Virus genome (UHGV): UHGV-0039337 | Source: a virus | Reading direction: 5' to 3' (one strand) | DNA length: 64,000 nt | In this document: positions 1 through 64,000 of the stretch, in pieces | Layout of the letters: the number at the start of each line of letters is the position of its first letter | Position numbering within the stretch: position 1 is the stretch's first letter | Notes under the pieces: model-generated | The model's input: the letters and a program-made list of their open reading frames with translations, nothing else | What the model was told of the DNA's origin: nothing | The model's database searches: none | Translations under genes and position numbers: made by a program

Positions 1-67
1 AGATCACCACAAGAAGACTTTGCTGATGCTATATATATTGCTAAATGTTTAAATCATTGGATGAGAT

Positions 68-95
68 AACGGCATATTCTGCCGTTATTTTTTAT
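68..95 (+). terminator. Rho-independent terminator-like hairpin for a gene lying left of the window
   Basis: Perfect 7-bp stem AACGGCA-TATTC-TGCCGTT followed by ATTTTTTAT. Confidence 0.45.
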
Positions 96-136
96 GCTAA
101 AGAATATATAGTATATTCAAACAAGATAACAAAGAG

Positions 137-994
137 GTGGTAAATATACGCACTATAGAATTGCTTGATTATATTAAATTGCATAATGAAGTTTTATGCA
201 AGAAAATATATAGAATTGAAATATCAAATTTACCATATGCAATTTACCGATTTGACTTATATAAAATACATAAGATGCTATGGTATATAAATTATAAATA
301 TAACATAGTGGGTTACAAAGGAAGTATAGTAACTAAACTATTAAATAACAACCTAGACTATATTGTATATAACAGTGAAGGTTATACCAAAATGACTCCT
401 ACCAATTATATAGATTTTGAGATGTCAAATAGTGAATATAAAAAATTTATAGAAAAATATAGCGATACATTAAGAACTATTTATTATTTATCTACATTTG
501 ATACAGGATTCATAGTAAATAAAAAAGGAATAATACATTTAATAGCTGATATATACAATATATCATTAACAGGAGATGTAGATTATATAGATGAATCTAA
601 AGAATATGAAATACATATAAATAATAAATATTATTTTACATCAATGGGTTATTTAAAAAACGAGTTAGGAATTAATAACATAATAAGAAATGATCTATGC
701 TATGCTAGAGAAATAGGTCCTGGTGATATACAATCATATAAAAATTATACATATAATGTAGATATTTCATTACATAAAAATGATTCAACAAATACTATTG
801 ATGATGATTTATTGACAAAAGGATACAAACATGAAGTGCTACAATGGTTTTATACACAAGATGAATCTAATATAATATCTTCGCCTTCTCCTAGCTATCC
901 TGCACAAGTTACAATAGATACTGCAACAAACACTACACGATATTTTGATGGTAACCAATGGGTTACTGTAATAGGTAACGGTAGGGAGGCTTGA
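137..994 (+). CDS. Hypothetical protein (start codon uncertain: GTG at 137 with a weak nearby RBS)
   Basis: 285-aa ORF, first gene after the terminator. The C-terminal ...YFDGNQWVTVIGNG looks phage-structural, but no motif was recognised. A GAGGTGG-like RBS overlaps the putative GTG. Confidence 0.4.
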   Translation: MVNIRTIELLDYIKLHNEVLCKKIYRIEISNLPYAIYRFDLYKIHKMLWYINYKYNIVGYKGSIVTKLLNNNLDYIVYNSEGYTKMTPTNYIDFEMSNSEYKKFIEKYSDTLRTIYYLSTFDTGFIVNKKGIIHLIADIYNISLTGDVDYIDESKEYEIHINNKYYFTSMGYLKNELGINNIIRNDLCYAREIGPGDIQSYKNYTYNVDISLHKNDSTNTIDDDLLTKGYKHEVLQWFYTQDESNIISSPSPSYPAQVTIDTATNTTRYFDGNQWVTVIGNGREA

Positions 995-995
995 T

Positions 996-1757
996 ATGCA
1001 AATAGAATATAAAGACTTGGAGTTATATAAAAAATGTCCAGTTAAGCATTACATGAAAACATGTGGTTATCATGTATCTCATAAATCATATAACGACTAT
1101 TTACACGATATGTATAATTTTCTATTAGCAGCTATGTTTTATCATGGTGAAGATGCCGTTGGAATTACAGAAAAATACTGGGAAGATGCATATAGAAAGA
1201 ATCAAGATATAATAACAGAAAAGCAATGGCTCAAAGGTGTAGGTTATATGTGTAATATCTATGATTACTTTTTATATTCTAATATGAAAATAGTAGCTGT
1301 TAATTATCCTTATTTAATAGAGTTTCCAGAATATAATGTAGCACTAACAGGTAATATACCAATGATTGCTAATGAAGGCAACGATAATCAATATATTATT
1401 ATTGATCCTTCTTTTAGTAATAAAATGAAAACGAATAAAGACCTGGATCATGACATTAAATACAGCGCTTACTCTAAAGCTATAAGAGATTTATATGATA
1501 GTACAGCTATTATTATTAATAGAAATTTTAATTTAGGACAGGAATGTCTACCTATTATGCGTAATGAAATGCATTACTCAAGATTAGGATTGATAGTAAA
1601 AAATACAATAGAAGCTATTAAAAATGAAATATATATACCTTGTGATGATTATACATGTAATTCATGTAAACTATGTGGTATATGTACATATTGGGGAACA
1701 AGCGCTTTTATTAATCGTAATAAAGTACAGGCCGAACATATTACAAAGAATAAATAA
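996..1757 (+). CDS. Cas4/RecB-family-like PD-(D/E)XK nuclease with a Cys cluster (putative)
   Basis: The N-terminal LELYKKCPVKHYMK resembles the Cas4/RecB N-terminal Cys motif. The C-terminus carries a CxxCxxCxxC cluster (CNSCKLCGIC), and IIIDPSFSNK is a possible D..(D/E)xK. The start overlaps the previous stop (ATGA). Confidence 0.45.
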   Translation: MQIEYKDLELYKKCPVKHYMKTCGYHVSHKSYNDYLHDMYNFLLAAMFYHGEDAVGITEKYWEDAYRKNQDIITEKQWLKGVGYMCNIYDYFLYSNMKIVAVNYPYLIEFPEYNVALTGNIPMIANEGNDNQYIIIDPSFSNKMKTNKDLDHDIKYSAYSKAIRDLYDSTAIIINRNFNLGQECLPIMRNEMHYSRLGLIVKNTIEAIKNEIYIPCDDYTCNSCKLCGICTYWGTSAFINRNKVQAEHITKNK

Positions 1758-1772
1758 AGGTGGTGCTCTTGC

Positions 1773-1889
1773 ATGGGTAAAAGAAAAGGTATACTTATAA
1801 AAGAAGAAGTAGGATTTGTTCCACAAGTTATAGATAAGAAAAAATCTGATAATAAAGATAATAAAAAAGATAAGAAAACTAAGAAATAA
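1773..1889 (+). CDS. Small lysine-rich protein (about 38 aa), not in the supplied ORF track
   Basis: ATG preceded by an AAAGGTGGTG RBS. The ORF is MGKRKGILIKEEVGFVPQVIDKKKSDNKDNKKDKKTKK, ending at TAA 1887-1889. Confidence 0.3.
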   Translation: MGKRKGILIKEEVGFVPQVIDKKKSDNKDNKKDKKTKK

Positions 1890-1954
1890 AGGCGATAGAA
1901 ACGAAATACTTATTAAGTCTATCGATAAAATTAAAGGAGTGGGGAGATAATTAT

Positions 1955-2455
1955 ATGGCTAAGAAATATAAGAACAAGAAAAATAGTCGTGCTAGTATGG
2001 GTAAAATATTTCACAAGAAAACAACAATAGACGGGATAACTTTCGATAGTGAAACAGAAGCTAGATATTATGAATATATACGTGATAATAAAAAAGAACT
2101 GAATATAAAAGAGATAGAATTACAGCCACAATTTGTATTGCAAAATAAATATATACTTACTCCAAACGGTAGACGTATCGACTATAAAGATGATAAACAG
2201 TTTAGAATGGAGCAAAAGAAATATCCTAAATGTACGCATCAAGCTATAAAATATATAGCAGACTTTAAGATAACATATAATGATAACACTATAGATATTG
2301 TTGACGTTAAAGGAACAAAAACGCCAGATTTCAAAATAAAAGAAAAAATATTTAATTATGTGTATCCCGAATATCATAAGTTAAAATGTATAGCTTATTA
2401 TCGTGGCGAATGGTTATTATGGGATGACTATAAAAAGAAAAGTAAAAAGAAATAA
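1955..2455 (+). CDS. DUF1064-family phage protein
   Basis: TIDGITFDSETEARYY...LQPQF...YIADFKITYNDNTIDIVDVKGTKTPDFKIKEKIF matches the DUF1064 signature (ITFDSKKEA..Y ... YxADF ... EDVKG). A GGAGTGGGGAG RBS lies upstream. Confidence 0.55.
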   Translation: MAKKYKNKKNSRASMGKIFHKKTTIDGITFDSETEARYYEYIRDNKKELNIKEIELQPQFVLQNKYILTPNGRRIDYKDDKQFRMEQKKYPKCTHQAIKYIADFKITYNDNTIDIVDVKGTKTPDFKIKEKIFNYVYPEYHKLKCIAYYRGEWLLWDDYKKKSKKK

Positions 2456-2463
2456 TTGCAATA

Positions 2464-3381
2464 TTGGGAGCGATAAAATATATACTGCAAGGGAGATTAA
2501 AATTGAAACCATATGATAATCAAAATGCATTAGCTTTATCTAATGAAGAAAGATTAGAACAATGGGCAGAAGTTGAAGGATTAGTTTTAACATATCAACA
2601 ATATCTACATGACCCCACTGAATCATATCTATCAGAAGAGGCAGCTTACACACTTATGCAGAAATTCTCACCGTTATTCAAATCGTATTTAACAGTAATA
2701 AAATATAATCAAATAGATTGGTCTAGTAAAGAACAAAAGTTGTTTGTTGCTCAATTTATCGGTGACAGAAGACTTAGACAGTTCTTAACTTCTTCTAAAA
2801 AGAAATCAAGTTCAGAAACTAAAGCTAGAATATATGAAGCATTTAATTTTGTAGCAGTAACGTACGGATCATTAAATGAAGAAGATATATTAAGTGATTT
2901 ATATGTATGTTTTATGACATTAATGCAACGCTATAAACAAACAGGTAAAAACTTTTGTGCTTATGTAGCCAATGTATATCATTATGAAGTTTCTAGATAT
3001 ATTAAGAAGTTTACAAGTAACCCATTAGCTGTTAACTATAAGACTTGTACATACGAAGATTCTACCAATGGAGATAGTAATAGTAATATAGAGAACTCAT
3101 ATGAAGATTCCTATTATGAGTCTTATGTAGGTCTTCCAGATTATACATGGATAAATGGAGAAACATGTGATGAGTTATTTGATGACTTGAGTATATTACA
3201 ACGTAAAATATTAGTAGAATATTATATGGAAGATTATAATGATAGCCAAATAGGTGAACATACAGCTACTAATATAGGTACAGTAAATGGTAAACGTAGA
3301 AAAGCCATTAATAACATATGTGTTAAGCTTAACATAGATCCTAAAACAATTCCAAGACAAAGAAAAAATGGCAGGAGATAA
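2464..3381 (+). CDS. Sigma-70-family-like transcription factor (putative phage sigma factor)
   Basis: The central YVCFMTLMQRY...FCAYVANVYHYEVSRYIKK resembles region 2. The C-terminal LQRKILVEYYMEDYNDSQIGEHTATNIGTVNGKRRKAINNI resembles the region 4 helix-turn-helix. Confidence 0.4.
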   Translation: MGAIKYILQGRLKLKPYDNQNALALSNEERLEQWAEVEGLVLTYQQYLHDPTESYLSEEAAYTLMQKFSPLFKSYLTVIKYNQIDWSSKEQKLFVAQFIGDRRLRQFLTSSKKKSSSETKARIYEAFNFVAVTYGSLNEEDILSDLYVCFMTLMQRYKQTGKNFCAYVANVYHYEVSRYIKKFTSNPLAVNYKTCTYEDSTNGDSNSNIENSYEDSYYESYVGLPDYTWINGETCDELFDDLSILQRKILVEYYMEDYNDSQIGEHTATNIGTVNGKRRKAINNICVKLNIDPKTIPRQRKNGRR

Positions 3382-3394
3382 TCCTGCTTTTTTA
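3371..3394 (+). terminator. Rho-independent terminator overlapping the stop of the sigma-like gene
   Basis: GCAGGA-GATAA-TCCTGC stem-loop followed by TTTTTT. Confidence 0.5.
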
Positions 3395-3438
3395 ATGTAT
3401 AAAAAGTATATATTAAGTACATAATAAAGTTAACGGGA

Positions 3439-5139
3439 GTGATAAATATTAAAATAATAGAGCGTAAAGCTGATATAAATAAGGTAAATGAATTATCAAA
3501 TAAATATAATATATCAAAAGATATAGTTAGTTTTCTATTAGGGCGTAATGTTCCTGATAATATAATTCCATTACTTGTAGCTAAAAATGAGATAGATTTA
3601 TTACCATATGATTCATTGACTAATGTAAAAGAAGCAGCAAGTATTATTGCTAAACATATAGAGAATGATTCCAATATATTTATATACGGAGATTATGACG
3701 CAGATGGAGTAAGTGCAACTTATATCATGTATCAAGCTTTAGTGGAACTAATAGAAGCTAACCTACAATACAATAGTAGCGTATATTATCATTTACCTAA
3801 TAGAAGTGAAGGATATGGACTTAATATAGATTGGTGTAAAGCTATTCCTACTAATAACTCATTAGTTATAACAGTTGATAATGGAATAACAAAAAGAGAA
3901 GAAGTTGAATATTTAAAAACTAACAATATAGAAGTGTTAATAACTGATCATCATAAACCACAAAAAGGTATGATACCAGACTGTACAATAGTAGATGCTC
4001 ATCTATATGATACAGATAATATAAATTCTTGTGGATTATGTGGCGCTGCAGTAGCATTTAAAATTATAGCTCAATTATATAAAAACTATGGATACGACTA
4101 TTCTTATATAAAAAAATATGTAGCACATGTAGGTATAGCTACTATAACAGATGTAATGCCTTTTACAGAAGAGAATGTAATATTTATTAGTAATGCTTTA
4201 AAATATATAAATGATTATCCTTATAGTAATGAAGAATACGCTCCAGTAACAGAATCTATATATTATTATGCTGAATCAAATAAAGGTAGTAAAGTTACTC
4301 CAAAAGACATAGCTTTTGGATTTGGTCCTCAAATAAATAGTTGTGGTAGAATGGGAGATATTCAAGTAGCTATGGATTTTATGTTAGCTACAGATGAAGA
4401 AGAACTATCAAATGTATTTAAAACAATGTGTCGACTTAATGACGACAGGAAAAATAAAACTAGCTTAAATATGGTTACTATACAACCTCCAAAGCTAACT
4501 GATTTAGCATTAATAATAAAACTTAATAATATAGAAGGTATAGCAGGATCTATAGCAAGTAATTTGTGCGAACAATACAATATGCCAGTAATAGTATTTA
4601 ATAACGAAGATGAAATATTATCCGGTAGTGCAAGATGTCCTGAATGTTATGATATGCAATGGTTATTGAATAATACAGATCATGTACTAACATTTGGTGG
4701 ACATACTAGTGCCGCAGGATTAAGCATAAAAGCTAAAGACTTTAAAATATTTAAAGACTCTTTTAATAAAGCAGTATCTAAAGCTCCCGTATCCGTATCA
4801 ATAGATGATACAGTATATGTAGATAAGATATTAACATCGTCTGATTTAAATAAATATACTATAACTCAATATGATAGCGTATTATTCTTTAATGAATTTA
4901 CTAGACCTATATATGCTTTAGAAAATATATACATAAAAGGCTATCATTTATCTAAAAATAATCCTAACAATATATGCTTTCATATTAAAACGAAAACTAA
5001 AGAAGTTAAGGTATGGTGTTGGGGTTACAAAGATAAATATAAAGCATTAGGTGAACCAAGTTTAGTAAATATAATAGGTTCTCTTGAAATATTTAACGGT
5101 ATGTTTGTAATAAATATATTAGATATAGAAGCGGTTTAA
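3439..5139 (+). CDS. RecJ-like DHH/DHHA1 phosphoesterase (single-strand DNA exonuclease)
   Basis: GTG start with a GGGAG RBS. DHH motifs are present: IYGDYDADGVSAT (motif I/II) and LITDHHKP (motif III). The length is RecJ-like. Confidence 0.7.
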   Translation: MINIKIIERKADINKVNELSNKYNISKDIVSFLLGRNVPDNIIPLLVAKNEIDLLPYDSLTNVKEAASIIAKHIENDSNIFIYGDYDADGVSATYIMYQALVELIEANLQYNSSVYYHLPNRSEGYGLNIDWCKAIPTNNSLVITVDNGITKREEVEYLKTNNIEVLITDHHKPQKGMIPDCTIVDAHLYDTDNINSCGLCGAAVAFKIIAQLYKNYGYDYSYIKKYVAHVGIATITDVMPFTEENVIFISNALKYINDYPYSNEEYAPVTESIYYYAESNKGSKVTPKDIAFGFGPQINSCGRMGDIQVAMDFMLATDEEELSNVFKTMCRLNDDRKNKTSLNMVTIQPPKLTDLALIIKLNNIEGIAGSIASNLCEQYNMPVIVFNNEDEILSGSARCPECYDMQWLLNNTDHVLTFGGHTSAAGLSIKAKDFKIFKDSFNKAVSKAPVSVSIDDTVYVDKILTSSDLNKYTITQYDSVLFFNEFTRPIYALENIYIKGYHLSKNNPNNICFHIKTKTKEVKVWCWGYKDKYKALGEPSLVNIIGSLEIFNGMFVINILDIEAV

Positions 5140-5160
5140 TCAACCGTTTCTTTTTTTATG
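5132..5160 (+). terminator. Terminator-like hairpin after the recJ-like gene
   Basis: CGGTT-TAATCA-AACCG stem followed by TTTCTTTTTTTAT. Confidence 0.4.
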
Positions 5161-5197
5161 CTATAATATATACTAAATATAAAATGAAAGCTAGGGG

Positions 5198-8100
5198 ATG
5201 ATTAATATAAGTTTTATACATTGTCATGTTCATACAATTTATTCTATGCTCGACGGCTACTGTAAAATAGATGACTTAATAGAAAAAGCCAAAGAATATA
5301 ATATGTCTTCAATATGTATAACTGATCATGGTACACTTGCAGGTATTTATGAGTTTAATGATAAATGCAAAAAAGCAGGATTAAAACCTATATTAGGTAT
5401 TGAAGTATATCAAACTCATGACATATCAAAAATAATACTGCCAGTAGAAGAAAGAAAAAAGATAGCTTGGGATAAATATTTAGAAATAAACAATATAACA
5501 GATGAAAAAAGCCTAGGCAAGCTAACTAATAAGAAAAAAGCAGAACTAAGTTCAGAATATATATATGATACCAAAGGATATCATTTAATCTTAATAGCAA
5601 AAAACCAAACAGGTTGGAATAATCTCGTTAAGTTAAGTAGTAAAGCAAATGATATAGCAATGTTTAATGGTAAAGGGCATATAGATTATAATTTATTAAA
5701 GCAATATAGCGAAGGATTAATATGCACTACAGCATGTATAAGTTCTATGTTTAATCATGCATTATCTAACAATAATATGGATAAAGCTGTTAAGCATATA
5801 AAAATATTATTGGATATATTTCATGATGATTTATACATAGAGTTACAACCTTTAGAATGGAATAAGCAGGTTGAAATAAATAAAAAAGCTATTAAAATAG
5901 CTAAACAATATAATATTAAAACTATAGCAACTAGTGATGTACATTATACCAATTATGAAGATGATTATGAACACGATATATTATTATGTATAGGTACTGG
6001 CAAAACATATAACGACCCTAATAGAATGAAATACGATCATGAATATTGGTTTAGAAATGAAAACGAAATGATAGATGGTTTTAATAGAAGTAATTATACA
6101 AGTGAAGAGATGCAAGCTATTAAAACTGCTATAAATAATACAACATTATTAGCAGATACTGTAGAAGATAATATACAAGTAGGTAGCGATCATGAACTAT
6201 TACCAGAGGTAGATGTACCTGAAGGTTATACAACTAAATCATGGTTAAAGCGTCAATGCTGGACTAACTTATATAAATATCTAACAGACAATAACTTAAT
6301 GGATAAACGTTATATTTATGAGTCTAGATTAAAAGAAGAACTTGATGTAATAATAACTAAAGGTTTTGCTGGATATATGTTAATAGTTCAAGACATAATA
6401 AATATTGGTCAACAAGCTGGTTGTAGTTTTGGGCCTGGACGTGGTAGCGTTGGTGGTTGTCTTGTAGCCTTCTTGCTCGGCATAAGTAAAGGAATAGATC
6501 CTATTGAATATGGATTACTATTCTTTAGATTTTTAACTGTTTCTAGAACTGCAAATCCAGATATTGATAGCGACTGCAGTCAGGTTGATAGACAAAAACT
6601 ATTAAGAATAATAAATAATAAGTATCATAACACTAATGTTACTCAAGTAGGTACATTAACTACATTAGGAGTTAAAAATGGCGTTAAAGATGTCATGCGT
6701 GTATTGAATTATAGTTTTGCAGAATCAAATGCTGTATCTAAAAAATTAGATGAAATATATGCTGAACCAGATTTATCTTTTAAAAAGCTTGATAGTTTTG
6801 AATCTGAAGATCCAGAATTATATAAAAAATATAAAGAGTTAGAATCAGAATATCCTAACGTATTTAAGTTAGCACGTAAATTTAATGGATGTCCTAGAAA
6901 TATGGGAGTACATGCTGGAGGTGTAGGTATAACACCTACTCCAATAAATGATATATATCCTACTAGAAATATTGATGGTAAAAAAGTTACTGTATGGGAA
7001 AAAGATACAATAGAAAAAGCAGGAATCGTCAAAATAGATATGTTAGGATTAAAAACTATATCTGTAATAGAATTATGCTTAAAGTTTATAAAAAAGAATC
7101 ATGATATAGATATATCATTAAACGAACTTTATAATAATAAAGAAATACGTAATGATTCTAATGTATTTAATATGCTATCAGAAGGTAAAACTGATGGTGT
7201 ATTTCAATTTGAAAGTAACTTATTTAAAAATGCTTGTAAGAACGTTAAACCTACAGATATAAATGACTTAATAGCAATTACTGCATTTAATAGACCTGGC
7301 CCATTATCTGCCGGCTTCGATAAGAAATATGCTAATAGAAAAAATGGATTAGAACCTGTAAATTATCCTTTAGGTTGTGATGATATATTAGGTGATACAT
7401 ACGGATGTCTATTATATCAAGAACAATGTATGTTAATATCAAAAAAGGTAGCTGGCTTCGATGATAATCAGGCAGATACATATTTAAGAAAATCACTAGC
7501 CAAAAAGAAACGTGCTTTAATAGATCTTTGTAGACAGTGGTTTATATATGGAAAACCTGAACATGACGAATACGGATCACCTATAGAAGGTGGTATTAAT
7601 AGAGGATATGATGAACAAGAACTTAAAGACTTTTTCGATGAGTTAGAAGGGTACGCTAGTTACGTTTTTAATAAAAGTCATGCAGCGAGTTATAGTCTTC
7701 TAACAGTAATTAGTGCATGGTTAAAATATTATTATTCTGAAGAATTCTTTGCAGCTCTTCTTACTTATTCAGTTGATGAAAAAGCTGATTTATATAATGA
7801 TATATTAAGTAAACAATATGACATACATATAACTGTACCAGATATAAAGAACTTATCTGAAAATTATAATCCAACACAAGGTAAAATAGCATATGGAATA
7901 TCTAAAATAAAAGGAGTAGGTGCTACAGCAATATCTACTATATTAAATGCAGGACCATATGAAAGTGTAGAAGATTTTATAACTAAAGTAAATAAGTATG
8001 ATAAAGCACGTGGTAGTAAAAAAACTGTTAATAAAACAGCTATTATTGCTCTTATTAAAGCAGGAGCTTTTGACTCCTTGGGTGAAACTAATAGATTTAA

Positions 8101-8509
8101 ATTAATTAATCAAGCTTATAATGCACGTAAAGATAAAGACGAAAGACTTGATGAATCTACATGGTCAAAATCTTGTGCTCAAGCATTAGAAATAGAGGTA
8201 TTAAATACATCTATAACTTATCCATTAATATTTAATTCTGCTATGGATAAAGATATTATAACTTTAGAAAACTGTAGAATAATAAACGTTACTGAGAAAA
8301 AAGATAAAAATGGTAAACTTATGGCTTTTGTAAAAGTAAAAGTTAATGATATAGAACCAGTAGATGTTGTAGTATTTAGTAGTTTATATTTAAATAATTA
8401 TGATTTATTTGATGTTAGATATGGCGATGTTATAAATATAACAGGAGAAAAAGACGGAAAGAAATTAAAATTTAAGAAAGGAAGAAGAGAAAAGAAAGAA
8501 GATAATTAA
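5198..8509 (+). CDS. dnaE: DNA polymerase III alpha subunit, DnaE-type (copy 1), with an N-terminal PHP domain
   Basis: Carries the PHP motif HCHVHTIYSMLDG, the catalytic region GPGRGSVGGCLVAFLLGIS, FNKSHAASYSLLTV..YY, and a C-terminal OB-like tail. The length is 1103 aa. Confidence 0.85.
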   Translation: MINISFIHCHVHTIYSMLDGYCKIDDLIEKAKEYNMSSICITDHGTLAGIYEFNDKCKKAGLKPILGIEVYQTHDISKIILPVEERKKIAWDKYLEINNITDEKSLGKLTNKKKAELSSEYIYDTKGYHLILIAKNQTGWNNLVKLSSKANDIAMFNGKGHIDYNLLKQYSEGLICTTACISSMFNHALSNNNMDKAVKHIKILLDIFHDDLYIELQPLEWNKQVEINKKAIKIAKQYNIKTIATSDVHYTNYEDDYEHDILLCIGTGKTYNDPNRMKYDHEYWFRNENEMIDGFNRSNYTSEEMQAIKTAINNTTLLADTVEDNIQVGSDHELLPEVDVPEGYTTKSWLKRQCWTNLYKYLTDNNLMDKRYIYESRLKEELDVIITKGFAGYMLIVQDIINIGQQAGCSFGPGRGSVGGCLVAFLLGISKGIDPIEYGLLFFRFLTVSRTANPDIDSDCSQVDRQKLLRIINNKYHNTNVTQVGTLTTLGVKNGVKDVMRVLNYSFAESNAVSKKLDEIYAEPDLSFKKLDSFESEDPELYKKYKELESEYPNVFKLARKFNGCPRNMGVHAGGVGITPTPINDIYPTRNIDGKKVTVWEKDTIEKAGIVKIDMLGLKTISVIELCLKFIKKNHDIDISLNELYNNKEIRNDSNVFNMLSEGKTDGVFQFESNLFKNACKNVKPTDINDLIAITAFNRPGPLSAGFDKKYANRKNGLEPVNYPLGCDDILGDTYGCLLYQEQCMLISKKVAGFDDNQADTYLRKSLAKKKRALIDLCRQWFIYGKPEHDEYGSPIEGGINRGYDEQELKDFFDELEGYASYVFNKSHAASYSLLTVISAWLKYYYSEEFFAALLTYSVDEKADLYNDILSKQYDIHITVPDIKNLSENYNPTQGKIAYGISKIKGVGATAISTILNAGPYESVEDFITKVNKYDKARGSKKTVNKTAIIALIKAGAFDSLGETNRFKLINQAYNARKDKDERLDESTWSKSCAQALEIEVLNTSITYPLIFNSAMDKDIITLENCRIINVTEKKDKNGKLMAFVKVKVNDIEPVDVVVFSSLYLNNYDLFDVRYGDVINITGEKDGKKLKFKKGRREKKEDN

Positions 8510-8540
8510 AAGATAATTAAAAAAAAAGAAAAAGAAAAAA

Positions 8541-8564
8541 TAACCCGGAAGGGTTATTTTTTTA
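8541..8564. terminator. Bidirectional rho-independent terminator where plus and minus transcription converge
   Basis: UAACCC-GGAA-GGGUUA hairpin with a GNRA tetraloop, flanked by an A-run upstream and a T-run downstream. It sits between the plus-strand dnaE stop (8509) and the minus-strand gene stop (8582). Confidence 0.6.
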
Positions 8565-8581
8565 TGGTTTTAAAAAAAGAA

Positions 8582-8887
8582 TTATAAAGTATATATTAAC
8601 TCAATAATAGATGCTTTAGTTTCATCATCATATTTAGATCTTTTTATCACTTCAACTAAATCTTCTACTGGACTTATTTGCCATAAGTTATCATCAGACA
8701 TTACACTATATGTATTATCTTCGAATAATGCTTGTAATGTATATATACCTAATTCCTTATTTGATTCTGTGCGTACTGGCTTTATATCTATTATCTTACA
8801 TAATCTACTTTTATTAAAATTTGCCTTATCTATAGAATTCTCTAATTGTCCTATATGCAAATAAACTTTATCATTAATATTTAGCAT
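8582..8887 (-). CDS. Hypothetical protein
   Basis: 101-aa ORF. Its ATG overlaps the stop of a tiny upstream ORF (ATGCTAA). Confidence 0.45.
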   Translation of the reverse strand: MLNINDKVYLHIGQLENSIDKANFNKSRLCKIIDIKPVRTESNKELGIYTLQALFEDNTYSVMSDDNLWQISPVEDLVEVIKRSKYDDETKASIIELIYTL

Positions 8888-8946
8888 GGTTTTTTACCAC
8901 CTTTTTTAGTGCCTTTCTTTCCGTCTTTTTTCTTTCCGCAAGCCAT
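8881..8946 (-). CDS. Tiny lysine-rich peptide (21 aa), speculative
   Basis: A GGTGGTG RBS is followed 6 nt later by ATG. The ORF is MACGKKKDGKKGTKKGGKKPC, and its stop overlaps the next start codon. Confidence 0.2.
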   Translation of the reverse strand: MACGKKKDGKKGTKKGGKKPC

Positions 8947-9573
8947 TTATATCACCACCAATTTAGATATCTTTTCTTAATGGTCTACAAGGAATAGGCT
9001 ATGCCGACTATTCCCTATAGACAAACTGTACAGTTATTTATTGAGGTATCCTCGCTAACTCGAGGATACTATTCTATGGCATCTGCCGTTTCTTTTTACA
9101 GTCGGTAATGTGCCATCACAGTTTGAAAATAACTTAAAAGCTACCAAGTTTCTGGACTCAAACCATTACCTACTTTTCTTTGTATAGTGAGAAAAAGCTT
9201 AAAAACTCACATATATATCACTTTTAAAAAATATGTATTTCAAAAAAGTTGCCCGTGATATCATAATTCTAATGAGTTGAGATACATTTTGCTCTCTTAA
9301 GTATAGTTTAAAAATATCTACCACAATTCAATACGAATGAAAGGAGGGAGCCACCGATTGGCTCCCTAATAAATATGGAGGGAGATATTATAAATCAACT
9401 GCAATTAAACTTAATTGCTTCCTAGGTACAGTTACTGTTGTAACTAATTTACTAGGCTCATAAGGTCGTTGTAACCTCATTGATAATAAAATTAGAAAGA
9501 GAAAATATAAGAGCTTTTTGCTCTCTACTAACTATTACTTAATAATATCTGTCTAATAGATTGTTTTGTAGAT

Positions 9574-12500
9574 TTATTTATATTTAGTCCAAAAACTTTG
9601 ACTAGTTATATTAACATCGTCTTTACAGAATTTAGTTACTTTATAAGTTGTTCCTCCATTTTTAACATAGTCTCTCCACAAAGTTTCACTATGAGCCATA
9701 TGCTTATAACAATATGTAACTGAAGCTGATACTCCTTTGCCAGAACCCCAAGATACTACGTATACGTCCATACGTCTATTACCATAATATACACTAGCTG
9801 GACAACAAATATCAAAATCAAATCCTGCATTACCAGTATCAGTTACAGTAAATATACAACTAGGATTTGCTGTTTGTCTACCTTTAAAGTATGGAATATA
9901 TACTTTAGTTCCATATGGAAGGTTATGAGAAGCTACCGTATTACATCTATTACTATGTAATCGATTACCTAAAGCATCGTTATATCCGCCTTCTCCTTCT
10001 TTGTATTGAGTACACTTAGATCCTTTAAGAGCCATTATGTATTTTACTCCATCTATTTCGCCTGCAGTTTCATCTATACCTGAACCGCCATTTTTAGAAG
10101 ATTTATCTGCGTTTATTAATGATTGTGGTCTTAGGAAATAACTATGTCCTGCATGTTTTCCTGTTACATAATAGTCTGCTTTTTCATATTTAATTCCATC
10201 ACGAGGACTTGAACTATGAGCTATCATTCCGTCTCCCATATAGATAATAGCATGTGTAGCTTTACATTCACTACCATTTGATAGATTATTTTTATCTATT
10301 AAACCTGGGCCATATGTCATTAATACATCTCCTGGTAATGCTTTAGCCATACCTTCTTTATCAGCGAACCATATCTTACCGCCTTTTTTAACTACTTCTT
10401 GTGCTAAAGTATTTCCCCCTGGATTTCCTTGTCCTGTGCTTCCGCTATAGAAATCAGAAAGGCCTGCTGCTTTATAACAACATGATACAAATGATGTACA
10501 GTCATAACCTATTTTACCATCAGAACATTTTTGTGGTTTATCATGGTCTACAGTTCTTGGGCTATTAGAATATTTAGCTTTTCCATCTTTGTATTCTTGT
10601 ACTATAGTTTTAGCCATTTCCGTAATTTTCTTTCTTATTGTTGCTCCGTTACCGTTTACTGAATCATCTATATCAGAGTTACCGTTATTATTACCATTGC
10701 CATTACCAGCACTATTAGCAGTTAATCCTATATTGCCTTTAATTCCATTATCGTATTCATAACCAGTTCTATTAAGATTAAAGTTTTCAAAGTAGAAATC
10801 TAATGAACTGTATTTATTTATTTGGACACTATCATCTTTTTCTCTTGTGTCTATCCATTCACCAGAAGCTATAATATCATATGTCTTTTTATCGATGCCC
10901 ATTTGTGTAGACTTTTCAGCTGAAGCTACGTTATCTTCTCCTGGGTCACCTTTTTGATTTTTATACTTAGCTGCTATTTTTTCTGTAGGATAGGCTTTAA
11001 TATCTGGACGTTGTAAATCAACAGATTCTTCTGTCCAATCCATCATAAATAAATAATCGCTAGGAAGTAGTTTATCTAATTCTTTAGCTCGTTCTTCTTT
11101 ATCAGTATATTTTTTCTTTATTTCTTTTTCTTTTAATTTTTTGTCAGCTGTTTGCCATTCATCTATCAAACTCTTTGGTTTTTTCTTTTCTTTTTTATTA
11201 GTATTAATATAATTATATCTTGAACTTCTTTTTTCTACATCATTTAAATTTTTGAAATCATCTAATGACATATAAGACATTTGCATATCATCAAGTATAG
11301 CTGAACCGTTAAATCCTGTTTCATCAAGTATATCATATATTGCACCTACGATAGGTTCATATCTAGTACATGTTAAACATTGATCCATGGTAACAGTTGC
11401 ACCGTCATGTACTCTATCGTCTCTTAAACATCTTATACATTTATATTTTCCCATTACACTTTGTCCACCATAATATACACAGTTTATATTAACACGTGAA
11501 GCCATACGTCCTAGATATCTAGTTACTGTTGATAATATGTTTTCTATACGTACTAATCTTTGTTCAGTCATCTTAGATTGATTAATAGCCATATCATTAA
11601 GCATTGCAAAATTCTTAGCCATAGGATGTGCTATCGGACATCCAGGATGATTACAACTATATACTCTATTTTCTATTTCATCTATTAAAACTTTAGGATA
11701 ATGATTCTCTAAGTCAGTTATCTTATCGTCATATGGATAAGGGTCCATATAGTTTACTGGTTTACCACTAGATTTTTTAGTTTTCTTATCTAGTAATTTA
11801 TAGTCATATGAGTATGATTTATCAAGTGCATCTTCAAGAGATATAGAAGCATCTTCTATTGTTGTTAATGGTATACTATTTTTGCTTAAAGAATCATAAG
11901 TACTAGTAGTATATTTAGGAGGTATAACTAAGTCTGGATATATAGGATCAACCTTACAGTCCATATTCTTATATAGTACACTTAATTCATCTACTGGTTT
12001 AACACAGTGATCTACAGAACCAGGACCTGTTTCTACTACTTTATAACGTATCATATTATCAGTAAAAGTATAAATCTTTTCAGTTAATACTTCTAAACGA
12101 GAATCTGAAGTTAATCCTACAGTTTTAACTTCTACCAAATCTTTATCATATGGTTCAAATGAGTTAGTATATATGTCTATATTAGCTGCTGTAGAATATG
12201 TCATTATTTCTTCATATTCTTTTTGTGTTATAATAGTTTTTATATCTGGTTGTGTAGCGTTAGCTTCAGTAGGTTTTGCTACTTTATATATCATTACACC
12301 ACCATTATCTATAGATGTAGTACCTAATCCAGATAATGTTATTCCTGATGTACTGCTACTATCTCCTATTGTATTATCTATGTTATTCTTATATATTTTT
12401 TCTATTGTTATATCATCTATATATAAATCAAACTTATTTTTGCTTCCTATGAATAGTTTGTAATTACTATCTTCTAATCCAGTAAATATACATCCTATAC

Positions 12501-15500
12501 GTGTCCATATAGTATTTGATATTCCTGATATATCTACTTCTTTTTCGTATTTAACTTTATTTGATTTATCTAATAGTTTTATTGATATATTTGTCTGTTT
12601 TAGTTTGTCTGGATCTAGTGGGCCACTATTTTCATCTTTTTGTGTGACTTGTTTTATATAAAATAATACTCTTAAATAACATTTGCTATCTTTTGCGTCA
12701 AAGTTTTGTGATATACCTGATATCTTATTGCTCGCATTTTTTATACGTGCAAATCCAGTTTTTCTATAAGGCCAATGTCCTTTAGTTCCCCATTCTGGGT
12801 TTGTTATACGTGAGAATTCTATAGAACCCATTTTTGACCACATTGATATATCGTCTTCTTCGAAATCAGCATTTTTTAATGATACTAAGTCAAGATTTCC
12901 TGACGAATTATTATTTTCTTCTTCGCCGTTATCCGGTTTTATTACTTCATCTCCAGGATCTTTTCCATTAGATACTTTAAAATCAGAGTTATCAAATGTA
13001 ACAGCATATGCTTTAACGTATCCAGATGTATCGTTTGTTTTTATTTTATATAAGCCTAGTTTTACATCTGTTCCTATAATAACTACTTTAGTTTGCTCAC
13101 TAAGGTCTTTATTTTGTTTTGCTAATTTAGTGTCTTTATAATAATCTGTATTTTCAAATTTAATCCAACATGTTTGTCCAACATAACTTTGAGATACTTC
13201 TCCATGATTTTTACCTATTACTACCACGTCTTCTTTTAATACATAACCAGTTTTCTTATTAAATTTACATTTATAATATGTGTTCTTTTCTCCGGTTATT
13301 TCTAATTCATCACCAACTGCTAATTTTGCTACTTTGCCTGCTTTTTCTTTTGCATCCTTTTTCATTTCTGTTCCTGATGTATTACCTACATAACAATACT
13401 GCTTATCGTTTTTAGTTTTCGGAGCTCTCATAGCAAATGTAGATGCATGATTTTCTTCTTTTGGTTCATCATGATGGTCACTATCTCCAACCATAAGTAT
13501 TTCAGTTACCAATGTAATATTAGTTGTAGATTCTATTATGCTTTTTATATTATTATAATATGTTATATAATTATTTAATGTTATTCCATCAGAGTTAACG
13601 ATAGAATCTTTTAAATATCCCTCTGAATCCATTAAGTCTTTAGATATATCTATAAAATAAAATCCATTTTTTATACAGTATGATTTTAAATTATTATTGT
13701 ATTTATCAAGAGCTTCATTAAAAGCATCTGCACTTTTATAATCTTGCTCTGAATATCTTTTTCCACAATGAGGTAATTTAGCTACATATACAGGAACGTT
13801 ATTATATAGCTCTTTTATTTTATTTAAAAATCTTACTGTATCATTAGATTCTAAGTTTTCTTTTAATCTGTTATATCCTAAATGTATATATACAAATGAG
13901 ACGTCTTTATTCATTCCTTCTAGTCTGTCTATATTCTTAGTAGGATTGTAATAATAAGAAGAATCTTTAGATATTGCAGCTTCACATATACTATATGTTT
14001 CACCTGTACTGCTTACAAAGTAACTTCCTTCTAATTCATTACTATCTCCTACTATTAGATCTCTCATTTCATATTCCCAGTTATCTCCTATAAACAATCC
14101 AGGATATTGAGTTGGATATATTTCTTCGGTATCGTTATCATCATCTATAGTAGCAATAGCATTAACAGCTCTTTTCCTTGCGGCAAAAGTTTTGACTGCT
14201 GCAGATTTTGCATCACTGTTAGCACTTATGTGACTATCAGTATTATTTTTCTTACCATTTGGAGATACATAATTTAATGGATTTACTGGTGTACCTTTTG
14301 TACCTGAAAAATCTTTATGTACTTCAAAATGTAAGTGAGGTCCGGTACCTATACCAGAGTTACCTACTTCTGCTATCTTATCGCCTTGTTTAACTGATTG
14401 CCCTACTGTTACTATATATTTATTAAGATGTTGATATAATGTTCCTATTCCGTTTCCGTGATCTATTACTACGTAATTACCACGTCCACCATTATATCCT
14501 GTTTTTGCTACAACTACTTTACCAGAATCAGCTGCTATAACTTTTGTACCTTTAGATGCTGGTATATCTAAGCCTCTATGAAATGTAGAAGCTCCAGGAG
14601 TTGGCGCTTTTCTTGGTCCAAAATTTGAAGATATTCTAGTTGATCCAGGTAATGGCCATATAAAATTACCTGAGCCTTTCTCATTTCCGTCACTGTTATT
14701 GTCGTTATTATTGTTGCTATTGTCATTATTACCATTGCCATTGTTTCCAGGTACTATTACTCCATTAGGAAGTGGAGCTGTTTCTATAAAGTTATTAGTA
14801 TTTTGGTTCGTTAATAGATTATTAGGTATATAAGTCGATGTAACTTTACCATACTTTTTATTTAACCAACTTACTTGTTTATCTACTTCTTTACAAAATG
14901 CTATCCATTTATCCTTGTCTAAATACAAGAATGGTGACGGCGCTCTATTAAGATCAAATTCACGCCATAATTGTTTACTAGTAAAGCCTTCATCATATAA
15001 TGCTTTAGCGCATTGTTCTATTAATTTTTTCTCTGTTTTAGGATAATCAACATTACCTGTTTTTTCTACTAAATCATATTCATCATAGAAGAATTCTCCT
15101 ATACTTAATGTGTATTTAGGATGTTGATTATTAAATAGATTGGCGTCTATATATGTATGCGTATTGTTATCAACACTCGCAAAACATATTTTCCCTTTAT
15201 CTACTTTATCCCATGTTATAACTTTTTTATCTGTAGTATTAGATACTGTTTTATTTGTATTTTTTGTGTTTACAAATGCAGCTCTAGTCAAAGCAAACAT
15301 AGTTGTTTCGACTTGTGGGAAAGGATTCTTTTTATATCCTCCTCCAGGTTCTACATAATCTAATGGATCTACATACTTACCATCTATCAGCATTCCAAAA
15401 TGTAAATGCATTAAAGGATTTGACACTGTAACACCTGTTGTACCTATACATTGACCTTTTGTTACAGTGTCTCCTTCTTTTACCTTTATCTCATCAAGTG

Positions 15501-17415
15501 AACCATATACGGTTTGTACTTTATTTCCGTGATCTATACGTACGTAGCCTTTTAATTTAGTATCCGTTAATACTTTTTTTACTACACCATCTGCGTAACA
15601 GAATGCTCCGCTCCCTGTATAATTTGCTATATCAATACCTGGATGGTAATTATATCCGAGCGTATCCGTTCTATATCCAAAGTATGATTGTATATATGTT
15701 TGCATAGGTGCAGGCCAACCAAATGGCTCACTTTGTTGTTGCACTGTTATTTCATCGTTTAAATATGTGCCGTAATCATTTGCATATGCTGATATTTGTT
15801 CTTGATCATAAGATCTATCAGCAAATGTGCTAAATGTTTTCGCTCTTAATCGTTTAGAACCTGATGAGTTAGAAAATTTATCGTACCATTTTTGTGCGTA
15901 TTTTCCTCTAATTCCTGTACCATCCGCACCATCTTCCGCTCTTTCAAAAACATGGCCAAATATTTTAGCTGCTTGTTTAGGATCGGTTAACTTCTTCCAT
16001 GAATCTAGCGTCATATTATATCTTGATTTTCTTAAATGATCAATATATGAATCTCCGCTCCATTCTATCCACATATATTGTATTTGAATATCTGGATCCG
16101 ACCATTCTTTACCAGCTTTTTTGGCGTAATTTTTTAAGGCATTTGCTCTATCGCCTAATAGTTGAAATAATCCTGTAGCTCCTAATCTATTTACATTTTT
16201 TGGATCGAAACTAGATTCTGTTTCTGCATTACCTACTATACCACAAGCTGCAGCTACACTACATCCTTGTGAGATACAATAATTATATATTTTGGTAGGT
16301 ATATCATTTCCGTCTATCTTGTTTATCCCTTCTGATTCTTTTCCTTCCTCCGGTGTTGATCCATCAGTAGAGTTATTGCCTCCATTATTAACTGTAACAT
16401 TTTCTCCGTTTATGATTACAGTTTGATTTAATGGATCTTTAGGTTTTACTTCAAAATCTGATAACGATGAACCTACTATATTACCACCTGTAGTTTGTCC
16501 ACTTGCAGGTTTTTTATTAAAATCTATCTTAGTATCTTTATCCACTTTATAATGAAAGTTTCTATCCCACCCTAGACTTTCAAAATACTTAGCCATACTG
16601 TCTGCAGTACAGTCATGGTAAGGTGGATACATATGCAAGGTTATACCTTTTATCTTATGCATATCTACCCAGTTGTCACTTACATTAGCATTAGGTAATG
16701 ATTCTTGTACAGTAGTAGTGTTATTATAAATTACTGTTATGGAATTGCCTGAACCACTTCCATAATTATTCCCTGAATTACCTTCAGATGGTGCATTGTT
16801 TCCTGAACCATCACCTGTATTTCCATTATCACCAGGTTCTGCTCCGTCTTCTGAACCTAGCTTTTTAAATTTGCTAGAATCTAAATTAAATTTTTTATCG
16901 CCTATTTTAAAACCACAAATAAAACCATCTGATGCATGTGATCTAGGTCTTATTCCTGAAGAGAATACTCCTCTAGGGTCATTTATTACTACATCGTTTC
17001 CGCTCATGGCTACTAATACTACATAGTGTCCTGCTGGTCCATAGCATGTTCTTAAACATCTTTCATGCCAGCTTGTACCAGGATCTTTTCGTCCATCTAA
17101 TACTATTGGATATCCTTGTTTAGCTAATTCACAGCATTTATCAAAACTAGTTATCTTTTCTACTGGTACATTAAATTGTTTACTGATATAAGGGAATAAT
17201 GTATTTTTATCTGCGCCACCACTTGGATTCCATCCATGGCCTTTACATTTTTGACATAGCATATTAGGCGCTACATCTTTACCTAATGCTTTTAGTACCA
17301 TAGATATGGCAGTAGTTGCGCAACCTGCATTCATAATATCCTCATCTATATTTTTATAAGCAACTTGTGACCAATAAGGGAAATCGTTGACTGTTTGTAC
17401 TGGTAGCTCTTGCAT
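9574..17415 (-). CDS. Giant (2613 aa) multidomain virion-associated peptidoglycan hydrolase or ejection protein
   Basis: From the N-terminus: a C39-like papain-fold peptidase (GCATTAISMVLKALGK...HYVVL), Gly/Asn-rich linkers, a lytic transglycosylase SLT-like domain (ACGIVGNAETESSFDPK...GATGLFQL), two M23 peptidase domains (YHPGIDIA...HLHFGM and FHRGLDIPASKGTKV...GPHLHFEVH), a possible SGNH-like segment (LIVGDSN), and an NlpC/P60-like Cys-His domain (DCTSFVSCCYKAAG ... HAIIY). Confidence 0.8.
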   Translation of the reverse strand: MQELPVQTVNDFPYWSQVAYKNIDEDIMNAGCATTAISMVLKALGKDVAPNMLCQKCKGHGWNPSGGADKNTLFPYISKQFNVPVEKITSFDKCCELAKQGYPIVLDGRKDPGTSWHERCLRTCYGPAGHYVVLVAMSGNDVVINDPRGVFSSGIRPRSHASDGFICGFKIGDKKFNLDSSKFKKLGSEDGAEPGDNGNTGDGSGNNAPSEGNSGNNYGSGSGNSITVIYNNTTTVQESLPNANVSDNWVDMHKIKGITLHMYPPYHDCTADSMAKYFESLGWDRNFHYKVDKDTKIDFNKKPASGQTTGGNIVGSSLSDFEVKPKDPLNQTVIINGENVTVNNGGNNSTDGSTPEEGKESEGINKIDGNDIPTKIYNYCISQGCSVAAACGIVGNAETESSFDPKNVNRLGATGLFQLLGDRANALKNYAKKAGKEWSDPDIQIQYMWIEWSGDSYIDHLRKSRYNMTLDSWKKLTDPKQAAKIFGHVFERAEDGADGTGIRGKYAQKWYDKFSNSSGSKRLRAKTFSTFADRSYDQEQISAYANDYGTYLNDEITVQQQSEPFGWPAPMQTYIQSYFGYRTDTLGYNYHPGIDIANYTGSGAFCYADGVVKKVLTDTKLKGYVRIDHGNKVQTVYGSLDEIKVKEGDTVTKGQCIGTTGVTVSNPLMHLHFGMLIDGKYVDPLDYVEPGGGYKKNPFPQVETTMFALTRAAFVNTKNTNKTVSNTTDKKVITWDKVDKGKICFASVDNNTHTYIDANLFNNQHPKYTLSIGEFFYDEYDLVEKTGNVDYPKTEKKLIEQCAKALYDEGFTSKQLWREFDLNRAPSPFLYLDKDKWIAFCKEVDKQVSWLNKKYGKVTSTYIPNNLLTNQNTNNFIETAPLPNGVIVPGNNGNGNNDNSNNNNDNNSDGNEKGSGNFIWPLPGSTRISSNFGPRKAPTPGASTFHRGLDIPASKGTKVIAADSGKVVVAKTGYNGGRGNYVVIDHGNGIGTLYQHLNKYIVTVGQSVKQGDKIAEVGNSGIGTGPHLHFEVHKDFSGTKGTPVNPLNYVSPNGKKNNTDSHISANSDAKSAAVKTFAARKRAVNAIATIDDDNDTEEIYPTQYPGLFIGDNWEYEMRDLIVGDSNELEGSYFVSSTGETYSICEAAISKDSSYYYNPTKNIDRLEGMNKDVSFVYIHLGYNRLKENLESNDTVRFLNKIKELYNNVPVYVAKLPHCGKRYSEQDYKSADAFNEALDKYNNNLKSYCIKNGFYFIDISKDLMDSEGYLKDSIVNSDGITLNNYITYYNNIKSIIESTTNITLVTEILMVGDSDHHDEPKEENHASTFAMRAPKTKNDKQYCYVGNTSGTEMKKDAKEKAGKVAKLAVGDELEITGEKNTYYKCKFNKKTGYVLKEDVVVIGKNHGEVSQSYVGQTCWIKFENTDYYKDTKLAKQNKDLSEQTKVVIIGTDVKLGLYKIKTNDTSGYVKAYAVTFDNSDFKVSNGKDPGDEVIKPDNGEEENNNSSGNLDLVSLKNADFEEDDISMWSKMGSIEFSRITNPEWGTKGHWPYRKTGFARIKNASNKISGISQNFDAKDSKCYLRVLFYIKQVTQKDENSGPLDPDKLKQTNISIKLLDKSNKVKYEKEVDISGISNTIWTRIGCIFTGLEDSNYKLFIGSKNKFDLYIDDITIEKIYKNNIDNTIGDSSSTSGITLSGLGTTSIDNGGVMIYKVAKPTEANATQPDIKTIITQKEYEEIMTYSTAANIDIYTNSFEPYDKDLVEVKTVGLTSDSRLEVLTEKIYTFTDNMIRYKVVETGPGSVDHCVKPVDELSVLYKNMDCKVDPIYPDLVIPPKYTTSTYDSLSKNSIPLTTIEDASISLEDALDKSYSYDYKLLDKKTKKSSGKPVNYMDPYPYDDKITDLENHYPKVLIDEIENRVYSCNHPGCPIAHPMAKNFAMLNDMAINQSKMTEQRLVRIENILSTVTRYLGRMASRVNINCVYYGGQSVMGKYKCIRCLRDDRVHDGATVTMDQCLTCTRYEPIVGAIYDILDETGFNGSAILDDMQMSYMSLDDFKNLNDVEKRSSRYNYINTNKKEKKKPKSLIDEWQTADKKLKEKEIKKKYTDKEERAKELDKLLPSDYLFMMDWTEESVDLQRPDIKAYPTEKIAAKYKNQKGDPGEDNVASAEKSTQMGIDKKTYDIIASGEWIDTREKDDSVQINKYSSLDFYFENFNLNRTGYEYDNGIKGNIGLTANSAGNGNGNNNGNSDIDDSVNGNGATIRKKITEMAKTIVQEYKDGKAKYSNSPRTVDHDKPQKCSDGKIGYDCTSFVSCCYKAAGLSDFYSGSTGQGNPGGNTLAQEVVKKGGKIWFADKEGMAKALPGDVLMTYGPGLIDKNNLSNGSECKATHAIIYMGDGMIAHSSSPRDGIKYEKADYYVTGKHAGHSYFLRPQSLINADKSSKNGGSGIDETAGEIDGVKYIMALKGSKCTQYKEGEGGYNDALGNRLHSNRCNTVASHNLPYGTKVYIPYFKGRQTANPSCIFTVTDTGNAGFDFDICCPASVYYGNRRMDVYVVSWGSGKGVSASVTYCYKHMAHSETLWRDYVKNGGTTYKVTKFCKDDVNITSQSFWTKYK

Positions 17416-17831
17416 TATTTATCCCTCTTATCTGTTGAAGATGCAGTAATTGTATTATCTAATATTTGTTGTCTTATTTTAGCGGCAGCTTGAGAGTCAT
17501 GTATGCCTAAATTAGCATAATCTATATCCCAAGTGTCTTTATCTTCTTCATACCATTGCTTTCTATCTAACAATGTTTTATTCATATATTCTCTTTCTGC
17601 TTCACGTAATGAAGTTATATAATCAAAGCCTTCCATATATTGTTGCGCTTTAGCGTAACCTTCTTCTCTTTTCTTTTCCCATTTTCTATCATGAGCATAA
17701 TTAAAATCTATTATAGCTCCATCTGTTGTGTCGATAAAGTACTCATCGCCATAAGCTAATAACTTATAGTAAGGAATATCGCATCTGATGCATTCATTAG
17801 GTTCTGTTATTCTACATAATATTAATGACAA
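17415..17831 (-). CDS. Hypothetical protein
   Basis: 138-aa ORF. Its stop overlaps the ATG of the giant gene (TAATG). Confidence 0.45.
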   Translation of the reverse strand: MSLILCRITEPNECIRCDIPYYKLLAYGDEYFIDTTDGAIIDFNYAHDRKWEKKREEGYAKAQQYMEGFDYITSLREAEREYMNKTLLDRKQWYEEDKDTWDIDYANLGIHDSQAAAKIRQQILDNTITASSTDKRDK

Positions 17832-17896
17832 AAAATCGCCTCCATTTCATAGTAATCGTATATAATATATATTACTGAAATGAAGACGATTATATC

Positions 17897-20800
17897 TTAT
17901 CTGGATATTTTAAGTAATTTTTTAGAGATAGTTGGTTTAGGTGCTCTATTAAATAGACTACGTAATTTTCTATGACCTCTATTATCCATAGGGATTTCTA
18001 TACGGTCAGGTTTTCTATTATGTTTCTTTTCTGTATTGCTTACTTGTTTTATATGAGTAGCTGATTTAAATAAATTTTTATCTACTGTATTTTTAATTCC
18101 GTCTACTACGTTTGAAGCTATTTGAGTTAATACATCTTGGTTATCACTCATGGCACGTAATCCTTCTTCACTAAATTTACCTTCCATTGATTGTGCGGCG
18201 TGTAATTTAGTAGCCATTAGAGATAGTGTAGCTTCTTGAGTAGTACCTTCATAATATAGGAAATATACAGTTATATCTTTAGTTTGTGACAATCTCCATG
18301 ATCTTCTTGACGCTTGTCTCATAGTATTTAAATTATATCCTAACTGATAAAATACTATAGTAGTAAAATCTAATAGATTTAATCCAGTTTCTATTAAAGA
18401 TGGATTACATATTAACACATCGTATTTGTCTTTAATTAGTTTATTAATAAATTCTTCACGCTTTTCTGCTTTAACAGATGCTTTTAACTCAGCACTTTTA
18501 TATCCATATGAATTTATTAGTAATCTTATATGGTCTCCTAGATTTGTAGTACCTACATCATTATAATATACTAATACCTTTTCTCCTGCTAATACTTTAG
18601 TATTTATTATATCTAATAGTGCTAAGTCTTTATTGGTTGTAAATTCTTCTATTTCTGGTGCAGCAAATAATAGATTACCATCTTCAGTTGCTTCATCTTC
18701 TATGCAATGTGGAGCATCAGGAATAGTAAGCATACGTCTACAATATTGTCTAAGATATTTTCTATTATTTATATCATTATCTGTAGCCATACGTTTTATG
18801 AATTGTTCATAACTATTATAATATTTCAATGTTGTTTCATCCATTTCTATACTATATGGTATTTCTGTATAATTAGGTAGTCCTTCTGTCATATCTTCAA
18901 GAGACACAAAGACTGTATTGTTTAATAGAAATTTAGTAAATACTAATGATGATATACCAGGAAGTAATTTAGAGCTTCTTTTTTTTACTGTTCTTCCATC
19001 TATTATGGAAGTAGTACTATTAACTCCATATATTCTATTAAATTCAGCTTCATCTTCGTAGTTAAATCCTTCTCTTTTCATAGATTGAGGAAGCAATCTA
19101 TATAATAAATAATACATACTATTTACGAATCCGTTCATTAATGTACCTGTCATGGTAATGGTTTTCTTGCATGATTGAGCTAAAATATGAAAGGCATGTC
19201 CTTGTTCTGTTTTACCTTTATAGCTTTGAGCTTCATCAAAAATTCCATAATCAAACACATTATTCATACGTTTTTTAATATAACTAGCTATAGGATACTT
19301 TTTAGTACCTATATATTTATTATTTACTGTGCCGTTTCTAATTAAACTATTATGTTGATCACTTAAGTTTGCAAATAATTCAGAGTCTTTACGCGTCATC
19401 TTAATTCCAGAATTTAAGTAATGATTCATTAATATTTCTATTGTGTCTTTATGAATCCATCCTGATTTACCTAATTTAACCCATTGTAAATTATCATCAT
19501 CTCTATTTACTGCAGTCCATAATTTATTATTACATTTTTTCTTTCTATACGCTTCTTCTTTAAAGTCATATACTTTAATAGTGTTAGTACATATATCATT
19601 AATAGAGTTTTCTTTAGTAAAATCAGTTAGATCTAATGGTACTATTCTTTTTACTTTACGTGATGCACCTGGGTAAATTGGTACAGTAACATACTTAGTA
19701 AGTACTTGTCCACATTCAGGGCATACAAATACATTATTTGCTTTTACCATGTTGCCATGTTCATTTTTGTAGTATCCAATCTTTTTAAACAATACAGCTG
19801 GTCTATTTCCATATCCTATTTTGGCACTTTCTTTAGATAATATTACAAAAGAATTTTCTATTTTATATGGATCAGTTAATATGTCTTTAATAGCTAATAA
19901 TTCTTCTAAGTTGTGTATTATATACGATCTACTATTAGGAACAAAACGTGCTACTTCATTTTTCCAGTTATTAACTAAGTGTGACGGACACATTACAAGA
20001 GTATTAAATCCTTTATTCTTATTAGCATTATGAACATAACAAGCTGCGGAAGCCATAAGAGTTTTACCACTACCCATTTCTCCGACTAAGAACGTATTAC
20101 TATTAACGTTCATATTATTCACTATAGCTTGTATTGCTGAACGTTGTGCTTCATATAAATTAACACCAGCATTATAATATGCATAATCATCTATGTTATA
20201 TAAATAATTATCATAAGTATCTTCACCCGGTATAAATTTAGGTCTAAAAGATGTTTGAATCTTTTTAGCTAATCCTTCTCCAAATAATTGCAAATAATTA
20301 TCTATTCCTGTACAGTTATCTAGTATTGTAGAATGTTCATTCGATCCCTTGATATTAATAACTTCACTATTAAGCCCATCACGTACTATTTCTTCTAATA
20401 TATGTCGTGATCCAATTAATACATAACATAGTAAAGGTTGTTTTCCCTCTAATGCATAATATTCAGTATCTAATTGATTAAATCTCAATTGTTCTTCTAA
20501 TTTCTGTTTTATATATGGTATCCATTCTCTAAGTATAGGTATAGATGAATATTTAACAAGACGTTTGTATAACTCATCTTCTATATTAGATTCGGAATTA
20601 GTAAATATATATGATGTATAATTTTCATGGTTATCTTTAGTAACATAACTATCATTTGCATATGCTATCATGTGCACATAATCAGAATTAGGCATTTTCT
20701 TTGTTTTAATTACATATTTACTACTTGATATTATATAATATCTATTGTTTGCATATATAGTATGTGTTTTATTGTTATTAAGCATAGGTTTAATCATATT

Positions 20801-20935
20801 AATAGTAGAATTATACCCAATCATAGATATGAATATTGCATGTCCATAATTATTTATGATTATTGTATCGGCTTTACAGCCACTAAAACCTCCAATAGAT
20901 ATATTAATATAATCGTTCATTCTTTCTGCTGTCAT
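17897..20935 (-). CDS. SNF2-like superfamily 2 helicase/ATPase with a large N-terminal extension
   Basis: Motif I is GEMGSGKTLMASAA and motif II is GIFDEAQSYKG (DEAQ). Motif III is TMTGTLMNG, and motif VI is QASRRSWRLSQTK. An internal CPECGQVL segment is zinc-ribbon-like. Confidence 0.6.
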   Translation of the reverse strand: MTAERMNDYINISIGGFSGCKADTIIINNYGHAIFISMIGYNSTINMIKPMLNNNKTHTIYANNRYYIISSSKYVIKTKKMPNSDYVHMIAYANDSYVTKDNHENYTSYIFTNSESNIEDELYKRLVKYSSIPILREWIPYIKQKLEEQLRFNQLDTEYYALEGKQPLLCYVLIGSRHILEEIVRDGLNSEVINIKGSNEHSTILDNCTGIDNYLQLFGEGLAKKIQTSFRPKFIPGEDTYDNYLYNIDDYAYYNAGVNLYEAQRSAIQAIVNNMNVNSNTFLVGEMGSGKTLMASAACYVHNANKNKGFNTLVMCPSHLVNNWKNEVARFVPNSRSYIIHNLEELLAIKDILTDPYKIENSFVILSKESAKIGYGNRPAVLFKKIGYYKNEHGNMVKANNVFVCPECGQVLTKYVTVPIYPGASRKVKRIVPLDLTDFTKENSINDICTNTIKVYDFKEEAYRKKKCNNKLWTAVNRDDDNLQWVKLGKSGWIHKDTIEILMNHYLNSGIKMTRKDSELFANLSDQHNSLIRNGTVNNKYIGTKKYPIASYIKKRMNNVFDYGIFDEAQSYKGKTEQGHAFHILAQSCKKTITMTGTLMNGFVNSMYYLLYRLLPQSMKREGFNYEDEAEFNRIYGVNSTTSIIDGRTVKKRSSKLLPGISSLVFTKFLLNNTVFVSLEDMTEGLPNYTEIPYSIEMDETTLKYYNSYEQFIKRMATDNDINNRKYLRQYCRRMLTIPDAPHCIEDEATEDGNLLFAAPEIEEFTTNKDLALLDIINTKVLAGEKVLVYYNDVGTTNLGDHIRLLINSYGYKSAELKASVKAEKREEFINKLIKDKYDVLICNPSLIETGLNLLDFTTIVFYQLGYNLNTMRQASRRSWRLSQTKDITVYFLYYEGTTQEATLSLMATKLHAAQSMEGKFSEEGLRAMSDNQDVLTQIASNVVDGIKNTVDKNLFKSATHIKQVSNTEKKHNRKPDRIEIPMDNRGHRKLRSLFNRAPKPTISKKLLKISR

Positions 20936-20951
20936 TTTTTTTCACCTCCTT

Positions 20952-22415
20952 TTATGTTAAATTATAAAATGTTCCATCAGCACCTAATGCTGTTATCTGT
21001 ACTTTATTTCTTATTGTATCTGTAGATTCTGTAATTATTCTTCCATTTTGTGTTGATTGTTCGGTAACCCTATCTGTTTCTTTAATAGTCATACCTTTTA
21101 TTACGTGGCATATTTCACCACCTTCTTCTACTATACCATCAAGTGAACCTGATGATAAAATAAGTCCTATTTGTCCTATATTAAAAGGAAGTAAGGGACT
21201 CTTGTCTTCTTCTTCTATATGTTCATTTACTGATTTGTAAAATTCATCATATAATCCATCATTTAGTATAGCATCATCTAGTTCTTGTTTATCTAGTATA
21301 CTACCTCTGAATATTTTAATTTCTTCTTCTGGTAAATTAATAGTATATGATTCAGTTAAATAGTTTAATAAATCATCATATTTTATTCTAGATAATCTAT
21401 TAAATTCATCGCTATAAGATGGATTTGATGATTTAATACCTATTATAGTTACATATTTAAGTGCATGTCGGTTTTTATTCATATCATCATCAAATTGTGG
21501 ATCGGTACATTTAAATATTTGAATGTTCTTGAGATTCTTAGCTAAGAATAATTTAAAACTTGGAGATATATCATAAAATGGTAAATTAAGAATGAATATA
21601 CCGCCTAATTTTAAATAACGCATACTATTAGTAATTTGTATATCTTCATTAGTAACTGCTAATCTGCCATCAATCTTTTTAGTGGTATTTATTGTTAATC
21701 TAGGATTAACATATACTATATCGAATACATTGTTACTAATAATAGAGCCTTTAATAGATCCTAAAGCTACTCTATCCATATTATCTTTAGCTTTATCGGA
21801 GCCATAAGTCTCTTCACTTAATCCATAAGTCTTAACTGTTATATTATTATTTCTTTCTAGTTTATATTTTAAAAAGTATTCGTCTTCTCCTTCTCCACAT
21901 TGTATAGAGAATATATTTAATGATTTATTAGTTTTTATGTTGTCTGTTATTTCTGTTATAAAATCTGGATGCATTTTATATATATTTGTATTATCTTCTC
22001 TTATTTCTTTTGCTGCATATGATAAATTATAGCTACATAAATTATAACATTCATTAATTGCATTATTTATAGTATTTACACATGTATCATTAAATGCTTC
22101 TTTAATAGTTTGTATAGTTTCGCATTCCATAACTGTATTTAAAAAAGACTCTATCGTATTTTTATGTGATTGTATTCTCTCAAATACTGTATAGTCATCA
22201 TCAATAATACACAATGTATAATTAAATAGTCTTATACATTCTGTAGCATGTTTATATATAATAGAGCGTGATTTATTTATATCTTCTTTATCTGCTAAAC
22301 TAATTGTAATGTATGATCTAAGAGTATTAAGTTTAATTACTAACTCTTGTGATGGTCTGTAAAATGAAGTTGTTATATATATCACTCCTTTTTCTAATAA
22401 TAAAGGAGCGTACAT
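20952..22415 (-). CDS. Hypothetical protein with degenerate amino-methyltransferase-like motifs
   Basis: IFSIQCGEGEDEYFL is motif I-like. About 60 aa later, DIVYVNPRL resembles the D-hh-x-NPPY motif IV but carries NPRL. Any catalytic role is uncertain. Confidence 0.4.
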   Translation of the reverse strand: MYAPLLLEKGVIYITTSFYRPSQELVIKLNTLRSYITISLADKEDINKSRSIIYKHATECIRLFNYTLCIIDDDYTVFERIQSHKNTIESFLNTVMECETIQTIKEAFNDTCVNTINNAINECYNLCSYNLSYAAKEIREDNTNIYKMHPDFITEITDNIKTNKSLNIFSIQCGEGEDEYFLKYKLERNNNITVKTYGLSEETYGSDKAKDNMDRVALGSIKGSIISNNVFDIVYVNPRLTINTTKKIDGRLAVTNEDIQITNSMRYLKLGGIFILNLPFYDISPSFKLFLAKNLKNIQIFKCTDPQFDDDMNKNRHALKYVTIIGIKSSNPSYSDEFNRLSRIKYDDLLNYLTESYTINLPEEEIKIFRGSILDKQELDDAILNDGLYDEFYKSVNEHIEEEDKSPLLPFNIGQIGLILSSGSLDGIVEEGGEICHVIKGMTIKETDRVTEQSTQNGRIITESTDTIRNKVQITALGADGTFYNLT

Positions 22416-22420
22416 ATAAC

Positions 22421-25400
22421 TTACGCTCCTATACTATTTATTATTATTTTATTATCATCTGTAAACTTTCCTTTAAAGTTTATAGTTTTGTCTTTTTTTA
22501 AATTACTTTTATATTTATCTAGATTGAATAATAAAGCTTCATAATTACCTTCTTTAGTATCTAATGATATAAAAGCATATCTCTTTCCTGATTTAGCTTT
22601 ACGTTTAGTCACTTTTGTTATAATAGCTTGGCCACTTACATAAATATCATTATATTTAAGGTCTTCCAGATTACAACACTTATTATGAATATAATTAGCT
22701 TGACATAAAATTAATTCTATCTCATCTTCTGATGCATATAGTTCCAGGTTAGTATCTTTATTAATGAATATAGAGTATTTAGGTGGATCTGGATGTTTTT
22801 TCTTGGCTGAAAGATAATATAATTCTTCATATAATTCTATAACATTAGAGCCAAATGCTCCTATTGCTATCATGCTATTTAATGCTTTTGTATTACATAT
22901 ACTTTTATTTACATGTTTATATATATGAGCCACTAAAGAATCATCTTTATTTTCTTTTTCTTTATTTAGCCAATAAGTAGCAGCATTATAAGCGTTCTCA
23001 GATACATTTGCAAGGCAGCAGAAGCCGAGTCTAATCCCCTCTGTTTCTACTGTACATTTGTATTTTGATTTAGTTATATCAAGAGGTAGAAATTTAATAC
23101 CTACTTTCATACATTCATTTTGTATTGTTTTAAATTTAGCTTTACGTTCATCAGTTTTACCTGATTTATTATTATACATACAAGTTAAAGTTGCCGCATA
23201 AAATTCTTTAGGATAGTAAATTTTATAATATGCTGTTTCATAACAAGTTAAAGCATAAGCTACAGCATGAGATTTGTTGAAACTATATTTCCCTGAATCT
23301 AATATTAATTGAAATATTTTTTCAAATATATCATCAGTCATAATATTTTTACTTAACTCTTTTAATTCTGCTTTATATGAAGCTATTTTATCAAATTTTT
23401 TTTTGCTAGATGATTTCATAAGCGAATATGCTTCATGCAATGGCAATCCCATATTTGCACAACATTGCATTAATTCTTCTTGATAAATCATAACTCCATT
23501 AGTTGTCTTAGTAGCTTTATCATAAGCTGGATGTATATATTCTATATTTTCTTTGCCTTCTTGTATTTTCATATAATGTTCATCGAGCCCTGATTGAATA
23601 CAAGGGCCACGGACAAGAGCAAGACAATCAGCAAGTTGTTCTATATTACGTGGGTTTAATCTTCTCATGCGTTGTTTGTAAGTATTACTGCCTATTTGAA
23701 ATAGCCCTGTAGTATTACGAGAACAGATTAAATCCCATACTTTTTTATCATTTAATGGATCAAATTCTATATCTATTTTATGACCTGTAAGTTTTTCACA
23801 TTCGCTTAATATACATAAAGTATTTAATCCTAAATAATCATATTTTACTAAGGCCTGACTTTCTGCATCATGTAAATCAAGGGCTGTAGCATTTAATTCT
23901 TTTTTGTCTTGTCTAACCATTGGTGCTACATCAGATACTTTAGATTTAACTATTAATGTACCTGCTGCATGTATAGAAGTATGACATGGTAAACCTTCAA
24001 GCTTCATAGCCATTTCAAATACTTCTGGATATATTTCTTGCCACTCTCTAAGTTCTGGTACTATCTCTAATGATTCTTCTATTGATAAATCGCTTTGCTT
24101 TTCTGTGCCATCTTCAGATTCTTCATATACACATTGAGGTATTAGTTTAGCTATTTTATCTTCGGTCTTTAAGTCTATATTATATAATTTGCATACGCTT
24201 CTTATTGATGATCTTGCTTTACGTATACTAAAAGTAGATACAGCTGCACAATGATCAAGTCCATAAGTATCTAAAGTATACTTAAACATAATATCTCTAT
24301 AGTCACTAGGCACATCTATATCTATGTCAGGGTATTGTGCCCTTGCGGTGTATACTTAAAAATCTATCAAACATAAGATTATATTTAATAGAATCTACTT
24401 TGGTTATTTGAAGTAAATAAGCAACAATAGATCCGCATACGCTGCCTCTTCCAGGGCCCATTTTTGCTCCAATCTTATTCATATATTGTATTAGATCTCT
24501 TGTTATTAAAAAATAAGAACTAAATCCTAAATCATCTATAACTTTAAGCTCTTCATACATTCTATCAACGTATTGTGCTGGATTTTTAATTTTATATTGT
24601 ATTTGATCTAATCTTTCTAAACATAATTTTTCTATATAAGTTTTAGGAATATAACCTGTAGGACATTCAAATTCTGGAAGGTTTAACTCTTCTTGGTTGA
24701 AATCATATGATTCAACTTTATTAGATAAGTCCATAGTATTGTCTAATGCTTGATTAATTATATCTGCATTATACAATTCACTATTAAAAGAATTAAAGAT
24801 TTCATCTCTAGACATCATATAATATATTTTATCTGCATATATACTTTCATCTTCATTTTCTGGTGCTTTTAAATTACGCGTAATTCTTATATGAAAATCA
24901 TGAGTTTTCCAATCTTCCTTATTTATATAATGCACATCATTAGTAGCAATGAGTTTAATGTTTTTCTCTTCTGCTATATTAATCATTGCATTATTAACTT
25001 TAATTTGTTCATCAAAATTACCTGGTTGAATTTCTAAATATAAGTCATCTCTGAACATATTATATAATTCTTCAATATGATTAATAGCTTGTTCATTTTC
25101 ATTGTTTATAATAAGTTGAGGGGCATATCCTCCTACACAAGCTGTAGTACAGATAAGCCCCTCAGTATAGTCTTTTATATGTTCTAAATCTATACGTGGT
25201 TTATAATAATAATATTCAACAGATGCATCTGATACTATTTTCAATAAGTTAGATATGCCTGTTTTATTTTTAGCTATTAATACCATATGATATAACTTTT
25301 TATGTTCACTGTCTTTAATAGTACAGTCTTCACATAAATATATTTCACAGCCTATAAGTGGTTTAATATTATTGTTTATACACTCATAATAGAATCCATA

Positions 25401-25577
25401 CATATTACTTAAAGATCCGTGATCTGTTATAGCTATGGATTTCATATTAAGTTTTTTAGCTTTAGCAATTATATCTTTATTTGTAGCGATGGAATCTCCT
25501 ACCGATCCTTTTGTAGTATGCAAATGAGTTATGCAATAATTATTATAATAAGAAGTCATCGTTATCATCTTCTTCAT
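22421..25577 (-). CDS. dnaE: DNA polymerase III alpha DnaE-type (copy 2); the reading frame needs a +1 shift at CCC-TGA-C (plus 24326-24332)
   Basis: The N-terminal ORF (25577-24327) has PHP motif HLHTTKGSVGDS and GPGRGSVCGSIVAYLL, ending ...HRKGTIP-stop. The +1 frame continues directly as DIDIDVPSDYRD..., matching copy 1 (NPDIDSD), with FNKSHAVAYALTCYETAYYKIYYP downstream. The merged length of about 1046 aa is normal for DnaE. Confidence 0.65.
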
Positions 25578-25854
25578 CTATTTCGAAAATGTCATCTATA
25601 CCTAAAGGAATTTCTCCATCGTTTTCTTTCATTGTACAATCTATACATTGTTTCTTTTTATGTCCGCTTTCAAACGCTAAACAAGAAAAAGTATAATCCT
25701 CATCTTCATCTATATCAATACTTATATGATTTTTTGTGCAATAGCATTTTATATTTTTAAAATCGTATGGACTTAAACAGCATGCTGTATTATATTTACA
25801 TCCAGTAAGATAACATTCTACAGTAGTTTTATTATTTTTGTTATTTGTTTGCAT
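25543..25854 (-). CDS. Small Cys-rich protein with an acidic C-terminal tail
   Basis: 103-aa ORF carrying several CxxC pairs and ending DEDEDY...EEDDNDDFLL. Confidence 0.4.
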   Translation of the reverse strand: MQTNNKNNKTTVECYLTGCKYNTACCLSPYDFKNIKCYCTKNHISIDIDEDEDYTFSCLAFESGHKKKQCIDCTMKENDGEIPLGIDDIFEIDEEDDNDDFLL

Positions 25855-25857
25855 TAT

Positions 25858-26253
25858 TTATTCCTTTCTATATTCTTTACATTCTTGATTATTATATTCT
25901 AATATTTCTCTTAATATTGATCTATGACATATAATATCATTTTTTTCATAACAGATAAGGAATATAGTATATCCTTCATTATTTAAATCTATTATTTCTT
26001 TTAATCCATCAATGAAAAATGGATTGTCAAATGACTCATCTATATATTTTTGTCTATACTCTTTCCAATCAATACTACCATCTTTATACTTGGCTAATGT
26101 AAGTTCCGTGGGCGCAAGTTGAGGCGCCCACTCTATATTATATTTTTTTACGTTTATAGTATTTCTAGGTTTCCATCTAGTTATTAAAAATTTCTTAGTT
26201 GTATCATCATTTGGTAGATTTTTTAAGTTAGACAAATAAGTTGTGTATATCAT
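25858..26253 (-). CDS. DUF488-family protein
   Basis: LITRWKPRN...WAPQLAPTELTLAKYKDGSIDWKEYRQKY...IFLICYEKNDIICHRSILREIL matches the DUF488 pattern (W.P.LaPS..L...y..g.i.W.eF...Y..e ... C.E......CHR). Confidence 0.5.
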   Translation of the reverse strand: MIYTTYLSNLKNLPNDDTTKKFLITRWKPRNTINVKKYNIEWAPQLAPTELTLAKYKDGSIDWKEYRQKYIDESFDNPFFIDGLKEIIDLNNEGYTIFLICYEKNDIICHRSILREILEYNNQECKEYRKE

Positions 26254-26549
26254 TAATGACAGCCACCATTACAAACTCCATTACAATCTCTACTACATGT
26301 ATGTGCTTTTGATTCATTTAAGTTATGAGAAAACTTTTCTTTTCTTGAATCATACTTTTCTTGCATCATACTTCCAGTAGAACCATAACCATCTGCACCT
26401 CTTGTAGTTTCATCTAATTCATCTACTATAAAAGGTTGTGCTTCAAGTACTGGACATAATACTAATTGCGCAATTTTAGCATATTTCTTTAATACAAATG
26501 GTTCTGTTCCTATATTTTCTAGTTCAATACCTATTTCTCCTCTATATTT
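26253..26549 (-). CDS. dut: dUTPase exon 2 (motifs III C-terminal half, IV and V)
   Basis: Begins KYRGEIGIELENIG, then ...AQLVLCP, then TRGADGYGSTG (motif V). The TTG used by the ORF caller is in fact the last codon of the intron, ending in omega-G. Confidence 0.7.
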   Translation of the reverse strand, partial: KYRGEIGIELENIGTEPFVLKKYAKIAQLVLCPVLEAQPFIVDELDETTRGADGYGSTGSMMQEKYDSRKEKFSHNLNESKAHTCSRDCNGVCNGGCH

Positions 26550-27401
26550 CAATTTGTTATGTATAGGCTCTTTATCCTATACTCTCCTACTTTCGTAGAA
26601 GTATCGGACTATATCATTAACTCTCATATAGAGAGCAGAGCGGGGCGCTCGTGTCGGTTTTATTGTTTACCTTACTCAACCGTTAGTCTCTGAACCTTCC
26701 GTATACTTTATAGGCTTCTACGGCTTGGCTGCTGATTAGCATATCTTTCGACTTAGCCTTCCAGCAATTCACCCCGTTTAAAGACTCCAAATTTATTTTG
26801 CTTTATTATATTTTCCTAAAATGTCATGTAATTTGGAATGCTTTGATCTTGATAATATAATTAAATTAGTAGGATCATTATTTATTTTATTTTCATCTAT
26901 ATGATGTACATCATAATTTGGATTTAAATACCATTTGCCATCTATTAATACTGCACAAGATTCAGTAAGTAAATACTGTTCTGCAATTAGCCTATGCTCT
27001 CTAATTCTTCCGAATTTATTTGCAAAAGGATGATCGGGAACATAAACATATATGTAATCATTATACAGTATTTTATTTTGAGTAAAACTAGCATTCAATG
27101 GACCTTTTAATCCATATTGATGATTTCCTTCTCCTTTCATATAATTACTTTTATTGATAATATTACACTCTTCTGAACAAGTTATCATATCTGGATGTTT
27201 TAGTCTTTTAAGTCTTGAAGGTTTAACATAAAATTTTGTGCCGCATATACAACATGAAACATTTGGTTTTTTATTCCATTTATTATACATGTCAGCACAC
27301 GCATGACTACAAACATTTTTTCTATGCTTTTTTATATTATCTGTTTCGTATTCTTCATTACAATAATCGCAATGTCTTAACAATTAAGCGACATCTCCCT
27401 T
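26550..27401 (-). mobile_element. Group I intron (852 nt) in dut with an HNH homing endonuclease gene
   Basis: Splits dUTPase motif III (GTIDS | KYRGEI). Exon 1 ends in U and the intron ends in G. The GC-rich 3' core contains canonical R (GGUUCAGAGACUAAC) and S (AAUGAUAUAGUCCGA) elements forming P7, GACUA paired with UAGUC. Confidence 0.7.
26793..27383 (-). CDS. Intron-encoded HNH homing endonuclease
   Basis: Carries DVHHIDENKINNDPTNLIILSRSKHSKLH (HNH) plus N-terminal Cys-rich zinc fingers. It is in frame with dut exon 1, separated only by TAA, and the ORF caller used a TTG start. Confidence 0.6.
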   Translation of the reverse strand: MLRHCDYCNEEYETDNIKKHRKNVCSHACADMYNKWNKKPNVSCCICGTKFYVKPSRLKRLKHPDMITCSEECNIINKSNYMKGEGNHQYGLKGPLNASFTQNKILYNDYIYVYVPDHPFANKFGRIREHRLIAEQYLLTESCAVLIDGKWYLNPNYDVHHIDENKINNDPTNLIILSRSKHSKLHDILGKYNKAK

Positions 27402-27740
27402 AGAGTCTATAGTACCTGGAGCATTAGGTATTCTTATTTTAGTTTTTAAACCATTACCACTTGTAGGTCTAGCTTGCAATTCTGTGCCTAATGGTATAGA
27501 TGATGCCCAACCAGTGCATGCTAATACTGTTTCTCCTGGCATTATTATCCATGAGGAAACTCCTTTTGCAAAATCTTTATTATCCTCATATGGTTTTTTG
27601 TCTTCATTGAGTCTTTTTAATGCTATTGCAAACACATCCATTCCGCTATCTCCTGGATGTGCATATTTTAATTCTATAGCATCTTCTCTTAATCTTTTTA
27701 CTTTAATAGGCACTTGCGTATAAAAATTCAGTTTAATCAC
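27402..27740 (-). CDS. dut: dUTPase exon 1 (motifs I, II and the N-terminal half of III)
   Basis: Contains HPGDSGMDVFA (motif I), ARPTSGNGLK (motif II-like) and ends GTIDS at the 5' splice site. Confidence 0.7.
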
Positions 27741-27743
27741 TCC

Positions 27744-28283
27744 TTATTTTTTTAATTTTTTACTAACTAAATAGTCTATATATTCTATACCGAAGTTATC
27801 AAACTTACGGCATTTGTCAATTAATTCATTATAGGTCATCCACTTAGCATTCTTAGGTGCATCATATATTTCTTTAATTTTAGCACGATATACTATAGCT
27901 ATATCGTCTGGATTATTTTTTATAGTTTTAATAAATCCAAAATCTTTAACAGTTTTGAGGTCTTTTACTCCACACCTATTAGCATTATATGCTACTATAG
28001 ATTTGATAGGTTCATAATAAAAGATACTTTCTTTAATATAAGCTAAACCATTTCCATTAAATGAGTAACAACCATTACTCATTTTAAATACTAAGTAATG
28101 GTTGTTACTTTCTATTATTAGATATGGTATTATTCTATAGAATAATTTACAGTCATAAGTTACATTTCTATATAGCATATAATTATTATACTTAAGCCAT
28201 AAATTAGACTCGTCTATAGTTAATCCATTATCAAAAGATAGTTTGTATTTTGGTATAACTAATATTTCATTATTCGTCTTCAT
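27744..28283 (-). CDS. Hypothetical protein
   Basis: 179-aa ORF tightly packed against its neighbours. Confidence 0.45.
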   Translation of the reverse strand: MKTNNEILVIPKYKLSFDNGLTIDESNLWLKYNNYMLYRNVTYDCKLFYRIIPYLIIESNNHYLVFKMSNGCYSFNGNGLAYIKESIFYYEPIKSIVAYNANRCGVKDLKTVKDFGFIKTIKNNPDDIAIVYRAKIKEIYDAPKNAKWMTYNELIDKCRKFDNFGIEYIDYLVSKKLKK

Positions 28284-28557
28284 TATTTAATCCATCTTTT
28301 AAAGTTTTAGAAGCTTTAAATGTGGCTCTTTTTTTAGAAGGTATCATTATTTTTTCTTGTGGATTTCTAGGGTTTCTCCCAACTCTTTCAGCTGCTACTT
28401 TAGTTTCAAATGTACCGAAATTTACTAACGATACTTTTTCTCCTGCTTTTAATTCATCTGTTATAGTATCTAATACTGTATTAACTACTAATGTAACATC
28501 ATCCACTGTTTTGTTTGTTTTTTTAGAAACTTTACTTATTAATTCAGACTTATTCAT
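28270..28557 (-). CDS. HU/IHF-family histone-like DNA-binding protein
   Basis: MNKSELISKVSK...VNFGTFETKVAAERVGRNPRNPQEKIMIPSKKRATFKASKTLKD is a typical HU signature. Confidence 0.8.
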   Translation of the reverse strand: MNKSELISKVSKKTNKTVDDVTLVVNTVLDTITDELKAGEKVSLVNFGTFETKVAAERVGRNPRNPQEKIMIPSKKRATFKASKTLKDGLNNEDE

Positions 28558-28579
28558 AAAAAAAATCCTCCAATGTATA

Positions 28580-28960
28580 TTATTTTTTAGTTATTTTACC
28601 ATTATAAAAATCATCAATACAAGCTACATGACATTTAGCACAATTTTCAGATCTACAATTAGGTATATCTCTTTTTATGAGTTCTTTTTTTACATTATAG
28701 CATTTTAATTTTCCATTTTGTGATGGAATATTTAGATTATAATAATTATTTACACATTGAATTTTATGTATTTCATCTGTGTTTTTATTTTTAAATGACA
28801 TAAAACATATACAATCAGCAACTAACTCATAATTTGTTGTATTGTCTCCTGTTAATATTGCTCTTAAATCATCTATTGGCATACCATCTAATGTATTTTG
28901 ATTTTTTATTAATGATAAATATTCAAATAATTCTACGTTTTTCATGTTTATCACTCCCAT
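28580..28960 (-). CDS. Hypothetical Cys-containing protein
   Basis: 126-aa ORF. Confidence 0.4.
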   Translation of the reverse strand: MGVINMKNVELFEYLSLIKNQNTLDGMPIDDLRAILTGDNTTNYELVADCICFMSFKNKNTDEIHKIQCVNNYYNLNIPSQNGKLKCYNVKKELIKRDIPNCRSENCAKCHVACIDDFYNGKITKK

Positions 28961-28964
28961 TTCT

Positions 28965-29774
28965 TTACTCTTGTAACATTTTCTTTAATCTTAACAATGA
29001 TTCATCTATTTCATCTATTGTACCAAATTCGGCTTCTAGCATATCTATTAATTGTGGTGATTTATAAGTTATAACTATTAGTAGATGTTGTAAGTTACTT
29101 TTTCCCCTTGATAACTTATACATGTCTACTATATCACCTACAATATCTTCTGCTATATCTATACCTACAAGTATTAATGCATGAGTTTTTGGTATATATT
29201 TATTTTCTTTAAGTGCTTCTTCATCAAATATACTATTTAATATATTTGTCCATGTATTTTTAGGTACTTTAGAATTATAATGAGGAACTGTTGGCTGTAC
29301 TTTTCCAACACATTCAGTATTTTCAAGATCTTTATGGATGAGCACTTTATCTCCTGTTATATTTTCTGTATATGGAATTATTTTATTGCATTTAGTACAG
29401 AATAGTTCATGTCTATCTCCTTTAAGTTGTATATACTGTATATCTTTTGATATCTTATCTTTTAAGTAACCATCAAAGTTAGCATCTATTACCGTATTTA
29501 CAATTCCTAGATTTAATAGTTCCAATAGGGCTTTTTGCTCTTTTGTTCCTGTTGTATTACGTTCATTTTCTGCTATATTTGTTTTATATAATGCCCAATA
29601 TTCTTTAGGCTTTTTTACCATATTTTTTCTTGAATATACTTGTTCATTAAATTCTGTAGCATGAAATAAATGAGCTTCACGTACAATATCATTACCTACT
29701 ATTACCACTGCATCTTTATACTGTAATAAATTATTTTTCATGCTTTCTAATGCTTTACTTTTATCTACTGCCAT
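28965..29774 (-). CDS. Degenerate SIR2 (sirtuin)-fold-like protein (putative)
   Basis: Motif order and spacing follow sirtuins. VVIVGNDI sits at the GAGIS position, NTVIDANFDGY at the TQNIDGLH position, RHELFCTKC at the HG..CxxC position, and LILVGIDIAEDIV at the VxVGTS position. The second zinc CxxC pair is missing. Confidence 0.3.
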   Translation of the reverse strand: MAVDKSKALESMKNNLLQYKDAVVIVGNDIVREAHLFHATEFNEQVYSRKNMVKKPKEYWALYKTNIAENERNTTGTKEQKALLELLNLGIVNTVIDANFDGYLKDKISKDIQYIQLKGDRHELFCTKCNKIIPYTENITGDKVLIHKDLENTECVGKVQPTVPHYNSKVPKNTWTNILNSIFDEEALKENKYIPKTHALILVGIDIAEDIVGDIVDMYKLSRGKSNLQHLLIVITYKSPQLIDMLEAEFGTIDEIDESLLRLKKMLQE

Positions 29775-30236
29775 TTAATTATCATCTCCTTCATCCATTT
29801 CAAGTTCTGAAGTTAATAATTCTAATAATGTTGTATTGTCTGGTTTTTCTGCTATTTCTGCAGCATATAATTTTTCGTAACATTTACTACAATAATGTTT
29901 ATCTATTTCTAATGCTCCTTCTTTATTTAAGTCGGTATCACCATAATAAGCACAACTATCACATACAGAAGTTCCACATTTATTGCACTTATAAATTTCG
30001 CCATAAGTATTTGCACCACAAGTTGGGCATGTTTTAAGTTCTGGTGGATCATAACCATTATTTTTTTCCTCCCTTGGTATATTCTCCATCTTTTTTGTTA
30101 CTAATTTTAATGGCATTATATTATCATTATTATTTTTAATAGGATTAACTATGGCAGAATTAGTATTGTCTCTTACTATAGTTTTTTTTGCTTTTGTTTC
30201 ATCGACTTCTTTTAATGTACAACTATAAAATATCAA
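29775..30236 (-). CDS. Zinc-ribbon protein
   Basis: CPTCGANTYGEIYKCNKCGTSVCDSC, with an acidic C-terminal tail. Confidence 0.4.
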   Translation of the reverse strand: MIFYSCTLKEVDETKAKKTIVRDNTNSAIVNPIKNNNDNIMPLKLVTKKMENIPREEKNNGYDPPELKTCPTCGANTYGEIYKCNKCGTSVCDSCAYYGDTDLNKEGALEIDKHYCSKCYEKLYAAEIAEKPDNTTLLELLTSELEMDEGDDN

Positions 30237-30309
30237 CTCTGGATTTTTACATATATATTCGTAGTGTTTGCATACTACTTTATGTTTACAATCTGAACAA
30301 AATATACTA

Positions 30310-31437
30310 TCACATCCTTATCTCTTCTCTAATAAATGATTCTATATTTTTTCTTTCTTGTTTTGGAACAAGCTGTAATATATCATCTATTTCTGGACGA
30401 TATCTAGCTTTTAATAAATATAGTTCGTTTAAATAATTAAGTATTATATCTTTAGCTTTCATATATCCATAAGTTATAATCCCTGAGTATATAATATCTT
30501 TTGTTTTAAATCTTTTTTCTAATGCAAAATCAGCAAGGTCATATCCACTAGGTAAAATATATATAAGTGGATATTGTCCTTTGCTGTATATTAAATCAGC
30601 TGCAGATCTTATAGATTTTTGCCCTTTTTCATCATTATCATATAATAATACAGGAATCAATCCTAGTTTATTTATTATCTCATAATGATGTTCTGAAAAA
30701 GAACAACCTAAAGTACATACTACATTATTTAATCCATATTTAGTAGCTAATATTACATCCATTACTCCTTCTGTTATAAATACATATTTTAGAGTTTTAT
30801 CTATATTGTTTATATTATATAAATATGATGATTTATTAAATACAGTATTATTAGAAGAGTGGATATATTTTTTATCTTTTACATTATCTATTCTTCTTTT
30901 ATTGAAGCCTACTATGTTGTTATACATATCATATAATGGAAACGTCAATCTATTTTCTATTATATCATAGCCTAATTCAAATTTAGCTATATCATAACTA
31001 TCTAATCCTCTTTTAAAACAATATTGTTTAACGTTAGTATCTAAATCACGTACATATTTTTCATTTAACTTTTTATTTCTATAATATATCTTTATATTTT
31101 TGTCTTTAGGAAGAGGTAGATTAATTCTTTTAGCTAAATATTCTAAAGATTGTACCCACGTTAGTTTACCTTGATTTATCCATTGAATAAAGGCTATGCA
31201 ATCACTACCATAATTATTGTTTATACCTTTTCTATCGCAATGACATCCAAAACAACACCAGCTATTAGTTTTACTATTAATAGTAAATGATGCTGTACTA
31301 TCATCATGATTCGGATTAGGACATTTACCTGTCCATATATAACGTCCAGCTTTTTTAAGTTCTGTATATTCGCTTGCTAATTCAACTAAATCTGTAGATT
31401 CTTTTACTTTATCTATAAAGTCACGCTGATATTTCAT
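30310..31437 (-). CDS. dnaG: DnaG-type DNA primase (CHC2 zinc finger plus Toprim)
   Basis: The CHC2 zinc finger is KCPNPNHDDSTASFTIN...WCCFGCHCDRKG. The Toprim domain shows FITEGVMDVILATKYG and LLYDNDEKGQKS. Confidence 0.7.
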   Translation of the reverse strand: MKYQRDFIDKVKESTDLVELASEYTELKKAGRYIWTGKCPNPNHDDSTASFTINSKTNSWCCFGCHCDRKGINNNYGSDCIAFIQWINQGKLTWVQSLEYLAKRINLPLPKDKNIKIYYRNKKLNEKYVRDLDTNVKQYCFKRGLDSYDIAKFELGYDIIENRLTFPLYDMYNNIVGFNKRRIDNVKDKKYIHSSNNTVFNKSSYLYNINNIDKTLKYVFITEGVMDVILATKYGLNNVVCTLGCSFSEHHYEIINKLGLIPVLLYDNDEKGQKSIRSAADLIYSKGQYPLIYILPSGYDLADFALEKRFKTKDIIYSGIITYGYMKAKDIILNYLNELYLLKARYRPEIDDILQLVPKQERKNIESFIREEIRM

Positions 31438-32033
31438 TAATGAACCTCAAATTTATCCTCTTGAGGTACAACTACGACACCTGGTACTATCTTATTATCA
31501 ATAATCAATTCATTGTTATTATTCATTGTCGCATTTTTTTTAAGATCTTTCTTATTGACTTCAGTTTTAGTTCTTATATAATCATTAAGTTTATTTTGTT
31601 GTAAGAATTCTAAGACTTGTTTATCGTCATATATATACTTAGGTTGTTGTTTCTTTATAGTAAGTGTACCATTAGGTAATTTAATAGTCTTTTTATTATT
31701 TTCAGCATATTCATTTAATGTAAATGTTCTTAACGCCTCTTCATAATATGCTATTTGATTATCAAGTGGACGTATTCTATCCTCTCTATATTGTTGATAT
31801 AATTTAAGTTGTCGTTCTACTTCTTGATCTACAAACTCATTTATTTCCTCTTTTTGTTGTTTTAATTTGTTTATTTGCTTTAAATAAAAATCGGCATCAC
31901 TTTTATTTTTAACTAATAGTGTGCCGTCTTCTTTTGTATCTCCTGCTAGTTTAACTTTGAGTTCTTCTACTTCTGCAGCTAGCATAAACTGTTCAAGTTC
32001 ATCCATTAATAAATCTTCTTTATTTATTTCCAT
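31437..32033 (-). CDS. Hypothetical coiled-coil protein
   Basis: 198-aa charged, helical ORF. Its stop overlaps the primase start. Confidence 0.4.
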   Translation of the reverse strand: MEINKEDLLMDELEQFMLAAEVEELKVKLAGDTKEDGTLLVKNKSDADFYLKQINKLKQQKEEINEFVDQEVERQLKLYQQYREDRIRPLDNQIAYYEEALRTFTLNEYAENNKKTIKLPNGTLTIKKQQPKYIYDDKQVLEFLQQNKLNDYIRTKTEVNKKDLKKNATMNNNNELIIDNKIVPGVVVVPQEDKFEVH

Positions 32034-32299
32034 TATTCCATCAAATCCTCTTCTATATCTTCAAATGTATCTGCACAAGTAAATCCTATTATTCTTATAC
32101 CATTAAATGATTTCAATATTAAATTATCGTCATAAGCATTTTTATAATAGTCTAACTTGTCATCAAAATTTTCTCTTCTATTTATTATTATTTCTGGTTT
32201 TTCAAAACCTTGCATATCTATTTTGACTGCTACATATCTATATCCTATTCTTTTTGCAGATTTAAAACAATTCTCTAAGTTTTTTATTGTTAATTTCAA
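32033..32299 (-). CDS. Hypothetical protein
   Basis: 88-aa ORF. Its stop overlaps the start of the next gene. Confidence 0.4.
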   Translation of the reverse strand: MKLTIKNLENCFKSAKRIGYRYVAVKIDMQGFEKPEIIINRRENFDDKLDYYKNAYDDNLILKSFNGIRIIGFTCADTFEDIEEDLME

Positions 32300-32326
32300 T
32301 ATATCACCTCATTTTATTTTAACTTC

Positions 32327-33943
32327 TTATAGTTTATCAAGATGGTCGGCATATCCTTTCTTCTTGTTAATAGATTTAAGCGCTATAATATCCCATGATT
32401 CATCTGTTATAAGTTGATATATATAACTGATACGCGATACAGAATTAGCGCGCTTAACTCTACCTCTTCTCTGTGTTTGATCAGCATATGAATTAGCTGG
32501 CTCATACTCTACTAGATAATGACAATGAGATAAAGATATACCTTCTTTTATTGCATTAGTAGCAACTAATACGTTTACGTTTCCGGTATCAAACTGGTTA
32601 ATTGCTATCTCATATTTTTGTTCACTGGTCATAGAACCATTAACGTAAGAGCATTCGATATTAAATGTACTTTTAATGGCTTCAACTATTATATGCTGCA
32701 TACGTTCATAACGTGTAAAGATACATACTTTATTATCTGATTCTATTATAGGTTCAATAATATCAAGTAAACTATTAAGTTTAGGACTAGTAGTGTCATA
32801 TATATCAAACTCTTTAGTGAATGCATTATTTGTTTGTAGAAGTGCAATACTATCTGCTAATTCTTGTGCATAAGTTTGATATGCTTGTAGATTATTTTGC
32901 GCCTTAATCCACCTTTCGTCTGTTTCTTCTACTCCTTGTCGATCTAGTTTATTCAATACAGTATTAAGTTCGTCTATATTGTTATTAATTATATCGTTTA
33001 TTTCTCTCATATTTTTAGTCATAATACATATAGTAGGCGGCATAACATAAAGTTCTGGTAGTTGTCCTGCTATGTCTGATTCATCTTTTTTAAAGATATA
33101 AGGCTTAACTTTATCTATCATTTCTTCTATGTTTTTTGCATAAGCTGGACGCTTATTTCTCCATACTATATAACGATTACTAAACTTAGAATATGATACG
33201 TATATATCTGGTTTAATCATATTGAATATGCTAAATAGATTCAAGGGATTATTAGTAATAGGTGTAGCTGTCAATCCTATCTTAAGCTCTAAGTCTTTAA
33301 ACTTTAATGCTGCTTTAGTGCGTGCTGATTTATAATTACCTATAGCTTGTACTTCATCGAATATTATTCCGTATACATTATGTTCACGTAGTTTTTCATA
33401 TACTTGATCATTTTTTAATGTCTCGTAGTTTAGGATATAAATTCTGCAGTTCTCGAACTGCTTGTTGAATCTCTTTCCTGCTTTGCTAGGGGTGTCAATG
33501 ATATTAGCAGGTAAGTCTGTAAATTTATTTACTTCTTGAAGCCAATTATGTTTTAGTGATGCTTTAGTGCATATAATGATAGGTTGTTCCTGATTACATT
33601 CTAGTACAATACCAGCTCCAATAGTAGATTTACCTGATCCAGTGGGGAGTATCAGTAGACTATTAGGATTATTAAGTGCATAATATATAGCCTCTTTCTG
33701 ATAAGGATAAGGTTGTAGCTTCATATCAGTACCTATAGAGTCCCAAGGATTAATCTTAATAGTGTATTCAAATTTAGATTTGATGTCCTCAAAGTGATCT
33801 TTGAATACTATCCATTCAGAACCTTTAAATTTTTTACGAGCTCCTATAGATACCATATATGATATAAATTTTTTACAATTTGCTAAATCATTCCCTATAT
33901 ATTTAACGCTTATATTTATACCTAAATCGTCTATTAAAACCAT
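32327..33943 (-). CDS. Superfamily 2 DEAD/DEAH-like helicase (UvsW or ResIII-like)
   Basis: Motif I is LLILPTGSGKSTIGAG, motif II is IIFDEVQAIGN, and the C-terminal motif VI is QTQRRGRVKRANS. Confidence 0.6.
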   Translation of the reverse strand: MVLIDDLGINISVKYIGNDLANCKKFISYMVSIGARKKFKGSEWIVFKDHFEDIKSKFEYTIKINPWDSIGTDMKLQPYPYQKEAIYYALNNPNSLLILPTGSGKSTIGAGIVLECNQEQPIIICTKASLKHNWLQEVNKFTDLPANIIDTPSKAGKRFNKQFENCRIYILNYETLKNDQVYEKLREHNVYGIIFDEVQAIGNYKSARTKAALKFKDLELKIGLTATPITNNPLNLFSIFNMIKPDIYVSYSKFSNRYIVWRNKRPAYAKNIEEMIDKVKPYIFKKDESDIAGQLPELYVMPPTICIMTKNMREINDIINNNIDELNTVLNKLDRQGVEETDERWIKAQNNLQAYQTYAQELADSIALLQTNNAFTKEFDIYDTTSPKLNSLLDIIEPIIESDNKVCIFTRYERMQHIIVEAIKSTFNIECSYVNGSMTSEQKYEIAINQFDTGNVNVLVATNAIKEGISLSHCHYLVEYEPANSYADQTQRRGRVKRANSVSRISYIYQLITDESWDIIALKSINKKKGYADHLDKL

Positions 33944-33971
33944 TAAAGCACTCCTTTTCGTTAAGTTGTTT

Positions 33972-35753
33972 CTAAAATCTAGTTATTAAATTAGGATCTA
34001 TTTCTTTTATAAATCTAGATATCTTAACATACTTAGATTGTCCATTTATTATTTGATTTTGTGGATATAACATAAATAAATAATCTTTAGCTCTTGTTGC
34101 AGCGACAAACATTAAACGTCTTTCTTCTTCTATTTCTTTAGGAGCAGTAGATCTAAAAGATGGTAAGCATCCTTCAGCTAAATCTATTATCATTACTGCA
34201 GTAAATTCTAATCCTTTAGATTTATGAATAGTAAGTAAGTTAACTGCGTCATCTTCATCTTCTAGTTCTTCTTTGTACAATGATGCTTGTATTACTAAAT
34301 CTTCTATTGTATCATACTCTTTAGCTACACTAACTAGTTCTTGTAGATTTTCTTCTCTATCTGTTAAGTCTTCTCCTTTGTATTGTTGTTTGAACCATGC
34401 ATAGTATCCTGTATTTAATAATATATATTGTATTAGTTCATATGGTTTCATTTCTGTAACAGCTTTTTCTAATTTATTTATTACATCAACATATTCATCT
34501 ATAGAATTCTTAGCTTTACCTTTTAACGGTAAATTCTTATGAATTATAGCATCACGTACATTTAAATTATTGTCTCTGCAAAAGTTTTCTATTTTTTGTA
34601 ATGATACATCGCCTATACTACGTTTAGGACATGATACACTACGTTTAAATGCTTGAAAATCATAAGGATTGACAAGTAGTCTAAGATAACTAAGTACGTC
34701 TTGTATTTCTGCTCTATTAAAGAAAGGAACACCACCAAATATTTTATATTTGATTTTGTTTTCCATTAATACTTTTTCTACATTACGTGATAAATAATTA
34801 TTTCTATATAATATTGCCATATCTTTATAATCTACGCCTTTACTGTGCATAGTTTTAATATATGCTACTGCCTTTTTAGCTTGTTCTTGTTGTGATTTAC
34901 ATGTAGTTACTACAGCATTCATGCCTTTTATATTACGACCACATGATACTTCTTTATCTATTTGATTACTATTATGAGATATTATAGATTTGCCTATATT
35001 AACTATTGTTTCTGTACTTCTATAATTGATTCCTAAGTTATACATTTTAAGATTAGGATAAATAGCTTTTAGATTTATCATATTGTCTACATCTGAGAAT
35101 CTAAAGCCATAGATAGCTTGATAATCATCACCAACAAAGAATATGTTATTATTTGGTCCACTTAATAAATAAGTTAGTCTAGTATCAGCTATAGACATAT
35201 CTTGGCTTTCGTCGCTACTTACATATTTCCATCTATTGTTTATAGTTTCTTTAATGTCTTCGTGTAGTTCTAATAATTTTATAGTATTAAATATTAAATC
35301 ATCAAAGTCCATAACCATTTGTCTTTTAAGTTCATCTTGATATTTTTCATACATATCAGCTACTTGTTTTTCTGTATCATTTGTAGCATTATTCATTGCT
35401 TGTTGAGGAGTTTGGTAATGTGCTTTAAATGCAGCTATAGATGTTTTTATAAGTCCAGCATCTATATTATAAGCTTTGCTTAATTGTTTTATTATCTTAT
35501 CACTATCATTTTCATCCACTATAGTAAATGTTTTAGTATATTCTAATCTATCTGCATATTGTCTTAGTATTCTATTACATATGCTATGATAAGTACCAAC
35601 AGTAATTCTTTTTCCTTTTTCTCCTACTTTATCTACTATACGTTCTTTCATTTCATTAGCTGCTTTATTTGTAAAAGTAGTTAATAATATATTTGCTGGA
35701 TCTATACCATTTAATATCATATATTGAGCTCTTGCTACTATGACTCTAGTTTT
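33972..35753 (-). CDS. UvrD/PcrA/Rep-like superfamily 1 helicase, exon 2
   Basis: Begins KTRVIVARAQYMILNGIDPANILLTTFTNKAANEM (motifs I-end and Ia), with UvrD-type motifs downstream (FVGDDYQAIYGFR, LGINYRS). The in-frame sequence upstream of the called ATG supplies the KT of the P-loop. Confidence 0.7.
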   Translation of the reverse strand, partial: KTRVIVARAQYMILNGIDPANILLTTFTNKAANEMKERIVDKVGEKGKRITVGTYHSICNRILRQYADRLEYTKTFTIVDENDSDKIIKQLSKAYNIDAGLIKTSIAAFKAHYQTPQQAMNNATNDTEKQVADMYEKYQDELKRQMVMDFDDLIFNTIKLLELHEDIKETINNRWKYVSSDESQDMSIADTRLTYLLSGPNNNIFFVGDDYQAIYGFRFSDVDNMINLKAIYPNLKMYNLGINYRSTETIVNIGKSIISHNSNQIDKEVSCGRNIKGMNAVVTTCKSQQEQAKKAVAYIKTMHSKGVDYKDMAILYRNNYLSRNVEKVLMENKIKYKIFGGVPFFNRAEIQDVLSYLRLLVNPYDFQAFKRSVSCPKRSIGDVSLQKIENFCRDNNLNVRDAIIHKNLPLKGKAKNSIDEYVDVINKLEKAVTEMKPYELIQYILLNTGYYAWFKQQYKGEDLTDREENLQELVSVAKEYDTIEDLVIQASLYKEELEDEDDAVNLLTIHKSKGLEFTAVMIIDLAEGCLPSFRSTAPKEIEEERRLMFVAATRAKDYLFMLYPQNQIINGQSKYVKISRFIKEIDPNLITRF

Positions 35754-36936
35754 CGAATTTGTTATCGTGAGGCTTTTTATCCTTCACTTCTACGGCTATT
35801 AACCGTAGTCCAGCATATTTTTTCGTGTGATTACTAACTGTGAACACGGTGCGGCCTCGTGGGTTCATTATACTCCTTACTTATAAGGTAAGGGATCAGA
35901 ACCTATGCGTTGCGCCTGGTCGATATTACTATCGTCGCTCACATTACTGCTCGCTAGCTTTTCAGCACCTTCGGTCTCGAGTAGGCTGTCTTTTGACTTT
36001 ACGCCATCCTCGCTTAATTCCGCACTAATACTCTCAGGATTTCTCACAGTCTTATCCTGAGACGGCAATATTCTAAATACTTATTATATTTTCTATCTAA
36101 ATAAACGGTAGCATCTTTATATATATAATCAAATATTTTTTTTAACGAATCAATTTTAAAAATATTTAACGAAGGAACTCTATTTTTATTATTATATATA
36201 TGAATATCATCTTCTTTTAATGTAGAAGTATTTATGATGGCGTTTTTTATATCTTCTAGTACTTGGAAATTATAAGAAACAATTGACCATTTGCAATTTC
36301 CTTTTGTTTTCTTTTTGCCAGATAAACTAAAAGATCCATCTCCATCAAAAACGCCTCTTATAAAATGATGCATAAATTCTTCTGGGATGTTTGGAATTTT
36401 CCATCCATAAGTTTTATTGTGCATTACACCGAGTTCTCTTAATCTATTTGCCATATATGGATCTTGAATAGTAAGTCTATAATATGCATATCCAGATACT
36501 ATCCTAGTGCTGATTTTATGTTCAGCTTCCATATCTGTTTTAAATTTTTCTATGTGTTCCTTATCTTTTATGCATACTTCTAAACTATTCTTTTTTGATA
36601 AATGACCATCAGCAAATATAAAGCCTAACCAATATGCACTTTTTTCATTCCATTCATCAAAGAATTTATTATTAAAATATTTTTTATTATGTTGTGCATG
36701 TTTGGTATTTATTCCTTTTTCGTTAAATTTTTTAGCTAAATAATTTCTATCTCTTTCTAATAATTCAGCTACTTTTGTTAAACTTAATCCATTATTATAT
36801 AATTTGATTGCTATGTTTAATTCTTCTTCAGATATTGATTTTCTAGGCATAGTTAAATTTCTCCTTTATAAAAATATATTTAACTATTTATTACCTAGAC
36901 ATGCCGTTTATTTATTTAAGCATTTAAAAATTATCT
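35754..36936 (-). mobile_element. Group I-type intron (1183 nt) in the UvrD-like helicase gene, with a LAGLIDADG homing endonuclease
   Basis: Splits the Walker A motif (TATAGAG | KTRV). Exon 1 ends in U and the intron ends in G. The GC-rich 3' core (35754-36043) is homologous to the core of the AAA-gene intron. It shares a 3' terminal motif AGGAUAAAAAGCCU..AUAACAAA..G with the dut and AAA introns, and has an S-like AAUAUGCUGGAC. Confidence 0.6.
36044..36850 (-). CDS. Intron-encoded double-motif LAGLIDADG homing endonuclease
   Basis: SAYWLGFIFADGHL and HHFIRGVFDGDGSF. It is a paralog of the ORF at 61078-61941. Confidence 0.7.
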   Translation of the reverse strand: MPRKSISEEELNIAIKLYNNGLSLTKVAELLERDRNYLAKKFNEKGINTKHAQHNKKYFNNKFFDEWNEKSAYWLGFIFADGHLSKKNSLEVCIKDKEHIEKFKTDMEAEHKISTRIVSGYAYYRLTIQDPYMANRLRELGVMHNKTYGWKIPNIPEEFMHHFIRGVFDGDGSFSLSGKKKTKGNCKWSIVSYNFQVLEDIKNAIINTSTLKEDDIHIYNNKNRVPSLNIFKIDSLKKIFDYIYKDATVYLDRKYNKYLEYCRLRIRL

Positions 36937-37038
36937 ACCTGCACCAGCAGTAGCAGTAGTTAAACTAGGTCCTTTTATATGCTTAACAGCTGCTTTTTGT
37001 CCGTCGTTTAATCCTTGCAGCAATTCTTCTGCATTCAT
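36937..37038 (-). CDS. UvrD-like helicase exon 1 (34 aa), not in the ORF track
   Basis: A GGAGGT RBS lies 8 nt upstream of the ATG at 37038. The exon encodes MNAEELLQGLNDGQKAAVKHIKGPSLTTATAGAG, the UvrD N-terminus up to the P-loop, and ends ...GGT before the intron. Confidence 0.6.
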
Positions 37039-37081
37039 ACATTAATACCTCCTTTTAAATAATTTATTATACTATCACCTT

Positions 37082-37573
37082 CTAATAATGGTAATCTATT
37101 GTGTTTCCAAAATAATAAGTTATTTCTTTTGTGTCTGGCAAGTTTCTTACGAAGTTATCAATTGATCGTAAGACATTATTACAACAAATGTAAAATCCAA
37201 ATTTTTCATTTACTAATTGTTCTAAACTATATGCTGTAGTACTATTAATAAAATCATCTAGGTTCATTTCATCAACAGTTTGTTGTAATTTATTAAAGCG
37301 CTCGAAAAAATACATTCTTTTAAAATTTGGTGAAAATGTAATACTTTCTACTACTGTATCAGTACTATTTACCGTAAAGAATCTGTTGTATTCTTCCATG
37401 CATTCAAGAAACCATTCAATGTTTTCATTTCTATCTGTATTTTCATATACATAATCTGCTACTTGTCCAATAAACCATGCATGGTGGTTATCATAACCAA
37501 AATCATCCTCATCTAACCTATAATCATCTATGTTTCCTCTTGATTTTTCCAATTGAAATATTGTACTATGCAT
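37082..37573 (-). CDS. Hypothetical protein
   Basis: 163-aa ORF. An SD-hairpin-AUG arrangement lies upstream (see findings). Confidence 0.45.
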   Translation of the reverse strand: MHSTIFQLEKSRGNIDDYRLDEDDFGYDNHHAWFIGQVADYVYENTDRNENIEWFLECMEEYNRFFTVNSTDTVVESITFSPNFKRMYFFERFNKLQQTVDEMNLDDFINSTTAYSLEQLVNEKFGFYICCNNVLRSIDNFVRNLPDTKEITYYFGNTIDYHY

Positions 37574-37620
37574 AATTAATATAGCCAGTAGAATTAACTA
37601 CTGGCTCTCCTCCTCTTTTA

Positions 37621-37824
37621 TTAAAAATTGTTATTATTAGTAAGTTCATCCATAAGATCTCCACTATTATCATAATATTCAGGTTTTTCTGTTTGAGATT
37701 CTTCTACTCCTCCTACTGCTACTAATAATTCATTAAGAGTTTGTTCGCATACTCCTCCAGTAAAACCATTGGCTTCTAACTTAGCGTTACCATCTTTTCC
37801 TATTTTTACTTGTATAGTTCTCAT
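37621..37824 (-). CDS. Hypothetical small protein
   Basis: 67-aa ORF. Confidence 0.4.
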   Translation of the reverse strand: MRTIQVKIGKDGNAKLEANGFTGGVCEQTLNELLVAVGGVEESQTEKPEYYDNSGDLMDELTNNNNF

Positions 37825-37847
37825 ATTAATTATTTCCTCCTTAAATT

Positions 37848-38075
37848 TTATAAAATATTTATATCATAAATTTTTGTTTTTCTAATTTCTATTGTATAAA
37901 GCATATCGTTTATTTCTGCATCAAAATAATTATTTTCATTTGCATTTGTTATATAACTAATTCCATTATCATCTAAGTATTTAATGTATTCTTCTTTTTT
38001 ATATCGTGCACTTTCTATATTAGCACATACGTCTACATTTATTTCGCCATCAAATGACTCTATTACTACATACAT
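37848..38075 (-). CDS. Hypothetical small protein
   Basis: 75-aa ORF. Confidence 0.4.
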   Translation of the reverse strand: MYVVIESFDGEINVDVCANIESARYKKEEYIKYLDDNGISYITNANENNYFDAEINDMLYTIEIRKTKIYDINIL

Positions 38076-38089
38076 TATATATTTCCTCC

Positions 38090-38128
38090 AGTTTTTAATA
38101 AAAAATATAAGGGGCTAATGCCCCTTAT
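38090..38128 (-). terminator. Rho-independent terminator downstream of 38130-38531
   Basis: On the minus strand, an AAGGGGCAUUAGCCCCUU hairpin followed by AUAUUUUUUAUU. Confidence 0.55.
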
Positions 38129-38129
38129 A

Positions 38130-38531
38130 CTAAAATTGTACTGCTGTTATTACTATTTCACCATTTTCATCAACTTCAACAGAATCTATATCAAATCCCA
38201 TATCTGTTAATCTATCTTGATATAATTCAGAATTATAATTTTGTGCTATTCTGTTCATTAATGCATCTTGTTTTCCGTCTCCTCCTAAGCCAGTTCCCCA
38301 AGTATCACCTACTAAAGTAACTCCGCCGTTGTCGTCAACTTTAACTCCTAAGCTTAAAACTTTACCGTCTTTAACAAATGCTGCTGAACATTCTTCATGT
38401 CCCCAAGAATTAGATATACTATTAACTGTATAATCTAAAGAAACACCCATTGATTCTAAACCTTTTTCTAACATTTCCATATCTACTGCTTTTTCCATAG
38501 TATTGTTTTTAACTGATTTCCAAATTGACAT
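38130..38531 (-). CDS. Hypothetical protein
   Basis: 133-aa ORF. Confidence 0.45.
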   Translation of the reverse strand: MSIWKSVKNNTMEKAVDMEMLEKGLESMGVSLDYTVNSISNSWGHEECSAAFVKDGKVLSLGVKVDDNGGVTLVGDTWGTGLGGDGKQDALMNRIAQNYNSELYQDRLTDMGFDIDSVEVDENGEIVITAVQF

Positions 38532-38613
38532 AATTTTACCTCTTTCTTTTTATGCATAACGCATATTCTGCTTTGACCTAGTGGTGCAGACAACCACTTT
38601 ATTTTTTAATATT

Positions 38614-39009
38614 TTAATTAATTTTTGATTTGTCTACATTTTCTAATAATGTAGTTCTTTTTTGTTCTATAAAATCTTGTGCTACTTGTTCAGTAGTGTC
38701 TAATACTTGTTGTGTTGTACGTATCATAGCATCTATATTTTCACCTAAAATTAAATCAGGTATAAAATCTCTGTATACTATTAATATATCTTTTAATGTT
38801 TTATTGTTTACGCCTGTAATAGATTCTCCTAGCGCATCATTTATTTCTATTAGTCTATCAATGCAAGTTAATGCTTCACTAGATAACTGTAAAGCTTTTT
38901 CCATTAAATTTACTACATATTGAGTATCATCATCTATACTTTCTGAATGCGCCGGAGACACCACGGCTTCTTTTTCAAACATATCTTCTTCAAAGATATC
39001 ATCACGCAT
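38614..39009 (-). CDS. Hypothetical acidic protein
   Basis: 131-aa ORF. Confidence 0.4.
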   Translation of the reverse strand: MRDDIFEEDMFEKEAVVSPAHSESIDDDTQYVVNLMEKALQLSSEALTCIDRLIEINDALGESITGVNNKTLKDILIVYRDFIPDLILGENIDAMIRTTQQVLDTTEQVAQDFIEQKRTTLLENVDKSKIN

Positions 39010-39045
39010 GCCTTCATCCTCCTTTTATAATTTATTTACATGCTA

Positions 39046-39618
39046 TTAATTATTTTTTGCTAATAATTTACTAGCAGATTGTACTGATTTAGTATTTATT
39101 TTTCTGTTAGATTTTTGTTTAGGTTCTTCTGATGCATATAATGCTCTACCTTTAGCCCATTCTTCTAAATCTTTTATCTTTTCTTGAGAAGATATAGTTA
39201 TAGGTATTACATCATTTTTAGCTGCTATTAAATCTGCTTTAGTTACTTCAAACTTCTTACCTTCTTTGGTACATCTTAAGAATGCTTTCTTCATGCTATT
39301 TTTAACTATTTGTTCTATTTCTGCTCCAGTATATCCTTGAGTTTCTACTGCTATATCTTTTATTATTTTTTCAGATACATCTAAACCTTTTTTGTTTATA
39401 TGGACTTTGAATATTTCTTTTCTTTCTTCTAAGTTCGGAGTATTGAAAAACCATATATTATCGACTCTACCGGCTCTAGTTAATTCTGGTGGTAAATCTT
39501 TTACATTATTACTAGTCATAATACAGAATATACCATTAGTATTATCATTTAACATTTCTAATATAGTTCCAAAGACTCTTGATAAAGTCCCTGAATCTGA
39601 AGCGTTTGAACTTGCATA
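39046..39618 (-). CDS. AAA+ ATPase exon 2 (sensor 1, arginine finger, sensor 2 region)
   Basis: The in-frame upstream extension YASSNASDSGTLSRVFGTILEMLNDNTNGIFCIMTSNNVKDLPPELTRAGRVD matches the AAA+ second region of homology. The 3' splice site was placed by analogy with the conserved AUAACAAA..G| terminus of the dut and helicase introns. Confidence 0.55.
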   Translation of the reverse strand, partial: YASSNASDSGTLSRVFGTILEMLNDNTNGIFCIMTSNNVKDLPPELTRAGRVDNIWFFNTPNLEERKEIFKVHINKKGLDVSEKIIKDIAVETQGYTGAEIEQIVKNSMKKAFLRCTKEGKKFEVTKADLIAAKNDVIPITISSQEKIKDLEEWAKGRALYASEEPKQKSNRKINTKSVQSASKLLAKNN

Positions 39619-40775
39619 CGTTTTGTTATCAATAGGCTTTTTATCCTATTTTCTGGGGCATTATACCCATTATGAACCTGTTAATTCAGGTTCCAGTCCA
39701 GCATATCTTTTCATGGATTAAATACCACACCATGGAACGGCCTCGTGGACACATTATATTCTACATAGTAGTTTCAGTGTCTATGCGTTGCGGCTGGTTA
39801 AGCTTTTAAACTTATCCTTCACCTCTGATTACGGACATTACCCGCTTTCCAGATTTTTTCCGTTCTAATAATTCTAAGACTTCTGTGGTTTCGTCTTAGA
39901 ACGGCTAATAAATCGTCCTTTTTCATCTCTTGAGATATATGGATGCTCAAGAGCATGACAGTCTTGACATAATGTGATTCCGTTATTAATATCATTAAAT
40001 TCTTTTGAATTTAATATCTTATCTATATTCATATCATATTTATTGCATATATCATATAATTGATTTACATGGTGAGCATGTAAGTTCTTTTTTGTTTTAC
40101 ATTTAGAACATTCATATTTGTCTCTTTTAAGGATCTTTGCTCTCCATTCATCATATTTTTCATGCGTGCGTAAATAATGCGAAATTTCTTTGTAAGTTTC
40201 TTTCTTATTGGTTCTATATTCATCATAGCATTCTTTACTACAAAAGTGCTTTTCGGCTCTATTATATGCATATTTATTTTTTTCAAATTCTTTATTACAA
40301 TTATCACATATTACAATTTGAGTTTCTTTTTTTGCATATTCAATTCTGCATTTTTTATTACAGAAATGCAGATTATGTTTATTTTTAACAGCTAGCACTT
40401 CTTTTCCACAATTATTACATTTAACAAATTCTTTATTTTTACGTTGTTCTGCTATTCTGCATTCAATAGAACAATATTTTGGAATTTGTCCACGCTTACT
40501 TTGTTTATTATAATATGATTCTTTAAGCTTAAAATTTTTACCACAATGTTGACAAATAAGCGAAATTTCTTTACTATATTTTACTTTTCCTTCTTGTTTT
40601 GCTAATTTAGCATGCTCTTTACAGCAATGAAATACTTTATTTTTGCTTTCATTGTATCTTGTAATGGTAATTTTAAACTCTTTATTACAATAATTGCATT
40701 TGACTATCATTATATATCACGTCCTTAATATATTTATTTATTAAGGTATTACCGTGAATGAACGATTTATTTATT
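39619..40775 (-). mobile_element. Group I-type intron (about 1157 nt) in the AAA+ ATPase gene, with an HNH homing endonuclease
   Basis: Separates the Walker B exon (...LLIDEVEKNLGG, ending GGU) from the sensor-1 exon. The GC-rich core at 39619-39873 is homologous to the helicase intron core. The 5' junction is uncertain by +/-1 nt because of a 1-nt conflict between my count and the ORF track. Confidence 0.5.
39874..40710 (-). CDS. Intron-encoded HNH endonuclease with multiple CxxC zinc fingers
   Basis: C-terminal HAHHVNQLYD...NGITLCQDCHALEH (HNH), with six or more CxxC pairs N-terminal. Confidence 0.65.
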   Translation of the reverse strand: MIVKCNYCNKEFKITITRYNESKNKVFHCCKEHAKLAKQEGKVKYSKEISLICQHCGKNFKLKESYYNKQSKRGQIPKYCSIECRIAEQRKNKEFVKCNNCGKEVLAVKNKHNLHFCNKKCRIEYAKKETQIVICDNCNKEFEKNKYAYNRAEKHFCSKECYDEYRTNKKETYKEISHYLRTHEKYDEWRAKILKRDKYECSKCKTKKNLHAHHVNQLYDICNKYDMNIDKILNSKEFNDINNGITLCQDCHALEHPYISRDEKGRFISRSKTKPQKS

Positions 40776-41811
40776 TACCTCCCAAGTTCTTCTCTACCTC
40801 ATCTATTAATAATACACAAGGAGCACAAGATTCAACTAAAGTTTTAACTTGAGCAATCTTTCTTTCTGATTCACCAACAAATTTAGTAAGGACAGAACTC
40901 ATATTTAATTTTAAAAATGGTACGTTTAATTCATTAGCTATAACTTCTGCCATATAACTTTTACTAGATCCTGGAACTCCTAATGCTAAATATCCTTTAG
41001 GCATATCAATACCTATTTCTCTAGCTTTAGGAGACATACATATTTTAGTTTCTTCGAACCATTCTTTAAATCTATGATTACCTCCTACATCATTCATTGT
41101 TGCTTTTGCCTCTTTGTAGTCTAACAAACCACTTGATTTTATCATAGATATTTTCTTTTCTTTTAACATTTCATAACTTAATTCATCATATTTAACATAT
41201 GATTCATCAAGAATTTCTATTATTTCTCTTCTACTATAACCTATAAAGTATTTATATACTTCTTCTGTATCTATTTCTTGATTTCTTACTTCAGCATAAT
41301 CATTTATTAATTCTTTTATATCTTCATCTGTTAATTCGTCATAATTTAATTCTTTAAACAAATGGTCTAATGTTGCATTTGATTGATGAGTAGGACTAAT
41401 AACTATAATAGGAGTATATATAGATTGTTTAAATTCTAATATTTCTCTGAATACTCTGGACCATGCATAATTTCCATATAATAAATCCATATCTTTTAAT
41501 ATGATAGCTGATAGTTCCATACTTTCTTTATCGCTTTGTATCTTATTATATAAAGATAATATAGCGGCACCACTAGTACCATTTTTAACTCCACTACTTT
41601 TATCTAGCATTTCTTTTACTATATTATTTTTACTATCAGTATTTAATTTATATATACCGGAAGATGGTTCAAAATCATATATAACATCTATACCTTCTTC
41701 TTTTAGAGTATTTATAACAGAAGCTACAACTTCTTTTTCTTGTTCAGATTTAATCCATATAGCTTCTTTTTTTATTTCTAATAATAAAGCTAATTCTTTA
41801 TTAAATTTCAC
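40776..41811 (-). CDS. AAA+ ATPase exon 1 (Walker A and Walker B)
   Basis: Walker A is LALGVPGSSKS and Walker B is CVLLIDEVEK. The ORF ends with a stop three codons into the intron. Confidence 0.6.
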
Positions 41812-41829
41812 TTATTTATTTCATCTCCT

Positions 41830-42762
41830 TTAACTTAATAAATACTTATTAATATTTATTTTTACTATATTCATTCTTTTGTTTCGTTTACAACATTTTA
41901 TAAGAGTTTCTTGTTCATTGTTTTTAAGTAATTCTTCTATTAAATAACTAGTACTCATATCTTTATTTGGTAGTTTTAATCCTTTTAACTTAAGTTTTTC
42001 GGCATTATAGTTTTCTTCTTTAGATGGATTCTTTTTAGCTATTTTAGTATTATTTAAATCAAAACTACAGTATTTAATAGATTTTCCATTATTAGAATTT
42101 ATTTTTAAGCTTTTGAATATGATAGCTTCATTTTCATTTATTATTACTTTAGCATCTGTATTATCAAGAGAGTCTTCGGCGTTAAAAAGTATAACTTCAA
42201 ATAGTACCATAATATCATTTTGTATTAATAGTCTATTAGCTACTCCTATCATATTGTTAGTACCTGCTCTAAATATCTCTATTCTATAATTAAATAATTC
42301 ATTAGATAATAGTATATTTTCATTAAAAGCTTTGCTATACAAGTTTTCTTTTATTATATTTATTCCTTTAGTTATAATATTTAAGTTAGATACATTAACG
42401 TTTTTATTTTTATTATTTCTTAATGTAGTTAATATTTCTTCTACTAATTCATACAAATCTAACTCATAGTTATCAGAAAATAATACTTTATCTTTTTTAG
42501 TAACTGTACCAATTATAAATAATTTATTATCATTATCAGAGTCATATTTTAATTTAAACTTCATAACTATATCATTGTTATTATCTGTATTAAATGGAGT
42601 AAAAGTTTTCTCTAGTAATAAACCTTCCATAATATTATCTACTGCTATTGTTTCATTTGCTATTTTACTAAGATCTACGCTATCTATACTATAATCATTT
42701 TCTGTATCAATTATGGGTTCGTCTAAATACATTATTCCATTTTTAATTGTCGCTTTCATCAT
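41830..42762 (-). CDS. Hypothetical protein
   Basis: 310-aa ORF. Confidence 0.45.
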   Translation of the reverse strand: MMKATIKNGIMYLDEPIIDTENDYSIDSVDLSKIANETIAVDNIMEGLLLEKTFTPFNTDNNNDIVMKFKLKYDSDNDNKLFIIGTVTKKDKVLFSDNYELDLYELVEEILTTLRNNKNKNVNVSNLNIITKGINIIKENLYSKAFNENILLSNELFNYRIEIFRAGTNNMIGVANRLLIQNDIMVLFEVILFNAEDSLDNTDAKVIINENEAIIFKSLKINSNNGKSIKYCSFDLNNTKIAKKNPSKEENYNAEKLKLKGLKLPNKDMSTSYLIEELLKNNEQETLIKCCKRNKRMNIVKININKYLLS

Positions 42763-43435
42763 TTTCTCCTTTCTTCAAATAGATTAAATTATTTTTATTA
42801 TCTAGTTTTAATCCTTCTATGTCTTTCATATATTTATAATTCATATTAGGTATATCCCATATCTTTTGATTTCCACTACCTATTGAACCATAAAATCCAT
42901 CTGATACGTCAGATTTATATAATTTTTGCGTAGCGTCAAATTCTCCATCTACTAATATATCTATATATTTTAATAGTTCGTCTACTTTACTTACTGATAC
43001 AGGATATTTATTATTGTTATCATTCAAATCTTTATTCATATATCCTTTACGTATTTTAAGTAAGTCATGCCAAGTATAGACAAATATATGATAATTATAT
43101 TTTGTTTTTAATTCTTTACACAATACTATTAAGTTATCAATTTGATCTAGAGGTTCACCTCCTCCTATAGTTATATATTTATTAGGAGTATTTTCATTTA
43201 GAAATGCTGCTAATTCTATAGGATCCCTAGTAAATTCTATTCTAGATGTATCCCATGTAATAGAGTTAAAGCATCCTGGACATTCGTCTCCATTCATTGC
43301 TTTTTTGCATCCTAATAAAAATATTTCTGTTCTTTTATTATTATCAGGAGATGGTCCTGCTGTAGTAGCTTCAAGTTTAATATCGAATATACTTAACCCT
43401 ACTTTTGGCGGTAATTTTCTCAACAATATTTTCAT
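42743..43435 (-). CDS. Glycyl-radical enzyme activase-like radical SAM protein (NrdG-like)
   Basis: ECPGCFNSITWD resembles the NrdG ECPGCYNKSTW, and TIGGGEPL resembles the SAM-binding GGEPL. The first Cys of the CX3CX2C triad is displaced. Confidence 0.4.
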   Translation of the reverse strand: MKILLRKLPPKVGLSIFDIKLEATTAGPSPDNNKRTEIFLLGCKKAMNGDECPGCFNSITWDTSRIEFTRDPIELAAFLNENTPNKYITIGGGEPLDQIDNLIVLCKELKTKYNYHIFVYTWHDLLKIRKGYMNKDLNDNNNKYPVSVSKVDELLKYIDILVDGEFDATQKLYKSDVSDGFYGSIGSGNQKIWDIPNMNYKYMKDIEGLKLDNKNNLIYLKKGENDESDN

Positions 43436-43451
43436 CTACCTTTCATTTTAT

Positions 43452-43488
43452 TTAAAAAAATATATGGCGATCTTTAAATCGCCATATA
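43452..43488 (-). terminator. Rho-independent terminator downstream of 43493-43789
   Basis: On the minus strand, a 10-bp AUAUGGCGAU..AUCGCCAUAU hairpin followed by AUUUUUUUAAAUAAA. Confidence 0.55.
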
Positions 43489-43492
43489 TCAA

Positions 43493-43789
43493 TCAATTAT
43501 TTTCTTTTATCCATTCTTCAATACAATCATATATATAATTATTATATTCGCTGAAATCATATTCCATTAAATCTTCTTTAACACTGATATATATATCTTC
43601 AATGTCTTTTTCAGATAATTTTTCATAGTTTTCTTCGTATCTAAAACAAGAATCTAATATATTATCTACATCATCTCTTAATCCTAAATCGTATACGATA
43701 TCAGTTATATTTTTATAATCAATATTATTATTTTTTAATATTCTTTTTACTTTTTCTATATCGTATTTGTCATTTATCTTTATGATCAT
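43493..43789 (-). CDS. Hypothetical acidic protein
   Basis: 98-aa ORF. Confidence 0.4.
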   Translation of the reverse strand: MIIKINDKYDIEKVKRILKNNNIDYKNITDIVYDLGLRDDVDNILDSCFRYEENYEKLSEKDIEDIYISVKEDLMEYDFSEYNNYIYDCIEEWIKENN

Positions 43790-44037
43790 CCACGTGGCAC
43801 CACCTTTGGAGACATATTAGAATCAATTAACTTATTACATTTGGCACATCTAATGGCATATCTTCTTTCTGCTTCTACATAAGTAGTATCTAGAGATGTT
43901 ACGTTTTTATCTAACATGTATTCTACTCTTTCATAAAAATAAAGACTTCCACATTCAGGACATGATAATTCATTATCATCATCAAACATTAATCCCATAT
44001 TATTTATCACCTCCTGGATGTTGTAAATCTTTATCAT
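43786..44037 (-). CDS. Zinc-ribbon small protein
   Basis: CPECGS...CAKCNK. Confidence 0.4.
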   Translation of the reverse strand: MIKIYNIQEVINNMGLMFDDDNELSCPECGSLYFYERVEYMLDKNVTSLDTTYVEAERRYAIRCAKCNKLIDSNMSPKVVPRG

Positions 44038-44737
44038 TTTGCAATAATTCTATTAATTTATCCATATATTTAGGATCCATATATTCTATATCCTGTACTT
44101 CACCATCAGATGCTTCTGATATCCAATAAGCTAAATCATCTATGGAATATCCGTTTAATTCACATATTTGATTTATATAGTTAAATTGATCTGCATATTG
44201 TTCTTTTAACTCATCAGTCCATGCTTTAAATAACGAATCATTTATTTCATCAAAATAATCTTCTTCTGCACCACTTCTATATAATTCAAGTGCTATACCT
44301 AATAAAGTAGCTGCTTTTTTTAGTGCATCTGATTGTGCACCTTTGTATCCGTTAATAGACTGAACTGATTGATTACCATTTATTGCTTGAGAACCAAACG
44401 CTGATTTAGTAATAGTAAAATACTTGTTATTTTCGTCTTTAAGATTAACAGTTAGTTCTACTATACACCATGCAGTAGGTGGTTGTGGCACTGGTTCTTT
44501 ACCGTCTTTTTTAACGAATGGAGCAGGAATACCAGGTTCCATCCAATGGTCTACTATTCTCATAGACCAGTTATGTCCAAATATATTATTTAATATGTCT
44601 ATACAAGTATTAGCTGATATATATGATAAATCTGGCTTATTACCATACTGCGGTTTCTTTTTAATTAGTTTAGGGTCAAGATTTTTACTTAATTCTTTTC
44701 TAATATTTTTGTCTAACTTAATAGGTATAAGTGCCAT
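44000..44737 (-). CDS. Rad52/Rad22-family single-strand annealing protein (Sak-like recombinase)
   Basis: CIDILNNIFGHNWSMRI and GYKGAQSDALKKAATLLGIALELY match the Rad52 family. Confidence 0.55.
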   Translation of the reverse strand: MALIPIKLDKNIRKELSKNLDPKLIKKKPQYGNKPDLSYISANTCIDILNNIFGHNWSMRIVDHWMEPGIPAPFVKKDGKEPVPQPPTAWCIVELTVNLKDENNKYFTITKSAFGSQAINGNQSVQSINGYKGAQSDALKKAATLLGIALELYRSGAEEDYFDEINDSLFKAWTDELKEQYADQFNYINQICELNGYSIDDLAYWISEASDGEVQDIEYMDPKYMDKLIELLQNDKDLQHPGGDK

Positions 44738-44750
44738 ATTTTACCTCCTT

Positions 44751-45626
44751 TTAATATGCTTTAGCTAATTCTAATTTAAATACAGAACCAAATGTAATTA
44801 ACATTTGTCTATTTATTTCTATTTCTTTAACAGCTGCTTCATAAAATTCTTGTCTTTCTCTATAGAATTTTAATAGTACAGTTAAATCTATTATAGATTC
44901 ATCATGTTCGTAATTTTTCATAGCATACATACCATTCATTTTTCTTTCTTCTGAATTAGTACCAGTACTACTAGCTATTCTAACTTCTTCCATAATATCT
45001 TTGAGATTAGCTAATGCTACTTTAGATTCTGTAGCTAATATTATTAATTCTCTCAATGTTGAAGACATGTCGGCTATTAATGATTTAACACTAGTAGGAT
45101 CAAGTTCTTCTGTGATAACTATTTTATTTAACATGCCATTTACTCTTTTTTTTTCTTCTGCCCATCCTTCAGCACATGGCATAATAGTATCAAGCATTAA
45201 TTCTTCAGCTTTTTCTAAATCAACAGCTTCTTTATTTTCTTTAGATTCTACTGATTCTTCTTTCTTTTTCCTTCTATTAGATTTCTTTTTAATAGGTTTT
45301 TCTTCTGACGTATCTTTTGATTTAGGTGCAGTATCTATTAATTTTTCTGTCTTATTTTCTTCTGATTCTTTATCTAATTTTTCAGTTACTTGTTTCTCTA
45401 TCTTTTCTTCTTCTATTTTTCCTTCTATTTTTTCTGTTACTTCATCAGTTATGATAGGCTCAGACTCTTCAGGAGTTTCTTCAATTTTTTCCTCTACTTC
45501 AGTTTTTTTTATTTCTTCAATTTTTTCTTCTTCGAATTTTGACTTTTCATCTAATTTGACTTCACTCATAGATTTTGCTGGTTTTAAAGGTCTTGGTGTT
45601 TTTACTTTTTTCATAAAATTAGCCAT
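44751..45626 (-). CDS. Hypothetical Lys/Glu-rich low-complexity protein
   Basis: 291-aa ORF with EEKIEE repeats, sitting next to the annealing protein. Confidence 0.45.
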   Translation of the reverse strand: MANFMKKVKTPRPLKPAKSMSEVKLDEKSKFEEEKIEEIKKTEVEEKIEETPEESEPIITDEVTEKIEGKIEEEKIEKQVTEKLDKESEENKTEKLIDTAPKSKDTSEEKPIKKKSNRRKKKEESVESKENKEAVDLEKAEELMLDTIMPCAEGWAEEKKRVNGMLNKIVITEELDPTSVKSLIADMSSTLRELIILATESKVALANLKDIMEEVRIASSTGTNSEERKMNGMYAMKNYEHDESIIDLTVLLKFYRERQEFYEAAVKEIEINRQMLITFGSVFKLELAKAY

Positions 45627-46180
45627 TATTTATCTCCTTTCGTTATTTTACATATAGTTTGCTTTATTGCAAATTCAATATCATAGTAATTATAGATATT
45701 TTCATGTTTTTCAGTTTCTTTGAAATATTTAAATTTTTGTTTGTCATCATTAATACGTCTTTCTATTTCCTTTGGATTATCTCCTCTATTTTTGAGTCTT
45801 AAATACAAATCGCCAATTTGAGAATTTACTAAAATCGGATGTAATCTATCAATTCCAAAATACTCTTTAAATGCTTTAAAACCATCAGTTTCTATAACTA
45901 TTAAATAGTCCTTATTTTTGTCTTTAAAATCGGATTTTTTATATCCGTATTTCCATACAGATCCGTCATATACGGTATATTCACGCATTTCGATAAAATC
46001 ATCAAAATTATCATCAAAGTGTTTATTGTCTACGTAATGATAATCTACATCTTTTATTTCTCCTGCTCTTATTGGTCTAGAAGTATAAGATACAATTAAA
46101 GGTATTTTAAGTCTTTTAGATACTTCACGGGCAATAGTTGTTTTTCCAGTACCTGACATGCCCATTATGCAATAAATCAT
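45626..46180 (-). CDS. Guanylate kinase-like or deoxynucleotide monophosphate kinase-like P-loop kinase
   Basis: GMSGTGKTT P-loop, followed by SYTSRPIRAGEIKDVDYHYV (guanylate-kinase-like TTRxxRxGExDGxDYxFV). Confidence 0.5.
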   Translation of the reverse strand: MIYCIMGMSGTGKTTIAREVSKRLKIPLIVSYTSRPIRAGEIKDVDYHYVDNKHFDDNFDDFIEMREYTVYDGSVWKYGYKKSDFKDKNKDYLIVIETDGFKAFKEYFGIDRLHPILVNSQIGDLYLRLKNRGDNPKEIERRINDDKQKFKYFKETEKHENIYNYYDIEFAIKQTICKITKGDK

Positions 46181-46192
46181 TATTTAACCTCC

Positions 46193-46420
46193 TTAAATAT
46201 CTTTTATTAGAAATTCTCTTTCATAATGTATAGTAAATTTATATCCTAATTTCTTAAGATAATGAATATACACTTTCTTTCTTCTAGGGTCTGACCATGC
46301 TACTACTATACGCTGTTTTTGATATGGATTTTCTTCTTTAATAAACTTTTCAAATGCTATAAGTCCATTTTTTGCCCAAATTAATCCTTCTAAGCCACAT
46401 GTTTCAGTTGTTATATCCAT
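46193..46420 (-). CDS. Hypothetical small protein
   Basis: 75-aa ORF. Confidence 0.4.
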   Translation of the reverse strand: MDITTETCGLEGLIWAKNGLIAFEKFIKEENPYQKQRIVVAWSDPRRKKVYIHYLKKLGYKFTIHYEREFLIKDI

Positions 46421-46434
46421 ACTTTTTTGTCCTT

Positions 46435-46623
46435 TTAGCCATTCCCAAATACGTTTTTTTTATTATTTATAACAAAAGATACATTCCATTCCCATGTTTT
46501 ACTAATCGTTTCTTTTCCAAGAAATAGGACTCCAGTTTGTCCATTTGAAAACTTTGTTTTTGTATAATATCCATAAAATATTTCGTTTTCTTCTAATCTT
46601 TCGAATTTATAGATAATTATCAC
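46435..46623 (-). CDS. Hypothetical small protein
   Basis: 62-aa ORF. Confidence 0.35.
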   Translation of the reverse strand: MIIIYKFERLEENEIFYGYYTKTKFSNGQTGVLFLGKETISKTWEWNVSFVINNKKNVFGNG

Positions 46624-47243
46624 TTCCTATTACTTATATATTCTTGAGCTTTATTAAAAGTATCTATTATGTCATCTATCTTGTCATCTATAGATTCATT
46701 AAGCTTGCTAAAATTAAAAATATCACGTACAGAATACGTGATCAATGTGTAAATACCTTTATAACATGTGTTTTTGTCTATATTTTCTAATATGTTTACA
46801 TTATCTGGTACATATTGATTAAGAGCAGTTGCGCCCATACTAATTATTATATCTGGCTTTACAAAATCTATTGTAAAGTCTGTATATTGTTTACAGTTCT
46901 TAAGTTCAGTATAGCTTGGTAATCTATATTCTCCATCACTACGTTTACATATACATTTAACAGCTGATGTTACAAATATATCAGACTGGTTTATTTTAGA
47001 ATAGTCAAGTAATTCTTGAAACATTTTTTTATATTCTTGAATATCTGTAGCATAATCGGTTATAATAAGAATACAAGCATTTGGATTACCATAACTTATG
47101 TCTCTCTTATTAGTGTTATTACATAATGTACATGTATTTACTTTTGTATTTAGTGTTTGCATATTATAGGGAGCCAATAATAATCTGGCAGTTTCTAAAG
47201 GGTTATTGCTCCCTATAATAGCTTTAAATGTTCTATTTTTCAT
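46620..47243 (-). CDS. Uracil-DNA glycosylase superfamily-like protein (family 4 architecture, catalytic motifs divergent)
   Basis: CTLCNN...ACILIITDYATD sits where C..C...GEAPG is expected, and DIFVTSAVKCICKRSDGEYRLPSYTELKNC matches vyitNvvKCRPP.NR.P...E...C. The HPS motif is not conserved. Confidence 0.3.
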   Translation of the reverse strand: MKNRTFKAIIGSNNPLETARLLLAPYNMQTLNTKVNTCTLCNNTNKRDISYGNPNACILIITDYATDIQEYKKMFQELLDYSKINQSDIFVTSAVKCICKRSDGEYRLPSYTELKNCKQYTDFTIDFVKPDIIISMGATALNQYVPDNVNILENIDKNTCYKGIYTLITYSVRDIFNFSKLNESIDDKIDDIIDTFNKAQEYISNRK

Positions 47244-47263
47244 ATCGCCAGTCCCTTTCTTAT

Positions 47264-47452
47264 TTAATTAAATATTTTTAATTTTTTACCACACATAGGA
47301 CAATATTTTATTTTACAATTTACACTTATATCGTTACCTTTTTTGTCTATACCATAAACTACTAAATATCTTGGTCCTAAATGTAATTCTAATCCTAATA
47401 CGTCTCTATTTTGTTTACAAATAGGTTCACCTTTTTCACAATATTTACACAT
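47264..47452 (-). CDS. Zinc-ribbon small protein
   Basis: CKYCEKGEPIC ... CPMCGKK. Confidence 0.4.
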   Translation of the reverse strand: MCKYCEKGEPICKQNRDVLGLELHLGPRYLVVYGIDKKGNDISVNCKIKYCPMCGKKLKIFN

Positions 47453-47782
47453 TTATAGCACCAACTTTCCTTTGTAATGTATCATATTGTTTTCTTTTTT
47501 AGAGATATCTGTTACAGGCTCTATAATATGTCTTATTGAGCCTTTTGCTGTTGAATAAGTTATATATATAGTTTGAATATTAAAAGCATCAAATACTTCT
47601 TCTTTTGTTATTATCATGCCTTCTTCTTTTATTGCATCATAAGTTATGAATATTGCTGATATCGCTAATTCATTAGTAATTAATACTATTTTGCCTCCAT
47701 AGATTCCTCCTGCAAGTAAAAATTGAGGAGAACTATCTTCAGATGCTGCTATTTCTTCATCTAATAAGTTTACTTTTTCCAT
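47453..47782 (-). CDS. Hypothetical protein
   Basis: 109-aa ORF. Its stop overlaps the thyX start. Confidence 0.4.
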   Translation of the reverse strand: MEKVNLLDEEIAASEDSSPQFLLAGGIYGGKIVLITNELAISAIFITYDAIKEEGMIITKEEVFDAFNIQTIYITYSTAKGSIRHIIEPVTDISKKENNMIHYKGKLVL

Positions 47783-48615
47783 TATTCGAAATCACTCGCC
47801 TTCTTAGGCTTTCCACAGCTCATATTACCTTCACCGCATTTACCATGAACACAATCTGGACCTGCATTTTTAAATAAAGCAGGAGCTATTTTCTTACATT
47901 CTTTTAGCATTTCGGTAGCCATTTCACGTATTTCCCATTGTGCTCTATTACAGCATCTTACATTAAAGAAATGCAAAAGCGATCTAGCATTCATGGTAAC
48001 TGCTATTTTAGTTTCACATGCATTAGGAAATACATATCTGGCATCTTCTATAGCTTGTTTTTCTGCTTTACTATAATCTTTAGGGAATTTTTCAGCATAT
48101 AAATTAAATACTTTTGACATGTTTGGTGCTTCATTAGGATTTTCCTTTAATATTTCTTTTATGCAACTACCAAAATCTGAAGCATGTTTATCGGTTAATA
48201 TGTCTTGCATTAATAAATCTACTAATTCGTTATATGCTTCTTGATCTCTTTTCATAGTTTCTATAAATATTTTTTTAGCTTCTGGATTATTTTTAATAGC
48301 AGGTGGTATTATATATTCAAATTGTTCTAATTTAACATATCTTTGTGATTGTTGAGAATAAGAAGCTATTCTATGTCTAACTAATTGATGCGTTAAACTT
48401 CTAGATACACCTTCTATTGCAAAAGTAAAGCTAGCATGTTCCAATGGTGATTCGTGACCTATATCTGCTAAATGGTTTACAAATTTATTTATAGACTCCG
48501 GAGTTAATTTTTCTGTTAATTCATCTACTCCTACAGCTGAATAGCATAATTTAGCAGCTTGTGCCGCCACTTTGTCTGGTTCTGGTGTGTAAGTTAGTAT
48601 TTTTACTTTTAACAC
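47782..48615 (-). CDS. thyX: Flavin-dependent thymidylate synthase ThyX
   Basis: The ThyX signature RHRxxSxxxxSxR is present as [16 protein letters not shown]. Confidence 0.8.
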
Positions 48616-48801
48616 TTAATCGCTCTCCTTGTTATTATTGTTAGATCTTATTATATATGGCTCATTTTTATTCACTGCATAATTTTCAGCATTTAAAGTC
48701 CATTCTATTTTTTCCCCTGTTTCAGGATTTGTAATAGAACATATAACTTTATTGTTTCTTTCTTTTTTAGACATTTTTTGTGAATCTTTTGATAATGTCA
48801 T
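48616..48801 (-). CDS. Hypothetical small protein
   Basis: 61-aa ORF. Its ATG overlaps the stop of the upstream zinc-ribbon ORF (TAATGA). Confidence 0.4.
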   Translation of the reverse strand: MTLSKDSQKMSKKERNNKVICSITNPETGEKIEWTLNAENYAVNKNEPYIIRSNNNNKESD

Positions 48802-48959
48802 TAGCTATTTTCAACTCCTATAACAATTGTGAATGTTTTGTTACAATTTCTACATAGATAAATATACTTTATATGTTTATTATCTGTATATTTTTCTATT
48901 AGCGTTAATTCTAAACCTTTACAATTTGGACATTTAATATCATCATACATATTATTCAT
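48801..48959 (-). CDS. Zinc-ribbon small protein (52 aa), not in the ORF track
   Basis: A strong AGAGGAGG RBS lies 6 nt before the ATG at 48959. The ORF is MNNMYDDIKCPNCKGLELT...YLCRNCNKTFTIVIGVENS, and its stop overlaps the next ATG. Confidence 0.4.
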   Translation of the reverse strand: MNNMYDDIKCPNCKGLELTLIEKYTDNKHIKYIYLCRNCNKTFTIVIGVENS

Positions 48960-49040
48960 CCTCCTCTTTTTTTGTTGCGCTCACAATGTTTACATTTACA
49001 TTTATGATTAAAATTAAAGTCAAATATAAAAACTTTTTAG

Positions 49041-49463
49041 TTAATTCTTGTTTTTCTTTTCTTCAATATCATTATTCATTTTATTTGTATCTTCTTCAAG
49101 AGCTTCTTTTAAAGCATCTTCAAATTTGTCTATCATTTCTGCTATATATTTTTCATCAAATTCCATAAGAGAAATTCCTTCTCTGTTTAATTCTGTTTTT
49201 AATCCTTCATATAATTCAAGTACATATTCTTTATTATATTCACCTTTTATTTCCATGCTTTGAGTGGCAAATATTTCAGCTGTACTTGTTATTAAAGCAG
49301 CTTTGTTATTTAAATAATCATCTAAATCTTCTTGTAATACTTTTGTTCCTAAAGCAATATTAGCTTCATAAGATATACAGAACTTATAAGCTTCTATCCA
49401 ACTTTCAATTACTTCTTCATAACTCATTTTCTTTTTGCTCATTATCCATTTCTCCCTTTTCAT
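49041..49463 (-). CDS. Hypothetical protein
   Basis: 140-aa acidic ORF. Confidence 0.45.
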   Translation of the reverse strand: MKREKWIMSKKKMSYEEVIESWIEAYKFCISYEANIALGTKVLQEDLDDYLNNKAALITSTAEIFATQSMEIKGEYNKEYVLELYEGLKTELNREGISLMEFDEKYIAEMIDKFEDALKEALEEDTNKMNNDIEEKKNKN

Positions 49464-49669
49464 ATTTCTTCTTTTTTATCATACATTAAACATGCATAGT
49501 TTGGATTATAATATAATTCGTCTTTATCCACATAATGCATTTCACCTGTTCTAATATGTGATATTTTAAATAGTAATTTATTTTTTTCTGACACTATACC
49601 TTTTATTTGACCTGCACTATATGGTTCTTTTGAATAATAAGCCAATACTTCTTTCATATTTTTCACCAC
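49460..49669 (-). CDS. Hypothetical small protein
   Basis: 69-aa ORF with a GGTGGTG RBS. Confidence 0.4.
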   Translation of the reverse strand: MVKNMKEVLAYYSKEPYSAGQIKGIVSEKNKLLFKISHIRTGEMHYVDKDELYYNPNYACLMYDKKEEI

Positions 49670-49670
49670 C

Positions 49671-49696
49671 TAAAAAAGGGTGTGTTAAACACCCTC
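49671..49696 (-). terminator. Rho-independent terminator after the ribonucleotide reductase gene
   Basis: On the minus strand, an AGGGUGUUUAACACACCCU hairpin followed by UUUUUU. Confidence 0.55.
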
Positions 49697-49702
49697 TATT
49701 AT

Positions 49703-51595
49703 TTAATTACATTTACTGTATCCACAATTTACACAACTAATACATCCTTCAGTTTTTAATAGTGTTTTTTCTTCACATTCAGGGCATGTCATGTAATAAT
49801 CATTTGTTTCTTTAGCTGTTTCTGTTTTTTTAGTTTCTAATGGTTTAGACTTTTCTTTTTGTTGTATTGTTTTAATTTCTATTTCAGTATCATCATCAAA
49901 ATCTATAAATTCTTCCATGAATTGATTATGAGCATTTACTAATGCATAAGCTACTGCTGATGCACATGATGAACCTTTAGAAGTTGTTTTGTCTTTATAT
50001 TTAGAAATACTATATGATGGACATACTAAAGCTGATTCTAATTGATCTGCTATTTCTTCTACTGGTGCTCCTTTTCTTGCACATAGACTAGTAAGTCTAG
50101 ATACTGCATTTAATAAAGATAAACAACCACCTTTGCTTCCTTTATCTAAGAACACTTCACGTAATTCTCCAGTTTCAGGACAGAAATAGAAAGTACAATG
50201 CAAACTTCCACATCCAGTTTTAAGTTTTCTCTTAATACCGATTACGGAATCATCAACTAATATAGTATCTCCAAATTTAAGCATAGATTTAGCTTTTTCT
50301 ATTGGAGTTAGATTCGACTCTTTTTCTTCTTTTTCATTACTTACTGTAAGAATACCTGCTCTTTCACAGTTATTTCTATATATAGTTAATCCTTTAACTC
50401 CTTTTTCGGCACCATATAAATAAATTTCTTTTATTTGTTGTGGCGTAACATCTTCTGATAAATTGACTGTAGATGAAATCGATGCGTCTATATATTTTTG
50501 AATAGTAGCTTGTACATCTACTCTATTAAATGGATCTAATTGGTGTGTTGATATAAAGTATTCAGGTAAATCATTAGTATTACCTGTAACTTTTCTATAG
50601 TCTTCAACTATTTTAGCTTCTACTGTATAGTAAACATCTTCATCATGTAAGCTTTCAGTTTTTCTAGTATAACTATAAGCAAAATTAGGTTCTACTCCAT
50701 ATGAAGTATTAAGTAATCCAGCTACAGTTCCAGTAGGTGCTATTGTAGTTAATTGGCTATTAAATAGTCCATTTTGTAGCGCAGCTTTTAGTGTATTTGT
50801 TTCGTAATAATTTAGATTTCCAACTAAATTTTGTATTATATCTGATTTAAATGTTTTGTCTGCATCATAATTTTTAAATGGTGTGTTGCCTTCTATTTTT
50901 GCATAATCAGCACTAGCTATTATACTATTATATAATAAGGCAGTACCTATTGTTTCTATCACTAATAATGATTCTGACGAACCATAAGTTATTCCTAATT
51001 TTATTAAAGTATCTGCCAATCCCATTATTCCAAGTCCTATTTGTCTTAAATCGCCTACGGTTTTACGTTGTTCTTCTAATGGATGTAAAGGCATACCTTC
51101 TATTAATACATCATTTAATGCAAATATAGCTTTATGAATTACTTTTTTAAATTCATCGTAATCAAATCTAGCGTTTGGTGTAAATGGATCAATTATAAAC
51201 TCACTTAAATTAATAGCACCAAGCAAACATGAACCTCCTGCAGGAAGAGGTTCTTCAGCACATGGATTCACACCTACATAATTAAAATCATCATAATATT
51301 GCATTAAGTTATAATTTTGTATTTTATCCCAATAAAGAATTCCTGGTTCTGCCATTCTCCAATTGTTTAATGCTAGTTTATCCATGATTTTATTAGCGTC
51401 GATTAATTTTACTATAGTATTTCCATCTTCTAATTTAAATGTACAAGGATAACTCTCTTTATTTTTAACAGCTTCAATAAAATTACTATTTATCATAACT
51501 GAAATATTTGCTTTAGTTATGGCATTTAAATCTGTTTTTATATCTATAAATTCTTCAATGTCTGGGTGGCTTACATCCATGGATATCATGAGTGC
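49703..51595 (-). CDS. Ribonucleotide reductase large subunit (class I/II fold, probably NrdJ-like), exon 2
   Basis: Begins ALMISMDVSHPDIEEFI. It carries the catalytic NPCAEEPLPAGGSCLLGAINLS and a C-terminal CPECEEK...CISCVNCGYSKC zinc ribbon. No small-subunit gene is present in the window. Confidence 0.75.
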   Translation of the reverse strand, partial: ALMISMDVSHPDIEEFIDIKTDLNAITKANISVMINSNFIEAVKNKESYPCTFKLEDGNTIVKLIDANKIMDKLALNNWRMAEPGILYWDKIQNYNLMQYYDDFNYVGVNPCAEEPLPAGGSCLLGAINLSEFIIDPFTPNARFDYDEFKKVIHKAIFALNDVLIEGMPLHPLEEQRKTVGDLRQIGLGIMGLADTLIKLGITYGSSESLLVIETIGTALLYNSIIASADYAKIEGNTPFKNYDADKTFKSDIIQNLVGNLNYYETNTLKAALQNGLFNSQLTTIAPTGTVAGLLNTSYGVEPNFAYSYTRKTESLHDEDVYYTVEAKIVEDYRKVTGNTNDLPEYFISTHQLDPFNRVDVQATIQKYIDASISSTVNLSEDVTPQQIKEIYLYGAEKGVKGLTIYRNNCERAGILTVSNEKEEKESNLTPIEKAKSMLKFGDTILVDDSVIGIKRKLKTGCGSLHCTFYFCPETGELREVFLDKGSKGGCLSLLNAVSRLTSLCARKGAPVEEIADQLESALVCPSYSISKYKDKTTSKGSSCASAVAYALVNAHNQFMEEFIDFDDDTEIEIKTIQQKEKSKPLETKKTETAKETNDYYMTCPECEEKTLLKTEGCISCVNCGYSKCN

Positions 51596-52537
51596 CGATT
51601 GTACCGTTTCTTTCGAAATACTTTAACATCGTTTTATACGATCGGTCTAGACTATATCTTCAACTCATATTCTTTTACCGAATATGAGTTGCTTGGTACT
51701 TCCGGTCAGGATTTTCACCTAATTACCCGTACTCTACTCGGTTATTCTCTTAGATATTTCTTCTAAGATATCCTTTCGATAGTCGTTTGACTTTATTTTA
51801 TATTATATAGCTTCATAAGTTATTATATAGTTTTTTAATTTTCCTCTACTTGGCATAGGTTTTTTACCCTCTGCATATAATCCTAAAACCGTTATATTTC
51901 CCGCTGAATATCCAAAGTATCTTGCTAATTCTGATAGTGATACGAATTCTTTAATAAAGTTTCCTTCTCTATCATAAAGGTATACATGCTTATTGCAAGT
52001 ACAACAATCATCACCGTATGCTTGCTGTGTGTTTTCGGATATTGTGCCCCATTTTAGGTTTGTATAATGATTATTTAATTTATTGTTATCTAAATGTAAT
52101 ACTATAGGGTAATCATTTGGATTTTCTAAATAAGTCATAGCGACTAATCTATGCACCCTAAAATGTCTTCTTATTCCATCTTTACATACTAACAATAAAT
52201 CTTCATAACCATCTTTCATTATTCTTGTCGATAAAAACCTTTTTAATATTTTTGAATATATTTGCCCATCTTCGGTTATACTATAATAATCTTGTTTTAT
52301 ATTGAAGCAATCCAAATCTTTTATAAAAATCATCTCCTAATAATTTTTATAAGAAATGGCATAATATAAAATCTTAGCACAGGATTAGCATACCTATATG
52401 GCTTTAGCCTCCCCTGTTAGCACACTCATTAATAACCATTTCCTGTTATTACTAATATACGCTGAGTGTACACCCTAGTTTTTAGGTTCACCAAGTTTTT
52501 CATTATATATCACTATATAAAGGCGGCCGATATTTTA
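51596..52537 (-). mobile_element. Group I intron (942 nt) in the ribonucleotide reductase gene, with an HNH_3-type homing endonuclease
   Basis: Splits ...IGQKGRRG | ALMISMDVSHPDI (conserved RRGA.M...HPDI). Exon 1 ends in U and the intron ends in G. The core has R (GUCAAACGACUAUCG) and S (AAGAUAUAGUCUAGACC) elements. Confidence 0.7.
51803..52333 (-). CDS. Intron-encoded HNH_3-family homing endonuclease
   Basis: VLHLDNNKLNNHYTNLKWGTISEN is an HNH_3 motif. Confidence 0.6.
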   Translation of the reverse strand: MIFIKDLDCFNIKQDYYSITEDGQIYSKILKRFLSTRIMKDGYEDLLLVCKDGIRRHFRVHRLVAMTYLENPNDYPIVLHLDNNKLNNHYTNLKWGTISENTQQAYGDDCCTCNKHVYLYDREGNFIKEFVSLSELARYFGYSAGNITVLGLYAEGKKPMPSRGKLKNYIITYEAI

Positions 52538-52984
52538 ACCGCGTCTACCTTTTTGACCTATAAGTCCTGTTGTCATAGAATATAAATCCATAAAAGATAC
52601 TGCTCCTGATGTGGTTTTGGCTGCATTATGTACTGTAGCTTTATTTGGTCTAAGTTTTGATATATCAATTCCCACACCTCCACCATAGGAGAAAGTTCTA
52701 GCTAATTTTTTTGCCGTATCAAATATACTTTCTAAATTATCTTCAGGTGGTTCTAAAACATAACAATTAGAATAAGTTACTTTTGTTCCATTTTTTTGTA
52801 ATCCTCTATTAGCAAGTATTCTGCCTCCATATATAAATTTTTTATCAAGTATTAATTGCTGTACTTCTTTATCCCCGTTAGTTACTCTTTCTAAAAATTC
52901 ATCAAATGTTTCATTATTATATCTGTATTTTCTTTCATATTCACTTACAGATAGTTTTGATGTTAGCCATTCTTTTATATCCAA
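52538..52984 (-). CDS. Ribonucleotide reductase large subunit exon 1
   Basis: NCYVLEPPEDNLESIF...SYGGGVGIDISKLRP...SGAVSFMDLY...IGQKGRRG is the RNR N-terminal core. Confidence 0.7.
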
Positions 52985-53039
52985 TATATCTACCTCTCTT
53001 TTATCCTTATATACTGTAATTAAATATTACTACACTTAG

Positions 53040-54419
53040 CTAGTCATATGACACATCATTTTTGTCATGTCTAAATCTTTTAAATCGTGGTAGTCTTATA
53101 CTAGTTAATCCAGTTTTTTCATCTTTTGTTTCTCCGAAATAAACTACTTCTATTAATTTACCTATATACTTATCTGAATTAGCCCATACTTCTTCTCTTA
53201 TAGCATCTGTTAGTCCAGATCCTACATGTACTAAATTATCTTTATATTCAATTATAAATGCACCTAATCTTCCAGCGTCTTTTCCTTTGCCTTCAATCAC
53301 ATCTACTACTTTAAAATCTCCTGATACTTCAGGCTTCATTTTAAACATACTAGTACCTTTAGCTCTTACATATGAAGCATCAGCTATATCTATTACTAGG
53401 CCTTCTTCACCTTCAGCTATAATTTCTTCATATGTTTCATATATATCTTGCATTAATTTTTCATCTACTTTTACATCATTATAATAAACCGGTACTGTTG
53501 TAATATGTGATATATCTAATTCTCTTATCATATTGACTATGTCTGCTAGTCTATTGCAACGTGGCACCTTATACTCTTCGTAGTTAAAGAAACCTTCAAT
53601 ATCTTCTAGATAATCGAATACTATGAAGTCAATACCTATTTTAGTATCATCCTTACCTAATATTTTAGTAGTAGCATTAAATCTAGTAGTAGAATCTTCG
53701 AATTCTCCATGAGCTATCATTTCACCATCGTATACACCATCTGGTAATAGTTTAGCTTCCTCTATTATTTCTACTAAATTATTATCTAGTTTACCGCTAG
53801 AAGTATATATATTTACATCGTCGTCTTGTTTAATTACTTTATATCTATAACCGTCTAGTTTTAATGTGACGGTTATATTCTTACCTAGTATTTTCTTAGT
53901 TTTAAGTTCACCAGTTTTATTATCAACTAAAGAATGGCCTTTACGTTCTCTCCAGTTTCTTTCTAATCCTGGTATATGACCATAAGCTGTAAGATCAGTA
54001 ACGCCACATTTAAAGTCTTTAGTTAATATATCTGATACAAACTGTCTCTCTTTTTTATCTTCTATGTTGTTTAAAAATCTTTGTGTATTGTATACATCTT
54101 GGTCTTTACCTGTATTGTTCTCTAATAAGAATTCTATTAATAGCTTTATACTAGTAAAGTTTACTTCAAAGAACTCTTTTGTGTCTTTGAATTGCTTTTT
54201 TAGTTTAGATTTTTTAATACCTGTAATTTTATTATCATTTAATAGATATTCTATTAGATAACAGAAATCAGGATCTGATGCGTATTCATCAAGAGTATCA
54301 AGTTTATCTTGTACTTTAGATTTAGATTTGAGATTTGTGAACTTATTATATAAATCAGTTATATTTTCCACTATACTAAACTCTCCTCCATAATTACAGC
54401 TTGTACTTCGCAACAGCAA
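53040..54419 (-). CDS. ATP-dependent DNA ligase
   Basis: Motif I is VTLKLDGYRY (KxDGxR). An EGLVI-type motif (GEEGLVIDIADASY) and a C-terminal OB-like region are present. Confidence 0.65.
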   Translation of the reverse strand: MLLRSTSCNYGGEFSIVENITDLYNKFTNLKSKSKVQDKLDTLDEYASDPDFCYLIEYLLNDNKITGIKKSKLKKQFKDTKEFFEVNFTSIKLLIEFLLENNTGKDQDVYNTQRFLNNIEDKKERQFVSDILTKDFKCGVTDLTAYGHIPGLERNWRERKGHSLVDNKTGELKTKKILGKNITVTLKLDGYRYKVIKQDDDVNIYTSSGKLDNNLVEIIEEAKLLPDGVYDGEMIAHGEFEDSTTRFNATTKILGKDDTKIGIDFIVFDYLEDIEGFFNYEEYKVPRCNRLADIVNMIRELDISHITTVPVYYNDVKVDEKLMQDIYETYEEIIAEGEEGLVIDIADASYVRAKGTSMFKMKPEVSGDFKVVDVIEGKGKDAGRLGAFIIEYKDNLVHVGSGLTDAIREEVWANSDKYIGKLIEVVYFGETKDEKTGLTSIRLPRFKRFRHDKNDVSYD

Positions 54420-54772
54420 GTTTTATTAACTGGTAAAGAATCTATCCATTGGTCAAGTAACTCTAATTTGAGGTCTATATATTCATCTGTTATAACTACG
54501 GATTTATAATTATCTTCTTCTAAGTCTTCCATATATATAGCACATCTTTTATCATCGTGCTCATCACAATAGAACCATCCATGAGGTGATCCTATATTAT
54601 TATCTTCAATATCTATAGATGTACATACGTCAAATACTATATAGCCAAATATTGATCTCTCAGGATGTCCTGAACAACTAAATTCAGTTACATATCCTTT
54701 ATTATTAAGTTTTTTAATATGTGGTGCTATTTTTTCATCAACTTCAAATGTTTTTATTTGTTGCATTATCAT
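54371..54772 (-). CDS. Hypothetical protein
   Basis: 133-aa ORF. Confidence 0.4.
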   Translation of the reverse strand: MIMQQIKTFEVDEKIAPHIKKLNNKGYVTEFSCSGHPERSIFGYIVFDVCTSIDIEDNNIGSPHGWFYCDEHDDKRCAIYMEDLEEDNYKSVVITDEYIDLKLELLDQWIDSLPVNKTCCCEVQAVIMEESLV

Positions 54773-55379
54773 TATTTTTAACCACCTCTAATTCAGCTTT
54801 AAGCATATCAACTTCTGCTTGTAATTTAAGATTTTCTGCTTCTGTAAATATACGCTTTTTATCTGCTAAATTTATTCTATGCTGTGCTTCTTTTGCTGTT
54901 TTTCTATCTTCTGTCATAGTAGCTACTATGTCATTCATTTGCTGTTTATCTATTACCACATATTGTTGTTCGTCTGTATTTTTAAAACTAAATACTAAAT
55001 ACCAGAAGTCCATATTCTCAGCTGGCGCTTCTTTTGCAAGTTTATCTAACCATTCTTTCTTAATAGTAAATTGAGAATGACCACGTGCTCTTATTACTTC
55101 TTGTGTCTTTACTTCTTGCATAATATTAACAAGGCCAAGAATTTGTTCATCGCCTTTTATTTTGCCAGCACCAGAATTTGGTGTTAATCCTGTACTAATA
55201 GTAGCAACATTTGATTCATGGTTTATCATTTCTGCTTTAGAACCCATACGATTAGATTCTTTATTGTAATTCTTTTTTAACCCATATGTTTTCTTTTTTA
55301 TCTGTTCATATTTAGATCCATTTACGCACATTAGACACCTATTGGTGTCTAAGTGCTTACACATATTACAATCATGCAT
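54744..55379 (-). CDS. Hypothetical protein with an N-terminal Cys cluster and a C-terminal coiled coil
   Basis: 211-aa ORF starting MHDCNMCKHLDTNRCLMCVNG. Confidence 0.45.
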   Translation of the reverse strand: MHDCNMCKHLDTNRCLMCVNGSKYEQIKKKTYGLKKNYNKESNRMGSKAEMINHESNVATISTGLTPNSGAGKIKGDEQILGLVNIMQEVKTQEVIRARGHSQFTIKKEWLDKLAKEAPAENMDFWYLVFSFKNTDEQQYVVIDKQQMNDIVATMTEDRKTAKEAQHRINLADKKRIFTEAENLKLQAEVDMLKAELEVVKNNDNATNKNI

Positions 55380-55702
55380 TATTCTTTTTCTTCCTGTGTT
55401 TCAAGATTCATTATTTCTTTATGTTTTCCTTCTGTAGTTTCACATATTATATTGGTTATATCATGAAATAACTTATTCATTTTGTTTACGCTTCTTTCTA
55501 CTGCTTTAGTTTTTTTGATAAAAGCTACATATTTGTCTACAGTTTCTTCATCATTGACATCTCCATCATTATATTTTATTGCTGAATCTAGTGCTGCATT
55601 TAAAACTGAGGTTAAATATATATCATCTGTTCTATCATAAATACTATATGAAATTTTGTTTTGATCCAATATTTCTTTTGCAGAATCATCTACTACTAAC
55701 AT
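55379..55702 (-). CDS. Hypothetical protein
   Basis: 107-aa ORF. Confidence 0.4.
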   Translation of the reverse strand: MLVVDDSAKEILDQNKISYSIYDRTDDIYLTSVLNAALDSAIKYNDGDVNDEETVDKYVAFIKKTKAVERSVNKMNKLFHDITNIICETTEGKHKEIMNLETQEEKE

Positions 55703-55715
55703 TCAATCACTCCTT

Positions 55716-56291
55716 TTATTCTATTAAAGATATAATTTGATTATTCATATTTCTATATTGATATATATTGCTTCTTGTCATGTTGTCTAAAGTATATAAA
55801 GTTACTTTTAAATCATCAAATGTAGTATATTCTAAATCGTCAATTTTCGGTATTTCTATTATTTCGTCTTCGTCATTCATTTCATAGAAATCTGCTTCGT
55901 TTCCTTCCCAAAAACATGAATTATCTATATCTTTGTCGTTCATATATACATGTATTTCTCCTTCAGCGTAATCTATATTAGTTAATCTTTGTTCCTCGGA
56001 AAGCGCTATTAATCCTCTATCTCTATCTAGATTATCTTCTAATGGTTTAAAACCTAATTGTTCATAAACATATTGTCTATCTTCTATATTTACTCTAGCA
56101 CCTATGTTTTCTAATGCTTTTATAATATTAGTTTCTAGCACTCTTGTTTTTGCAATAGAGTTATATGACCTTATAAAATCTTGAGCTTTGTAATATGCAG
56201 ATCTAGAATAAGCACTCCAATGATAATATACGTTTATGATAGGTGCTTCTCCTCTATTTTTATATATATTCATAATTAATCTTTGTCCCAT
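55716..56291 (-). CDS. Hypothetical protein
   Basis: 191-aa ORF. Confidence 0.45.
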   Translation of the reverse strand: MGQRLIMNIYKNRGEAPIINVYYHWSAYSRSAYYKAQDFIRSYNSIAKTRVLETNIIKALENIGARVNIEDRQYVYEQLGFKPLEDNLDRDRGLIALSEEQRLTNIDYAEGEIHVYMNDKDIDNSCFWEGNEADFYEMNDEDEIIEIPKIDDLEYTTFDDLKVTLYTLDNMTRSNIYQYRNMNNQIISLIE

Positions 56292-56336
56292 AAGTTCACC
56301 TCTAAAAGAAATAAGCCTATAAACATAGGCTCATTA

Positions 56337-57545
56337 TTATTCTGTTATTGTTTCATCTAACATAGCTTCAAGTTTTTCCATTTCTTGTGCTTCACTTTCT
56401 GCTTGTTCTTTTAATTGCTTTACTTCATCTTCAGGTAAATCTTCTACAGCATAATTTCCTTCTACTTTAGATTTAAGATATTCAAAATATTCTGGATGTG
56501 CTTCTATATAGTTCATGAAAGCTGCTAGACCATTCCATTTAGCTACTGTACCATCTGGTAAAGTTCTTTCATTACCTTTTTCTTTTTCTCCAATTGCATT
56601 GTATTCTCTTATCCAAGCGCCTTTCTTTTCAACTATACCTGAATTAAATACTGCATCTATTATTTCTGGATTTCTATCTATACCACTTCCATATTTTACA
56701 TAGTATCCTATCTTAACATATGTATTTCTATCAGTGATACAATGGTTTTTAGTTACTTTTAAGTCTATTGTCATATATTGATCTTTTACGCTATATAGCA
56801 TATCTTTATTATCCATAAAACCTTTAGATAATTCTAAAGTAAGAACATTATTGTATCTTATTTGTTTACCGCCACCTATAAGTGCACCGGCTCTAGGACC
56901 TCCACCTATGTTGGTACTATAATGTTGAATAGTAATTAATGCAGTTCCTGAAGAGGCTATTATAGGTATAACCTTTCTCATAAATTTACTATTAACTCTA
57001 GCTTGTAATGCAACAGTATCATCTTTCATATCATTTTGAAACTCTTTAGTAGGAGTTAAACATTTTAGTGAGTTTATTACTATCATATCTACTCCAGTAT
57101 AAGCCATTCTTATAACATAATCCAGAACTTCTTCTGCTGTCATATCGTCAGTATTCATAAATATGAATCTGTCTTTTAAATCTTCATCGGTTATACCAAA
57201 CATTTTAATAGAAGTAGATTCTAATGAATTTTCACTTTCTATCCAACATCCAGTAAAATCAGGATCATTTTTAAGGTTATGCGCAATAGTTTCCAGCATC
57301 AGCATAGTTTTACCACTGTCAGGATTTCCTGCTACTAGAGTATATTTACTTCTAGGTATACCTCCACCTGTAGCTTCATTAACTCTCAATGATGGTGTAG
57401 GTATATATTCTATTACTAATTTTTCTGCTATGTCTTCATCATTAAGAGTACCTATGACTGTAGTACCTGCAGCTTTATTTATATCTTTAATAGCTTCTCC
57501 TATCAGTTTTTTTCTTTCTGCTAGGCTTTTACGTTTTATCGCCAT
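56337..57545 (-). CDS. RecA/UvsX-family recombinase-like ATPase
   Basis: EATGGGIPRSKYTLVAGNPDSGKTMLMLETIA is a RecA Walker A context, MIVINSLKCLTP is RecA-like (vvDSvaaL.P), and the C-terminal tail is acidic. Confidence 0.65.
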   Translation of the reverse strand: MAIKRKSLAERKKLIGEAIKDINKAAGTTVIGTLNDEDIAEKLVIEYIPTPSLRVNEATGGGIPRSKYTLVAGNPDSGKTMLMLETIAHNLKNDPDFTGCWIESENSLESTSIKMFGITDEDLKDRFIFMNTDDMTAEEVLDYVIRMAYTGVDMIVINSLKCLTPTKEFQNDMKDDTVALQARVNSKFMRKVIPIIASSGTALITIQHYSTNIGGGPRAGALIGGGKQIRYNNVLTLELSKGFMDNKDMLYSVKDQYMTIDLKVTKNHCITDRNTYVKIGYYVKYGSGIDRNPEIIDAVFNSGIVEKKGAWIREYNAIGEKEKGNERTLPDGTVAKWNGLAAFMNYIEAHPEYFEYLKSKVEGNYAVEDLPEDEVKQLKEQAESEAQEMEKLEAMLDETITE

Positions 57546-57562
57546 ATAATCTCTCCTTTCAA

Positions 57563-57910
57563 TTAATTAATTTTATTTATATAATCATTTAATGATTTTA
57601 TAAGCTCGTCTATTTCTTTTGTAAGAGATTCAGGTGGCGCTGAATTAAAACTTTTATAATAACTATCTACAATATTTTTTTTACGTTGTTCTAATATATA
57701 TACATTAGCTCTAAAAATTGGTTTTGCTGCATTCATATTTACGCTTTTATCTTCTGTCTCTATATATTGTATTAATTCTTCAAGGAAAAGAGCTACAACA
57801 TTACGTACAGCATCTTTTCCTTCATACATCGAAGAAGAAGCAGCTACGCCTATAAAATTAGTTATAGCTGCTCTTAATGATTCTTGTTCATTTGTATATG
57901 GTTTTGCCAC
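57563..57910 (-). CDS. Hypothetical protein
   Basis: 115-aa ORF. Confidence 0.4.
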   Translation of the reverse strand: MAKPYTNEQESLRAAITNFIGVAASSSMYEGKDAVRNVVALFLEELIQYIETEDKSVNMNAAKPIFRANVYILEQRKKNIVDSYYKSFNSAPPESLTKEIDELIKSLNDYINKIN

Positions 57911-60342
57911 TATTCCTCTACCTCTTCTATTTGCTCTTCAGGTAAACAAGTAACAGCTACTACATAGTCGTCTTTATCTAAGTTAATTAATTTAGTGCCT
58001 GTAGTATGTCTACTAGAATGAGCAATATTATTCGCATCTATTCTTATAGTTTTGCCATTAGCTGTAGCTATAAGTATATTAGCATTATCTAATATAAACG
58101 CAGATACAACAGGACCTGTTTTATCACTTACTTTATGACAGAAAATACCTTTGCATCCTCTAGACTTAGAAGCAAATTCTTCTTCATTAGTTGCTTTAGC
58201 TATACCATATTTAGTTACAGTAACTACTTCTGTATTAGAATGCATAGATAATATACCTATTACTTCGTCACCTTCACTTAGTTTTATACCTTTAACACCT
58301 CTAGCTGATCTACCACTAGGTCTTACTGTATTAGAGTTGAATCTAGTAGATAAACTATTAGCAGTAAGTATCATAACTTCTTCGTCGTCTTTAGCTAATA
58401 AAGCTCCTACTACTTCATCATCATCTACTAATCCCATTACTTTAGTAACGTTAAATCTATTAGATAATTGTGCTAATGCTAAACGTTTTATTTGTCCTTT
58501 TTTACTTACAAGAACAAGATAGCGTTCTTTGTCATTAAGATTAGTAGCTAATGTTTTAATAGGATACTCTCCTTCTTCCATAGATACAAAGTTAGCTAAA
58601 TTTTTACCACGAGAGGACTTATTTACTTTAGGTATTTTATATGCTTTAACTGTATGACATCTACCTGTATTAGTTATAAATAATAAGTCATCTTTACTGT
58701 TAATAGTAAATAAATCTACTACTAATTCATCGTCTTTAGTATCGGCTCCTTTAGAACCTTTACCAGCTCTTCTTTGTTTATTATATTCATTAGTAGCTAC
58801 AGATTTTATATTTTGATCACTTGTAACAGTAACTATTAATTCTTCATCTTTAATTAGATCTACTAATTCTATTTCATCTTCTAGCTCTATTGCTGTACGT
58901 CTTTCATCTCCATATTTATTTTTCATTTCGGTAAATTCTTCTATTAATTGTTTTAATATTACTTCGTCGTCTTTTGTTAGGTTTATTAAATGAGGTAGTT
59001 GTTCATACATATTAGATAAATCTGTTTCTACTTTTTCTTCAGATACTTTAGACAATCTTGATATTTTCATATCATATACATATTTAGCTTGTTCTTCTTC
59101 TAAGTCAAGTTCATCTTGTAATGATTGTATAGGATTATCTTCTTCTCTTATAATATGAATAACTTTATCTATATTTTCTATAGCTTTTTGTACGCCTTCT
59201 AATATTAATATATTATGATTTAATTTAGTTAAATCATATTGAGAGCGTCTGCGTACTATTTCCATACTGTGTATAATAAATTGTTCAAGACAATCAAGTA
59301 TGCCGAATTCTTTAGGCATTCCGTCTAATAATGCTTTAACATTATAATTTATAGATATTTGTAAATCTGTTTTAGATAATAAATGTTTTATTACTAAATC
59401 TGGATTAGCACTTTTTTTAAGTTTAATTTGTATATTACAGTTTTCTGTACGTTTAGTTACATCTAAAACTTCACGTATGCCTTCTACTTTATTATCTATA
59501 CGTAAATCATCTATTTTGTTTACTAGTTTTAATTTATTTACTTGGTATGGTAGTTCTGTAATTCTAATTATTTTATTATGTCTTTTATCTTCTTCTATAT
59601 CGTATTTACATCTTAAAATTACTTTTCCTTTACCTTCGCTTATTATTTTAAGCCATTCTTTATTAGAAGTTATTATTCCCCCATCTGGAAAATCTGGGCC
59701 TTTTATTATTTTAGCTATATCACTACATTCATACTCTTCATCTTTTAATGCTTTATCTATCATAAATAATATCGCATCATATATTTCTGTTAAATTATGA
59801 GGTGGTACATAAGTAGACATAGACACGGCTATACCGTTTGTTCCATTAGCTAAAAAGTTAGGCAATAAAGATGGTAACGTCATAGGTTCTTTTAAAGTAT
59901 TGTCAAAGTTATCCATATAATTAACAGTATCTTTTTCTATATCTTTACATACAGCATCTCCATATTTAGATAAATGACATGTAGTATATCTATAAGCGGC
60001 AGCTTTAAATCCATCTCTATTACCAAATGAAGTAGTTGTATCTATTAAAGGATATCTCATTACCCAATTTTGTCCTAATCTGGTAAGCGCATCATATAAT
60101 GAGATATCGCCGTGTGGATATGTCGTTGCTAATACTGAACCTACTACTTTTGCACATTTTTTTTCTGGATCTGTACTTTTCATTCCATGAGTATACATAT
60201 CCCATATTATTTTTCTACCTGATGGTTTTAATCCCGTATTTACATCAGGTATTGCTCTATCTCCTATAACAGCTAATGCATAAGCTTTATATCTAGGAGC
60301 TAGAGCGTCGCCTACTGATTTTTCTATAATATGTTCAGCCAC
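57910..60342 (-). CDS. Type II topoisomerase subunit A (GyrA/ParC-like)
   Basis: YKAYALAVIGDRAIPDVNTGLKPSGRKIIWDMY matches the GyrA N-terminus (Yam..i..RAlPDvrDGLKPv.RR.l). The length is 810 aa. Confidence 0.8.
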   Translation of the reverse strand: MAEHIIEKSVGDALAPRYKAYALAVIGDRAIPDVNTGLKPSGRKIIWDMYTHGMKSTDPEKKCAKVVGSVLATTYPHGDISLYDALTRLGQNWVMRYPLIDTTTSFGNRDGFKAAAYRYTTCHLSKYGDAVCKDIEKDTVNYMDNFDNTLKEPMTLPSLLPNFLANGTNGIAVSMSTYVPPHNLTEIYDAILFMIDKALKDEEYECSDIAKIIKGPDFPDGGIITSNKEWLKIISEGKGKVILRCKYDIEEDKRHNKIIRITELPYQVNKLKLVNKIDDLRIDNKVEGIREVLDVTKRTENCNIQIKLKKSANPDLVIKHLLSKTDLQISINYNVKALLDGMPKEFGILDCLEQFIIHSMEIVRRRSQYDLTKLNHNILILEGVQKAIENIDKVIHIIREEDNPIQSLQDELDLEEEQAKYVYDMKISRLSKVSEEKVETDLSNMYEQLPHLINLTKDDEVILKQLIEEFTEMKNKYGDERRTAIELEDEIELVDLIKDEELIVTVTSDQNIKSVATNEYNKQRRAGKGSKGADTKDDELVVDLFTINSKDDLLFITNTGRCHTVKAYKIPKVNKSSRGKNLANFVSMEEGEYPIKTLATNLNDKERYLVLVSKKGQIKRLALAQLSNRFNVTKVMGLVDDDEVVGALLAKDDEEVMILTANSLSTRFNSNTVRPSGRSARGVKGIKLSEGDEVIGILSMHSNTEVVTVTKYGIAKATNEEEFASKSRGCKGIFCHKVSDKTGPVVSAFILDNANILIATANGKTIRIDANNIAHSSRHTTGTKLINLDKDDYVVAVTCLPEEQIEEVEE

Positions 60343-60356
60343 GCTATCTTCCTCCC

Positions 60357-60755
60357 CTATAATATCGTATAATCTTCTTCAGACATTATATATTGTCTTT
60401 TTTCTGTATTCATTACTTTGCTATTCATACACATAGAAACTATTTTATTAGCTTCTTCTGCGTCTTCAATTGTTATTTTAATTAGTGTTCTATGTTCTGG
60501 ATTCATAGTTGAATCCCATAAACCTTCTGCTGATAATTCACCTAATCCTTTTAAATAAGTTATATTTAATTTTTTATTAGGATATTGTTGTTTAATAGAA
60601 TTTAATTCAGCATCATCTATAGCATATAACGTAGTATTTTTATCTACTATAATCTTATATAATGGTGGGCATGATAAATATAAATAACCTTCTTCTATTA
60701 TAGGTCTAAAATATCTATAAAATAATGTTATATACAAAGTAGCTATATGATAACC
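60357..60755 (-). CDS. Type II topoisomerase subunit B (GyrB/ParE-like), exon 3 (C-terminal)
   Basis: Begins GYHIATLYITLFYRYF and carries GYLYLSCPPLYKI (the GyrB PPLYK motif). Confidence 0.7.
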   Translation of the reverse strand, partial: GYHIATLYITLFYRYFRPIIEEGYLYLSCPPLYKIIVDKNTTLYAIDDAELNSIKQQYPNKKLNITYLKGLGELSAEGLWDSTMNPEHRTLIKITIEDAEEANKIVSMCMNSKVMNTEKRQYIMSEEDYTIL

Positions 60756-62013
60756 CGATTACACCCTCGGTTTCCCGATATTTATCAGGGGTCTAGACTA
60801 TACCTTCGCCATTTCAGGCGCACTGAACGTAGTCGTTGGACTCCTCCTGTTCGGAGTCGGCTGCTGATTTTCCATTAATTCACCCTTAGCACGTATTTAA
60901 TAATACGCTTTTGTCTCAGCTTAGGTAATCCTCAATACTTTTTTCTGCTTTCGCAACATTCATATAAGTTTGTTTCATCTTATATTGTAGTGATTAAGGC
61001 TTTAGGAATTCCCAGCAAGCGGTCAGTGTAATAATCCTATAGGTTATTATTCCCTATAAGACGACTATATTTATAAATTAATTATATTTTAAATAGAGAT
61101 TTAAATAACGTTCAAATTTGCGTTCCATATATATAGTACAATCTAAATATAACCAACTCATTATTTGATATACTTGATTATCACCACATAATCTTAAACT
61201 TTGAACGTTTCCGTCTCCGTTTTTATGTCTTTTTTGTAATTTTACATTCTCTTTATTTAAAATTGTTTTAAGCGTTTCTAAAAATTCTGTAGTACCTAAT
61301 ATACTAATATCATAAGTATGATATTTTTTATCTCCTGATATTGACAGAGATCCATCTCCATCAAAATATCCTCTAATAAAATGTCTTTGTAATTCTTTTG
61401 GTACTATATCCTCTGAAGGAAATAAACAATGATTGGTTTTATCAAGGCTAAAACCTTTATTAACTAAATCTTGATACATCTTTTTGCTAGTTATAACCAT
61501 TTTTGACTCTCTTGTAATACAATCAAAACTTTTATTGTAATGTTCATAATCTCTTATTGGATACGTAGAGTCTATATCTTTTTTAAATTTTTCTATCATA
61601 TTACGATCTTTTGTGGCTAACGTTAATCCTATTTCATTCCCTCTATTTGTTATATATCCATCAGCCATTAAAAAACCCAACCAATAAGCTTTATGTTCTG
61701 TATCAATAACTTCAAAGTAATTATCATTTACTTTATTTCTTCTTAAATCATCAGGACTTTTCTTTTGATATAGTCCTGCTTTAATTAAAACTGGATAAAT
61801 AGTTTGAGGTTTTCTATCTTTTAACGATTCTTTATTCTCACAAATCCATTTTACGCTATGTCCCTCTTTATATTTATTGCATATCCATTTTTTATCTTCT
61901 TCAGAAAATGATTTTCTTATTCTTTTTGTCAATATATTCACCCCAATATTTAGTTTCTTTATCTAAATATTACGGTGAACGTAGACGCTTATAATAATTA
62001 TTTATAAATCTTA
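60756..62013 (-). mobile_element. Group I intron (1258 nt) in gyrB-like, with a LAGLIDADG homing endonuclease
   Basis: Splits DADVD | GYHIATL (GyrB Toprim DADVDG.HI.tLLLTFF). Exon ends in U and the intron ends in G. The core has R (GUCCAACGACUAC) and S (AGGUAUAGUCUAGACC) elements. Confidence 0.7.
61078..61941 (-). CDS. Intron-encoded double-motif LAGLIDADG homing endonuclease
   Basis: KAYWLGFLMADGYI and RHFIRGYFDGDGSL. Confidence 0.7.
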   Translation of the reverse strand: MNILTKRIRKSFSEEDKKWICNKYKEGHSVKWICENKESLKDRKPQTIYPVLIKAGLYQKKSPDDLRRNKVNDNYFEVIDTEHKAYWLGFLMADGYITNRGNEIGLTLATKDRNMIEKFKKDIDSTYPIRDYEHYNKSFDCITRESKMVITSKKMYQDLVNKGFSLDKTNHCLFPSEDIVPKELQRHFIRGYFDGDGSLSISGDKKYHTYDISILGTTEFLETLKTILNKENVKLQKRHKNGDGNVQSLRLCGDNQVYQIMSWLYLDCTIYMERKFERYLNLYLKYN

Positions 62014-63202
62014 ATCAACATCGGCATCGCTCATTATTATTATCTTATGATATCGTAAGTTATCTATATTAAAATCTTCACCTATACCACACTCTAAACT
62101 ATATAATATATCTTTTAATTTATCAGATGATAATACTTTATCTAAAGTCATTTCTTCTACATTTGGTATTTTCCCGAATACAGGTAATATTGCTTGAGTA
62201 TTCTTGTCACATGCGGTAGTTGCTGTAGAAGCTGCACTATCACCTTCAACTAAAAATATTTCGCAAGCTTCAGGATCTTTACTAGCACATTTTACTAATT
62301 TTTCAACTTTTTTATTAGCGAAATTTTTATTCTTTCTTGCAGCTTCTTTTGCTTTATAGGCGGCTTCTCTGATCTTGTTTGATTCAATAACTTTATTAAG
62401 TATATTATCTTTATCATTCGGTAGTTTATCAAATTGATCTTCACAAAACTCCTTTACTTCACTATACAATATGCTTGCTATTACAGGCATATTTAAATAA
62501 TCTTTTCCTTGTCCTATATAGTTAGGATCTGGTACCTTGACACTAACTACTGCTATTATACCTTCACGTGTGTCTTCTGCTGTTAATTGTGTTTTAGATT
62601 TAGGATATTCATTTTCAAAGCAATCTTTAACAGCTGTAGCTATACCACGTTTAAATCCTGTTATATTAGAAGATTTACCATCGGTATTTATAACATTATT
62701 AGTAAACGCTATTATATTATCACTATAAGCCTGAGTCCAAGCAAAAGCTACAGATATTTCACACGATTTATCATTATCCATTTCAACTGATTTAGTTAAG
62801 AACCAAGGATCATGAATACTTTCTTTGTTAGCTGTAAGTTCTTCAACATATGCTTTAACACCCTCTGGATAATTATAGATTTCATGTATGTTATAGTCCC
62901 CATATTCTATATCTACTTTAATAGTAAGTTCAGGATTAAGATAGCATATTTGTTTCATTCTGCTATTAATAGCTGGTATATTAAAATCATCTTTATCAGC
63001 CCATATTTCAGGATCTGGTTCACATTGTATAAGAGTCATAGTAAAGTCTTCACGTGATATTTCTTCTACTTCGTGTAATTTATGAGTCACTAATCCTTGT
63101 TCAAATTCCATATCATATACTTTACCACCAGTATATATTTCAACATGGAACCATTTAGATAAGAAGTTTATACATGATGCTCCTACGCCATTTACAATAG
63201 TT
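62014..63202 (-). CDS. GyrB/ParE-like subunit B, exon 2 (transducer and Toprim)
   Basis: The in-frame extension upstream of the called Met gives TIVNGVGASCINFLSKWFHVEIYTGGKVYD (GyrB HGVGvSvVNALS region). Further on are FLVEGDSAAST and IMSDADVD (Toprim). Confidence 0.65.
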
Positions 63203-63868
63203 CACATAGGTTCGCTATTCCTATGCCGCACTATTACGTGCAGCCTCTAGTTTTCACTAGGGATCGGACTATATCATCACCCTTTAATAAGGGGTTCTCC
63301 ATTTCCATTTAATAGGTAATTAAGAGCCTTATTACGGCTCACCTAACCGCTTGGCTGTACTCTACTCACTTCTGTTACTATCAGAATCGCTTTCGATAGT
63401 CTCTGAACTTTCATTTATTCCATTTAAATAACCAAATTCTTGTTCTTTTTCTCTTCTAAAATCAATACACATCTGTTTAGCTTGTTCATAACCATATTTT
63501 TTACACGATCTTGATATTCTACATTTTTTATGTTCATTATCTTTTATTTCTGCAATCCAAGAATCTCTACTTTTATCATATCTTACACCTTTTATTCCGC
63601 TTGTGTTACATTCTCTTAATGATGTATTTTTTAAATTTTCGTGTCTTGTTGTTATTCTTAAATTGTTTTTACGATTATCCAGACCGTTATGATTTAAATG
63701 ATCTACAACAATGTCGTAACCTTCTACGTCTAATATTAATCTGTGCAAATATATTGGTTATATAAAATAAATGTTTAGCTGCTGATTGCCATATGCTTAT
63801 GCACTTAGGTTTCCAGCAATTAAAAGAATTTTTCGATACACATTACTGCGTAAAGGGACTAAATAGTT
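63203..63868 (-). mobile_element. Group I intron (about 666 nt) in the gyrB-like ATPase-domain region, with an HNH-AP2 homing endonuclease
   Basis: The core has R (GUUCAGAGACUAUCG) and S (GAUAUAGUCCGAUCC) elements. It separates ...FEEGVKSAGL from (T)IVNGVGAS. The exact junction is ambiguous because AACUAUU occurs at both boundaries. Confidence 0.55.
63362..63748 (-). CDS. Intron-encoded HNH endonuclease with an AP2-like DNA-binding domain
   Basis: VDHLNHNGLDNRKNNLRITTRHEN is the HNH motif, and GIKGVRYDKSRDSWIAEI is AP2-like. Confidence 0.6.
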   Translation of the reverse strand: MHRLILDVEGYDIVVDHLNHNGLDNRKNNLRITTRHENLKNTSLRECNTSGIKGVRYDKSRDSWIAEIKDNEHKKCRISRSCKKYGYEQAKQMCIDFRREKEQEFGYLNGINESSETIESDSDSNRSE

Positions 63869-64000
63869 AATCCAGCTGATTTAACACCTTCTTCAAATTT
63901 AGTACCAGCTTTTAATCTAGACATACATAATTCAGCTATGGTACATCCTGGTATTTCATCTGATTCTTCTGTAGGTAACGCACCTGCGCTATCTGTTACT
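63869..64000 (-). CDS. GyrB/ParE-like subunit B, exon 1 (partial, continues beyond the window)
   Basis: The reading frame gives ...EIPGCTIAELCMSRLKAGTKFEEGVKSAGL, matching the GyrB GHKL ATPase region (S.aEvimt.LHAGGKFd...YKvSGGLHGVG). Confidence 0.5.

What the first reader, a model, noticed from the sequence alone, without database searches (positions are those of the whole stretch)
26550..27401. Group I intron carrying an HNH homing endonuclease interrupts dUTPase motif III
The dUTPase is encoded in two pieces. The 27740-27402 piece ends ...NAPGTIDS and the 26549-26253 piece starts KYRGEIGI..., which together rebuild the canonical GtIDsdYRGE motif III. The 852 nt between them begin right after a U and end in G. 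They contain an HNH ORF followed by a GC-rich segment with textbook group I R and S elements, GGUUCAGAGACUAAC and AAUGAUAUAGUCCGA, forming P7 as GACUA paired with UAGUC. Self-splicing introns are known in phage thymidylate synthase, ribonucleotide reductase and polymerase genes. An intron in dut is, as far as I know, uncommon.
Basis: partly seen in the sequence, partly recalled or inferred. Interest (0 to 1): 0.6.

Follow-up and report, generated by a model that had tools for sequence, protein, structure and literature searches.

The report
Mobile group I intron in dUTPase
The phage's dUTPase gene really is interrupted by a self-splicing group I intron that carries its own HNH homing endonuclease, but the same kind of intron at the same spot is already annotated in crAssphage, so this is a well-supported new member of a known kind rather than a surprise.

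Summary
Confirmed. On the minus strand, dut is split into exon 1 (27740-27402) and exon 2 (26549-26253) by an 852-nt insert (27401-26550). Rfam's group I intron model scores 80.8 bits (E 1.5e-20, cut-off 50) on 26830-26584. Uninterrupted homologues, including a collinear relative about 90% identical in protein, read [12 protein letters not shown] straight across the predicted junction. The guide sequence GGAGUC lies just after the HNH gene, so the endonuclease gene sits in the P1 loop. P1, P10, P3, P6a, P7.1, P8, P9 and P9.1 all show compensatory changes across related introns. The intron is present in some close relatives and absent from others, as expected of a mobile element.

The crAssphage reference genome is annotated with an intron-encoded HNH endonuclease in dUTPase. 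That intron sits at the same codon boundary, its endonuclease is 39% identical and its ribozyme is homologous. At least 17 IMG/VR viral contigs carry it too.

Splicing and homing are inferred, not shown. The window holds at least five more endonuclease-bearing gene interruptions. It also holds a conserved apparent +1 frameshift site in dnaE, which may be the more interesting observation.

The parts
27402..27740 (-). dut exon 1 (113 codons if it starts at GTG 27740). It carries motifs I and II and the first half of motif III, ending ...NAPGTIDS.
   Evidence: The intron-less homologue in L005 aligns at 98% identity to 27716-27399.
27402..27407 (-). P1 5' strand, GACUCU. The 5' splice site follows U27402, which forms a G.U wobble with the first G of the guide sequence.
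   Evidence: 6/6 pairing with GGAGUC. Positions -2 and -3 covary with the guide sequence across 11 introns.
26550..27401 (-). Group I intron, 852 nt.
   Evidence: Rfam RF00028 80.8 bits. It is exactly the stretch missing from intron-less alleles.
27395..27399 (-). Shine-Dalgarno-like GGGAG just inside the intron, about 11 nt upstream of the endonuclease start codon.
   Evidence: Read from the sequence. Its function is inferred.
27384..27386 (-). UAA that ends the exon-1 reading frame 18 nt into the intron. It directly abuts the UUG start of the HNH ORF.
   Evidence: The relatives L003, L004, L006, L007 and L008 have an overlapping UAGUG instead.
26793..27383 (-). HNH homing endonuclease gene (196 aa, UUG start) with an N-terminal Cys-rich region and a C-terminal HNH_3 domain (DVHHID...N...H). 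It lies in the loop of P1.
   Evidence: Pfam HNH_3 1.6e-6. PHROGs HNH endonuclease families, best 2.3e-16. 39% identical to crAssphage gp35 'intron-encoded HNH endonuclease'.
26783..26792 (-). Internal guide region. AUUU (26792-26789) pairs with the first bases of exon 2 to form P10. GGAGUC (26788-26783) pairs with the end of exon 1 to form P1.
   Evidence: P10 covaries with the first codon of exon 2: AAAU/AUUU here, GUUUA/UAAAU in L003 and L004, GGUUA/UAACU in crAss-like introns.
26694..26776 (-). 5' half of the ribozyme core. P3 5' strand CGGGGUG (26776-26770). P4 UGCUGG/UCAGCA (26766-26761 with 26735-26730). P5 hairpin with a GAAA loop (26758-26738). P6 GCC/GGU (26729-26727 with 26696-26694). 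P6a (26723-26699).
   Evidence: Rfam alignment, coordinates, covariation in P3 and P6a, segment folds.
26550..26688 (-). 3' half of the ribozyme. P7 GACUA/UAGUC (26688-26684 with 26611-26607). P7.1 (26681-26656). P3 3' strand CGCCCCG (26647-26641). P8 (26635-26621). P9 with a GAAA loop (26601-26584). P9.1 with the conserved loop AUAAAGAG (26582-26561). Terminal G at 26550.
   Evidence: Model R1 188.9 bits. 20 of 28 pairs show changes on both sides across 21 related introns.
26253..26549 (-). dut exon 2 (98 codons plus stop). It starts KYRGEIG (second half of motif III) and carries motifs IV and V and a Cys-rich tail CSRDCNGVCNGGCH.
   Evidence: Pfam dUTPase on exon 2 alone, 1.1e-10.

Best explanation
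The 852 nt at 27401-26550 (minus strand) are a mobile, self-splicing group I intron inserted in dUTPase motif III, between the Ser and Lys codons of [10 protein letters not shown]. In the pre-mRNA, the guide sequence GGAGUC lies 4 nt after the endonuclease stop codon. It pairs with the last six exon-1 bases, GACUCU, to form P1 with a U.G wobble at the splice site. The adjacent AUUU pairs with the first exon-2 bases, AAAU, to form P10. The core (P3-P8, with a P7.1 extension between P7 and P3' as in subgroup IA phage introns, plus P9 and P9.1) would bind guanosine at P7. It would then carry out the two transesterifications, release the intron after G26550 and produce an mRNA for a complete 211-aa (or 208-aa) trimeric-type dUTPase. 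The 196-aa HNH enzyme encoded in the P1 loop is the homing endonuclease. During mixed infection it would cut or nick intron-less dut alleles near this highly conserved motif, and repair from the intron-bearing copy would spread the intron. Its UUG start abuts the stop codon of the exon-1 frame and follows a GGGAG, so it is probably translated from unspliced RNA by ribosomes arriving from exon 1 or loading at that site. Shown here: the anatomy, the exact junction, the conserved and covarying RNA structure, homology to other dut introns, and the patchy distribution. Inferred: catalysis, endonuclease activity and homing.
For: (1) Rfam RF00028 gives 80.8 bits against a cut-off of 50, E 1.5e-20, over the full model length. 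The same model gives 84.1 and 82.9 bits on the relatives L001 and L007.
(2) Uninterrupted homologues P0001-P0004 (77-83% identical by BLASTP) read [21 protein letters not shown] across the junction. L005 is collinear with the window and about 90% identical in protein. It lacks exactly this stretch.
(3) Of the three insertion points that the AA repeat allows, only the one given follows a U and ends in G.
(4) Five truncated protein clusters (P0036, P0039, P0057, P0061, P0066) end ...DSKG(D/N)VA. Their contigs carry the same HNH gene and ribozyme at the same site.
(5) Covariation on 11 introns: 96.2% of cells paired and 10 pairs changed on both sides, with 0 of 500 shuffles reaching the observed percentage paired or covariation score. 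P1 is 100% paired, with C-G/A-U/G-C at position -2 and U-A/G.U/G-C at position -3. P10 is 97.7% paired.
(6) On 21 introns aligned to model R1: 93.4% paired, 20 of 28 pairs changed on both sides, covariation score 0.519 against 0.134 for shuffles.
(7) ORF-less versions (L027, L031) have the guide sequence 11 and 44 nt after the splice site, so the ORF is an insertion in the P1 loop.
(8) The ribozyme alone folds at -66 kcal/mol, z = -3.1. The minimum-free-energy fold recovers P4, P5, P6a, P7.1, P9 and P9.1, plus a P8-region hairpin.
(9) The ORF matches HNH_3 and PHROGs HNH families.
(10) The spliced product has all five dUTPase motifs.
Against: There is no RNA evidence. Splicing, GTP dependence, endonuclease activity and homing were not and could not be tested here. 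No P2 helix is present, since only UUUAAA separates P1 from P3, so the subgroup assignment is incomplete. The alignment behind one search was fitted to the model and leans towards the structure. The sequences are related, so the shuffle controls overstate significance. P4, P6 and P7 never vary and so say nothing either way. Rfam missed the intron in whole-window scans and missed the crAss-like homologues.
Confidence: 0.93

Rival explanations
1. The insert is a decayed intron that no longer splices. On this view dut is a pseudogene in this phage and the host's dUTPase, or none, is used.
For: Decay does occur in this family. L007 has an internally deleted endonuclease gene (84 aa) and a stop codon early in exon 2. 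No RNA data exist.
Against: In the window every core element and the guide sequence are intact and pair perfectly. Both exons keep open frames with all five motifs. The endonuclease ORF is full length. The near-identical intron in L001 and L009 is equally intact.
Confidence: 0.04
2. The gene is truly split. A free-standing endonuclease gene separates two halves that are translated separately and assemble into an active dUTPase without RNA splicing.
For: Gene callers predicted the exon-2 piece as its own protein, starting at the UUG formed by the last three intron bases (P0106; ORF 26552-26253). Endonuclease-split genes with complementing halves are known in T4-like phages (established knowledge).
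Against: A conserved, covarying 240-nt ribozyme would then have no reason to exist. There is no Shine-Dalgarno sequence before the exon-2 UUG. The split falls inside motif III, between the catalytic Asp-Ser and YRGE. ORF-less versions of the same intron (L027, L031) still interrupt dut.
Confidence: 0.02
3. The insert is an intein, removed at the protein level, or an assembly artefact.
For: Inteins also target conserved motifs of phage nucleotide-metabolism enzymes (established knowledge). Within the same intron family, an upstream exon in L041 ends ...VVHNC, like an intein C-terminus.
Against: The exon-1 frame hits UAA 18 nt into the insert. No Hint or intein domain was found. The same arrangement was assembled independently in at least seven metagenome contigs from different samples.
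Confidence: 0.01

Closest known systems
Intron with HNH endonuclease in the dUTPase gene of crAssphage (Carjivirus communis BK010471, KP06_gp34/gp35) and other Crassvirales (cr1_1 MT774380, cr50_1 MT774375)
   Same: Same host gene and same insertion point: after the T-ending codon that follows the motif III Asp, and before xYRGE. Examples are GACUAU|...G|GGCUAUCGU and GACUCU|...G|GGUUACAGA. The endonuclease is homologous (34-39% identity over 94-98% of its length). The ribozyme is homologous (57-64 bits with model R1; shared GACACGAGYGCCCYGC, GAUAUAGUCCGA and the GGAUAAAGAGCC loop). The endonuclease gene lies in the P1 loop and the guide sequence follows it, covarying with the exon. The crAssphage intron is recorded in GenBank annotation and in PMC7551546.
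   Different: The host phage is unrelated: about 28% G+C, DnaE-type polymerases, and nearest cultured relatives among Firmicutes phages at only 30-34% protein identity. In the crAss-like copies the endonuclease ORF starts about 60-70 nt after the exon-frame stop and runs on into the ribozyme core. Here it starts at the stop codon and ends 4 nt before the guide region. P5, P7.1/P7.2, P8 and P9 differ in length and sequence. The window's 3' domain scores higher against introns in other genes (L013, L030, L041: 101-105 bits) than against the crAss-like dut introns, which suggests modular evolution.
Phage T4 td, nrdB and nrdD (sunY) group IA2 introns with I-TevI, I-TevII and I-TevIII
   Same: Self-splicing group I introns in phage deoxynucleotide-metabolism genes. 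They are inserted at conserved catalytic motifs, carry a homing endonuclease, are patchily distributed among relatives, and have extra helices between P7 and P3' (established knowledge; P7.1 shown here).
   Different: The host gene differs. Two of the three T4 enzymes, I-TevI and I-TevII, are GIY-YIG enzymes, and from memory the T4 ORFs lie in downstream loops (P6 or P9 regions), not in the P1 loop. There is no P2 here.
Bacillus phage SPO1/SP82 DNA polymerase intron with the HNH endonuclease I-HmuI/I-HmuII
   Same: A group I intron in a phage of low-G+C bacteria that encodes an HNH-family homing endonuclease (established knowledge).
   Different: The host gene differs. No detectable sequence match between this HNH protein and any solved structure, I-HmuI included, was found. 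Nicking versus double-strand cutting is unknown here.

Membership tests
Group I catalytic intron (Rfam RF00028) | Covariance-model score above the curated gathering score | tested here: met
   80.8 bits against 50, E 1.5e-20, model positions 1-253 of 253, at 26830-26584 minus strand. It was missed in whole-window runs because of the speed filters.
Group I catalytic intron (Rfam RF00028) | Conserved core pairings P3, P4, P6, P7 and P8, with P/Q/R/S elements, supported by covariation | tested here: met
   All are present. P3, P6a, P7.1, P8, P9 and P9.1 show changes on both sides. P4, P6 and P7 are invariant, so they are uninformative.
Group I catalytic intron (Rfam RF00028) | 5' splice site after a U that forms a G.U wobble in P1 with an internal guide sequence | tested here: met
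   GACUCU pairs with GGAGUC. P1 is 100% paired in 11 introns, with compensatory changes at positions -2 and -3.
Group I catalytic intron (Rfam RF00028) | Terminal G at the 3' end and P10 pairing with the 3' exon | tested here: met
   The intron ends ...AAAUUG (G26550). P10 AUUU/AAAU covaries with the first exon-2 codon and is 97.7% paired.
Group I catalytic intron (Rfam RF00028) | Removal restores an intact host reading frame identical to intron-less alleles | tested here: met
   P0001-P0004 and L005 read [10 protein letters not shown] across the junction.
Group I catalytic intron (Rfam RF00028) | Guanosine-dependent self-splicing | not testable with these tools
   This needs in vitro transcription with GTP, or RNA from infected cells.
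Subgroup IA group I introns (typical phage type) | Extra helices P7.1/P7.2 between P7 and the 3' strand of P3 | tested here: inconclusive
   A P7.1-like closing helix, GGUU/AACC, is present and covaries (AAUU/AAUU in L003; AGC/GCU, AAC/GUU and AGU/ACU in crAss-like copies). An inner P7.2 hairpin is clear in the crAss-like copies but not in the window. No P2 is present. No formal subgroup classifier was available.
Intron-encoded HNH homing endonuclease | HNH catalytic motif or domain above the Pfam cut-off, encoded inside the intron | tested here: met
   PF13392 HNH_3, 28.0 bits against 24.8. PHROGs HNH endonuclease families, best 2.3e-16. The motif is DVHHID...N...H, at 27383-26793 within the P1 loop.
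Intron-encoded HNH homing endonuclease | Patchy presence and absence at one site among close relatives, and the same site occupied in distant lineages | tested here: met
   Among dUTPase clusters at least 54% identical, about 35 are uninterrupted and 5 are truncated at the junction. L005 lacks the intron but carries a dnaE intron that the window lacks. The same site is occupied in Crassvirales.
Intron-encoded HNH homing endonuclease | Site-specific cleavage of the intron-less allele and homing | not testable with these tools
   This needs a cleavage assay or phage crosses.
Trimeric dUTPase (Pfam PF00692) | Profile match above the cut-off and all five conserved motifs in the spliced product | tested here: met
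   58.6 bits against 22. Motifs: I [49 protein letters not shown]. Exon 1 alone gives no Pfam hit.

The most novel reading that the evidence does not exclude
The intron belongs to one family dedicated to the dut motif III site that has moved between unrelated phage lineages, namely Crassvirales of Bacteroidota and this low-G+C, DnaE-encoding large phage. In this lineage it has also evolved a translational switch. Ribosomes reading exon 1 cross the 5' splice site, stop 18 nt into the intron and restart at the abutting UUG (UAGUG overlap in the sister clade) to make the endonuclease. While they do so they cover the P1 5' strand. Endonuclease expression and splicing of a given transcript would then be mutually exclusive and set by the translation rate.
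Probability: 0.25. Interest if true: 0.45.

Novelty: new member of a known kind. Interest (0 to 1): 0.3.

Why it matters
For annotation, this phage's dUTPase is intact, not a pair of fragments. Gene callers in public collections split it into a 117-118-aa piece, an HNH gene and a 90-122-aa piece. Rfam at default settings misses the intron, so such introns are probably under-counted in viral metagenomes. For biology, one intron and endonuclease family occupies the same codon boundary of dut motif III in Crassvirales and in an unrelated phage of about 28% G+C. This gives a clean case for studying how homing elements cross phage lineages through a universally conserved target. The family alignment, with covarying P1 and P10 and natural ORF-less and ORF-decayed members, is ready material for ribozyme and endonuclease-specificity work. 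None of this overturns current understanding.

Tried and rejected
- Whole-window Rfam scans, at gathering and at E-value thresholds, found nothing. This was rejected as evidence of absence, because a 1.6-kb scan gives 80.8 bits. Rfam also returned nothing for the crAss-like loci, for three of the five relatives and for 60300-64000.
- Megablast of the locus against 50,697 phage records found no match, so the phage is not a sequenced isolate.
- A guide sequence immediately after the 5' splice site (GGGAG) was rejected. It gives only 3 pairs and a 2-nt loop, whereas GGAGUC after the ORF gives 6 pairs and covaries.
- An intein was rejected because of the in-frame UAA 18 nt into the insert.
- The HNH protein had no meaningful hit among solved structures.
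- The dUTPase found no relative in 185,579 bacterial and archaeal genomes, so no host or prophage clue came from there.
- The MAFFT alignment A3 put P5, P7.1, P8, P9 and P9.1 out of register between clades. Those helices were therefore assessed by folding each segment and on a model-fitted alignment.
- A literature search for 'group I intron', 'dUTPase' and 'phage' returned papers that mention both terms separately. Only PMC7551546 describes the crAssphage dUTPase intron.
- One Pfam call failed on a wrong reading frame, and one script failed on a file name.

Full report
**1. What is in the sequence**

On the minus strand an ORF beginning at GTG 27740 reads ...[11 protein letters not shown] and runs on for six more codons (KGDVA, then stop). 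A second ORF (26552-26253) reads (M)[12 protein letters not shown].... Between them lies a 196-aa ORF (27383-26793) followed by about 240 nt without an ORF.

- The 852 nt from 27401 to 26550 start after a U and end in G.
- Exon 1 (339 nt) plus exon 2 (294 nt and a stop codon) give 211 aa. This product matches Pfam dUTPase at 58.6 bits (cut-off 22). Exon 1 alone matches nothing.
- The internal ORF matches HNH_3 (28 bits, cut-off 24.8) and several PHROGs HNH endonuclease families.

**2. Is it a group I intron?**

Rfam's RF00028 matches 26830-26584 (minus strand) over its full length at 80.8 bits, E 1.5e-20, against a gathering score of 50.

The two whole-window Rfam runs returned nothing. The speed filters lose this intron in a larger search space. 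The same loss occurred for three of five relatives and for the crAss-like copies. This is a practical warning for automated scans.

The ribozyme region alone (26806-26550) folds at -66 kcal/mol, z = -3.1. The minimum-free-energy structure recovers P4, P5, P6a, P7.1, P9 and P9.1, plus a P8-region hairpin.

**3. The junction**

A search of 5.8 billion proteins with the spliced product found many uninterrupted homologues. P0001-P0004 are 77-83% identical.

- These homologues read [27 protein letters not shown] straight across the predicted junction.
- P0001 lies on a 43-kb contig (L005) that is collinear with the window and about 90% identical in protein. Its dut maps to 27716-27399 and 26549-26256 with nothing in between.
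- At the DNA level L005 reads GGAACTATAGATTCT-AAATATAGAGGAGAA.
- A shared AA leaves three formally possible insertion points.

**4. The same intron in relatives**

Five protein clusters (P0036, P0039, P0057, P0061, P0066) stop at ...DSKG(D/N)VA, the read-through into the intron. Their contigs (L001-L004, L006-L008) show the dut piece, an HNH gene, a ribozyme, then the second dut piece.

- L003 and L004 carry a longer, different P4-P6 region but the same 3' domain.
- L007 has an internally deleted endonuclease gene (84 aa) and a stop codon in exon 2, the expected decay stage.
- Among the closest dUTPase clusters roughly 35 are uninterrupted and 5 interrupted, so the intron is patchily distributed.

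**5. Architecture and covariation**

The only good guide sequence is GGAGUC (26788-26783), 4 nt after the endonuclease stop codon. It pairs with GACUCU at the end of exon 1. The AUUU just upstream pairs with AAAU at the start of exon 2 to form P10. The endonuclease gene therefore sits in the loop of P1. Only UUUAAA separates P1 from P3, so there is no P2.

A pattern taken from the 3' domain found 38 loci in IMG/VR.

- At least 17 of these loci interrupt dut at the same codon boundary.
- L027 and L031 are ORF-less, with the guide sequence 11 and 44 nt after the splice site. This confirms the P1-loop placement.

On an alignment of 11 such introns with the ORF removed (A3), results were as follows:

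| Measure | Result |
|---|---|
| Cells paired (P1, P10, P3, P4, P6, P6a, P7) | 96.2% |
| Pairs changed on both sides | 10 |
| Shuffles reaching the observed pairing or covariation score | 0 of 500 |
| Pairing when partners are slid | 31-45% |
| P1 position -2 | C-G, A-U, G-C |
| P1 position -3 | U-A, G.U, G-C |

P10 follows the first exon-2 codon: AAA, GUU, AUU, GGU or GAU.

The peripheral helices were misaligned by MAFFT. They were therefore folded segment by segment, and every sequence keeps P5, P6a, P7.1, P8, P9 and P9.1 hairpins with different stems. A covariance model of the 3' half (R1) was then used to align 21 introns.

- 93.4% of cells are paired and 20 of 28 pairs changed on both sides.
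- The covariation score is 0.519 against 0.134 for shuffles.
- That alignment is fitted to the model and the sequences are related, so these numbers are supportive rather than probabilities.

A helix between P7 and the 3' strand of P3 (P7.1, with a P7.2 hairpin in the crAss-like copies) points to the subgroup IA type usual in phages. I could not run a formal subgroup test.

**6. How it most likely works**

The anatomy is shown. The chemistry is inferred from what is established for group I introns. P1 presents U27402 as a G.U wobble. Guanosine bound at P7 attacks that site. P10 then aligns exon 2, and the exon-1 3'-OH attacks after G26550. The result is a complete dUTPase mRNA.

The unspliced message can only give a 118-aa fragment lacking YRGE and motifs IV and V.

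The HNH protein would cleave or nick intron-less dut alleles at this conserved motif during co-infection and convert them.

One detail is specific to this clade. The exon-1 frame stops at UAA 27386-27384 and the endonuclease UUG start follows immediately, with GGGAG 11 nt upstream. The sister clade has an overlapping UAGUG. Endonuclease protein conservation begins at residue 2, so these non-AUG codons are the real starts. This suggests termination-reinitiation coupling. It also suggests competition between ribosomes and P1 formation. Both points are inference.

**7. Comparison with what is known**

tblastn with the HNH protein hit the crAssphage reference genome BK010471. There KP06_gp35 is annotated 'putative intron-encoded HNH endonuclease' inside KP06_gp34 'putative Dut dUTPase, contains intron insertion' (39% identity over 94%). 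It also hit cr1_1 and cr50_1, which are annotated dUTPase / intron-encoded HNH / dUTPase. PMC7551546 states that the crAssphage dUTPase is split by an intron-encoded HNH endonuclease.

I checked the sequences.

- The crAss-like introns sit at the same boundary: GTLDY|GYRGE, GVVDS|GYRGE and GVIDC|GYKGE.
- They use the same guide-sequence-after-ORF design with compensating guide changes (GUAGUC, GCAGUC).
- They match model R1 at 57-64 bits.

What differs is the host phage. It has about 28% G+C and no near match among sequenced phages. Its DnaE-type polymerases are only 30-34% identical to those of Moorella and Bacillus phages, and it has no relative in GTDB genomes. The endonuclease ORF boundaries and several peripheral helices also differ.

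The window's 3' domain resembles introns in other genes (L013, L030, L041: 101-105 bits) more than the crAss-like dut introns do. This hints at exchange of ribozyme modules.

**8. Context**

The window is a replication and nucleotide-metabolism module. It is heavily colonised, with five more endonuclease-type ORFs lying between pieces of split genes (details under 'noticed in passing').

L005 lacks the dut and uvrD insertions but has a dnaE intron that the window lacks. This is direct evidence that these elements come and go within this phage group.

**9. Verdict**

The element is a new member of a known kind, with a published precedent for the same gene and, as shown here, the same site. Interest is modest at 0.3. 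Confidence in the group I intron plus homing endonuclease explanation is 0.93. The remaining doubt is whether this particular copy still splices.

Noticed in passing
window 24325-24345 (minus strand); L005 13810-13840: The second DnaE-type polymerase gene is broken inside its catalytic PDIDID motif. ORF A (25577-24327) ends ...HRKGTIP-stop, and the motif CCU GAC AUA GAU AUA GAU is read only after a +1 shift at AAGGGCACAAUA-CCC-UGA-C. This resembles the prfB (RF2) CUU-UGA-C site with its upstream Shine-Dalgarno-like element. The identical site, with synonymous changes just upstream, is present in the relative L005, so it is not a sequencing error. A distant relative (L051) reads ERFLDPDRKELPDIDLDF in one frame. 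It may be a programmed +1 frameshift, and it may be more interesting than the dut intron.
   Followed up: partly
window about 63860-63150 and about 62013-60745 (minus strand): gyrB appears to carry two further group I-like introns. One splits the GGLHGVG region and holds an HNH_3+AP2 ORF (63748-63362), with P, Q, R and S elements at 63821, 63787, 63407 and 63275. The other follows IMSDADVD and holds a LAGLIDADG ORF (61941-61078), with a core around 60885-60800, and the exon resumes GYHIATLYITLFYRYF. Rfam found nothing there. Model R1 gives a weak hit at 63215-63330.
   Followed up: partly
window 36933-35781 (minus strand): The UvrD-like helicase is split. L005 residues 1-35 map to 37038-36934 and residues 26-627 map to 35780-33975. 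The insert carries a LAGLIDADG ORF (36850-36044) and an R1-like 3' tail (GGAUAAAAAGCC...AUAACAAAUU) at 35883-35755. It is absent from L005.
   Followed up: partly
window 39619-40710 and 51650-52333 (minus strand): There are two more candidate introns. An HNH_2-like ORF (40710-39874, below the Pfam cut-off) lies upstream of an AAA+ lid fragment, with an R1 hit at 39701-39619 (33 bits). An HNH_3+NUMOD1 ORF (52333-51803) lies just upstream of a ribonucleotide reductase ORF that matches only profile positions 358-973 of 975, with a GATATAGTC element at 51658.
   Followed up: no
window 26253-26300 (minus strand); alignment A1: This dUTPase clade ends in a conserved Cys-rich tail after motif V, CSxxCxGxCxGGCH (CSRDCNGVCNGGCH here). 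The tail is joined to motif V by a highly variable linker of 0 to about 40 residues. That pattern is unusual for dUTPases and might bind a metal or mediate an interaction.
   Followed up: no
L007 937-1772: This relative shows intron decay. The endonuclease gene is internally deleted (84 aa) while the ribozyme is intact (82.9 bits), and exon 2 has a premature stop (GGAAAAGAATAAGAA).
   Followed up: no
L014 and L020; L013, L030, L041, L019: The same ribozyme family occurs elsewhere. In L014 and L020 it appears to sit in dut two codons upstream (exon 2 starts A GAC GCA GAU UAC AGA). It also occurs in other genes: an unidentified gene resuming PYPQKGVATG (L013 type), a ribonucleotide-reductase-like exon resuming EIPMPAYSLCCLGALNL next to a possible intein end ...VVHNC (L041), and twice in L019.
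   Followed up: no
window 5198-8509 (+) and 25577-22421 (-): The window encodes two DnaE-type Pol III alpha homologues on opposite strands. One is an intact 1103-aa copy. The other is the frameshifted copy, and the two are about 27-35% identical.
   Followed up: no

Follow-up and report, generated by a model that had tools for sequence, protein, structure and literature searches.

A probable mobile group I intron carrying a LAGLIDADG endonuclease gene in the Walker A motif of a phage helicase gene of the UvrD/PcrA type

Background

The closest described relatives and parallels of the locus reported here include group I introns of phages. The DNA polymerase genes of the Bacillus phages Bastille, Eyuki and Belinda carry a group I intron, known as the I-BasI intron; the Bastille copy splices in vitro and in vivo, and the DNA polymerase intron of W.Ph. 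self-splices in vitro (PMC11878797). In the Bacillus jumbo phage AR9/PBS1 the gyrase A gene (AR9_g044) is annotated as a join of three pieces. The td and nrdB introns of T4, of subgroup IA2, carry the endonucleases I-TevI and I-TevIII, and their ORFs are located in other loops (P6a) than the one occupied in the intron described below.

Here we report a computational analysis of a locus in the viral genome UHGV-0039337, within a stretch of 64,000 nucleotides (the window). Comparison with related sequences makes it very probable that a mobile group I intron, which would splice and home, occupies positions 36936..35754 (minus strand) within a phage helicase gene of the UvrD/PcrA type. This kind of element is well known; the family to which the window copy belongs is a large group of phage introns that Rfam fails to detect.

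Results and Discussion

The helicase gene and its joined product

An earlier note on this DNA had proposed that the Walker A motif of a UvrD/PcrA-like helicase is split by an intron of 1.18 kb, and its coordinates hold when set against intron-less homologues, introns at the same site and covariation in the RNA. The gene is organized as follows:

37047..37052, minus strand: ribosome-binding site GGAGGT of exon 1, 8 nt upstream of the ATG at 37038, by direct reading of the sequence
36937..37038, minus strand: helicase exon 1, 34 codons (MNAEELL...TATAGAG), 3' end GGU with U at 36937
35754..36936, minus strand: predicted group I intron of 1183 nt, 5' AGAUAA and 3' ...AAAUUCG, boundaries taken from intron-less homologues and same-site introns
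33972..35753, minus strand: helicase exon 2, 593 codons and a stop, N-terminal KTRVIVARAQY

The 34-aa first exon and its GGAGGT, both named in the note, are present in the sequence. Exon 1 encodes MNAEELLQGLNDGQKAAVKHIKGPSLTTATAGAG, after which its ORF continues into AGA TAA. The large ORF (33972..35720) starts with MILNGIDP and has no P-loop; reading upstream in the same frame to 35753 gives KTRVIVARAQY. Joining 37038..36937 to 35753..33972 yields a protein of 627 aa with ATAGAGKT, conforming to A-x4-GKT, as had been predicted.

Exon 2 has Pfam matches to UvrD-helicase, UvrD_C, AAA_19 and UvrD_C_2. By itself it covers positions 26-268 of the UvrD-helicase profile (198.7 bits), and the joined protein covers 1-268 of 271 (231.6 bits), exon 1 restoring positions 1-25. 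The full motif set of SF1A helicases (UvrD/PcrA/Rep), including Walker A (motif I), is found only after exon joining; UvrD_C is also present. An alignment to PcrA, suggested as a check, extends over residues 5-646 of 1pjr (E 6e-104), stays ungapped across the junction and sets exon 1 against residues 5-36, and the joined protein aligns end to end with the PcrA, UvrD and Rep structures. Judged from the gain in Pfam coverage and from the PcrA alignment, the evidence for joining the exons exceeds chance.

The same gene could instead harbour a decayed group I intron that has lost splicing, leaving a helicase pseudogene or a protein without P-loop translated from the ATG at 35720. Against this, both exons are intact and in frame, free of stop codons and frameshifts. 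Moreover, no Shine-Dalgarno sequence is found in the sequence before that ATG, and an SF1 helicase deprived of the Walker A lysine and threonine is unable to bind ATP.

Relatives with and without the intron

The insertion point lies between the Gly and Lys codons of Walker A (ATAGAG|KT). Homologues without the intron (L001 and L002, 57% protein identity) continue ...GGTGCTGGT|AAAACTAGAGTCATA... across the position of the window's exon junction, reading GGT|AAAACTAGAGTCATA uninterrupted at the nucleotide level. The intron-less target is present in the relatives L001-L004, with the sequence ACTGCAGGTGCTGGTAAAACTAGAGTCATAATAGC in L001, and all of the best 15 helicase homologues from cultured phages are uninterrupted (15/15). 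A megablast search of the locus against cultured phages gave no match.

Three related phage contigs (L005, L009 and L153) have an intron at the same codon boundary as the window. Two of them, L005 and L153, read GGU|AGAUA...G|AAR ACN, each with a homologous LAGLIDADG ORF, and in L009 the intron is a 377-nt element without an ORF that retains a remnant of the last codons of one. The terminal intron base is a G directly before exon 2 in all four same-site introns, the window copy included; the exon-final U and intron-final G foreseen for this locus are U36937 and G35754.

Elements of another kind were also considered at this site. The same P-loop holds inteins in two phage UvrD homologues, L024 (GSGK|C...N|T) and L030 (AGAG|C...N|SGKT), which speaks for an intein; here an intein is ruled out because stop codons in the helicase frame directly follow the junction (AGA TAA). 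Group II introns have the consensus termini GUGYG...AY, unlike the AGAUAA...UUCG of this element, which moreover lacks a reverse transcriptase ORF and whose helices show group I topology. Regarding translational bypassing, an insertion of 1.18 kb is too long, and we know of no bypass near that length. An intein, a group II intron or bypassing is therefore extremely improbable as an account of the locus.

The endonuclease ORF

The predicted group I intron contains one ORF with its own ribosome-binding site:

36861..36866, minus strand: ribosome-binding site AAGGAG, 10 nt upstream of the ATG at 36850, by direct reading of the sequence
36044..36850, minus strand: LAGLIDADG homing endonuclease ORF, 268 aa, double-motif, with an N-terminal helix-turn-helix-like region; located in the P1 loop

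The ORF is intact and, as anticipated, of the double LAGLIDADG type, with two motifs in one chain (YWLGFIFADGHL and HFIRGVFDGDGSF), each with an acidic residue, and Pfam matches to LAGLIDADG_3 (6e-8), LAGLIDADG_1 (1e-5) and a WhiA-type domain (1e-4). The nearest solved structures, all weak matches, are 2dch and I-OnuI variants. A protein database search returned at least 301 homologues, the best two being 96% and 68% identical; a search of viral contigs with back-translated peptide patterns found no relatives of the endonuclease. Three predicted RNA elements share sequence with the last nine codons of the ORF: the guide sequence, the P2 5' strand and a part of L2. The predicted ribozyme core begins inside this ORF, which sits in the P1 loop separating the 5' splice site from the guide sequence.

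A free-standing endonuclease gene might alternatively have broken the helicase into two parts, each translated on its own, that come together again as proteins, with no RNA splicing, for which the mobE-split nrdA of Aeromonas phage Aeh1 is reportedly a precedent. The start codons at 37038 and 35720 and the endonuclease's own ribosome-binding site would suit such an arrangement. It is contradicted by the position of the break, between the G and the K of the P-loop, and by a first piece of just 35 aa. In L009, in addition, the exons are separated by 377 nt of structured RNA without any ORF, and the conservation, with compensatory changes, of about 320 nt flanking the ORF is left unexplained. We consider a split at the protein level to have next to no likelihood.

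Structure of the predicted ribozyme

Positions 35775-36074 have a G+C content of 44-48%, compared with about 27% in the surroundings, in agreement with the GC-rich 3' core seen in the earlier note. The extent proposed there for the core, 35754-36043 plus the 5' 85 nt, stands in part: the 5' end of the intron does supply the 5' strand of P1, whereas the core starts at about 36068, inside the ORF. Because the ORF overlaps the guide sequence and the P2 5' strand, both would be missing from a fold of 35754-36043 with the 5' 85 nt. The first 86 nt of the intron contribute just the P1 strand to the structured core. The predicted elements, in transcript order, are:

36064..36068, minus strand: internal guide sequence UUGCC (P1 3' strand), partners exon GGU (36939-36937) and intron AG (36936-36935)
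36032..36062, minus strand: P2 hairpin, UCUCAGGAU (36062-36054) with AUCCUGAGA (36040-36032); compensatory changes in 9/9 pairs, single-sequence fold agrees
36020..36025, minus strand: P3 5' strand GUGCGG, partner 35854-35849; covariation in 6/6 pairs, 99.3% of cells paired
36019-36014, minus strand: J3/4 AAUUAA, directly after the P3 5' strand
35978..36012, minus strand: P4-P5 domain, by covariation and single-sequence fold; J4/5 and J5/4 purine-rich
36012-36009 with 35981-35978, minus strand: P4, CGAG with CUCG; 99.7% paired, 3/4 pairs compensatory
36005-36003 with 35986-35984, minus strand: P5, GGC with GCC, capped by a GUC/GAC hairpin
35915..35974, minus strand: P6 domain, CC (35974-35973)/GG (35916-35915) and GGU (35969-35967)/ACC (35920-35918)
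35904..35910, minus strand: P7 5' strand, A35910, bulged C35909 and GCAUA (35908-35904)
35862..35903, minus strand: P7.1/P7.1a extension, outer GGUUC/GAACC and inner CCUUAC/GUAAGG; compensatory in 10/10 pairs
35849..35854, minus strand: P3 3' strand CCGCAC, by alignment covariation
35824..35848, minus strand: P8 hairpin CGUGU/ACACG; compensatory in 5/5 pairs
35818-35823, minus strand: J8/7, A-rich (AAAAAA), after P8
35812..35817, minus strand: P7 3' strand UAUGCU, pairing with 35904..35910 and crossing P3 as a pseudoknot
35767..35808, minus strand: P9 and P9.1, CUACGG/CCGUAG and GUGAAGG/CCUCAC, with the conserved loop AUAAAAAG; single-sequence fold agrees
35754..35766, minus strand: 3' tail GAUAACAAAUUCG, terminal G35754; the tail GAUAACAAA...G is conserved across the family

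RNAalifold on a plain MAFFT alignment recovered P3, P4, P6, P7.1, P7.1a, P8, P9 and P9.1. In that alignment 90.3% of the cells pair, compared with 33-43% when the partners are slid, and 39 of the 66 pairs have changes on both sides. Among 80 distinct model-aligned relatives the value is 95.3% (34-42% when slid), with compensatory changes in 60/66 pairs; this second alignment was fitted to the model, which favours structure, and the plain-alignment figure is the fairer one. A single-sequence fold of the window core gives the same helices (z = -2.09).

Support is weakest for P5, which is 75% paired and takes two registers in the plain alignment. The P6 domain holds extra hairpins, including CGAUA-GUAA-UAUCG, and its GNRA-capped hairpin varies with compensation (GGUA-GCAA-UACC in L005, GAUA-GAGA-UAUC in L009). 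P7 is nearly invariant within the family, and its support comes from a few rare variants and one between-family comparison, in which two pairs are swapped with compensation relative to the Belinda/Bastille-type GACUA/UAGUC and the bulged C is retained. The pair G35908-C35813, beside the bulged C, is a candidate guanosine-binding pair. The outer helix of P7.1 is 35903-35899/35866-35862, and the conserved CCACGAGG comes after P7.1/P7.1a. Subgroup IA typically has additional helices between P7 and P3, and the location predicted for P7.1/P7.1a, between the P7 5' and P3 3' strands, points to this subgroup. An alternative P8, UAGCA/UGCUG, was dropped; only the combination of P7 GCAUA/UAUGC with P8 GUGU/ACAC covaries and fits group I topology.

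At the 5' splice site, U36937 forms a U.G wobble with G36066 within GGUAG/UUGCC. In about 25 ORF-less relatives the guide sequence forms a hairpin with GGU|, and among such relatives it co-varies with the exon or the intron start (GGCU/GGCC, GGGU/GCCC, GGUAU/AUGCC, GGUUC/GAGCC). P1 of the window copy has 5 bp, three with the exon and two with the intron, bridging a loop of 870 nt, and P10 with exon 2 reaches 2-3 bp at best; a P1 this short and a P10 this weak are points in favour of a decayed intron.

An intron family that Rfam does not detect

Searched with Rfam at the gathering score, the whole window gave just chance-level matches to unrelated families, and so did the intron, its core, the ORF-less L009 intron and five small family loci at E<=10. 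The check that had been advised, a fold against a group I covariance model, did not succeed: RF00028, the Rfam group I model, has no match at E<=10 on the window intron, the L009 intron or compact relatives. In a control the T4 td and nrdB introns score 40.3 and 35.7 bits with RF00028, below its threshold of 50. RF00028 is a poor detector here, because these proven introns score under the model's own threshold. A single group I model is described as insufficient for the diversity of group I introns (PMC6125680).

We built a covariance model of the family in this analysis (R1, used with default filters) and recovered the family with it and one short pattern. There are 87 matches (80 distinct sequences) in 99 viral-contig loci and the window, and the window copy, with 241.5 bits, is among the higher scores of the family. 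The blank Rfam search could be taken as a sign of decay; this score, together with core helices that are all fully paired in the window copy and an endonuclease ORF that is intact, argues the other way. Overall, we regard a decayed intron as very unlikely.

With blastn the family was found in 124 cultured-phage records. It also occurs in a few Bacillota genomes, and two further members lie inside the window, one in a gene for an AAA ATPase and one in a dUTPase gene. A 17-base pattern run on a 596-Gb collection of bacterial genomes gave four genuine members among the 100 matches listed, all in Bacillota; the pattern is too short for a collection of this size, and the other listed matches are chance ones in high-G+C genomes. 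Since the family was found in three places with a short pattern and R1, group I introns of phages are probably under-counted. These introns will escape standard pipelines based on Rfam, and where they go unrecognised the helicase, AAA ATPase and dUTPase would be annotated as truncated fragments.

Proposed splicing and homing

For the mobile group I intron that we favour, we infer catalysis, homing and a conflict between translation and folding, as follows. The helicase gene would be transcribed as a single pre-mRNA, in which the ribozyme core (~36068-35754) folds. Exon GGU and the first two intron bases would then pair with UUGCC 870 nt downstream to form P1, placing the U.G at the splice site. 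A free guanosine, held at the P7 G-C pair beside the bulged C, would attack after U36937, and the freed end of exon 1 would attack after the terminal G35754. The product would have the junction GCAGGU-AAAACUAGAG and be an mRNA for the full 627-aa helicase. The LAGLIDADG protein, made from its own ribosome-binding site within the P1 loop, would cut intron-less helicase copies in co-infecting relatives, and repair would copy the intron in. Since the guide sequence and half of P2 lie under the 3' end of the ORF, a single RNA molecule would be unable to fold P1/P2 while its endonuclease ORF is being translated.

A broader reading is possible, though we hold it tentatively and with some doubt. The clade with P7 GCAUA/UAUGC and a near-fixed guide UUGCC may be restricted to sites that end in the glycine codon GGU, and may therefore be steered towards Walker A motifs, whose codons are glycine-rich (G|KT, G|xGK[ST]), in unrelated ATPases (UvrD, ClpX-like, SNF2-like and terminase). 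The P1 loop could be a shared landing pad for exchanged LAGLIDADG and HNH genes, whose translation would compete with splicing because each P1-loop ORF overlaps the guide sequence. How group I introns are understood to work is unchanged by these findings.

Comparison with known systems

Homing introns and inteins both interrupt this gene in the same P-loop codons, an illustration of the convergence of mobile elements on the sequence least free to mutate. The inteins of L024 and L030 are homing elements too and lie where the codons of this gene are best conserved, at nearly the same site as the window intron; unlike the window element, they are in-frame insertions with a Hint domain and are excised from the protein.

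The T4 td and nrdB introns resemble the window intron as endonuclease-carrying group I introns in conserved genes of DNA metabolism, and extra P7-P3 helices are common to both. R1 has no match on the T4 region. The window ORF, in the P1 loop, overlaps the guide sequence; the endonuclease is a LAGLIDADG protein, whereas those of T4 are GIY-YIG and HNH proteins. The T4 introns reach 40 and 36 bits in Rfam, whereas the window family has no match.

The DNA polymerase intron of Bastille, Eyuki and Belinda is likewise a group I intron, and the phage gene it interrupts serves replication. R1 matches the Belinda copy over its full length, P2-P9.1, with 84.9 bits; the match to the Bastille I-BasI intron is weak and mainly in the 3' domain (33.3 bits, E 2.7e-9), and the two introns are 71% identical. 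The bulged C of P7, an A-rich J8/7, the P9.1 loop GAUAAA(A/G)AG and the tail GAUAAC are common to the Belinda intron and the window family. The P7 of the Belinda/Bastille type is the canonical one, whereas the window has its own; the Bastille-type endonuclease is an HNH nickase, not a LAGLIDADG protein, and the host gene and site also differ. Through Belinda, sequence similarity links the window family indirectly, in two steps, to the self-splicing Bastille intron. The W.Ph. intron, at a different site and with no R1 match, was rejected as an experimental anchor.

The gyrase A introns of AR9 belong to the same RNA family as the window intron: R1 matches both at full length (165.7 and 162.7 bits), and blastn also finds the shared core. 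They differ in host gene and sites, and at ~300 nt they are without an endonuclease ORF. The setting is also shared: the carrier is a jumbo phage infecting a low-G+C Gram-positive bacterium, and its genome has several introns.

The split helicase gene

The earlier note had proposed that the N-terminus of the helicase is encoded by a separate short ORF, and this holds: an ATG at 37038 (minus strand), preceded by GGAGGT at 37052-37047, opens a frame of 34 residues that ends in TATAGAG and then reads AGA TAA. The truncated helicase ORF was likewise described correctly, as its listed start is the ATG at 35720 and its frame is open upstream to 35753, reading KTRVIVARAQY. Joining the two pieces (37038..36937 and 35753..33972) gives a protein of 627 aa. 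The Pfam UvrD-helicase profile is matched from position 26 by exon 2 alone (198.7 bits) and from position 1 by the joined protein (231.6 bits). The suggested alignment of the 627-aa product runs end-to-end with PcrA (1pjr, E 6e-104), UvrD and Rep, and is gap-free at the junction, where ttatagagktrvivar is aligned with IMAGAGSGKTRVLTHR. The intervening 1183 nt hold the double LAGLIDADG ORF and the GC-rich core that were claimed: the ORF encodes 268 aa and is preceded by an AAGGAG of its own, and the core is an island of 300 nt with 44-48% G+C where the background has 27%. The segment 36936..35754 is a genuine group I intron, intact and carrying a LAGLIDADG homing endonuclease; its boundaries are exactly as first noted, and we infer that it splices and homes.

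Homologues with and without the intron

Viral contigs were searched with the joined helicase protein, yielding 30 loci. In two of these (L001 and L002, 57% identity) the helicase is uninterrupted and reads GCAGGTGCTGGT/AAAACTAGAGTCATAATAGCAAGAGCTCAATATATGATA; the ligated exons of the window would read GCTGGTGCAGGT/AAAACTAGAGTCATAGTAGCAAGAGCTCAATATATGATA, matching this position. Locus L005 is split alike, with an exon 1 ending in TATAGAG, a 315-aa LAGLIDADG ORF and an exon 2 starting with KTRVVV, and L153, found through its 68%-identical endonuclease, reads AGAG/AGATAA...CTG/AAAACT (slashes mark junctions). In L009 the exons are just 377 nt apart, with no ORF between them, and the sequence AGAUAAAAUAAAUAUUUAGAAAUUGCCGC retains the final codons of the lost ORF; such a remnant would be expected if the endonuclease had been deleted from the same intron. 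All four same-site introns (window, L005, L009, L153) have GGU before them, AGAUA at the start and G at the end. The exon junction is thus fixed by the continuous relatives and by the shared boundaries of the same-site introns. None of the best 15 cultured-phage homologues, which have about 36% identity and come from jumbo Bacillus phages and others, is interrupted.

Structure and covariation of the intron core

The region 36068-35754 takes the group I layout, first by hand and then by computation. P1 pairs UUGCC (36068-36064) with the exon GGU and the intron AG, the splice site having a U.G wobble. The core then follows in this order, 5' to 3':

First half: P2; P3 5' strand; J3/4 AAUUAA; P4; purine-rich J4/5; P5; J5/4; P4 return strand
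Middle: P6 with extra hairpins; P7 5' strand (A, bulged C, GCAUA); P7.1/P7.1a; conserved CCACGAGG
End: P3 3' strand; P8; A-rich J8/7; P7 3' strand UAUGCU; P9 and P9.1; tail GAUAACAAAUUCG

P3 and P7 cross, as in group I introns, and the additional helix that lies between them is generally known as the mark of subgroup IA (Hausner et al., PMC3984707). Relatives were gathered by the pattern CAACGCAT-N28-58-CACGAGGCC, and nearly all loci returned match the core profile. Given nine diverse members in a plain MAFFT alignment, RNAalifold predicted P3, P4, P6, P7.1, P7.1a, P8, P9 and P9.1 unaided, with compensatory change in 32 of 50 pairs. With P2, P5 and P7 added, 90.3% of cells in this alignment are paired, compared with 33-43% after shifting the partners by 1-3 columns, and 39 of 66 pairs change on both sides. 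The covariance model R1, built from the plain alignment with the added helices, aligned 87 matches (80 distinct), of which 95.3% of cells are paired against 34-42%, with 60 of 66 pairs compensatory; as this alignment is fitted to the model, the 90.3% figure is the fairer one. Folded alone, the window core gives the same helices (z = -2.09).

Position of P1 and of the endonuclease ORF

About 25 relatives without the ORF have the exon end GGU 10-40 nt ahead of the guide sequence, and the two form a hairpin. Both sides of P1 change together in these relatives (GGUAA/UUGCC, GGUUAAU/AUUAGCC, GGUAU/AUGCC, GGUUC/GAGCC, GGGU/GCCC, GGCU/GGCC), which identifies UUGCC as the guide sequence and therefore places the window ORF within the P1 loop. 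Its last codons, TGC CGT CTC AGG ATA AGA CTG TGA, overlap the guide sequence, the P2 5' strand and part of L2. The core had been taken as 35754-36043 together with the 5' 85 nt; in fact it starts at about 36068, and the 5' 86 nt give the P1 5' strand only. In the window P1 is short (5 bp), and P10 with exon 2 has at best 2-3 bp.

Insertion sites and inteins

In almost every family member with a visible splice site GGU closes exon 1, and the guide sequence UUGCC is nearly fixed (members in L031-L164, for example L078, L124, L125, L107 and L156). Exon 2 begins with Lys-Thr codons in 15 of the 80 distinct members. Pfam-confirmed hosts include GyrB and Terminase_6N (the match starts at profile position 10); UvrD and ClpX-like genes are further hosts, and one exon 2 starting with K-T has a weak, sub-threshold SNF2-domain match (22.1 bits, cut-off 24.9). 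The family is possibly biased towards Walker A codons, through a true preference or through sampling bias. Inteins were also seen in the same Walker A loop of two more distant phage UvrD homologues, L024 (2576-5836) and L030 (3014-4840), at GSGK/C...HN/T and AGAG/C...HN/SGKT, so that introns and inteins converge on the same codons. The L009 helicase (3998-6409) carries a mini-intein after FFVGDDDQ/C in addition to its ORF-less intron.

Other split genes in the window

Two further introns of the family were found, both on the minus strand:

40776..39619, minus, second intron (R1 189.3 bits)
41811..40777 and 39618..39046, minus, exons 1 and 2 of its AAA ATPase gene
40710..39874, minus, its HNH endonuclease ORF, in the P1 loop
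27401..26550, minus, third, more divergent intron (R1 66.7 bits, E 1e-17)
27740..27402 and 26549..26253, minus, exons 1 and 2 of its dUTPase gene
27383..26793, minus, its HNH ORF

The second intron splits the ATPase after EKNLGG (GGU/AAAUAAAU), and in the joined product Pfam AAA coverage grows from 2-68 to 2-129 of 131. The third splits the dUTPase at GTIDS/KYRGE, and Pfam dUTPase is matched by the joined product alone (7e-16); exon 1 ends in UCU, its guide region is AAAGCA and P1 pairing is not evident.

Within the 5' segment of the helicase intron, AGGUAAUAAAU (36895..36885, minus) is similar to the second intron's exon-intron boundary, AGGUAAAUAAAU. Its possible pairing with the guide sequence (GGUAA/UUGCC) is as good as that of the true site, and it may represent a cryptic 5' splice site or the fossil of an earlier insertion.

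A DnaE-type DNA polymerase III alpha gene is also in two ORFs (24327..25577 and 22421..24313, minus), one with the PHP domain and profile positions 2-99, the other with positions 110-260 and the finger domain. They are 13 nt apart, with no intron-sized gap between them; the split may stem from a frameshift, a sequencing error or an enzyme that is naturally in two pieces. A second, complete DnaE gene lies at 5198..8509 (plus).

The Rfam model and the altered P7

The group I covariance model test suggested in the earlier note failed: Rfam RF00028 gave no match at E<=10 on the window intron, nor, at the same threshold, on the ORF-less L009 intron or compact relatives. As a control, the proven phage T4 nrdB and td introns (L159 5509-5749 and 10596-10826) score 35.7 and 40.3 bits, under the gathering score of 50, so that these textbook introns, too, would escape a default Rfam scan. 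According to Nawrocki et al. [quoted passage not shown] The likely reason for its blindness to this family is the altered P7. The DNA polymerase intron of Bacillus phage Belinda aligns to R1 across the whole core (84.9 bits) and has a canonical P7, CAACGACUAG...AUAGUCUG, whereas the window family has CAACGCAUAG...AUAUGCUG; two pairs are swapped with compensation, and the bulged C is common to both.

Comparison with known introns

R1 matches both annotated gyrase A introns of the Bacillus jumbo phage AR9 (165.7 and 162.7 bits), whose CDS is annotated as a three-piece join, the gap of a split YomI-like gene in Clostridium phage c-st (113.9 bits) and a Staphylococcus siphovirus terminase intron (101 bits). 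It matches the Bastille I-BasI intron weakly (33.3 bits, E 2.7e-9), and the T4 introns and the W.Ph. intron not at all. The Belinda intron is 94% identical to that of Eyuki and 71% to that of Bastille, which splices both in vitro and in infected cells (PMC11878797). The AR9 introns (L151 2395-2692 and 2848-3146) are about 155 nt apart, and two or three family copies within a few kb, sometimes in one gene, were observed in L151, L078, L109, L063, L036, L057 and L068. A blastn search with a compact member returned 124 cultured-phage records, from phages of Staphylococcus, Bacillus and Clostridium, from Aeromonas jumbo phages and from Yersinia phiR1-37. Searched for in bacterial genomes, the bare pattern gives mostly chance hits, R1 confirming 4 of 100 loci, all in Bacillota.

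The helicase-intron endonuclease has at least 301 homologues, the best being 96% and 68% identical, and a 55%-identical relative lies inside a ClpX-like gene at GPTG/TGKS. Among solved structures, those nearest to it are I-OnuI variants and a LAGLIDADG enzyme from Thermoproteus (2dch). Since phage introns more often carry GIY-YIG, HNH, PD-(D/E)xK or EDxHD enzymes (Hausner et al., PMC3984707), LAGLIDADG is a less common choice in phages. Overall, the helicase intron is an addition to a known kind of element, its only oddities being the UvrD P-loop site and a family unseen by Rfam.

Follow-up and report, generated by a model that had tools for sequence, protein, structure and literature searches.

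The mobile group I intron with an HNH homing endonuclease is an already known kind of element. In the phages, the SPO1/SP82 DNA polymerase gene (I-HmuI) and the PhiPA3 RNA polymerase gene both hold an HNH gene inside a group I intron; the host genes serve nucleotide handling, and the insertion point is a motif of high conservation. These introns are present or absent among the related phages, with co-conversion of the flanking exons (PMC3984707, PMC12908238), and the general homing properties are reviewed in the same two papers.

The subgroup IA is marked by its P7.1/P7.2 helices (PMC3984707). The introns I2 and I3 of the orf142 gene of the Staphylococcus phage Twort are of the subgroup IA2, and the crystal structure of I2 is that of Golden et al. 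2005, as cited in PMC3984707. In the Bacillus jumbo phage AR9, the AR9_g044 gene (gyrase A / topoisomerase II) is annotated by its depositors as a three-piece CDS join with two introns.

Here we describe an insert found in the window, by which we mean the whole 64-kb stretch analysed of the virus genome UHGV-0039337. The insert, which bears an HNH gene and separates the Walker B and sensor 1 parts of an AAA+ ATPase gene, is very probably a mobile phage group I intron of the IA2 (Twort/AR9-like) type. It resembles the SPO1/SP82 and PhiPA3 introns in the respects above. It differs from them in the host gene, an AAA+ ATPase of PHROG 8638, in four extra zinc-finger-like repeats of the endonuclease and in an ORF in the P1 loop overlapping the guide sequence and P2.

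The AAA+ ATPase gene in two exons

All the genes around the AAA+ locus are on the minus strand (Table 1). The first-pass annotation had proposed that an AAA+ ATPase is split here between Walker B and sensor 1, and the Pfam matches of the two halves agree. The ORF 41811-40771 (-), a 346-aa entry of the ORF list, does end at Walker B as it had noticed (...CVLLIDEVEKNLGGK-stop) and matches positions 2–68 of the 131 of Pfam AAA. The other half does lie in the ORF 39555-39046 extended upstream in frame. The resulting frame 39618-39046 translates as YASSNASDSGTLSRVFGTILEMLNDNTNGIFCIMTSNNVKDLPPELTRAGRVD... and matches Pfam AAA positions 74–129, followed by AAA_lid_3.

Exon 1 closes with the glycine codon GGU, its terminal base being U40777. 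When this GGU is joined to UAU (39618), the product is a 535-aa protein, and the junction as read in DNA is ...GAACUUGGGAGGU|UAUGCAAGUUCAAACG. The 5′ junction, singled out beforehand as the place where the splicing idea could break, can thus be put with exon 1 ending in U and the frame kept. The joined polypeptide has Walker A, Walker B, sensor 1, the arginine finger and the lid domain, all of a classic AAA protein (PF00004). In the unspliced RNA, the UAA in the exon-1 frame would stop translation.

The database search gave an uninterrupted homologue, P0001, that is 535 aa long and 99% identical to the joined protein, and reads ...EVEKNLGG|YASSNASDSGTLSRVFG... (YASSNASDSG) across the junction. 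More than 100 further homologues have the same spacing, LGG(Y/I)..SSNASDSG, and the uninterrupted ones carry PF00004 and PF17862. The alignment to the AAA+ family suggested at the outset is therefore a residue-for-residue match across the junction. The homologues place the 3′ junction at ...AAAACG|UAUGCA, so the earlier 3′ splice site of 39619 stands. The earlier span of 39619-40775 is correct at that end and one base off at the 5′ end, which is 40776.

The AAA+ ATPase is assigned to PHROG 8638. The megablast of the locus against the cultured phages gave no match, and the nearest cultured-phage protein relative is only 34% identical.

Table 1. Features of the interrupted AAA+ ATPase locus in window coordinates
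Feature	Coordinates	Strand	Remarks
Exon 1, AAA+ ATPase	40777..41811	-	N-terminal domain, Walker A GVPGSSKS, Walker B LLIDEVEK
Complete intron, 1158 nt	39619..40776	-	starts AAAUAAAU..., finishes ...GAUAACAAAACG; missing from L032/L033
UAA stop, exon-1 frame	40771..40773	-	4–6 nt into the intron; read from sequence
Structured leader of the HNH gene	40706..40766	-	RNAalifold, 4 same-site introns
HNH homing-endonuclease ORF	39874..40710	-	278 aa; PHROG 1271, E 4e-19
Internal guide sequence GCCGUUC, 3′ strand of P1	39899..39905	-	by positional homology; within HNH codons Ser-Arg-Ser
P2 hairpin UAAGAC / GUCUUA	39875..39898	-	extendable to UCUAAGAC / GUCUUAGA; holds the HNH stop codon UAG
J2/3 and catalytic core	39701..39874	-	covariation count on 11 class members
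P3	39865-39860 with 39740-39735	-	
P4	39853-39849 with 39828-39824	-	
P5	39845-39842 with 39834-39831	-	left out of the covariation count
P6	39817-39811 with 39802-39796	-	
J6/7 AGCCGCAAC	39795-39787	-	
P7 GCAUA/UAUGC	39786-39782 with 39705-39701	-	
P7.1	39781-39777 with 39752-39748	-	
P8	39734-39730 with 39716-39712	-	
J8/7 AAAAGA	39711-39706	-	
P9 region (39696-39653), hairpin and 3′ tail	39619..39696	-	tail GAUAACAAAACG closing in omega-G
Conserved hairpin AAUAGG-AUAAAAAG-CCUAUU	39650-39631	-	covaries in 11/11 members
Exon 2, AAA+ gene	39046..39618	-	sensor 1 IMTSNN, arginine-finger region TRAGRVD, lid domain, C-terminal tail

Presence and absence among the relatives

Two contigs from the Logan assemblies, L032 and L033, are 93–97% identical to the window on both flanks but without the 1158-bp insert; their AAA gene is intact and encodes P0001. 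Since they carry the uninterrupted gene, the intron is delimited as 40776..39619. Both of them retain the helicase intron though they are without the AAA intron.

The same-site intron is found in at least nine contigs including the window. It is complete in L001, L038, L039, L041, L043 and L044, and only its 5′ part is in L004 and L034. Those of L001, L004 and L034 were reached via truncated AAA homologues, and IMG/VR supplied five additional ones. In L002/L003, an intron with a LAGLIDADG ORF follows ...LDAIW of the same AAA gene family, which has at least two independent insertion sites.

The window itself contains at least five further group I introns, at least six in total in 64 kb. They include those of the dut and helicase genes, and further ones are in the RNR and topoisomerase genes.

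The ribozyme core

The 3′ part of about 280 nt folds as P2–P9 with the P3/P7 pseudoknot and a terminal G, the omega-G being G39619, the last intron base. The first-pass annotation had pointed to a GC-rich core sharing blocks with the helicase intron, and both remarks hold. The G+C content is 40–42% in 39600-39880 against the window average of 28.6%, and the core pattern CGCAACGCRTAG-N30-60-GAGGCCG has exactly 2 occurrences in the window against 0 expected. This pattern was used to collect the class members. It picked out 27 viral contigs, giving about 19 true members and 8 chance matches, which were in GC-rich DNA and discarded.

Covariation was counted on 11 aligned cores. Over P3, P4, P6, P7, P7.1, P8 and the 3′ hairpin, 93.3% of the cells are paired, compared with 29–37% in the slid-partner controls. 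Both partners vary in 27 of the 39 pairs, and in 500 shuffles not one of the five measures was attained. The both-side changes are present in each of P3, P4, P6, P7.1, P8 and P9.2.

Compensatory variants of P3 occur even among the same-site introns (GGGCAG/CUGCCC and GAAGGG/CCCUUC). P7.1, GACAC/GUGUC, encloses an inner hairpin, and class-wide 4 of its 5 pairs have both-side changes. P7 has one compensatory change only, GCGUA/UACGC in L002. Its context A[C]GCAUA / UAUGCU would on paper have the geometry of a guanosine-binding G-C pair (G39786/C39701) after a bulged base, but the pair beside this presumed binding site is C-G where A-U is usual. P10 has at most 2 bp. An alternative P7 of CCAG/CUGG was rejected because its CC belongs to P6 here and in L001 and its fourth pair is unformable in the other class members.

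By this covariation and by homology to the known group I introns, the core of the insert reads as a group I ribozyme. The early proposal that the insert is an intron thus gains support from the 11 cores and from the homology to the AR9, dut and Twort introns.

The P1 guide and P2

The class members have a common block order of the guide, P2, J2/3 (ARUAUUAN) and P3, and the J2/3 stretch is GAAUUAUUA in the AAA intron. Most of them have GCCGN upstream of the P2-J2/3-P3 block, either directly or within a few nt. The exceptions are CCCGU in L007 and GCCAUG in L011, the latter being without P2. GGU precedes the intron in every member with a placed 5′ splice site (seven, counting the AAA intron).

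In the AAA intron, a short P1 rich in wobbles is formed by the guide with the exon end GGGAGGU. From the splice site, where G39905 of the guide faces U40777 in a G.U wobble, it continues with C-G, C-G, a GxA mismatch at -4, U.G, U.G and C-G. The guide of L038/L039 is GCCGCUC, by which the U.G at -5 becomes C-G, a change silent in the overlapping Arg codon. The guide is by energy the best exon-complementary site in the 1.1-kb intron, but 14 of 30 shuffles equal it. As the pairing energy alone is not significant, the assignment relies on positional homology.

The P2 position is occupied in most class members by a hairpin that differs in sequence and is still paired. P2 of L038 is the compensatory variant UCUGGGCC / GACCCAGA, and the change of AAG to GGG in L038/L039 is matched by that of CUU to CCC. 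Because the guide and P2 follow the ORF, it is the P1 loop of about 870 nt that contains the HNH ORF, whose final ten codons overlap the guide and P2.

Two other guides were considered. One is AUCGUUCA before the ORF, similar to the Twort layout of L1-guide-P2(GUAA). It was set aside, as it would put A-U at the splice site here, pairing with the region of the HNH start codon accounts for its conservation, and the guide-P2-J2/3-P3 block of the class comes after the ORF. The other is GUCUU at the ORF end, which is actually the 3′ strand of P2.

Ribosomes completing the HNH ORF would traverse the guide sequence and P2.

The HNH gene and its leader

Between the two halves of the ATPase gene, the first-pass annotation had seen an HNH ORF with many CxxC fingers, and the PHROG 1271 match identifies it as such. 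The ORF has four CxxC...CxxxC zinc-finger-like repeats and then the HNH domain (..LHAHHV..NGITLCQDCHALEH..), with a legible motif of LHAHH...N...CHALEH. It matches five other HNH PHROGs besides 1271. Pfam HNH_2 scores 19.8 bits, below the 21-bit cut-off, and zf-FCS is weak. The tblastn search with the protein leads to the annotated multi-Zn-finger HNH endonucleases of haloarchaeal tailed viruses.

The leader of the HNH gene can be folded around its translation start. AUCGUU (40766-40761) can pair with AAUGAU (40711-40706), start codon included, and this outer stem is RUCGUU with AAUGAU in the same-site introns. Inside, the stem of CACG (40756-40753) and CGUG (40721-40718) encloses a hairpin (40746-40723) overlapping the Shine-Dalgarno AAGGA (40726-40722). 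The single-sequence fold has -15 kcal/mol with z of -2.3.

RNAalifold on four same-site introns recovered both of the leader stems, with no pair changed on both sides. By eye, the inner hairpin sequences differ among the four introns yet stay complementary. The leader structure suggests a translational control of HNH, by analogy with the phage intron endonucleases.

Relation to the known group I introns

Searched by blastn against the cultured phages, the core matches the gyrase A gene of the Bacillus jumbo phage AR9/PBS1, at about 72% identity over 78% of its length. The AR9 introns share with the AAA intron J6/7 (AGGCGCAAC), P7 (GCAUA/UAUGC), GAAUAUAAU...CCACGAG, J8/7 (AAAAGAUAU), the hairpin AUAGGAUAAAAAGCCUAU and a tail with a terminal G. 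The layout of the GCCGU guide, P2, AUYAUUAUUA and P3 is also alike, and the codon before AR9 intron 2 is GGU. Unlike the AAA intron, they are compact, the part examined contains no endonuclease ORF, their P9 region is bigger with a duplicated UAUGCUAUGCUG, and they reside in another host gene.

The Twort orf142 introns I2 and I3 resemble the AAA intron in GUGCAAC (J6/7) before P7, GAUAU...UGAAC after P8, the extra helices between P7 and P3′ and an L1 starting with AAAUAA. Also alike are the 3′ hairpin AUAGGA-loop-CCUAUU and, after it, a tail patterned as GUAACAUAAUUG|. Their P7 is the canonical GACUA/UAGUC, whereas that of the AAA-intron class is GCAUA/UAUGC. They are without an ORF, unlike the AAA intron, and the overall sequence similarity is low. 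Extra helices that follow the 5′ strand of P7 and precede the 3′ strand of P3 are a feature of the subgroup IA (IA2-like), and the AAA intron has P7.1 there.

A class covariance model was built from the 3′ half of ten class members, with AR9, Twort and dut excluded. With this model, the AR9 introns reach 97–98 bits, the dut intron 40.1 bits (E 7e-8) and the Twort orf142 introns I2 and I3 about 26 bits (E 2e-4). Because the model links all three, the AAA intron is a phage IA2-like group I member and not a new kind of RNA.

The Rfam model of group I introns behaves differently. RF00028 has no match on the AAA core at E<=10 in the 1.6-kb and 0.3-kb searches or on the helicase core in the local scan, and the Rfam scans of the whole, AT-rich window found no intron at the gathering threshold or at E<=0.01. 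On RF00028, the dut intron core scores 80.8 bits when scanned locally, and the RNR intron scores 25.9 bits. The RF00028-positive dut intron shares the 3′ hairpin and tail and the P3–P8 layout with the AAA intron.

We suspect that RF00028 misses the core due to the P7 of GCAUA/UAUGC plus the long insert between P7 and P3′. The miss is a property of the model and not a defining feature of the ribozyme. RAGATH-22 was rejected as an identity, being a weak local match to the AAA and helicase cores (21.6 bits vs the 120-bit cut-off) with no literature mention found.

Predicted splicing and its alternatives

The splicing, the endonuclease activity and the homing of the AAA intron are predicted from the sequence. 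In splicing, the guide (39905-39899) would pair with the exon end with the G.U wobble at the splice site, and a free guanosine held in P7 would attack after U40777. The freed 3′-OH of exon 1 would then attack after the omega-G 39619, yielding the ligated mRNA for the 535-aa ATPase. Translation of the HNH gene would start in the P1 loop at an AUG with a Shine-Dalgarno of its own, and the conserved hairpins around them may restrict or delay this translation.

The intron could instead be dead, that is, group I by descent with the splicing lost, for example through the variant P7 or the weak P1, and the AAA+ gene left as a pseudogene. The RF00028 miss and the P1 with a mismatch and several wobbles are in line with this, and a frameshift in the AAA gene is tolerated in the related phage L002/L003. 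However, both exons are intact, differing from the intron-less allele in 4 of 535 amino acids, and so is the HNH ORF. All the core helices are intact, too, their pairing being kept by compensation among the same-site introns. Moreover, about 20 introns have the same P7 of GCAUA/UAUGC; they are spread over many genes, one being the AR9 gyrase gene, which its annotators joined across the introns. We therefore regard the loss of splicing as unlikely.

A gene in pieces has a precedent in the Aeh1 phage, where nrdA is split by mobE. By analogy, a free-standing HNH gene could have inserted here, leaving two AAA+ polypeptides that are translated separately and reassemble with no splicing, as exon 1 comes with a stop codon in its frame and an ATG is available at 39555 in exon 2. 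But this is the first ATG of exon 2, and no start codon is present where the conserved exon-2 sequence begins. The 21 conserved codons upstream of it, YASSNASDSGTLSRVFGTILE, are part of the AAA fold and have 10 nucleotide changes and 0 amino-acid changes relative to L032. As the changes there are only silent, this part of exon 2 is translated. In addition, the interval from the ORF to exon 2 is exactly where the 280-nt covarying fold, homologous to the group I introns, is located, and the boundaries follow the U| and G| rules. We consider this reading highly improbable.

Other kinds of intervening element (intein, group II intron, transposon/IStron-like insertion) have nothing in their favour beyond the gene interruption itself and are scarcely credible, because the insert has stop codons in the host frame (intein), no reverse transcriptase and no group II match in Rfam (group II intron) and no transposase (transposon), and its fold and relatives are group I.

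A possible sublineage of the phage introns

The AAA intron leaves the knowledge of how group I introns work unchanged. It adds the AAA+ ATPase (PHROG 8638) to the phage genes targeted by homing introns. When the intron goes unrecognised, the ATPase is annotated as two truncated ORFs and an orphan HNH gene, and five other genes of the window are affected likewise. What is mildly new is the host gene, the variant-P7, GGU-targeting sublineage missed by Rfam, the layout with the ORF in L1, where it overlaps the guide and P2, and the intron density of the window.

We lean slightly towards a wider reading. The AAA and helicase introns would represent a distinct Twort-like IA2 sublineage unseen by Rfam, which colonises many essential genes of uncultured AT-rich jumbo phages and spreads as a modular kit. 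The sublineage may be marked by the P7 of GCAUA/UAUGC, the J6/7 of AGSCGCAAC and a near-constant GCC guide. With such a guide, the members of the sublineage would insert after the GGU glycine codons. Their targets may include the P-loop GKT sites, the two AAA+ sites, gyrase/topoisomerase and possibly a structural gene.

As to the kit, the HNH or LAGLIDADG cassettes in the P1 loop, overlapping the guide and P2, appear to be swapped independently of the ribozyme. More boldly, the endonuclease may serve in inter-phage competition, by analogy with that reported for PhiPA3.

Signs of homing and mosaicism

In a mixed infection, the endonuclease would nick or cut the intron-less alleles near GGT|TAT, and the recombinational repair would copy the intron together with about 20 bp of the flanking exon on each side. 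Between the spliced CDS and the intron-less L032 allele, 56 of 1608 positions differ. Sixteen of the 56 are within -22 to +20 of the junction, all of them silent, and some are switches of the serine-codon family. The flanks TTGGGAGGT and TCAAAYGCTTCAGA are common to the other intron-bearing alleles, and the intron-less target of the L032 type is CTCGGTGGT|TATGCATCAAGTAACGCAAGT.

Such a flank pattern would be expected from co-conversion in the course of homing, or from selection for a target that cannot be cut. The presence or absence of the intron among the relatives and the silent changes clustered at the junction both point to homing. The pair of intron-plus and intron-minus alleles with its tract of silent changes is natural material for studies of HNH-driven homing. 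No intron-less DNA with the intron-type flanks (GGGAGGTTAYGCAAGTTCAAACGC) was found in the JGI metagenomes or IMG/VR, a negative that is uninformative because the intron-less L032 and L033 came from Logan.

The HNH and ribozyme parts of the window's element have different closest relatives, so the element reads as a mosaic. Its leader and HNH are 93–94% identical to those of L038, L039 and L043, while the ribozyme part is only about 66% identical to theirs. The ribozyme part is 82% identical to that of L001 and L041, with the HNH part only 70–71%.

Further group I introns in the window

Other genes in the window are interrupted besides the AAA+ ATPase gene with its HNH-carrying intron (the AAA intron). 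The UvrD-like helicase gene is broken within its P-loop, between ..TATAGAG and KTRV.., and the order in this intron runs from the guide GCCGU (the 3′ strand of P1) to P2 (CUCAGGAU/AUCCUGAG) and then P3. L032 and L033, phages 93–97% identical to this one, carry the helicase intron though they are without the AAA intron.

Coordinates of the introns and their ORFs (class, variant-P7 introns with P7 GCAUA/UAUGC)
Feature	Position	Strand	Remarks
Helicase intron	36936-35754	minus	1183 nt; variant-P7 class, as AAA intron
Its LAGLIDADG ORF	36850-36044	minus	
dUTPase group I intron	27401-26550	minus	852 nt; gene split between ...GTIDS and KYRGEI
Its HNH ORF	27383-26793	minus	differs from HNH of AAA intron
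Ribonucleotide reductase intron	52537-51596	minus	~942 nt; gene split between ..GQKGRRG and ALMISMD..
Its 176-aa ORF	52333-51803	minus	
Candidate topoisomerase intron	62013-60756	minus	after ..IMSDADVD; LAGLIDADG ORF 61941-61078
Other candidate topoisomerase intron	about 63750-63195	minus	5′ limit approximate; last base G63195
Its 128-aa ORF	63748-63362	minus	
Second-site AAA+ intron	L002 5206-6441		after ..RLDAIW; not AAA intron, yet of its core class

An Rfam cmscan of the full 64 kb, at the gathering threshold and at E<=0.01, returned no match of any kind. The dUTPase intron core, missed in the whole-window scans, reaches 80.8 bits against the group I intron model RF00028 once its 1.1-kb neighbourhood is scanned. 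The cmscan speed filters seem to fail in the 28.6% G+C sequence of the window, and the whole-window Rfam negatives are therefore unreliable here.

The guide of the dUTPase intron, GGAGUC, lies just 5′ of P3 and pairs perfectly to the exon GACUCU. Hence, by the guide position and pairing, its HNH ORF also lies inside the P1 loop. The ribonucleotide reductase intron scores 25.9 bits against RF00028 (E 3e-4), under the model cut-off. Its guide GCCGC pairs with the exon GCGGU, so this intron, too, comes after GGU, and its ORF appears to be located in the P6 region.

Two further group I introns, neither of them detected by Rfam in a 3.5-kb scan, appear to interrupt the gene for the B subunit of the type II topoisomerase. 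The one at 62013-60756 has the canonical P7, GACUA/UAGUC.

Gene calling divides the DnaE-like gene for DNA polymerase III alpha into a pair of minus-strand ORFs (25577-24327; 24313-22421). There is no intron at the break, about 24345-24310 (minus), where the frame changes by one base just 5′ of the catalytic PDIDID motif; it reads ..HRKGT(I)P-stop, then YPDIDIDVPSDYRD in the next frame. Possible causes of the break are an indel from assembly, programmed frameshifting and a genuine lesion.

The AAA+ gene and the intron class in other contigs

L002 and L003 represent one related phage from two independent assemblies. In its AAA+ gene a single extra base (CTC-A-GGC GGG TAT, 5020-5045) lies 6 nt upstream of the GG/Y homing site, the AAA intron insertion point, and truncates the frame. 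The LAGLIDADG ORF of the second-site intron in L002 extends into the core. The database protein P0013 terminates at the same ..RLDAIW where this intron cuts the gene, and thus the second insertion site recurs.

Several class introns per contig are found in other viral contigs, and L012 (4905-5063) gives two class matches of 120 and 101 bits. A search upstream of the L022 core did not find the usual P3 motif (the 5′ half of the core), so this core may be interrupted. In L009 and L029, P8 holds a small inserted ORF. The ORF location therefore appears to differ among the class members.

Follow-up and report, generated by a model that had tools for sequence, protein, structure and literature searches.

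The class II ribonucleotide reductase gene (nrdJ) of this phage is very probably interrupted by a mobile group I intron, tentatively IA2-like by its layout and a member of the SPO1 DNA-polymerase intron family, which separates codon 149 from codon 150 (RRG|ALM) in phase 0. The intron occupies positions 51596 to 52537 on the minus strand of the window, by which we mean the whole 64-kb stretch of DNA that was analyzed; it is 942 nt long, opens with UAA, an in-frame stop, and closes with ...ACAAUCG. Its sequence supports group I membership, and an ORF for an HNH_3 endonuclease occupies a central loop. In sister contigs the gene runs without interruption through this exact junction, and it is these intron-less alleles that fix the splice junction.

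The split nrdJ gene

Exon 1 (52538 to 52984, minus strand; 149 codons from a TTG start, last codon GGU) ends in ...GLIGQKGRRG and is followed immediately by the UAA stop at 52537-52535. Exon 2 (49703 to 51595, minus strand; 630 codons plus stop) begins GCA CUC AUG (A L M), and its translation from 51595 begins ALMISMDVSHPDIEEFI. An earlier note on this DNA had given the same exon 1 and had extended exon 2 two codons upstream of the called Met, and both choices proved right; the joined product is 779 aa, one residue longer than the 778 aa given there. Exon 1 covers positions 1-76 of the Pfam Ribonuc_red_lgC profile and exon 2 covers positions 79-523, together with TSCPD. The earlier note had proposed aligning the spliced product to NrdJ, and two such alignments run across the junction: NCBIfam NrdJ_Z (TIGR02504) matches residues 34-561 of the joined protein in a single stretch at 440.6 bits (cut-off 399.95), and Thermotoga maritima NrdJ (PDB 1xje), the best PDB relative (E 2.8e-57), aligns unbroken over ...RRGALM..HPDIEEFID, rebuilding the conserved segment. 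The exon 1 protein is also 100% identical to residues 1-149 of an uninterrupted homolog (P0001). On the strength of the equivalog cut-off being passed, the interrupted gene is assigned as a class II (adenosylcobalamin-dependent) NrdJ.

The passage of the Pfam profile from 76 to 79, the unbroken NrdJ_Z and 1xje alignments, and the intron-less alleles together argue that the junction is not a chance fusion. In two of those alleles (L001 and L002), 52538 is contiguous with 51595 and the product is the identical 779-aa protein, so that the predicted junction is exact. The empty-site sequence spanning the insertion point is AGACGTGGA|GCTTTGATG (in L001, ...GGTAGACGTGGA|GCTTTGATGATATCC...), and the predicted ligated-exon sequence of the intron-bearing allele is ...AGACGCGGU|GCACUCAUG.... 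The ligated-exon string with its private variants was absent from the IMG/VR and JGI metagenomes, and so was the unspliced junction string; the absence of the latter indicates that the phage is not in these collections, which makes the search uninformative on splicing. When the locus was compared by megablast with 50,697 phage records, the only hit was a 336-nt, 73% match to the RNR of a Clostridioides phage, and no sequenced close relative of the locus is present among those records. For annotation, the two ORFs should be merged into one 779-aa NrdJ.

Anatomy of the intron

All elements lie on the minus strand. P1 (52523 to 52542) pairs exon GCGGU (52542-52538) with the guide GCCGC (52527-52523) in 5/5 bp and places a U.G pair at the 5′ splice site; the exon 1 terminal U and the intron terminal G (51596) that the earlier note had described are both present. 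Inspection showed no persuasive P10 helix between exon 2 (GCACUC) and the nucleotides 5′ of the guide. P2 (52503 to 52520) is a UUAUAUA-GUGA-UAUAUAA hairpin with 7/7 bp, the stem of which has another sequence but keeps its pairing in four other introns of the family (B, C, H, and J). The 5′ strand of P3, CUUGGU (52490 to 52495), pairs with ACCAAG (51692 to 51697) to make the P3/P7 pseudoknot. Between P3 and J3/4 stands a two-hairpin block (52420 to 52486) made of hp1 (52486-52474) and hp2 (52471-52420), the latter with the apical loop AGGAAAUG at 52444-52437. This block is present in SPO1 and SP82G and absent in the Twort orf142 introns I1-I3, and a literature search turned up no published name for hairpins between P3 and P4. 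J3/4 (UAA) and P4 (ACAGGG/UCCUGU, 100% paired) follow around P5 (GGC-UAAA-GCC plus an extension) at 52379 to 52419. A different assignment would make hp2 into P4-P5 and turn the AGGGG...CCUGU helix into P6; it was rejected because AAUCCUGUGCUAAG-[P6a]-AAAGU(G)C-AACGACUA runs collinear to its counterpart in Twort I2, in which the P4-P6 assignment is based on a crystal structure.

P6a closes the ORF-bearing loop, its 5′ strand AUUUUAUAUUAU (52361 to 52372) pairing in 12/12 bp with the 3′ strand AUAAUAUAAAAU (51795 to 51806), which overlaps the stop codon of the ORF. At the same position seven other family introns have unrelated sequences, all fully paired over 8-14 bp. The ORF (51803 to 52333) leaves 204 nt of non-coding RNA on its 5′ side and 207 nt on its 3′ side, close to the 200 nt on each side estimated earlier. 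The R element GUCAAACGACUAUCG (51777 to 51791) includes the P7 5′ strand GACUAU (51784-51779), and its core AACGACUAU is identical in Twort I2 and SPO1; the S element AAGAUAUAGUCUAGACC (51644 to 51660), which follows R in the order that had been reported, includes the P7 3′ strand AUAGUC (51655-51650), and the two strands form 6/6 bp. Downstream of R, the segment from 51698 to 51776 holds P7.1 (CUUAGA/UCUAAG, 51767-51749), the conserved motif GAGUAGAGUAC (51739-51729), P7.2 (UUAGG/CCUGA, 51722-51706), and the linker GGAAGU; these elements recur in this order, with an identical motif, in SPO1, Moonbeam, CS01, and L012. P8 (51662 to 51690) is the 11/11-bp hairpin AACUCAUAUUC-GGUAAAA-GAAUAUGAGUU. 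The 3′ end (51596 to 51646) folds as a P9 three-way junction with P9 (ACC/GGU), P9.1 (51643-51627), P9.2 (UUUC-GAAA-GAAA, 51618-51607), and the tail ACAAUCG with its G at 51596, the AAUCG end also being found in introns B, C, and G and in SPO1. The P5, P7.1, P7.2, and P9 assignments come from a hand alignment of few sequences. What defines subgroup IA2 is the presence of P7.1 and P7.2 between P7 and P3′, and on this layout, as hand-aligned in those few sequences, the intron looks IA2-like.

Covariation and model searches

All helices occur in the correct order in 8 introns. P3 forms 6/6 bp in 8/8 family members, whereas only 1 of 56 cross-combinations of strands reaches 6/6, and 4/6 of its fully paired positions show compensatory changes. 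The hp2 outer stem is likewise 100% paired, with a compensatory change in 7/9 pairs; two pairs of P4 show such a change, and compensatory changes support the pairing of P8. P7 is 94% paired, and intron H (phi3T) has a compensatory U-A to C-G change. Over the whole alignment (A1), 92.4% of cells pair, while shuffles give 74% and sliding the partner strand leaves 31-41%, and 26 pairs carry a compensatory change; 0 of 500 shuffles equaled the observed alignment on any measure. Guide and exon also change in concert in introns B (GGAGGU/GCUUCC) and C (GGUGGU/GCCACC), which lie in this same gene, and likewise in introns G, H, I, and J. In folding against shuffled sequences, the 3′ half was better (z = -3.45) and the 5′ half alone was not (z = -0.98).

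The covariance-model search that the earlier note had suggested gave a divided result. At the gathering threshold, Rfam found nothing for the intron in the whole window, and in a 1.3-kb search the Intron_gpI model (RF00028) gave a partial match of 25.9 bits (E 3.4e-4), below its gathering score of 50. A model (R1) built from 9 relatives including the SPO1 intron, with the window sequence left out, had its sole significant match in the 64 kb at 52498-52372, full length (1-126) and with 108.8 bits (E ~1e-24). By this model the 5′ domain (P3, hp1, hp2 with its AGGAAAUG loop, P4, and P5) is a member of the SPO1-type subfamily, the subfamily being defined by R1 itself. A covariance model of the 3′ domain was dropped because the MAFFT alignment of P7.1/P7.2 was inconsistent with the structure. 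RF00028 also misses the ORF-less relatives in phi3T and phiKSUM, while the Twort introns score 64-101 bits. The score below threshold probably stems from the ORF combined with the hp1/hp2 block that separates P3 from P4, and we read it as a blind spot of the model and not as evidence against group I membership. The element had been called a canonical group I intron; the group I assignment stands, and "canonical" fits only in part given the Rfam score and the extra two-hairpin block.

The endonuclease ORF

The 176-aa product of the ORF matches Pfam HNH_3 at 27.0 bits (cut-off 24.8), the family that had been named for it, and NUMOD1 at 35.5 bits (cut-off 22.8). It matches PHROG 59 HNH endonuclease (E 1e-31) and I-HmuI in PDB 1u3e (E 9.3e-12), with H, D, N, K, N, N, T, N, L, and W aligned, including the catalytic His and Asn residues; with 174 aa in I-HmuI, the ORF is full length. 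Homology thus identifies the product as a putative nickase, an I-HmuI-type HNH homing endonuclease homolog with a NUMOD1 DNA-binding module. The AGGAG of the ORF adjoins the AUG with zero spacer, and the missing spacer makes the translation start and efficiency uncertain.

Comparison with known introns

The architecture of the nrdJ intron recurs in SPO1 gene 31, which is annotated "contains intron." The gene 31 (DNA polymerase) introns of SPO1 and SP82 share with it P3, GAA, hp1, hp2 with the AGGAAAUG loop, UAAC, and P4, the GAGUAGAGUAC motif and P7.2, GAAG and P3′, the S element GAAGAUAUAGUCUAG, and the AAUCG 3′ end. Like those introns, with I-HmuI and I-HmuII, it encodes an I-HmuI homolog. 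It differs from SPO1 in that the host gene is nrdJ and not DNA polymerase, the ORF lies in the P6a loop and not the P8 loop, and the endonuclease is only 38% identical to SPO1 gp31.2. The Twort orf142 introns likewise belong to a phage of a Gram-positive host and have the same R and S elements, the GCUAAG...AAAGUGC P6 frame, and P7.1/P7.2, but there P3 leads straight to J3/4 and P4 with no hp1/hp2, and Rfam recognizes them at the scores given above. The Twort RNR is class Ib (nrdE) and not class II, and one Twort nrdE intron encodes the HNH nickase I-TwoI. The T4 td, nrdB, and nrdD (sunY) introns are set apart by description, with a Gram-negative host and the GIY-YIG enzymes I-TevI and I-TevII or the defunct I-TevIII; I-TevI is located in the P6 region of td. 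According to PMC3653736, the Twort gene nrdE, for an RNR large subunit, harbors beside conserved residues a group I intron that encodes an HNH enzyme.

In the Bacillus cereus group, nrdE and nrdF offer several alternative group I intron sites per RNR operon, varying among close strains (PMC2248736; PMC2504315), and the ORF of the B. thuringiensis nrdF intron begins in the P6a loop (Nord and Sjoberg, PMC2248736), so the mid-intron ORF seen here is a known arrangement. The nrdJ system resembles these genes in both respects, whereas theirs lie on chromosomes, belong to class Ib, and have introns of subclasses IA1, IA2, IA3, and IB4 whose endonucleases are of the GIY-YIG or other types.

Alleles and mobility

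Some alleles have the intron and others lack it, and they differ from one another by only 22-35 of 2340 nt; relative to an intron-less allele 34 of 35 differences are synonymous. The intron is 100% identical in L007-L010 and in four other metagenome samples, and samples ERZ28576023, ERZ27287489, ERR7738433, and ERR5263469 contain the intron-bearing allele. The intron-bearing allele has five private synonymous changes at -3, 0, +3, +4, and +6 of the junction (P ~2e-7), and 13 of its 14 private differences fall between -81 and +327, defining a diverged tract of ~400 nt. Other sister contigs have two related introns in the same nrdJ gene, at codons 54 and 102, and nrdJ in these contigs hosts up to two introns simultaneously. 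At all three intron sites the -1 base is U solely in intron-bearing alleles, which points to a requirement of splicing and not of the protein.

The empty-site alleles and the diverged tract carry the signature of homing with co-conversion, and we call the tract co-conversion-like. A broader reading, which we offer tentatively and rate somewhat short of an even chance, is that nrdJ in co-circulating strains of one ~270-kb human-gut phage serves three paralogous SPO1-type introns as a landing pad, at sites following codons 54, 102, and 149, each with an I-HmuI-like nickase and private synonymous junction changes, and that the ~400-nt tract records recent homing or marker exclusion. If true, this would be a natural, population-level case of intron-endonuclease competition, a phenomenon that work to date has addressed through SPO1 and SP82 crosses in the laboratory.

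Proposed mechanism and alternatives

From these features we infer catalysis, nicking, and homing as follows. A single pre-mRNA would be transcribed from the whole gene, with ribosomes halting at the opening UAA of the intron, and the RNA would fold as P1-P2-P3-[hp1-hp2]-P4-P5-P6-P6a(ORF loop)-P7-P7.1-P7.2-P3′-P8-P7′-P9. An external guanosine would then attack 3′ of the U in the P1 U.G pair, and the freed exon 1 would attack after the terminal G (51596), joining GGU to GCA and restoring the 779-aa NrdJ. The I-HmuI-like HNH nickase translated from the P6a-loop ORF may cut intron-less alleles of co-infecting phages, and repair off the intron-bearing copy would move the intron and, with it, a few hundred bases of adjacent exon.

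An intron that splices but is immobile, its ORF inactive or unexpressed, would be inherited vertically, and the junction substitutions would then have been selected because they help P1 to pair rather than stem from co-conversion. Two of them, at -3 and 0, indeed strengthen P1, the Shine-Dalgarno sequence of the ORF abuts its AUG, and some intron endonucleases are defunct, the title of PMC2790892 using this word for T4 I-TevIII. We nevertheless consider this unlikely, because the ORF is full length with the catalytic residues of I-HmuI aligned, the private differences reach +327 in exon 2, well past P1 or P10, no pairing role was found for the +3, +4, and +6 changes, and presence and absence alternate among such closely similar alleles. 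It is far less probable still that an endonuclease gene has split nrdJ, that the flanking RNA no longer splices, and that two polypeptides assemble into the working enzyme. Aeromonas phage Aeh1 nrdA/mobE sets the precedent, an RNR large-subunit gene split by an HNH-family endonuclease gene, and PMC3653736 reports for Aeh1 no intron and separate translation of the two pieces and cites a functional split RNR of this kind; the insert in nrdJ also misses the Rfam threshold. Unlike in Aeh1, however, the ORF in nrdJ is flanked by a complete ribozyme, ~410 nt of non-coding RNA that retains every core helix with compensatory changes, and the exon-final U tracks the intron at three of three sites. Read directly, the sequence upstream of ATG 51589 contains no Shine-Dalgarno sequence, leaving the downstream piece without a ribosome-binding site, and a start there would lose the conserved A-L of RRGALM.

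We give least credence, and very little, to nrdJ being a decaying, dispensable pseudogene colonized by selfish elements. Two introns at once in sister contigs would suit such a gene, and PMC3653736 describes decaying RNR genes from Campylobacter phages, but both exons here are intact and in frame, the near-total synonymy noted above is not that of a decaying gene, and the joined protein scores above the NrdJ equivalog cut-off. An intein was rejected, as the UAA stop comes right after exon 1 and the endonuclease is a separate ORF ~200 nt on, and a group II intron reading was also rejected. The mobile, self-splicing group I intron remains the reading we prefer.

Significance for annotation and population studies

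A self-splicing intron with a homing endonuclease in a phage DNA-metabolism gene is an ordinary example of a well-known kind of selfish element, familiar since the 1980s and 1990s. Deposited records list split genes without an intron for yonO of phi3T, nrdD of CS01, EFP01, and phiKSUM, and DNA polymerase of Moonbeam and Goe26, and the same merging of ORFs is needed in many deposited phage records of the SPO1-type intron family. Since the Rfam group I model misses this subfamily, intron-rich phage genomes such as the present one are under-annotated. Together, the alleles with and without the intron, the three alternative insertion sites, and the co-conversion-like tract offer a ready, naturally occurring data set for the study of homing among uncultured gut phages. 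Elsewhere in the 64-kb window, Rfam detects at least one further group I intron (80.8 bits), and there are probably two more group I introns besides.

The split nrdJ gene and its uninterrupted alleles

On the minus strand, the class II ribonucleotide reductase gene nrdJ is read in two pieces, a 149-codon ORF with a TTG start (52984-52538) that ends ...GLIGQKGRRG and is followed directly by UAA, and a 628-codon ORF from ATG 51589. Read from 51595, two codons 5′ of that ATG, the downstream piece begins ALMISMDVSHPDIEEFI, which bears out the exon boundaries proposed in the earlier note. The Pfam RNR barrel domain is divided between the pieces (positions 1-76 of the profile fall in the upstream one, 79-523 in the downstream one), and the joined product matches NCBIfam NrdJ_Z (TIGR02504) in a single stretch, residues 34-561, at 440.6 bits (cut-off 399.95). 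The alignment to Thermotoga maritima NrdJ (1xje), like the NrdJ_Z match, spans the junction and runs unbroken through ...RRGALM..HPDIEEFID, so that the conserved RRGA.M....HPDI segment is rebuilt as predicted; the joined protein has 779 aa, one more than the 778 expected.

Two uninterrupted proteins of 779 aa, P0001 and P0002, came up in a protein search and have exactly the sequence of the joined product. They are encoded on contigs L001 and L002, which share 96-98% DNA identity with the window and join window position 52538 directly to 51595; these natural empty-site alleles thus fix the position of the splice junction. The 942-nt insert recurs with 100% identity in four further contigs of up to 278 kb (L007-L010, from metagenome and sequencing-run assemblies). 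No close relative of the window was present among 50,697 deposited phage genomes, and both the phage itself and spliced-junction strings were absent from the searchable collections. Identical or near-identical loci lie on metagenome-assembly contigs of 111-278 kb, one named for a Hadza/Nepal gut study, which suggests that the source is a large, uncultured phage of low G+C (28.6%).

Evidence for a group I ribozyme

From comparative sequence analysis we conclude that the insert (52537-51596, minus; intron A) is a group I intron, and splicing is predicted. Rfam gave no match at the gathering threshold in the window and 25.9 bits, chiefly over P8 and S, in a local search; because Rfam alone was weak, we turned to comparative evidence. 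A BLAST search of phage genomes with the intron minus its ORF recovered relatives from many phages that infect Gram-positive hosts, every one between two pieces of one gene: yonO in phi3T, nrdD in Clostridium phage CS01, Enterococcus phage EFP01 and Fusobacterium phage phiKSUM, DNA polymerase in Moonbeam and Goe26, and polA in an IMG/VR contig. The canonical helix order is complete in the eight introns compared. In all eight, the six bases flanked by conserved AAAA and GAA form 6/6 pairs with the six that follow conserved GAAG(U/C), a score reached by only 1 of 56 cross-combinations between introns; this pairing forms P3, one half of the P3/P7 pseudoknot. In the family alignment, 92.4% of cells are paired versus 74% in column shuffles, falling to 31-41% with the partner displaced by one to three columns; compensatory change is seen in 26 pairs, and none of 500 shuffles matched the observed value on any measure. 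A 5′-domain covariance model built from nine relatives, with the window sequence left out, matched 52498-52372 over its full length (108.8 bits, E about 1e-24), its sole significant match within the window. R (51791-51777) precedes S (51660-51644) on the minus strand, exon 1 ends in U and the intron ends in G, all as had been claimed. The central proposal of the earlier note, a group I intron with an HNH_3 endonuclease in this gene, is thus substantiated by covariation, guide pairing, an independent covariance model and Pfam. The 3′ half of the intron folds better than shuffles (z = -3.45) and the 5′ half no better (z = -0.98).

Between P3 and P4 lie two hairpins, hp1 and hp2. The window intron (52437-52444, minus) and nine relatives (family introns B, G, J and K, SPO1, Goe26, Perkons, Enterocloster and EFP01) all have AGGAAAUG as the apical loop of hp2. 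The loop is kept while the stem beneath it co-varies, which suggests a tertiary contact.

The 5′-domain block also occurs within gene 31 of SPO1 and SP82G, and the SPO1 gene 31 record is annotated 'contains intron'. We take this to be the self-splicing intron that Goodrich-Blair et al. reported in 1990, a work cited by PMC3984707. SPO1 repeats the element order of the window intron, in the form P3, GAA, hp1, GU[hp2 with AGGAAAUG loop]GC, UAA, P4, the GAGUAGAGUAC motif with P7.2 followed by GAAGC and P3′, the S element GAAGAUAUAGUCUAG and the 3′ end AAUCG, but the ORF lies in P8 in SPO1 and in P6a here. The three Twort orf142 introns (I1-I3) have the common frame GCUAAG-P6a-AAAGUGC-AACGACUA and no hp1 or hp2, P3 leading directly into UAAA/UAAUU and P4. 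Rfam scores these at 64-101 bits, whereas RF00028 missed the phi3T and phiKSUM relatives, both ORF-less; the low score of intron A is therefore probably due to its two extra hairpins and 531-nt P6a ORF.

In deposited phage genomes, introns of this family are annotated merely as split CDSs or 'hypothetical protein': phi3T yonO (L018, 2464-~2881), nrdD of phiKSUM (L019), CS01 (L025) and EFP01 (L024), Moonbeam pol (L023) and Goe26 polA (L020). The IMG/VR contig fetched for its intron (L012) also carries a RAGATH-18 RNA match 3′ of polA (2812-2900; 56.6 bits, gathering score 44.9).

The predicted intron-encoded endonuclease

The central ORF (52333-51803, minus; 176 aa, Pfam HNH_3 and NUMOD1) has non-coding flanks of 204 and 207 nt, in keeping with the mid-intron placement and roughly 200 nt of structured RNA per side described earlier. 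Its loop is closed by a 12-bp P6a (52372-52361 with 51806-51795), and in seven other family introns examined this position is unrelated in sequence yet perfectly paired. The product matches I-HmuI (1u3e; E 9e-12) with the catalytic His and Asn residues aligned, and shares 38% identity with SPO1 gp31.2 and 36-44% with the ORF products of introns B and C, paralogous inserts in nrdJ of sister contigs. The Shine-Dalgarno AGGAG (52333-52341, minus) touches the AUG with zero spacer and, when the 5′ half is folded to minimum free energy, pairs with UUCUU at 52354-52350; such an arrangement could limit endonuclease expression.

Alternative readings, sister introns and mobility

The two nrdJ ORFs might instead be a gene in pieces expressed separately, as in the Aeh1 type covered in PMC3653736. 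We disfavour this reading because the ribozyme is conserved, ATG 51589 has no ribosome-binding site, and U is required at -1. The stop codon, with the ORF standing apart from nrdJ, rules out an intein, and intact exons with synonymous divergence rule out a pseudogene; 34 of the 35 differences that separate the gene from L001 are synonymous, and nrdJ is thus under purifying selection.

A spliced group I intron also agrees with two further inserts in nrdJ of L003-L006, sister contigs from this phage, which do not carry the codon-149 intron. Intron B (867 nt, L003 1598-2464) follows codon 54, with exon end GGAGGU and guide GCUUCC; intron C (805 nt, L003 2609-3413) follows codon 102, with GGUGGU and GCCACC; intron A follows codon 149, with GCGGU and GCCGC. 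All three have exon GGU before the insert, the 3′ end AAUCG and guide-exon pairing via U.G. B and C are SPO1-type introns, and both carry an I-HmuI-like HNH ORF of their own, one called at 204 aa and the other of 166 aa. For the 204-aa ORF the start as called falls within the ribozyme, and the GUG after AAAGGAGG looks like the real start.

Compared with four alleles lacking intron A (L001-L004), the window allele shows five synonymous changes of its own, at -3, 0, +3, +4 and +6 of the junction (P about 2e-7), and 13 of its 14 private differences fall within -81 to +327. Of the 22 mismatches to L003, 14 are concentrated in 409 nt (P about 2e-6). At each of the three sites, an exon-terminal U is confined to the intron-bearing alleles (GGA or GGC to GGU). 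We read this pattern as arrival of intron A by homing with co-conversion from a diverged donor, and consider it improbable that the intron splices but is immobile. Pairing in P1 would benefit from the junction changes as well, and these might also shield the allele from its own predicted nickase. To us the most interesting side result is that an uncultured gut phage of ~270 kb is polymorphic for introns at three sites and bears signatures of co-conversion.

Relation to known introns and other interrupted genes

Phage RNR genes with group I introns and HNH endonucleases are well documented, including Twort nrdE, T4 nrdB and nrdD, SPbeta bnrdE/F and the multi-site nrdE/F introns of the B. cereus group (PMC2248736, PMC2504315, PMC3984707 and PMC3653736). 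PMC3653736 names RNR as the nucleotide-metabolism gene most frequently interrupted by group I introns and lists only two split nrdJ genes in 128 phage genomes; in the one described there, from Thermus phage phiYS40, the pieces are separated by a 12-nt gap and there is no intron. Phage nrdJ may therefore be newly recorded here as a host gene of group I introns, the element itself being of a known kind.

Elsewhere in the window, a second group I intron appears to interrupt the dUTPase gene (26253-27383, minus). A 1.6-kb local Rfam search gave Intron_gpI at 26584-26830 (80.8 bits), with an HNH ORF upstream (26793-27383, minus) and the C-terminal piece at 26253-26552 (minus); the window gathering run was silent here, so its fast filters lost a clearly above-threshold match. 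A gyrase-B-like gene (60357-63748, minus) is in at least three pieces, one more being expected upstream: GyrB with the first part of Toprim at 62011-63111 and the GyrB C terminus at 60357-60737, with a LAGLIDADG ORF (61078-61941) and an HNH-AP2 ORF (63362-63748) in its gaps, all minus. Rfam gave no match at the gap before 60755, which ends ...GGGUGUAAUCG, resembling the nrdJ intron; the exon restarts GYHIATL inside the Toprim DxDxDG-HI motif. The replication module of this phage contains at least one more group I intron, that with the 80.8-bit Rfam match, and probably two others.
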